The notes under the pieces: model-generated
Told to the model about the DNA's origin: nothing
What the model saw: the letters and a program-made list of their open reading frames with translations, nothing else
Database searches by the model: none
Program-made: the position numbers and the translations under genes
In this document: piece after piece, positions 1 to 6,304 of the stretch
Numbering within the stretch: the stretch's first letter is position 1
How the letters are laid out: each line of letters begins with the position of its first letter
DNA from: a virus
DNA: 6,304 bases
Direction: 5' to 3' (one strand)
Virus record (IMG/VR): IMGVR_UViG_3300008807_000804
Location: 1 to 6,304 of that record

Positions 1-99
1 ATCGGATCGTGCAGGGGCCGCTTCGTTTCTCATTCGAACTGATGGAAACGGCGGACGTGCTCATGAACGCGGTGCGCGTGGACGTGAAAGCCTATGTCG
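1..99. repeat. Terminal redundancy, copy 1 (assembly overlap of a circular molecule)
   Basis: Identical to 6206-6304 when compared block by block. It lies inside the capsid coding sequence and the reading frame is continuous across the junction. Confidence 0.95.
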
Positions 100-1520
100 T
101 GCCGATGCTCGCATTCGAGCGCTTTAATGGTTCGCTGGATGTGCTGAATCGCTCGTGGGAAGGACAGGCTCCCTACCCTGCGCAGTCGGTTGTGCCGTTC
201 TATGAAACGGAAGCTGCGGGCGCTTACAAGTCGAACGATATCCTTGTGTATCTCGGCATGCATCACAAGGTCGGCTCGAACGTGAATACGATGTTCACGG
301 AAGCGTACAACGAAATTTTCAACTTCCGCCTCCGCAACCGCTCCAAGGCGCTCTATGCGTCGGCGGCGCGTAACCGCTTGCAGAAGAACATGGCTCCGGC
401 CTTCTGGAACCATGAAATGTTCCAGCACATTGTGCCGGACTATGACAGCGCCAAGGTTGATGGCTTGGTCAATTTGACGGTCGCCAATGGCAAGATGCCG
501 GTGCGCGGTATCGGCAAAACGTCCACACAAGCCTGGCATGCGGCTGGCGCTACTATTAATAAAGTTGGCGGCACAACGGAAGTCACCACGGCAACGGCGG
601 GCCAGCGCTGGACAGGCGCTTTGACCACCGATGCCGGTATCACGTTGAAGGAAGACCCGCTTAACGCAGGTTTCCCTGATGTGTTCGCTGAATTGCAGTC
701 CAACGGAATTCAGATTTCGTTGGCGAATATTGAGCTTGCCAAGAAGACGCAGGCATTCGCAAGAATTCGTGAGCGCTATGCCGGTTACACCGACGAGTTT
801 CTCGTCAATATGCTGATGGACGGCATTGAATTGCCCGATCAGTATTTGAAGGAGCCGATCCTCGTTGGTGAAGGCTCCACGGTGTTCGGCTTCTCCAAGC
901 GCTACGCGACCGATGCGGCCAATCTGACTGAGCATGTCGCCAACGGCGCAACCTTTGTTGACATGAACATTCGCTGTCCGGTGCTGAACACGGGTGGTGT
1001 CCTTATGATCATCGCGGAGATCACGCCTGAACAACTGTTCGAGCGCCAGAAAAACCCGTGGCTCCATCTGGATAACAACAAGGCGAACCGGCCTGATTTC
1101 GTTCGTGACTTCATGGACCCCGACAAGGTCGATATCGTCACGAATGACCGGATTGATCTCGATCATACTTCGCCGACAACGCGCTTCGGCTATGAGCCCA
1201 TGAATGCGCGGTGGAACAATCTTATTCCGCATATTGGCGGTAAGTTCTTCCGTCCGGTAGCGAATGCGCCGACTGATGAAGACCGGCAGCGCTTCTGGGC
1301 GTCGGAAGCGCTCAACCCGACACTTGGGCCGGAGTTCTACCTCGCGACTACAATCCACACAAAGCCGTTTGCGGACACTGTGTCGGATGTTGCCGAAGTC
1401 GTTATTCAGGGCGACTTGCTTATCAACGGTAATACGCAATTCGGCGCGGGTCTCATTGAAGCCTCCGACGATTACGCCAAGGTGCTTGCGGAAGTCGATC
1501 AGACGAGGGCCAAGCCATGA
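1..1520 (+). CDS. Major capsid protein (Microviridae F/VP1 family), continuation and 3-prime end. The full gene is 6070..6205 joined to 1..1520, giving 551 aa
   Basis: This is the longest + ORF. The first complete codon in the window starts at base 3. The N-terminal pattern ...AGKAVPIY...FELMETADVLMNAVRVDVKAYVVPMLAFERF... resembles the conserved N-terminal strands of microvirus jelly-roll capsid proteins (..AG.lIPI.. then ..P.mdn.......FFVP.RL.W..F). A length of 551 aa is typical of VP1. The stop TGA 1518-1520 overlaps the next start (ATGA). Confidence 0.9.
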   Translation, partial: RIVQGPLRFSFELMETADVLMNAVRVDVKAYVVPMLAFERFNGSLDVLNRSWEGQAPYPAQSVVPFYETEAAGAYKSNDILVYLGMHHKVGSNVNTMFTEAYNEIFNFRLRNRSKALYASAARNRLQKNMAPAFWNHEMFQHIVPDYDSAKVDGLVNLTVANGKMPVRGIGKTSTQAWHAAGATINKVGGTTEVTTATAGQRWTGALTTDAGITLKEDPLNAGFPDVFAELQSNGIQISLANIELAKKTQAFARIRERYAGYTDEFLVNMLMDGIELPDQYLKEPILVGEGSTVFGFSKRYATDAANLTEHVANGATFVDMNIRCPVLNTGGVLMIIAEITPEQLFERQKNPWLHLDNNKANRPDFVRDFMDPDKVDIVTNDRIDLDHTSPTTRFGYEPMNARWNNLIPHIGGKFFRPVANAPTDEDRQRFWASEALNPTLGPEFYLATTIHTKPFADTVSDVAEVVIQGDLLINGNTQFGAGLIEASDDYAKVLAEVDQTRAKP

Positions 1521-1720
1521 GGCGGATCGTCTATCCTTGGTCGTTATCGACCGCGCAAGGGCCGATCGAGTTCGGGCCGAAAGATGATCCGTGGCGTCCT
1601 ATTCATAAGGATAGGGCGGGCGCGGAGGCGTCAATTGAGATGTTCTATCGAGAGAGTGCCGGTGTCGTGTTCGGGGTTCCGTTGCCTGAACACGGATATC
1701 TCTATCCGCACTCCTCCTAG
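1517..1720 (+). CDS. Hypothetical protein, 67 aa
   Basis: ATG 1517 overlaps the capsid stop (ATGA), which suggests translational coupling. It fills the only gap between the capsid gene and the next gene and is on the same strand. I recognise no motif. Confidence 0.45.
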   Translation: MRRIVYPWSLSTAQGPIEFGPKDDPWRPIHKDRAGAEASIEMFYRESAGVVFGVPLPEHGYLYPHSS

Positions 1721-1728
1721 TCCCCTGC

Positions 1729-1757
1729 CCTGCTAGCGGCCTTGGGTCGCTAGCGGG
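1729..1757 (+). terminator. 13-bp stem, 3-nt loop hairpin between ORF67 and ORF210 (possible weak terminator, attenuator or transcript stabiliser)
   Basis: CCTGCTAGCGGCC-TTG-GGTCGCTAGCGGG has 13 pairs including two G-T wobbles. It contains two GCTAGC palindromes and is followed by CCTTTC, which is only a short T run. Confidence 0.35.
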
Positions 1758-1778
1758 CCTTTCAACAAGGAAACAAAC

Positions 1779-2411
1779 ATGACCATCAAACTTGGCAATA
1801 TCGCCGATTGGCGCGTTCTTGAAGGCAAGTCGCTGTCGTTTGTCGCACCGGACTATGACGCCAAAAAGCCGCGCCGTGTGGTGCTGTATGTAAACAGCGA
1901 AGCGGCTTGCAATTGGTATATCCAATCTGCGGAAGGTGAACGATTTCTGGCTGCTTTACCAGCCGGTCTGGAAACGCTCGACTTCGTGTGCAACGGCGAT
2001 TTCGACCTGATGCCAAACAGGGCCGAAGGGGTCGAAATACAGTATTGGACGTCGGAAGCTGAGGAATATTGGACCGAAGGCGACGGCGAAACCTTCTCGA
2101 CCATCTATGAGCGCCAGCCGCGTAATGAGGCTTTGGAATATGTCATGTTCCAAGCCTCTCAGAACCAGCTTCGCCGCGACAAGGCCCATGCGGAAGAGCT
2201 TGCAGCAATTCGGGCCGAAATAGGAGCGATGAATGCAGGACAGTCTGGAATACATGGCGGCTCGGCTGCGCAACATCAGGAACCTGGAGCCTCCGGCTCC
2301 GGTGGTGCGCAAGGCGCGGGTGCGGTTCCGGGAGCGGGAGTGGGAAGCGGCGCGGATGGCAAAGACGGCGCCCAAGGGGCAGACGGAACGCCTAAAGGCG
2401 AAAACCCGTGA
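1779..2411 (+). CDS. Hypothetical acidic protein, 210 aa, with a C-terminal Gly/Ala-rich low-complexity tail. It could be a scaffolding or structural protein, judged by position only
   Basis: ATG 1779 has AAGGA (1766-1770) 8 nt upstream. The N-terminal ~110 aa look beta-rich. A helical, charged segment follows (NQLRRDKAHAEELAAIRAEIGAM), and then GGSAAQHQEPGASGSGGAQGAGAVPGAGVGSGADGKDGAQGADGTPKGENP. The stop TGA 2409-2411 overlaps the next start. Confidence 0.65.
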   Translation: MTIKLGNIADWRVLEGKSLSFVAPDYDAKKPRRVVLYVNSEAACNWYIQSAEGERFLAALPAGLETLDFVCNGDFDLMPNRAEGVEIQYWTSEAEEYWTEGDGETFSTIYERQPRNEALEYVMFQASQNQLRRDKAHAEELAAIRAEIGAMNAGQSGIHGGSAAQHQEPGASGSGGAQGAGAVPGAGVGSGADGKDGAQGADGTPKGENP

Positions 2412-3061
2412 GCATGGCCGATAAGATCAGAGAGGCCGTAAGGCGGGTTGCCGAAAGGCAAGCCGCCCTCCCCGACCCCAATCTGGCCAAACGGGTCTTC
2501 CCCCCTCCCCCGCCGCGTCCTGTGCCCGATACGGGCTACAGTCAAGCGTTGGCGGGGATGGTCGACAAGCTTTATCTGAAGTCGAGTAAATTCGTCGATC
2601 AGCAAATGCGGGCCGATATTAAGGGCGCTCATCCGGCGATAGTCGATTTCTCGCGACTGCTTGTTAGACGTATGGCGGCGCTCGGTGTCCCGATGTACCC
2701 GCATTGCGTCTGGCGGGATCGTGAGGCGCAAGAGAGGGCTTACAGGCTCGGCCATAGCAAAGCCCCGTGGGGTGAAAGTCCTCACAACTTCGGTTGTGCG
2801 GTGGATATCATCCACTCACGCCACCTGTGGGACTTGTCCCCTAGGCAGTGGCAAATTGTCGGCCATGTCGGCAACGAACTGGCGGATGCAATGGGGCTAC
2901 TGCTCGATTGGGGCGGTGATTGGAAGAGATATCCCGATGCGCAGATAGGTTGGGACCCGGCTCATTGGGAGTTGGGCGACTGGCGGCGCGGTAAAGCGCT
3001 GCCTTGGGATGCGGAAAAGCATCCTCGCGAAGCCGACTGGCGCGCTAGAATAGCGCGCTAG
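2408..3061 (+). CDS. Zinc metallopeptidase of the LAS/peptidase M15 type (VanY / L-alanyl-D-glutamate peptidase-like). Putative endolysin, 217 aa
   Basis: Motifs read by eye: CVWRDREAQERAYRLGHSKA (R..xQ...G.SKA), SPHNFGCAVDI (SxHxxGxAxD, with H codon 2783-2785 and D codon 2804-2806), DWGGDW, and DPAHWE (H codon 2963-2965). This is the H...D...H zinc triad arrangement of M15/LAS enzymes. The start is either GTG 2408 (GTGA overlap with the upstream stop, AAGGCG 7 nt upstream) or ATG 2414. Confidence 0.85.
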   Translation: MSMADKIREAVRRVAERQAALPDPNLAKRVFPPPPPRPVPDTGYSQALAGMVDKLYLKSSKFVDQQMRADIKGAHPAIVDFSRLLVRRMAALGVPMYPHCVWRDREAQERAYRLGHSKAPWGESPHNFGCAVDIIHSRHLWDLSPRQWQIVGHVGNELADAMGLLLDWGGDWKRYPDAQIGWDPAHWELGDWRRGKALPWDAEKHPREADWRARIAR

Positions 3062-3099
3062 TTGAGGCGCGGAAAATTTAGCAATAAATTTTCCGCGCC
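3040..3099. other. Two tandem hairpins at the endolysin/rep boundary: an 8-bp stem with GAA loop (3040-3058) and a perfect 15-bp stem with GCAA tetraloop (3066-3099)
   Basis: GCGCGCTA-GAA-TAGCGCGC is the first hairpin. GGCGCGGAAAATTTA-GCAA-TAAATTTTCCGCGCC is the second, checked pair by pair from 3066-3099 down to 3080-3085. No U-tract follows on either strand, so it is not a textbook intrinsic terminator. Confidence 0.6.
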
Positions 3100-3152
3100 C
3101 TCACTCATCTTCTTGTCCCCATGTGCAATTACTGACAGGCAATTATTCAGCG

Positions 3153-4256
3153 ATGTGCAAGTGCCCCACTATGCTCGATGACGGAACGATAATTGGCTGT
3201 CGTTATTGCTCGCAATGCGTGGGCCGGGCAGTTGATGACTGGACGGGCCGTTGCATTGCGGAAAGTATATTTGCAGTCGCTCCGTATTTTCTGTCTCTGA
3301 CCTATGGTCGGGACGAAAACGGGGCGGAAGACCATATCCGGGCGCGGCTGCTAACATACTCGGACATCCAAAAGCTTATGAAGCGCTTTCGCGCGTCCGG
3401 TTATATCCCGCGCTATTTCTGCGTCGGGGAATACGGATCGGCTAAAGGCCGTGCGCATTGGCATGTCCTAATCTTCTGGAAGGATAATTCAGCGGAGATC
3501 GCAAAGCGGATCGAGCACAACGAACTGGTGCGGGCTAAGCTTAAGCGCGGCAAAACGTTGAACGTCCCCGACGGTCCGGTGCCTCCGCATCAGCCTTCCA
3601 CGCGTGACAATCAAGTGCGCCATATTCAGGAGCACTGGCCGCAAGGCTTTTCCACATGGGAAAAGCTCGGCGTCGCGCCTGAAGATACTGCCGCCGCTGT
3701 CCGGTACGTGTGCAAGTACCTCAATAAAGACATAGGCGGTGAAGAAAAACAGGCCATATGCCGTATGTCGAAAGTGCCGCTTCTCGGCGCTGACTGGCTG
3801 CACCATCGTGCGGCCTTGCATGTGGAGGCCGGTTTTTCGCCTCCTGACCTGAAATACGAATTCCCCGGCGTCAATCGCCCGAATGGGGAACGGGTTAAGT
3901 TCATGCTGCGTCCGGGATCGGCTGCGGCAAAACTCTACTGTCAATCTTTCGTGGATCAATGGGCGCGACATCGCCCTGGCCAACATTGGCCACCATCGAA
4001 GTTGATTGACGAATTCATAGACCCCGGCGCTTGGGAAAAGCGCAAAACGGACGAAGGGCAGTACCAATGGGAAAGAAAAGCGGAAGCAATGGAAAAAGCC
4101 GCAACGGCGGCGCGGGAGCTGGAATACGAACTGTGGCTAGAAGCCACGGTGTCAATCGGGCCGCTGCGTTATCCTCAATACCAGCGGGACGCAATGCGCT
4201 CCCCTCCCCTCAAAAGTCCATCGCCGCAACCGGACGTGCCGTTCGGCGGTCTCTGA
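3153..4256 (+). CDS. Rolling-circle replication initiation protein (HUH endonuclease, Microviridae gpA/VP4 type), 367 aa from ATG 3153. An alternative upstream start is GTG 3123
   Basis: Cys-rich N-terminus MCKCP...GCRYCSQCVGRAVDDWTGRCIAE. Motif 1 is FLSLTY (3288-3305). The HUH motif is AHWHVLIF (HWH codons 3456-3464). The double-tyrosine motif is YVCKYLNK (3705-3728), which compares with phiX174 gpA YVAKYVNK. Confidence 0.92.
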   Translation: MCKCPTMLDDGTIIGCRYCSQCVGRAVDDWTGRCIAESIFAVAPYFLSLTYGRDENGAEDHIRARLLTYSDIQKLMKRFRASGYIPRYFCVGEYGSAKGRAHWHVLIFWKDNSAEIAKRIEHNELVRAKLKRGKTLNVPDGPVPPHQPSTRDNQVRHIQEHWPQGFSTWEKLGVAPEDTAAAVRYVCKYLNKDIGGEEKQAICRMSKVPLLGADWLHHRAALHVEAGFSPPDLKYEFPGVNRPNGERVKFMLRPGSAAAKLYCQSFVDQWARHRPGQHWPPSKLIDEFIDPGAWEKRKTDEGQYQWERKAEAMEKAATAARELEYELWLEATVSIGPLRYPQYQRDAMRSPPLKSPSPQPDVPFGGL

Positions 4257-4273
4257 CCGATATAGCGGCTAAG

Positions 4274-4546
4274 ATGGCTGTTGCCCGTTTGGAGCATGAC
4301 AGGCGCGTAGCGGCTGGCTTCCTCGCCGCTCCTAAACCGCAAAAACCTAGGGTGTCTCGGCTCAATATCTCGGCGCTTGACGCCAAAGCACTCAACATAT
4401 CACGGGAGCCTGTGAAAACAGTCGATCATAAAAAATCGCGCGACCATCTAATGACGTGCAAAAAGAGGCCGGACCCCCACAAAAAAGACCGCCACACCGT
4501 AGGGGGCGGATCAGCGGTTAAACGGTTCATCCCGTGGTGCGGCTAA
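4274..4546 (+). CDS. Hypothetical basic protein, 90 aa. Its position matches protein C/VP5 of other microviruses (synteny only)
   Basis: ATG 4274 lies 18 nt after the rep stop. It is Lys/Arg/His-rich (KKSRDH..CKKRPDPHKKDRH). It is the 3-prime part of track ORF 4031..4546, which overlaps the rep C-terminus in another frame. The SD is weak. In gokushoviruses and phiX174 the gene after, or overlapping, the end of rep is VP5/C. Confidence 0.45.
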   Translation: MAVARLEHDRRVAAGFLAAPKPQKPRVSRLNISALDAKALNISREPVKTVDHKKSRDHLMTCKKRPDPHKKDRHTVGGGSAVKRFIPWCG

Positions 4547-4565
4547 AAGGAAAAGGGCAATTGGT

Positions 4566-4601
4566 GGCAGGTTGCAGGGATTTCCCCCCTGCAACCCTGC
4601 C
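4566..4601. other. GC-rich hairpin 1 of the large non-coding region
   Basis: GGCAGGTTGCAGGG-ATTTCCC-CCCTGCAAC(C)CTGCC forms 14 pairs with one bulged C (4597). Confidence 0.55.
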
Positions 4602-4625
4602 TGACCGGCGAGGTCCGGGGGGCAA

Positions 4626-4704
4626 GGTGTCAATAGGGAGTGGTGCGGGCGCAGCCGAAGGCGAGCCACGGTCCCTATTTACACCGCGCTAGGGGCGGAG
4701 CCCC
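4626..4704. other. Long imperfect stem-loop (4626-4685) plus a small hairpin GGGGC-GGA-GCCCC (4692-4704)
   Basis: GGTGTCAATAGGGA (4626-4639) pairs with TCCCTATTTACACC (4672-4685) at 13 of 14 positions. The stem continues inward as GTGG/CCAC (4640-4643 with 4666-4669). An apical GCC-GAA-GGC hairpin sits at 4654-4662. Confidence 0.5.
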
Positions 4705-4817
4705 AGTCCTTTGTGTAAAATTTTAACTATGTGCTTGACAAGTCCGTGACAAATCAGATTTGGGTTGGACTGTAAGTATAGAAACGAATATAAGCGAAGC
4801 TGCTAAGTCTTTCGTTT

Positions 4818-4845
4818 TTCGTGCATAATCTATCTTATGCGACTA
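4818..4845. other. dif-like XerC/XerD-type recombination site candidate (GCATAA-N6-TTATGC)
   Basis: TTCGTGCATAA-TCTATC-TTATGCGACTA was aligned by eye to E. coli dif GGTGCGCATAA-TGTATA-TTATGTTAAAT. This gives 17 of 28 identities, and 15 of 17 across the inner core (positions 6-22). Confidence 0.4.
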
Positions 4846-4881
4846 TCGTTTCGCATAGGGTGCGAATGACGTTCGACGGCG

Positions 4882-4905
4882 TTTCGTTTTGACTTCAAAA
4901 CGAAA
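4882..4905 (+). promoter_or_regulatory. Hairpin abutting and overlapping the ribosome-binding site of ORF78
   Basis: TTTCGTTTTG-ACTT-CAAAACGAAA has a 10-bp stem. Its 3-prime arm ends inside the AAAGG SD (4903-4907), which lies 7 nt before ATG 4915. Confidence 0.45.
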
Positions 4906-4914
4906 GGTTTGTTT

Positions 4915-5151
4915 ATGAAATCAATTCTCCTGCGGCTTTCGCGTCCGATCCTAGAACGGGTCGGAACCATGATTGCCGCCTACTTGATCGCGCGCGGTGT
5001 CGATAGCGACTTGGCGGCGCAACTGATGAACGGCGCGATGGCGATCGCCTTTCTCGTTCTCGATACGCTGACTTCGTCGGTCTATCGGGAGCATGACGAA
5101 AAGCGGCTTTATGCCGAAATCTACGACCGCATGACAAAGGAGGTCGCCTAG
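4915..5151 (+). CDS. Small moderately hydrophobic protein, 78 aa, with a charged C-terminus. It is a candidate membrane or holin-like protein
   Basis: ATG 4915 has AAAGG 7 nt upstream (the track starts at TTG 4909). Hydrophobic stretches are VGTMIAAYLIA and GAMAIAFLVLDTL. The tail is charged: REHDEKRLYAEIYDRMTKEVA. It ends at TAG 5149-5151, in the same frame as the following pilot-protein ORF. Confidence 0.55.
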   Translation: MKSILLRLSRPILERVGTMIAAYLIARGVDSDLAAQLMNGAMAIAFLVLDTLTSSVYREHDEKRLYAEIYDRMTKEVA

Positions 5152-5235
5152 TTCATTCAGGCGCTAATCGGTCCAGCGCTTGGGCTGGTCGGGTCGCTCA
5201 TCGGCGGTTCGAAAAAGCAGACCACGACGTCCGAA

Positions 5236-5898
5236 GTGGACTATGTGAAGCTGCGCCAGAACGCGGAAGCGGCGGGCTTCAATCCGCTGACGGCGCTTCG
5301 TGCCGGTGGCGGAGCGGGGTTCACCACGACGCACCACCCTTCCCTCGCCTCTGGCGGGTTCATGGCCGATGCTCTGTCGAGTTTCGGCAACGCGATCGCG
5401 TCCATCGATCCGATGCGCGATGCAACCGCCAAGCTTGAATATCAGATCAAGCAAGAGACGCTGAAAAACATTCAGGCGGATACTGCCGCCCGCAAGCGGG
5501 CGTCTCTCGGCGGTGTGCCGGTTTCAACCGGCGCAAGGACGGTCGTTCGTGCTTCGCCGCTTCAAAGGGGCCTGCCCGCTTCTGCGGGACTGCCACAAAT
5601 GCCGACGGTCGAGACGCCTACGGTGACTAATCCGTGGCCTACTTCAAGTGGTTGGCCGGTCAATCCCGGTCTGCCGGATGCTGCGACGTATGAGCAACGT
5701 TACGGCGAGCCGGGGGACTGGATCGGCGGCGTTCTCACGTTCGGTGGTGACGTGGCGAATTGGCTATATCGGGGCCAACAGTATTTGAAGCGTCAAACCG
5801 ATGAGGCGCGCAAGAGACCGTATCGCGCGCCGCCTGATCCATATGATCGGAAGATGTATATCCCGCCAGCGTTGTACGGCGGACCTAGTTACCAATAG
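5236..5898 (+). CDS. Minor capsid / DNA pilot protein (gokushovirus VP2-like). The coordinates give the conservative canonical-start version (GTG 5236). The true N-terminus is probably near 5155
   Basis: The motif ...VKLRQNAEAAGFNPLTALRAGG... matches the conserved ..AAG(L/F)NP.LA.. signature of VP2 proteins. The frame is open back to 5152 and encodes the Gly-rich hydrophobic leader FIQALIGPALGLVGSLIGGSKKQ that is typical of VP2 N-termini, but with no ATG, GTG or TTG. The C-terminal half is Pro/Gly-rich. Confidence 0.75.
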   Translation: MDYVKLRQNAEAAGFNPLTALRAGGGAGFTTTHHPSLASGGFMADALSSFGNAIASIDPMRDATAKLEYQIKQETLKNIQADTAARKRASLGGVPVSTGARTVVRASPLQRGLPASAGLPQMPTVETPTVTNPWPTSSGWPVNPGLPDAATYEQRYGEPGDWIGGVLTFGGDVANWLYRGQQYLKRQTDEARKRPYRAPPDPYDRKMYIPPALYGGPSYQ

Positions 5899-5975
5899 GG
5901 CCGATCAAGCCCATTACTAGGATGATCAGGAAAAATACTGCAACGCCCCACATCCAAACTTGAAAGAGCAATTTC

Positions 5976-6068
5976 ATGGCTCGTTCCCTCAAAAAGCCCT
6001 GCGGCGCGTGTGCGCGGCGTCGGGCGAAACTACGCAAGTTTCTCAAACGGTTCAAGAAAGGAACCTGA
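5976..6068 (+). CDS. 30-aa hyper-basic mini-protein. Candidate DNA-binding/packaging protein (functional analogue of phiX174 J / gokushovirus VP8)
   Basis: ATG 5976 has AAAGAG (5963-5968) 7 nt upstream. It translates as MARSLKKPCGACARRRAKLRKFLKRFKKGT*, with 13 of 30 residues Arg/Lys and none acidic. The stop TGA 6066-6068 is 1 nt before the capsid ATG 6070, and its last codons carry the capsid SD. This is the same relative position as J before F in phiX174. It is below the length cutoff of the ORF track. Confidence 0.5.
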   Translation: MARSLKKPCGACARRRAKLRKFLKRFKKGT

Positions 6069-6069
6069 A

Positions 6070-6304
6070 ATGGCTTCAATGAACAGAACCTCCGTTCTTC
6101 CCATGGAGGTGCCTAAGACAAACCGCGTCGAAACTGCGCGCGGCATTACATCCCTGCCCGCTGGTAAGGCGGTCCCTATATACGCCACCGGCCTGCATCG
6201 CATGGATCGGATCGTGCAGGGGCCGCTTCGTTTCTCATTCGAACTGATGGAAACGGCGGACGTGCTCATGAACGCGGTGCGCGTGGACGTGAAAGCCTAT
6301 GTCG
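6070..6304 (+). CDS. Major capsid protein (Microviridae F/VP1 family), 5-prime part. Continues through the circular junction into 1..1520
   Basis: ATG 6070 is preceded by AAAGGA (6057-6062) at 7-nt spacing. It translates as MASMNRTSVLPMEVPKTNRVETARGITSLPAGKAVPIYATGLHRMDRIVQGPL... and runs off the window end with no stop. Base 6214 corresponds to base 9, and 6214-6070=144, so it is in frame with track ORF 9..1520. The track omits it because it has no stop codon within the window. Confidence 0.85.
   Translation, partial: MASMNRTSVLPMEVPKTNRVETARGITSLPAGKAVPIYATGLHRMDRIVQGPLRFSFELMETADVLMNAVRVDVKAYV
6206..6304. repeat. Terminal redundancy, copy 2 (assembly overlap of a circular molecule)
   Basis: Identical to 1-99. 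Confidence 0.95.

Follow-up and report, generated by a model that had tools for sequence, protein, structure and literature searches.

Among microviruses, the use of host XerC/XerD for lysogeny is known from the enterogokushoviruses, whose integration has been shown experimentally to depend on XerC/XerD and dif, and whose XerD arms are variable (PMC7062461). Enterogokushovirus EC6098 and the gokushovirus prophages of E. coli have no integrase and carry a dif-like motif of 28 bp within a short non-coding stretch; the prophages are flanked by a canonical bacterial dif and by one derived from the phage, in which most of the variation is in the XerD arm and spacer, and deletion of the XerD arm abolished integration (Kirchberger & Ochman, 2020, PMC7062461). 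For the Alpavirinae-type proviruses of Bacteroidetes, which also lack an integrase, the use of host dif and Xer has been proposed on bioinformatic grounds (Krupovic & Forterre, 2011, PMC3091885). XerCD at dif is likewise exploited by the IMEX of Vibrio (VGJphi, TLCphi and CTXphi types), which are filamentous phages or satellites: VGJphi and TLCphi have a duplex attP as substrate (that of TLCphi with a degenerate XerD arm), whereas the attP of CTXphi is a folded single strand formed from two inverted sites. In the microvirus lineage that concerns us here, prophages have already been reported from Mesorhizobium and Rhizobium (PMC9753089, PMC9512667), their att sites are not described in the published work (PMC9753089, PMC9512667, PMC11499846), and a study of 2024 found no dif motifs in the alphaproteobacterial lineage and considered the integration mechanism elusive (PMC11499846). 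Thus, XerCD/dif integration of microviruses and the existence of prophages in this lineage are known, and the new element is the dif-like att sites described below, which fill that stated gap.

The DNA analysed (the window, 6304 nt) has an exact terminal direct repeat of 99 nt (positions 1–99 = 6206–6304), indicating a circular contig with a unit genome of 6205 nt, all of whose genes are on the + strand (Table 1). Its nearest annotated phages are the Tortoise microviruses, the Flyfo microviruses and Rhizobium phage RHEph17 (42% identity to the last in the capsid, 33% in Rep). It resembles 'Occultatumvirinae' and the Rhizobium chaparro- and chicoviruses in its M15 peptidase, high GC content, Hyphomicrobiales hosts and gene order, the succession VP2-VP1-peptidase-VP4 being that of the 'Occultatumvirinae'/Rhizobium microvirus group (PMC9753089, PMC9512667, PMC11499846). 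From VP1/VP4 homology and gene order, it is provisionally placed in an 'Occultatumvirinae'-like lineage of the Microviridae. Exact-protein lookup with the window's Rep gave no record elsewhere, and among IMG/VR viral contigs a capsid scan yielded no relative and an exact search with the window's inner site yielded nothing; a degenerate site search there (TTCCNNNNTCTATCTTATGCGA) retrieved two contigs, neither of which resembles the window in its proteins, and one of these contigs has a canonical dif. The first-pass annotation of the sequence had noted that no integrase is encoded, and our Pfam and PHROGs searches of 18 ORFs on both strands agree, having revealed no integrase or recombinase domain and no families other than those of Rep and the M15 peptidase (the capsid had no Pfam match). 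TLCphi encodes the activator XafT, of which a novel counterpart might still be encoded here. Pfam gave nothing meaningful for ORF78, and its two hydrophobic segments, in a genome with an M15 peptidase, make it a holin candidate, one without a family match.

Table 1. Positions of the features discussed in the text (window numbering).
Feature	Position	Strand	Details
Putative dif-like attP	4818–4845		28 bp, 11-6-11; sole such site in the genome; based on M. loti dif match, shuffles, and synteny with nine provirus junctions
XerD-type arm, degenerate	4818–4828		top TTCGTGCATAA, bottom TTATGCACGAA; inner CATAA retained, outer GTTCC replaced
Central 6-bp crossover region TCTATC	4829–4834		identical to the centre of M. 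loti dif
XerC-type arm, conserved	4835–4845		top TTATGCGACTA, bottom TAGTCGCATAA; 10/11 to M. loti XerC arm AAGTCGCATAA
Inverted partial XerC-arm copy TCGCATA	4851–4857	+	can pair with TATGCGA (4836–4842), 7/7, 8 nt between arms
Promoter-like block TTGACA (4735–4740) ... AAATCA (4751–4756)	4735–4756	+	~80 nt upstream of attP
10-bp hairpin	4882–4905	+	directly before ribosome-binding site and ATG (4915) of ORF78
210-aa ORF	1779–2411	+	
M15 peptidase	2408–3061	+	
Rep, rolling-circle replication initiator (VP4-like)	3123–4256	+	PF23343 7.7e-16; phrog_942 1e-29
78-aa ORF (ORF78)	4915–5151	+	two hydrophobic segments; no Pfam family
Pilot-like protein (VP2)	5236–5898	+	220 aa
Major capsid protein (VP1)	6070 across junction to 1520	+	551 aa

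Between Rep and ORF78 lies the genome's only AT-rich stretch (GC 0.405 at 4701–4900, against roughly 0.5–0.66 elsewhere), and it was here that the first-pass annotation had recognized a dif-like architecture, with the inverted arms GCATAA/TTATGC around a 6-bp centre; both the sequence and the coordinates of this site proved exact. The earlier comparison had been with E. coli dif, and its count of 15 matches in the 17 inner positions (made by hand) stands, but over the full site the match is 17/28, which is within chance, as the best matches in 300 dinucleotide-preserving shuffles had a mean of 16.2 and a maximum of 19. The dif of the host clade is more informative. The published dif of M. loti MAFF303099 is AAGTCGCATAAGATAGATTATGGAACTT (PMC2731167, Table 1), and against its reverse complement (AAGTTCCATAATCTATCTTATGCGACTT) the site matches at 22/28 positions (6/6 in the centre and 10/11 in the right arm). 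Neither 300 shuffles of the whole genome nor 3000 confined to the AT-rich segment 4690–4910 gave more than 19/28, so that the site does better than shuffled AT-rich sequence. No other part of the window matches M. loti dif at 16 or more of the 22 arm positions. The left arm, compared with the M. loti XerD arm (TTATGCACGAA vs TTATGGAACTT), matches at 6/11. In the orientation of the host-clade sites, the right arm is thus the XerC arm and the left a degenerate XerD arm, the reverse of the assignment first made, with the proviso that the arms of Rhizobiales dif are themselves assigned by alignment to E. coli dif (PMC2731167) and not by biochemistry. The TCTATC centre is found also in the dif of M. 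loti, of two provirus-free Mesorhizobium strains (L021 and L022, see below), of M. comanense (L006) and of Aminobacter sp. BE82 (L007).

Proviruses related to the window are informative about the role of this site. A capsid search gave many close homologues within long bacterial contigs, and nine distinct proviruses, with capsids 52–85% identical to that of the window, were recovered from Aminobacter, Mesorhizobium and Rhizobium DNA and in metagenome contigs. Capsid identities of 78–85% are shown by those in the A. niigataensis chromosome (L001), a plasmid of Mesorhizobium sp. ANAO-SY3R2 (L002 = L004; NZ_CP159954.1) and an A. aganoensis contig (L003 = L005), and lower identities by those in M. 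comanense (L006), Aminobacter sp. BE82 (L007), three metagenome contigs (L008–L010) and Rhizobium rhizogenes (L024). All have the order ORF78-pilot (VP2)-capsid (VP1)-ORF-M15 peptidase-Rep, with ORF78 as the first gene, directly right of attL, and Rep as the last, left of attR; each is 5.7–6.1 kb long, with a dif-like 28-mer in direct orientation at either end; and in every case the phage circle has been opened between the equivalents of window positions ~4550 and 4915, in synteny with 4818–4845. At attL, the canonical arm GTTCCATAA is present in all nine, while the corresponding arm of attR is variable or degenerate (for example TAGTTCCAGTT, AAGTTCCTGTA, AGATTCCTAAT and ATTGTTCATAA) and is near-canonical in L003 only; a conserved TTATGCGAC-type arm is present at both junctions. 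The integrated phage, with hybrid sites at both ends, that the first-pass annotation had proposed to look for next to dif is therefore found for nine relatives, though not for this exact genome. The provirus on the 410-kb plasmid of L002 occupies a dif-like site with a divergent XerC arm (TTATCCGGCAT), which suggests that secondary replicons with Xer sites of their own are also targets.

Is the chromosomal target really the dif of the host? The attB rebuilt from L006 is CAGTTCCATAA-TCTATC-TTATGCGACTT, and a 28-mer identical to it occurs once in the 21-kb loci of each of two provirus-free Mesorhizobium strains, PAMC28654 (L021) and LjRoot246 (L022); this 28-mer and the published dif of M. loti agree at 27/28 positions. 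This empty site is just downstream of a tmk-holB-metG-tatD-MBL cluster, which is also the left flank of L001, L006, L007 and L009. On either side, the octamer GGGNAGGG, of the FtsK-orienting type, is directed at the site, with 22 forward and 4 reverse copies in left flanks and 2 forward and 18 reverse copies in right flanks (counts that are not fully independent, the flanks being partly homologous), and the empty sites of L021 and L022 show the same reversal of polarity. GC skew in the 7–9 kb flanks was uninformative, staying within ±0.05 with no consistent change of sign. The target site is thus intergenic, located where motif polarity converges, and conserved in the clade, as a chromosomal dif would be. 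On its right side, the distance to a conserved aldose-epimerase gene varies from ~0.5 to ~7.7 kb among Mesorhizobium (L021 11420–11954; L006 14921–16584; L022 11721–19460), consistent with elements having been gained and lost there repeatedly.

Other features of the DNA beyond attR deserve mention. Just to its right in L001 (14662–14685, TTATGCGACTAtcgtaatgtagg) and L024 (14672–14690, TTATGCGATTAtcgcatgtagcgg) are sequences resembling that to the right of attP in the window (TTATGCGACTAtcgtttcgcatagg), which may be remnants that earlier integrations at dif left behind. About 26 bp to the right of the attR XerC arm, L001 (14685–15780, intact) and L002 (14900–15190, truncated), which represent different replicons and genera, have an IS30-family element (HTH_38 + rve). 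We considered whether this element might be the phage integrase, and rejected the idea, as neither the free genomes nor the remaining proviruses have it. The left inverted repeat of the element (GAAGTGCGACTTG) and the outer part of the dif XerC arm have TGCGACTT in common, which may reflect IS30 targeting of dif-like sequence or the common ancestry of the block.

Free circular relatives (L011, L013, L014 and L015) have exactly one such site each, in the same intergenic position, and so have Tortoise microvirus 47 and the Flyfo microviruses Tbat2_110 and Tbat2_105, whereas none was detected in the lytic Rhizobium phage RHEph17 or in Tortoise microvirus 79. In all, 16 relatives have kept the site in this position, despite divergence of the sequence on either side.

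A comparison of the arms reveals a marked asymmetry between phage and host. The XerD-type arm GTTCCATAA is invariant in 12/12 host sites. In the phage and provirus attP sites, it is the XerC-type arm that is conserved (17/17 sites; mean 3.9/4 for inner and 4.7/5 for outer positions), and the XerD-type arm is degraded, chiefly in the four bases beside the centre (mean 2.2/4 in the 17 phage-derived sites). The window and L008 represent a minority type, in which the inner ATAA is kept (4/4) and the outer part matches only at 2/5; the outer half of the window's arm is the most divergent of the set, and the arm is without the A that is conserved at position 25 of dif. Since the two centres are identical in eight of the nine proviruses, the crossover point cannot be read there. 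The exception is L008 (sites at 8769 and 14628), with GATAGA at attL and TCTATC at attR, its attR arm (ATTGTTCATAA-TCTATC) being also the closest to that of the window. L010 (sites at 1426 and 7542), which has GATAGA at both ends, is 99.93% identical to L008 over 7151 nt (the host left flank and most of the provirus), the two diverging ~130 nt before attR and having different right flanks. The L008 pattern fits an exchange made only at the XerC-arm boundary and followed by replication, in other words a XerC-first reaction, which we regard as probable rather than shown because it is seen in a single provirus.

From all this, we conclude that 4818–4845, which mimics the dif of the host, is very probably the XerCD-dependent attP of a temperate phage, a microvirus with hosts among the Phyllobacteriaceae (Mesorhizobium/Aminobacter-type). 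The combination of a dif copy, the absence of an integrase and the presence of relatives at dif makes it very probable that the phage becomes a prophage by means of host XerC/XerD, and the earlier suggestion of a temperate phage with a dif-like attP is borne out by relatives located at bona fide dif with hybrid ends and a syntenic breakpoint. The evidence, which comes throughout from relatives and hosts, consists of the sequence match, the breakpoint synteny, junctions of hybrid type, an unoccupied target site and a motif polarity like that of a terminus. We propose that host XerC binds the conserved right arm of the double-stranded replicative form, that XerD is recruited to the degenerate left arm, and that the complex then synapses with a chromosomal dif having the same TCTATC centre and recombines with it. 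The resulting attL (host XerD arm, centre and phage XerC arm) would be a fully canonical dif, and attR (degenerate phage XerD-like arm, centre and host XerC arm) would be crippled, so the arrangement should preserve dimer resolution and limit excision. For this phage, attL would read CAGTTCCATAA-TCTATC-TTATGCGACTA and attR TTCGTGCATAA-TCTATC-TTATGCGACTT, and the expected hybrid junction would be TTCGTGCATAATCTATCTTATGCGAC followed by host sequence. Three points are inferred, namely the activity of the window's copy, an initial strand exchange made by XerC and a stabilizing effect of the degenerate attR on lysogeny; the main remaining doubt concerns the activity of this copy, given its unusual XerD arm.

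With no recombinase of its own, an attP that matches host-clade dif, and relatives found at dif for which empty sites also exist, the phage would take its place among the IMEX. Its group shares with the E. coli gokushovirus prophages the pairing of a canonical bacterial dif with a phage-derived one that differs mainly in the XerD arm/spacer, and with EC6098 the absence of an integrase and the 28-bp motif in a short non-coding region, but it belongs to another microvirus lineage (6.2 kb vs about 4.5 kb), with an M15 peptidase and an alphaproteobacterial host, and its site mimics Rhizobiales dif (TCGCATAA/TTATGGAAC) rather than the enterobacterial one; the dependence of integration on host XerC/XerD has been shown only for the E. 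coli gokushoviruses. The dif/Xer proposal is the same as that made, also bioinformatically, for the Alpavirinae-type proviruses, which are of a different subfamily and infect a different phylum. The duplex attP recalls VGJphi and TLCphi, and the degenerate XerD arm recalls TLCphi.

Might the site have lost its function, as a decaying attP in a lineage once temperate, the present genome being lytic or maintained as an episome in a carrier state? The outer XerD arm has indeed lost GTTCC, the site is patchy in the wider clade (as in RHEph17 and Tortoise microvirus 79, which are without it), the integrated copies found are all of other genomes, and carrier-state episomes have been reported for related microviruses (PMC9753089). 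However, neutral decay would not be expected to leave the XerC arm (10/11) and the centre (6/6) intact, degenerate XerD arms are the rule among integrated relatives, and L008, whose arm ATTGTTCATAA is similar (2/5 in the outer part), is integrated at dif, so that we think decay unlikely.

Two other readings dispense with integration. XerCD sites on plasmids act in multimer resolution, and a complete duplex 28-mer could serve in this way, like cer or psi, for the double-stranded replicative form. Sites of the cer/psi type typically have roughly 200 bp of accessory sequence. Microviruses replicating by rolling circle have no known need for dimer resolution, and every integrated relative has been opened exactly at this site, so that we think a role of this kind highly improbable. 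The remaining idea, of a palindrome due to chance, or of some regulatory feature common in AT-rich non-coding DNA, and in either case unrelated to Xer, could have been entertained had only the chance-level match to E. coli dif (17/28) been available; it is effectively refuted by the 22/28 match to host-clade dif (shuffle maximum 19), by the retention of position in the 16 relatives despite their diverging flanks, and by the provirus junctions and empty sites, and we give it hardly any credence. An XerCD-dependent attP thus remains the reading that we prefer.

The first-pass annotation had also drawn attention to a third half-site downstream of the 28-mer, capable of pairing with its right arm, and had supposed that the single-stranded form might be masked or remodelled, a link to the folded attP of CTXphi being called speculative there. 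The pairing partners TATGCGA and TCGCATA are present as described, and the half-site repeat folded alone gives –5.3 kcal/mol (z –4.2), better than all of 200 shuffles. In a context of 61 or 105 nt, however, the best fold consists of the dif palindrome and a hairpin at 4850–4855/4861–4866, rather than the half-site pairing. An inverted XerC-arm copy (at least 6 nt, within 30 nt downstream) is found at five of 15 attP sites, namely those of the window, L006 (9 nt), L009 (7), L014 (6) and L007 (6), and is missing from the other ten, including that of the closest relative, L011; such copies are more frequent than chance would give, and their position is not conserved. Part of the pattern may be due to stubs of earlier integrations. 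We therefore discard a folded single-strand attP of the CTXphi type, there being only a 7-nt partial copy of the XerC arm and neither a second XerD arm nor a second centre; nor is a folded substrate needed, because a complete duplex 11-6-11 site explains all the junctions.

For the Rhizobium/Mesorhizobium/Aminobacter lineage of microviruses, these sites provide a testable mechanism of integration in which attP, attB, attL and attR are exactly specified. The 6-bp centre and XerC arm, when compared with clade-specific dif sequences, can predict hosts for uncultured microviruses (TCTATC pointing to those of the Mesorhizobium/Aminobacter type), and whether a member has the site or not distinguishes likely temperate phages from lytic ones. 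Moreover, the recurrent combination of an intact XerC arm with a mutated inner XerD arm offers natural material for studying how exploiters of Xer bias the outcome towards stable integration.

The non-coding region around attP has further features. The promoter-like block upstream has an AAATCA that is invariant in the seven sequences aligned (the window and six relatives), and a TTGACA present in six of them (TTGAAC in L001); its likeness to a promoter is one of sequence, and promoter function would be our interpretation, a consensus sigma-70 scan of 4250–4950 having called no promoter. Motifs of the type 'cgtttt...aacgaaagg', comparable to the hairpin at 4882–4905, are found at the same place in relatives. 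Since attP lies between the promoter-like block and ORF78-VP2-VP1, integration would separate them. One could imagine, though we think it rather doubtful, that integration separates the promoter from the structural and lysis genes that it serves and so acts as a topological lysogeny switch in a phage without a repressor, reversion being tuned by the mutated inner XerD arm at attR, and perhaps modulated by the inverted XerC-arm copies. Two GC-rich inverted repeats, GGCAGGTTGCAGGG...CCCTGCAACCCTGCC and AATAGGGA...TCCCTATT (window 4560–4600 and 4630–4680), are situated after the Rep region and before the AT-rich stretch; they may be terminators or structures related to an origin. Finally, three relatives have an extra minus-strand ORF of 78–85 aa between Rep and attP (L002 14490–14747, L013 4990–5226 and L014 2111–2347) that is not present in the window; Pfam searches of these ORFs gave nothing meaningful, and they could represent an accessory or lysogeny-related gene.

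What the first reader, a model, noticed from the sequence alone, without database searches (positions are those of the whole stretch)
5137..5238. The conserved pilot-protein N-terminus has no canonical start codon and lies in frame behind a TAG and a perfect Shine-Dalgarno
ORF78 (4915..5151) and the VP2-like ORF are in the same frame, separated only by TAG 5149-5151. The 28 codons after the TAG (5152-5235, FIQALIGPALGLVGSLIGGSKKQTTTSE) are open. They encode the Gly/Ala/Leu-rich hydrophobic leader that, as far as I recall, begins gokushovirus VP2 proteins just upstream of the AAG(L/F)NP.LA motif. This stretch contains no ATG, GTG or TTG. A full-consensus SD AAGGAGGT (5137-5144) sits at the end of ORF78, 10 nt upstream of ATT 5155. 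The first canonical start, GTG 5236, has no SD. The options are:
(1) initiation at ATT 5155;
(2) termination-reinitiation coupling at the TAG;
(3) amber read-through giving an ORF78-VP2 fusion of about 327 aa alongside free ORF78;
(4) a sequencing error at the TAG.
Automatic gene callers would truncate the protein at 5236.
Basis: partly seen in the sequence, partly recalled or inferred. Interest (0 to 1): 0.72.

Follow-up and report, generated by a model that had tools for sequence, protein, structure and literature searches.

The report
Pilot gene with non-canonical start codon
An essential virion protein (the DNA pilot) of this small single-stranded-DNA phage, and of at least 26 relatives living in root-nodule-type bacteria, has no normal start codon; it most likely starts at a weak ATT/ATC codon three bases after the stop of the preceding gene, so annotation pipelines cut off its conserved front end.

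Summary
ORF78 ends at TAG 5149-5151. It is preceded by AAGGAGGT 5137-5144 and followed in frame by TTC ATT and 26 more open codons with no ATG, GTG or TTG. These codons align residue for residue with the N-terminus of pilot proteins that start with ATG.

The same junction, GGAGG-N5-stop-TTC-(ATC/ATT/CTG), occurs in 26 other distinct sequences. They include prophages of Mesorhizobium, Aminobacter and Agrobacterium, and their pilot proteins share a median of 42% identity.
- The stop codon varies: TAG 17, TAA 8, TGA 1. The closest relative has TGA TTC ATC.
- This rules out a sequencing error and argues against amber-specific read-through.
- The leader is under purifying selection (pN/pS 0.17).
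- The codon after TTC is always one of the near-cognate starts that give 1-2% of AUG activity in E. coli.
- The perfect SD goes with loss of ATG: 23/23 junctions against 2/31 canonical relatives.
- Canonical relatives couple the same two genes through ATGA or TRATG overlaps.

Best reading: weak near-cognate initiation at ATT 5155, driven by the SD and coupled to ORF78 termination. It is not proven. TTC is invariant, even at its wobble base, and this is unexplained. Database proteins of this class, including this window's and RefSeq's, are truncated.

The parts
4902..4907 (+). GAAAGG ribosome-binding site of ORF78, 7 nt before ATG 4915
   Evidence: Read from the sequence. GAAAGG-N7-9-ATG is the usual RBS of the small ORF and of the capsid gene in the related genomes.
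4915..5151 (+). ORF78: a small, partly hydrophobic protein of a conserved family that always sits immediately upstream of the pilot gene. It ends at TAG 5149-5151.
   Evidence: A profile built from 23 members finds this family directly upstream of the pilot gene in about 85 loci, canonical and non-canonical. Hydropathy was computed. No Pfam or PHROG family matched.
5137..5144 (+). Shine-Dalgarno AAGGAGGT, inside the last codons of ORF78. The GGAGG core is 5139-5143.
   Evidence: GGAGG is invariant, and always 5 nt before the stop, in all 23 junctions first tabulated and in all that were added later. A perfect GGAGG is present in 23/23 non-canonical junctions against 2/31 canonical ones, Fisher p = 3e-13. 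The flanking codons vary as amino acids (R/K/Q/W-E-G/A/V/D), so the constraint is on the nucleotides.
5149..5151 (+). TAG, a genuine stop codon of ORF78
   Evidence: At this position relatives carry TAG in 17 sequences, TAA in 8 and TGA in 1. The closest relative, L111, has TGA.
5152..5154 (+). TTC: an invariant triplet between the stop and the proposed start. It stands where ATG stands in canonical homologues. Its role is unexplained.
   Evidence: TTC is found in every non-canonical junction, although only 76% of Phe codons in the same genes are TTC. If it were merely a Phe codon, the chance of this is about 0.001. Codon-by-codon homology with ATG is shown by L085 against L121 and by the BLASTP alignment of F opposite M.
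5155..5157 (+). ATT, the proposed near-cognate initiation codon of the pilot gene
   Evidence: This codon is ATC in 18 sequences, ATT in 7 and CTG in 1. All three belong to the four near-cognate codons that initiate at 1-2% of AUG in E. coli (10.1101/063800). A near-cognate codon occupies this position in 23/23 non-canonical junctions against 4/31 canonical relatives, p = 3e-11.
5158..5235 (+). Gly/Ala/Leu-rich hydrophobic leader of the pilot protein (QALIGPALGLVGSLIGGSKKQTTTSE), translated
   Evidence: It aligns with the N-termini of ATG-started homologues. In the window's subclade pN/pS is 0.17 at pS 0.64. Across 23 sequences there are 0 stops in this frame against 20 and 16 in the other two frames. 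AlphaFold models residues 2-17 as a helix, with low confidence.
5236..5238 (+). GTG, the first canonical start. Gene callers use it, and it is almost certainly not the real start.
   Evidence: The database protein of this contig (P0001, 220 aa) begins here. No SD lies upstream. Starting here would delete the conserved leader.
5269..5301 (+). AAGFNPLTALR, the invariant signature motif of this pilot-protein family
   Evidence: Invariant columns G42 F43 N44 P45 L46 T47 R50 in alignment A1.
5155..5898 (+). Proposed full pilot-protein gene: 247 codons, stop TAG 5896-5898
   Evidence: tblastn matches genes annotated as DNA pilot protein in Flyfo microvirus Tbat2_83 and Rhodobacter phage Ebor. Ebor Gp3 was detected in virions by LC-MS/MS (PMC11980548). 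There is a weak hit to PHROG 11693, 'pilot protein for DNA ejection'.

Best explanation
The pilot-protein gene starts at the junction, not at GTG 5236.

Proposed mechanism. Ribosomes translate ORF78 and terminate at TAG 5149-5151. The strong SD AAGGAGGT lies in ORF78's last codons, only 5 nt before the stop. It holds or recruits a 30S or 70S ribosome there. That ribosome then initiates with fMet-tRNA on the near-cognate ATT 5155, three bases past the stop. The product is a 247-aa pilot protein whose first residues form the conserved hydrophobic leader.

A weak start codon paired with a strong SD and with coupling would give a low, fixed output. That suits a protein needed in few copies per virion.

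What is shown: the leader is translated; the stop is a real stop; the SD and the near-cognate codon are conserved and co-occur with loss of ATG; canonical relatives couple the same two genes through stop/start overlap.

What is inferred: ATT is the codon actually used; initiation depends on ORF78 termination; the purpose is low expression.

What is unexplained: why the intervening TTC is invariant.
For: (1) Twenty-six other distinct sequences share GGAGG-N5-stop-TTC-(ATC/ATT/CTG). Their pilot proteins are 28-100% identical, median 42%.
(2) The leader aligns from residue 1 with ATG-started homologues. It evolves under purifying selection, with no stops in frame.
(3) The second codon is always a near-cognate start, 23/23 against 4/31 in canonical relatives. 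Position 3 varies freely. These codons give 1-2% of AUG activity in E. coli.
(4) A perfect GGAGG at fixed spacing occurs in 23/23 junctions against 2/31 canonical relatives. Other genes of these phages use a different, weaker GAAAGG RBS.
(5) In canonical relatives the same small ORF's stop overlaps or abuts the pilot ATG: ATGA in 7, TRATG in at least 16, TAG-ATG in 1, TAG-T-ATG in 1. Phage Ebor has TAATG. Coupling is therefore the family norm.
(6) The 9 nt stop-TTC-ATY form a predicted unpaired, A/U-rich island, whereas the SD is mostly paired.
(7) No alternative-frame ORF crosses the junction.
Against: - There is no direct protein or ribosome-profiling evidence.
- ATT lies 11 nt from the GGAGG core. 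Canonical starts in these phages sit at the equivalent of 4-8 nt, so the spacing is long.
- TTC, not ATY, occupies the position homologous to ATG and the better SD spacing (8 nt, the same as the ATG of L076).
- TTC is invariant even at its synonymous third base. A simple spacer would not predict this.
- The Fisher tests treat sequences as independent, although all non-canonical junctions fall in one clade.
- SD sequestration, which would support obligatory coupling, is not above shuffled controls (0.83 against 0.76).
Confidence: 0.65

Rival explanations
1. Stop-codon read-through. A fraction of ribosomes decode TAG 5149-5151 as sense and make an ORF78-pilot fusion of about 327 aa. That fusion is the functional source of the pilot domain, or one of them.
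For: ORF78 and the pilot ORF are in the same frame, separated by a single stop, in every non-canonical genome. The residues just after the stop (F, I) are conserved. Read-through would give the low output expected for a pilot protein.
Against: - All three stop codons occur, with TAA in 8 of 26 and TGA, the leaky stop of bacteria, in only 1.
- The base after the stop is always T, which from general knowledge is a strong termination context in E. coli.
- An initiation-type SD is invariant, and read-through has no need for it.
- TTC is fixed beyond what coding for Phe requires.
- In canonical relatives the two genes are in different frames, and no relative shows a fusion.
- No consistent downstream structure was seen.
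Confidence: 0.08
2. The restart happens on TTC itself. After termination the SD places TTC (8 nt downstream) in the P site. Translation then resumes either with fMet-tRNA on UUC, or without initiator tRNA, using Phe-tRNA followed by Ile-tRNA. The protein would begin M-I-Q... or F-I-Q....
For: - TTC is invariant, wobble base included.
- It is the exact positional homologue of ATG in canonical relatives.
- Its SD spacing equals that of the ATG in L076.
Against: - To my knowledge there is no natural precedent in bacteria.
- UUC differs from AUG at two positions.
- IF2 and IF3 select against elongator tRNAs (established knowledge).
- It does not explain why the next codon is restricted to near-cognate starts, when that position is free in canonical relatives.
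Confidence: 0.08
3. The gene really starts at GTG 5236, as annotated, and 5152-5235 is untranslated.
For: It is the first canonical start, and it is the one automatic callers chose.
Against: - The leader is conserved at protein level, with saturated synonymous change and no stops.
- It is homologous to the N-terminus of ATG-started proteins.
- In relatives the first canonical start falls anywhere from codon 5 to beyond the invariant AAGFNPLT motif.
- No SD precedes 5236.
Confidence: 0.02
4. Assembly or sequencing error at 5149-5157.
For: None beyond the oddity of the junction.
Against: The same junction is found in 26 other independent assemblies. These include complete bacterial replicons and a GenBank phage record.
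Confidence: 0.01

Closest known systems
AUU-initiated genes of E. coli (infC, pcnB) and near-cognate initiation in general
   Same: A conserved coding sequence begins at AUU/AUC/CUG behind a good SD. Output is expected to be a few per cent of AUG (10.1101/063800). Initiation at such codons is checked by IF3 (established knowledge).
   Different: - The start sits 3 nt after the stop of an upstream ORF, with the SD inside that ORF.
- The codon drifts among ATC, ATT and CTG.
- It is always preceded by an invariant UUC.
- It is a phage structural gene, and no link to IF3 autoregulation is known.
Translational coupling by stop/start overlap (ATGA, TRATG), as in canonical relatives of this phage, in phage Ebor, and in many operons
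   Same: It involves the same gene pair (small ORF then pilot) with the same tight juxtaposition of stop and start. The scanning and unfolding models of coupling apply (PMC12548453).
   Different: - There is no overlap; a 3-nt gap separates stop and start.
- There is no canonical start codon.
- The SD is perfect, where canonical relatives have a weak one or none.
Programmed stop-codon read-through (Q-beta A1 protein, UGA)
   Same: Two in-frame ORFs are separated by one stop, and the downstream part is a minor virion protein.
   Different: The stop identity is not conserved and is mostly TAG or TAA. An SD is present. Homologues express the downstream protein on its own.
prfB (RF2) +1 frameshift cassette
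   Same: A strong SD lies 2-3 nt upstream of the last sense codon before a stop. The geometry is nearly identical: GGAGG-NN-NNN-stop here, AGGGGG-UAU-CUU-UGA in prfB (the prfB sequence is from memory).
   Different: The downstream ORF is in frame 0, not +1. The last sense codons (GCC, GAC and others) cannot re-pair at +1. The +1 frame closes within a few codons.

Membership tests
Gene with a near-cognate (non-ATG/GTG/TTG) initiation codon | Conserved, selected coding sequence lies upstream of the first canonical start, with no canonical start back to the preceding in-frame stop | tested here: met
Gene with a near-cognate (non-ATG/GTG/TTG) initiation codon | A near-cognate codon (AUU/AUC/AUA/CUG) is conserved at the head of the conserved region | tested here: met
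   26/26 junctions carry ATC, ATT or CTG. In the statistical comparison the figures were 23/23 against 4/31 canonical relatives.
Gene with a near-cognate (non-ATG/GTG/TTG) initiation codon | Shine-Dalgarno at a functional distance | tested here: met
   GGAGG is invariant, 11 nt before ATY (10 nt from GGAGGT in the window). This is long but within the range known to work in E. coli (the range is from general knowledge).
Gene with a near-cognate (non-ATG/GTG/TTG) initiation codon | N-terminal Met at that codon, shown by proteomics or start-site profiling | not testable with these tools
   No proteomic or ribosome-profiling data were available for any genome with this junction.
Translationally coupled gene pair (termination-reinitiation) | The start of the downstream gene lies within a few nt of the upstream stop, and the arrangement is conserved | tested here: met
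   A 3-nt gap in all non-canonical genomes. Distances of -1 to +4 nt in 25 or more canonical relatives.
Translationally coupled gene pair (termination-reinitiation) | Downstream expression depends on upstream translation | not testable with these tools
   The SD is predicted to be mostly paired, but not more than in shuffled controls. A premature-stop reporter is needed.
Programmed stop-codon read-through | A conserved, leaky stop codon and context | tested here: not met
   TAG 17, TAA 8, TGA 1, and the next base is always T.
Programmed stop-codon read-through | The downstream domain has no initiation signals of its own | tested here: not met
   Invariant GGAGG plus a near-cognate start. Homologues are expressed from their own ATG.
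Microvirus DNA pilot protein (H/VP2 class) | Sequence homology to proteins annotated as pilot, or shown to be pilot | tested here: met
   tblastn hits Flyfo Tbat2_83 'DNA pilot protein' (1e-12) and Ebor Gp3 (2e-5). Ebor Gp3 is virion-associated by mass spectrometry. The PHROG 11693 hit is marginal (E = 0.012). No Pfam family matched.
Microvirus DNA pilot protein (H/VP2 class) | N-terminal hydrophobic helix, long alpha-helices, and a gene next to the capsid gene | tested here: inconclusive
   The AlphaFold model is helical (H2-17, H87-117, H188-221), but mean pLDDT is 68.6 and the N-terminus scores below 50. There are no PDB matches by sequence or fold. Synteny with the capsid gene holds.

The most novel reading that the evidence does not exclude
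Stop-UUC-AUY behind a tightly spaced SD may be a dedicated restart signal. On this reading the post-termination ribosome, held by the SD, resumes on UUC. It would use either an unconventional fMet initiation or an initiator-tRNA-independent restart giving an N-terminal Phe. That would explain why UUC is invariant to its wobble base, why it replaces ATG codon for codon, and why it sits at the canonical SD spacing.
Probability: 0.07. Interest if true: 0.9.

Novelty: new variant of a known kind. Interest (0 to 1): 0.58.

Why it matters
Confirmed natural use of start codons other than AUG, GUG or UUG is very rare in bacteria and phages. E. coli has two accepted cases. Here an essential structural gene has kept such a start across a deeply diverged phage clade, together with a precise, conserved junction grammar. 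This offers several things.
- A natural, comparative system for studying near-cognate initiation and termination-reinitiation in Alphaproteobacteria.
- An unexplained invariant triplet (UUC) that points to a context rule not yet described.
- A practical annotation fix. About a quarter of the top 120 database homologues are N-terminally truncated. Ten of the eleven truncated entries whose DNA could be read carry this junction. In RefSeq the Aminobacter niigataensis copy lacks 64 residues, including the family's invariant motif, and a spurious antisense ORF is called across the junction.
No paper in the searchable library links microviruses with non-canonical start codons.

Tried and rejected
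- A single-protein scan of IMG/VR found no relatives.
- Megablast of the whole window against GenBank phages found nothing.
- A DNA-pattern scan of IMG/VR for GGAGGNNNNNTAGTTCATC returned 120 chance matches. None was followed by a pilot-like ORF, and there was no sign that the motif marks gene junctions in other phages.
- Pfam gave nothing for the pilot protein, ORF78 or the capsid fragment. A PDB sequence search and a Foldseek PDB search gave nothing. Foldseek against BFVD hit only unnamed viral proteins with poor TM-scores.
- I tested whether the SD is sequestered in a conserved hairpin, which would force coupling. It is paired in most predictions, and some relatives have striking CCUCC/GGAGG stems. 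The pairing probability is not above shuffled controls (0.83 against 0.76), and no common structure emerged.
- I tested entry by frameshifting from another frame. No conserved open frame or start crosses the junction.
- I considered tRNA hopping over the stop. The last sense codons (GCC, GAC, CAC and others) do not match TTC.
- I considered hidden starts overlapping the stop, a promoter or -35 element (TTGAC in some), complementarity of TTCAT to the ATGAA of the ORF78 start, and a primase or origin signal. None of these is shared by all members.
- Ebor Gp2 is not detectably homologous to ORF78.
- The look-up of P0004 found no record. P0074 turned out to be a mis-called canonical gene.
Full report
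**What the window is.** The 6304-nt window is a circular microvirus genome with a 99-nt terminal overlap, so the true length is 6205 nt.
- The major capsid gene starts at ATG 6070 and wraps round to 1520.
- An M15 peptidase lies at 2408-3061 and a Rep protein at 3123-4256.
- ORF78 lies at 4915-5151 and the pilot-like ORF ends at 5898.

By tblastn the pilot ORF matches uncultured 'Flyfo' and 'Tortoise' microviruses, Rhizobium phage RHph_X92 and Rhodobacter phage Ebor. It also matches prophages in Mesorhizobium, Aminobacter, Aquibium, Rhizobium, Neorhizobium and Agrobacterium. This places the phage with the occultatumvirus-type microviruses of Hyphomicrobiales described by Zucker et al. (PMC9753089), not with the gokushoviruses.

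**The observation.** The frame is open with no ATG, GTG or TTG up to GTG 5236. The composite motif never occurs in 200 shuffles of the window. The public protein called from this contig (P0001) is 220 aa and starts at GTG 5236.

**Homology extends upstream of 5236.** Most of the 120 best database homologues start with Met followed by a Gly-rich hydrophobic segment of about 27-30 residues. Next comes (K)KKQTTTSxVDY and then the invariant AAGFNPLTALR. The window's 5152-5235 translation aligns with these from residue 1. For example, FIQALIGPALGLVGSLIGG-SKKQTTTSEVDYVKL aligns with MIGALIGAGASIIGSLFGGGSKKQTTTSEVDYVKM of P0023. F stands opposite the initiator Met. The same holds at codon level between relatives. 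Canonical L085 reads ATG ATT GGT GAA CTT ATT ACC... and non-canonical L121 reads TTC ATC GGT GAA CTA ATA ACC....

**The junction is a clade-wide feature.** I read the DNA upstream of the pilot motif in about 130 related loci. They came from GenBank phages, IMG/VR, JGI metagenomes, GTDB genomes, Logan/ENA contigs and PLSDB.
- Twenty-six further distinct sequences share GGAGG-N5-stop-TTC-(ATC/ATT/CTG) followed by the leader, with no canonical start. They include Tortoise microvirus 47 and prophages of Aminobacter aganoensis, A. niigataensis, A. sp. BE82, five Mesorhizobium strains and Agrobacterium sp. GD03872.
- Their pilot proteins are 28-100% identical, median 42%. Synonymous sites in the leader are near saturation (pS 0.64).
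- The stop is TAG in 17, TAA in 8 and TGA in 1. The next-but-one codon is ATC in 18, ATT in 7 and CTG in 1.
- A close relative of the window by database search (P0035 = L111-L113; 87% identical over the 42% of the query that aligns; 58% over the full protein) has AAGGAGGCGGCC TGA TTC ATC.

A sequencing error is therefore excluded. Nothing about the site is specific to amber codons.

**The leader is translated.** The five members of the window's subclade all encode FIQALIGPALGLV.SLIG. For codons 3-18, pN/pS is 0.17 at pS 0.64. Across 23 sequences the first 27 codons hold no stop in this frame, against 20 and 16 stops in the other two frames. No open frame or start in another frame crosses the junction, so entry by frameshift is excluded.

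**What canonical relatives do.** A profile built from the ORF78-like proteins finds this small protein immediately upstream of the pilot gene in about 85 loci. Where the pilot has a normal start, that start overlaps or abuts the small ORF's stop:
- ATGA or GTGA in 7;
- TGATG or TAATG in at least 16;
- TAG-ATG in L076;
- TAG-T-ATG in L086.

The isolated phage Ebor has TAATG between Gp2 and its pilot Gp3. Gp3 was found in virions by LC-MS/MS (PMC11980548). Tight translational coupling of a small upstream ORF to the pilot gene is therefore the norm in this family. The two proteins are made separately, in different frames.

**Signals that go with loss of ATG.**
- A perfect GGAGG 4-12 nt upstream is present in 23/23 non-canonical junctions, always exactly 5 nt before the stop. 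It is present in only 2/31 canonical ones, and those two are the non-overlapping L076 and L086 (Fisher p = 3e-13).
- The flanking codons change amino acid (R/K/Q/W-E-G/A/V/D) while G-GAG-G stays fixed. The constraint is therefore on the RNA.
- Other genes of these phages use a different RBS, GAAAGG-N7-9-ATG.
- The codon after TTC belongs to {ATT, ATC, ATA, CTG} in 23/23 non-canonical junctions against 4/31 canonical relatives (p = 3e-11). Position 3 varies freely.
- Those four codons are the near-cognates reported to initiate at 1-2% of AUG in E. coli (10.1101/063800).

These tests ignore phylogeny. A rough NJ tree puts all non-canonical members in one clade, with about ten canonical members interspersed. 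The latter carry unrelated leader types, which suggests module exchange. The p-values should therefore be read as descriptive.

**Best explanation.** I propose weak initiation at ATT 5155 (ATC or CTG in relatives), driven by the strong SD and coupled to termination of ORF78 three bases upstream.
- Predicted structure fits this. The nine bases stop-TTC-ATY form a consistently unpaired, A/U-rich island (unpaired probability 0.53-0.74). The SD region is mostly paired (0.06-0.3). SD pairing is not significantly above shuffled controls, however.
- Both the scanning and the unfolding models of coupling would accommodate it (PMC12548453).
- A weak codon, a strong SD and coupling together would give a low, fixed ratio of pilot protein to its neighbours. 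Pilot proteins are minor virion components (general knowledge of phiX174 H), so this is plausible, but it is an inference.

**What this does not explain.** TTC is present in every non-canonical junction.
- In the same genes only 76% of Phe codons are TTC. Invariance at the wobble base is therefore unexpected even if the codon were translated (P about 0.001). It is far more unexpected for a neutral spacer.
- TTC is the positional homologue of ATG. It also sits 8 nt from GGAGG, the spacing of the ATG in L076, whereas ATY sits at 11 nt.
- In the register of the phages' other RBSs, the stop is at aligned spacing 5, TTC at 8 and ATY at 11.
- The last sense codon is also biased to GNC.

I could not find a convincing reason. 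Hopping, hidden starts, a shared hairpin and complementarity to the ORF78 start all fail to hold for every member. A context requirement for near-cognate initiation (the -3 to -1, or E-site, codon) is the conservative guess. A restart on UUC itself is the radical one.

**Rivals.**
- Read-through is unlikely. All three stops occur, and TGA, the leaky one in bacteria, occurs only once. T always follows the stop. The SD would have no role. No fused homologue exists.
- A start at GTG 5236 is contradicted by the conservation of the leader. In relatives the first canonical start wanders from codon 5 to beyond the invariant motif.

**Consequences for annotation.** About 28 of the 120 best homologues are N-terminally truncated. 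I read the DNA for eleven of them. Ten carry this junction: P0035, P0025, P0053, P0120, P0083, P0105, P0028, P0071, P0109 and P0010. The eleventh, P0074, is a mis-called canonical gene. In RefSeq, the Aminobacter niigataensis plasmid p2 copy is annotated from an internal TTG. It lacks 64 residues, including AAGFNPLTALR, and an antisense 'hypothetical protein' is called across the small ORF and the junction.

**Novelty.** Near-cognate starts and translational coupling are both known. A conserved stop-UUC-AUY junction behind a fixed SD, serving an essential phage structural gene, appears not to have been described. No paper in the searchable library combines microviruses with non-canonical start codons, and the occultatumvirus and Ebor papers do not mention it. 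I rate it a new variant of a known kind, of moderate to good interest. The unexplained UUC is the most intriguing part.

Noticed in passing
window 5976-6068 (+): A 30-aa, highly basic ORF, MARSLKKPCGACARRRAKLRKFLKRFKKGT, lies between the pilot and capsid genes with its own GAAAGAG RBS. It is conserved in relatives as KKPCGACxRRRAxLxKxLxRFKKG. It is probably the J/VP8-type ssDNA-binding protein, here with a CxxC. It is too short for standard ORF lists.
   Followed up: partly
window 5885-6079 (-); L111 1821-1931, L114 1836-1946, L115 1840-1932, L119 1876-1974: Gene callers in relatives call a 30-36 aa hydrophobic ORF on the minus strand at the spot where the plus-strand basic ORF lies. It is probably a spurious antisense call, because microvirus genes are normally all on one strand.
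   Followed up: no
L115 1-776 and L118 1-776 (Logan SRR23962319 contig; GCA_029289365.1 JARJFE010000791.1): A relative with the same junction carries a 272-aa gene just upstream of the small ORF. It hits Pfam Anti-Pycsar_Apyc1 / Lactamase_B. This is a possible anti-defence nuclease in a microvirus-type element of about 8 kb.
   Followed up: no
window 1-99 and 6206-6304: A 99-nt exact terminal direct repeat. The contig is a circular genome of 6205 nt, and the capsid gene spans the join (ATG 6070 to 1520).
   Followed up: yes
window 4902-4907, 5962-5968, 6055-6060; relatives: The small ORF, the basic ORF and the capsid gene all use GAAAGG-N7-9-ATG. This corresponds to the 5' half of an extended SD, AGAAAGGAGG. 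Only the pilot junction has the GGAGG core. The 16S tail sequence this assumes comes from memory and was not checked.
   Followed up: partly
L252 3192-3683 (-) and 3693-4208 (+) (NZ_CP132960.1, Aminobacter niigataensis plasmid p2): The RefSeq annotation truncates the pilot gene by 64 codons, starting at an internal TTG. It also places an antisense hypothetical protein over the small ORF and the junction.
   Followed up: yes
window 5145-5163: CGCCT (5145-5149) can pair with AGGCG (5159-5163). This leaves AGTTCATTC, which holds the proposed start, in a 9-nt loop. The closest relative L111 can form GCCTG/CAGGC around ATTCATC. The feature is seen only in the 'FIQ' subclade and is not general.
   Followed up: partly
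L048 vs L064; L085 vs L121: Leader modules look exchangeable. L048 (non-canonical) and L064 (canonical, MVAPAIVG...) are close in the body of the protein but unrelated in the leader. L085 and L121 share the leader codon for codon but lie in different clades. This suggests recombination within or just after the leader.
   Followed up: no
window 2408-2411: The peptidase gene starts at a GTG that overlaps the TGA of the preceding ORF (GTGA). The genome therefore uses classical stop/start overlap elsewhere.
   Followed up: no
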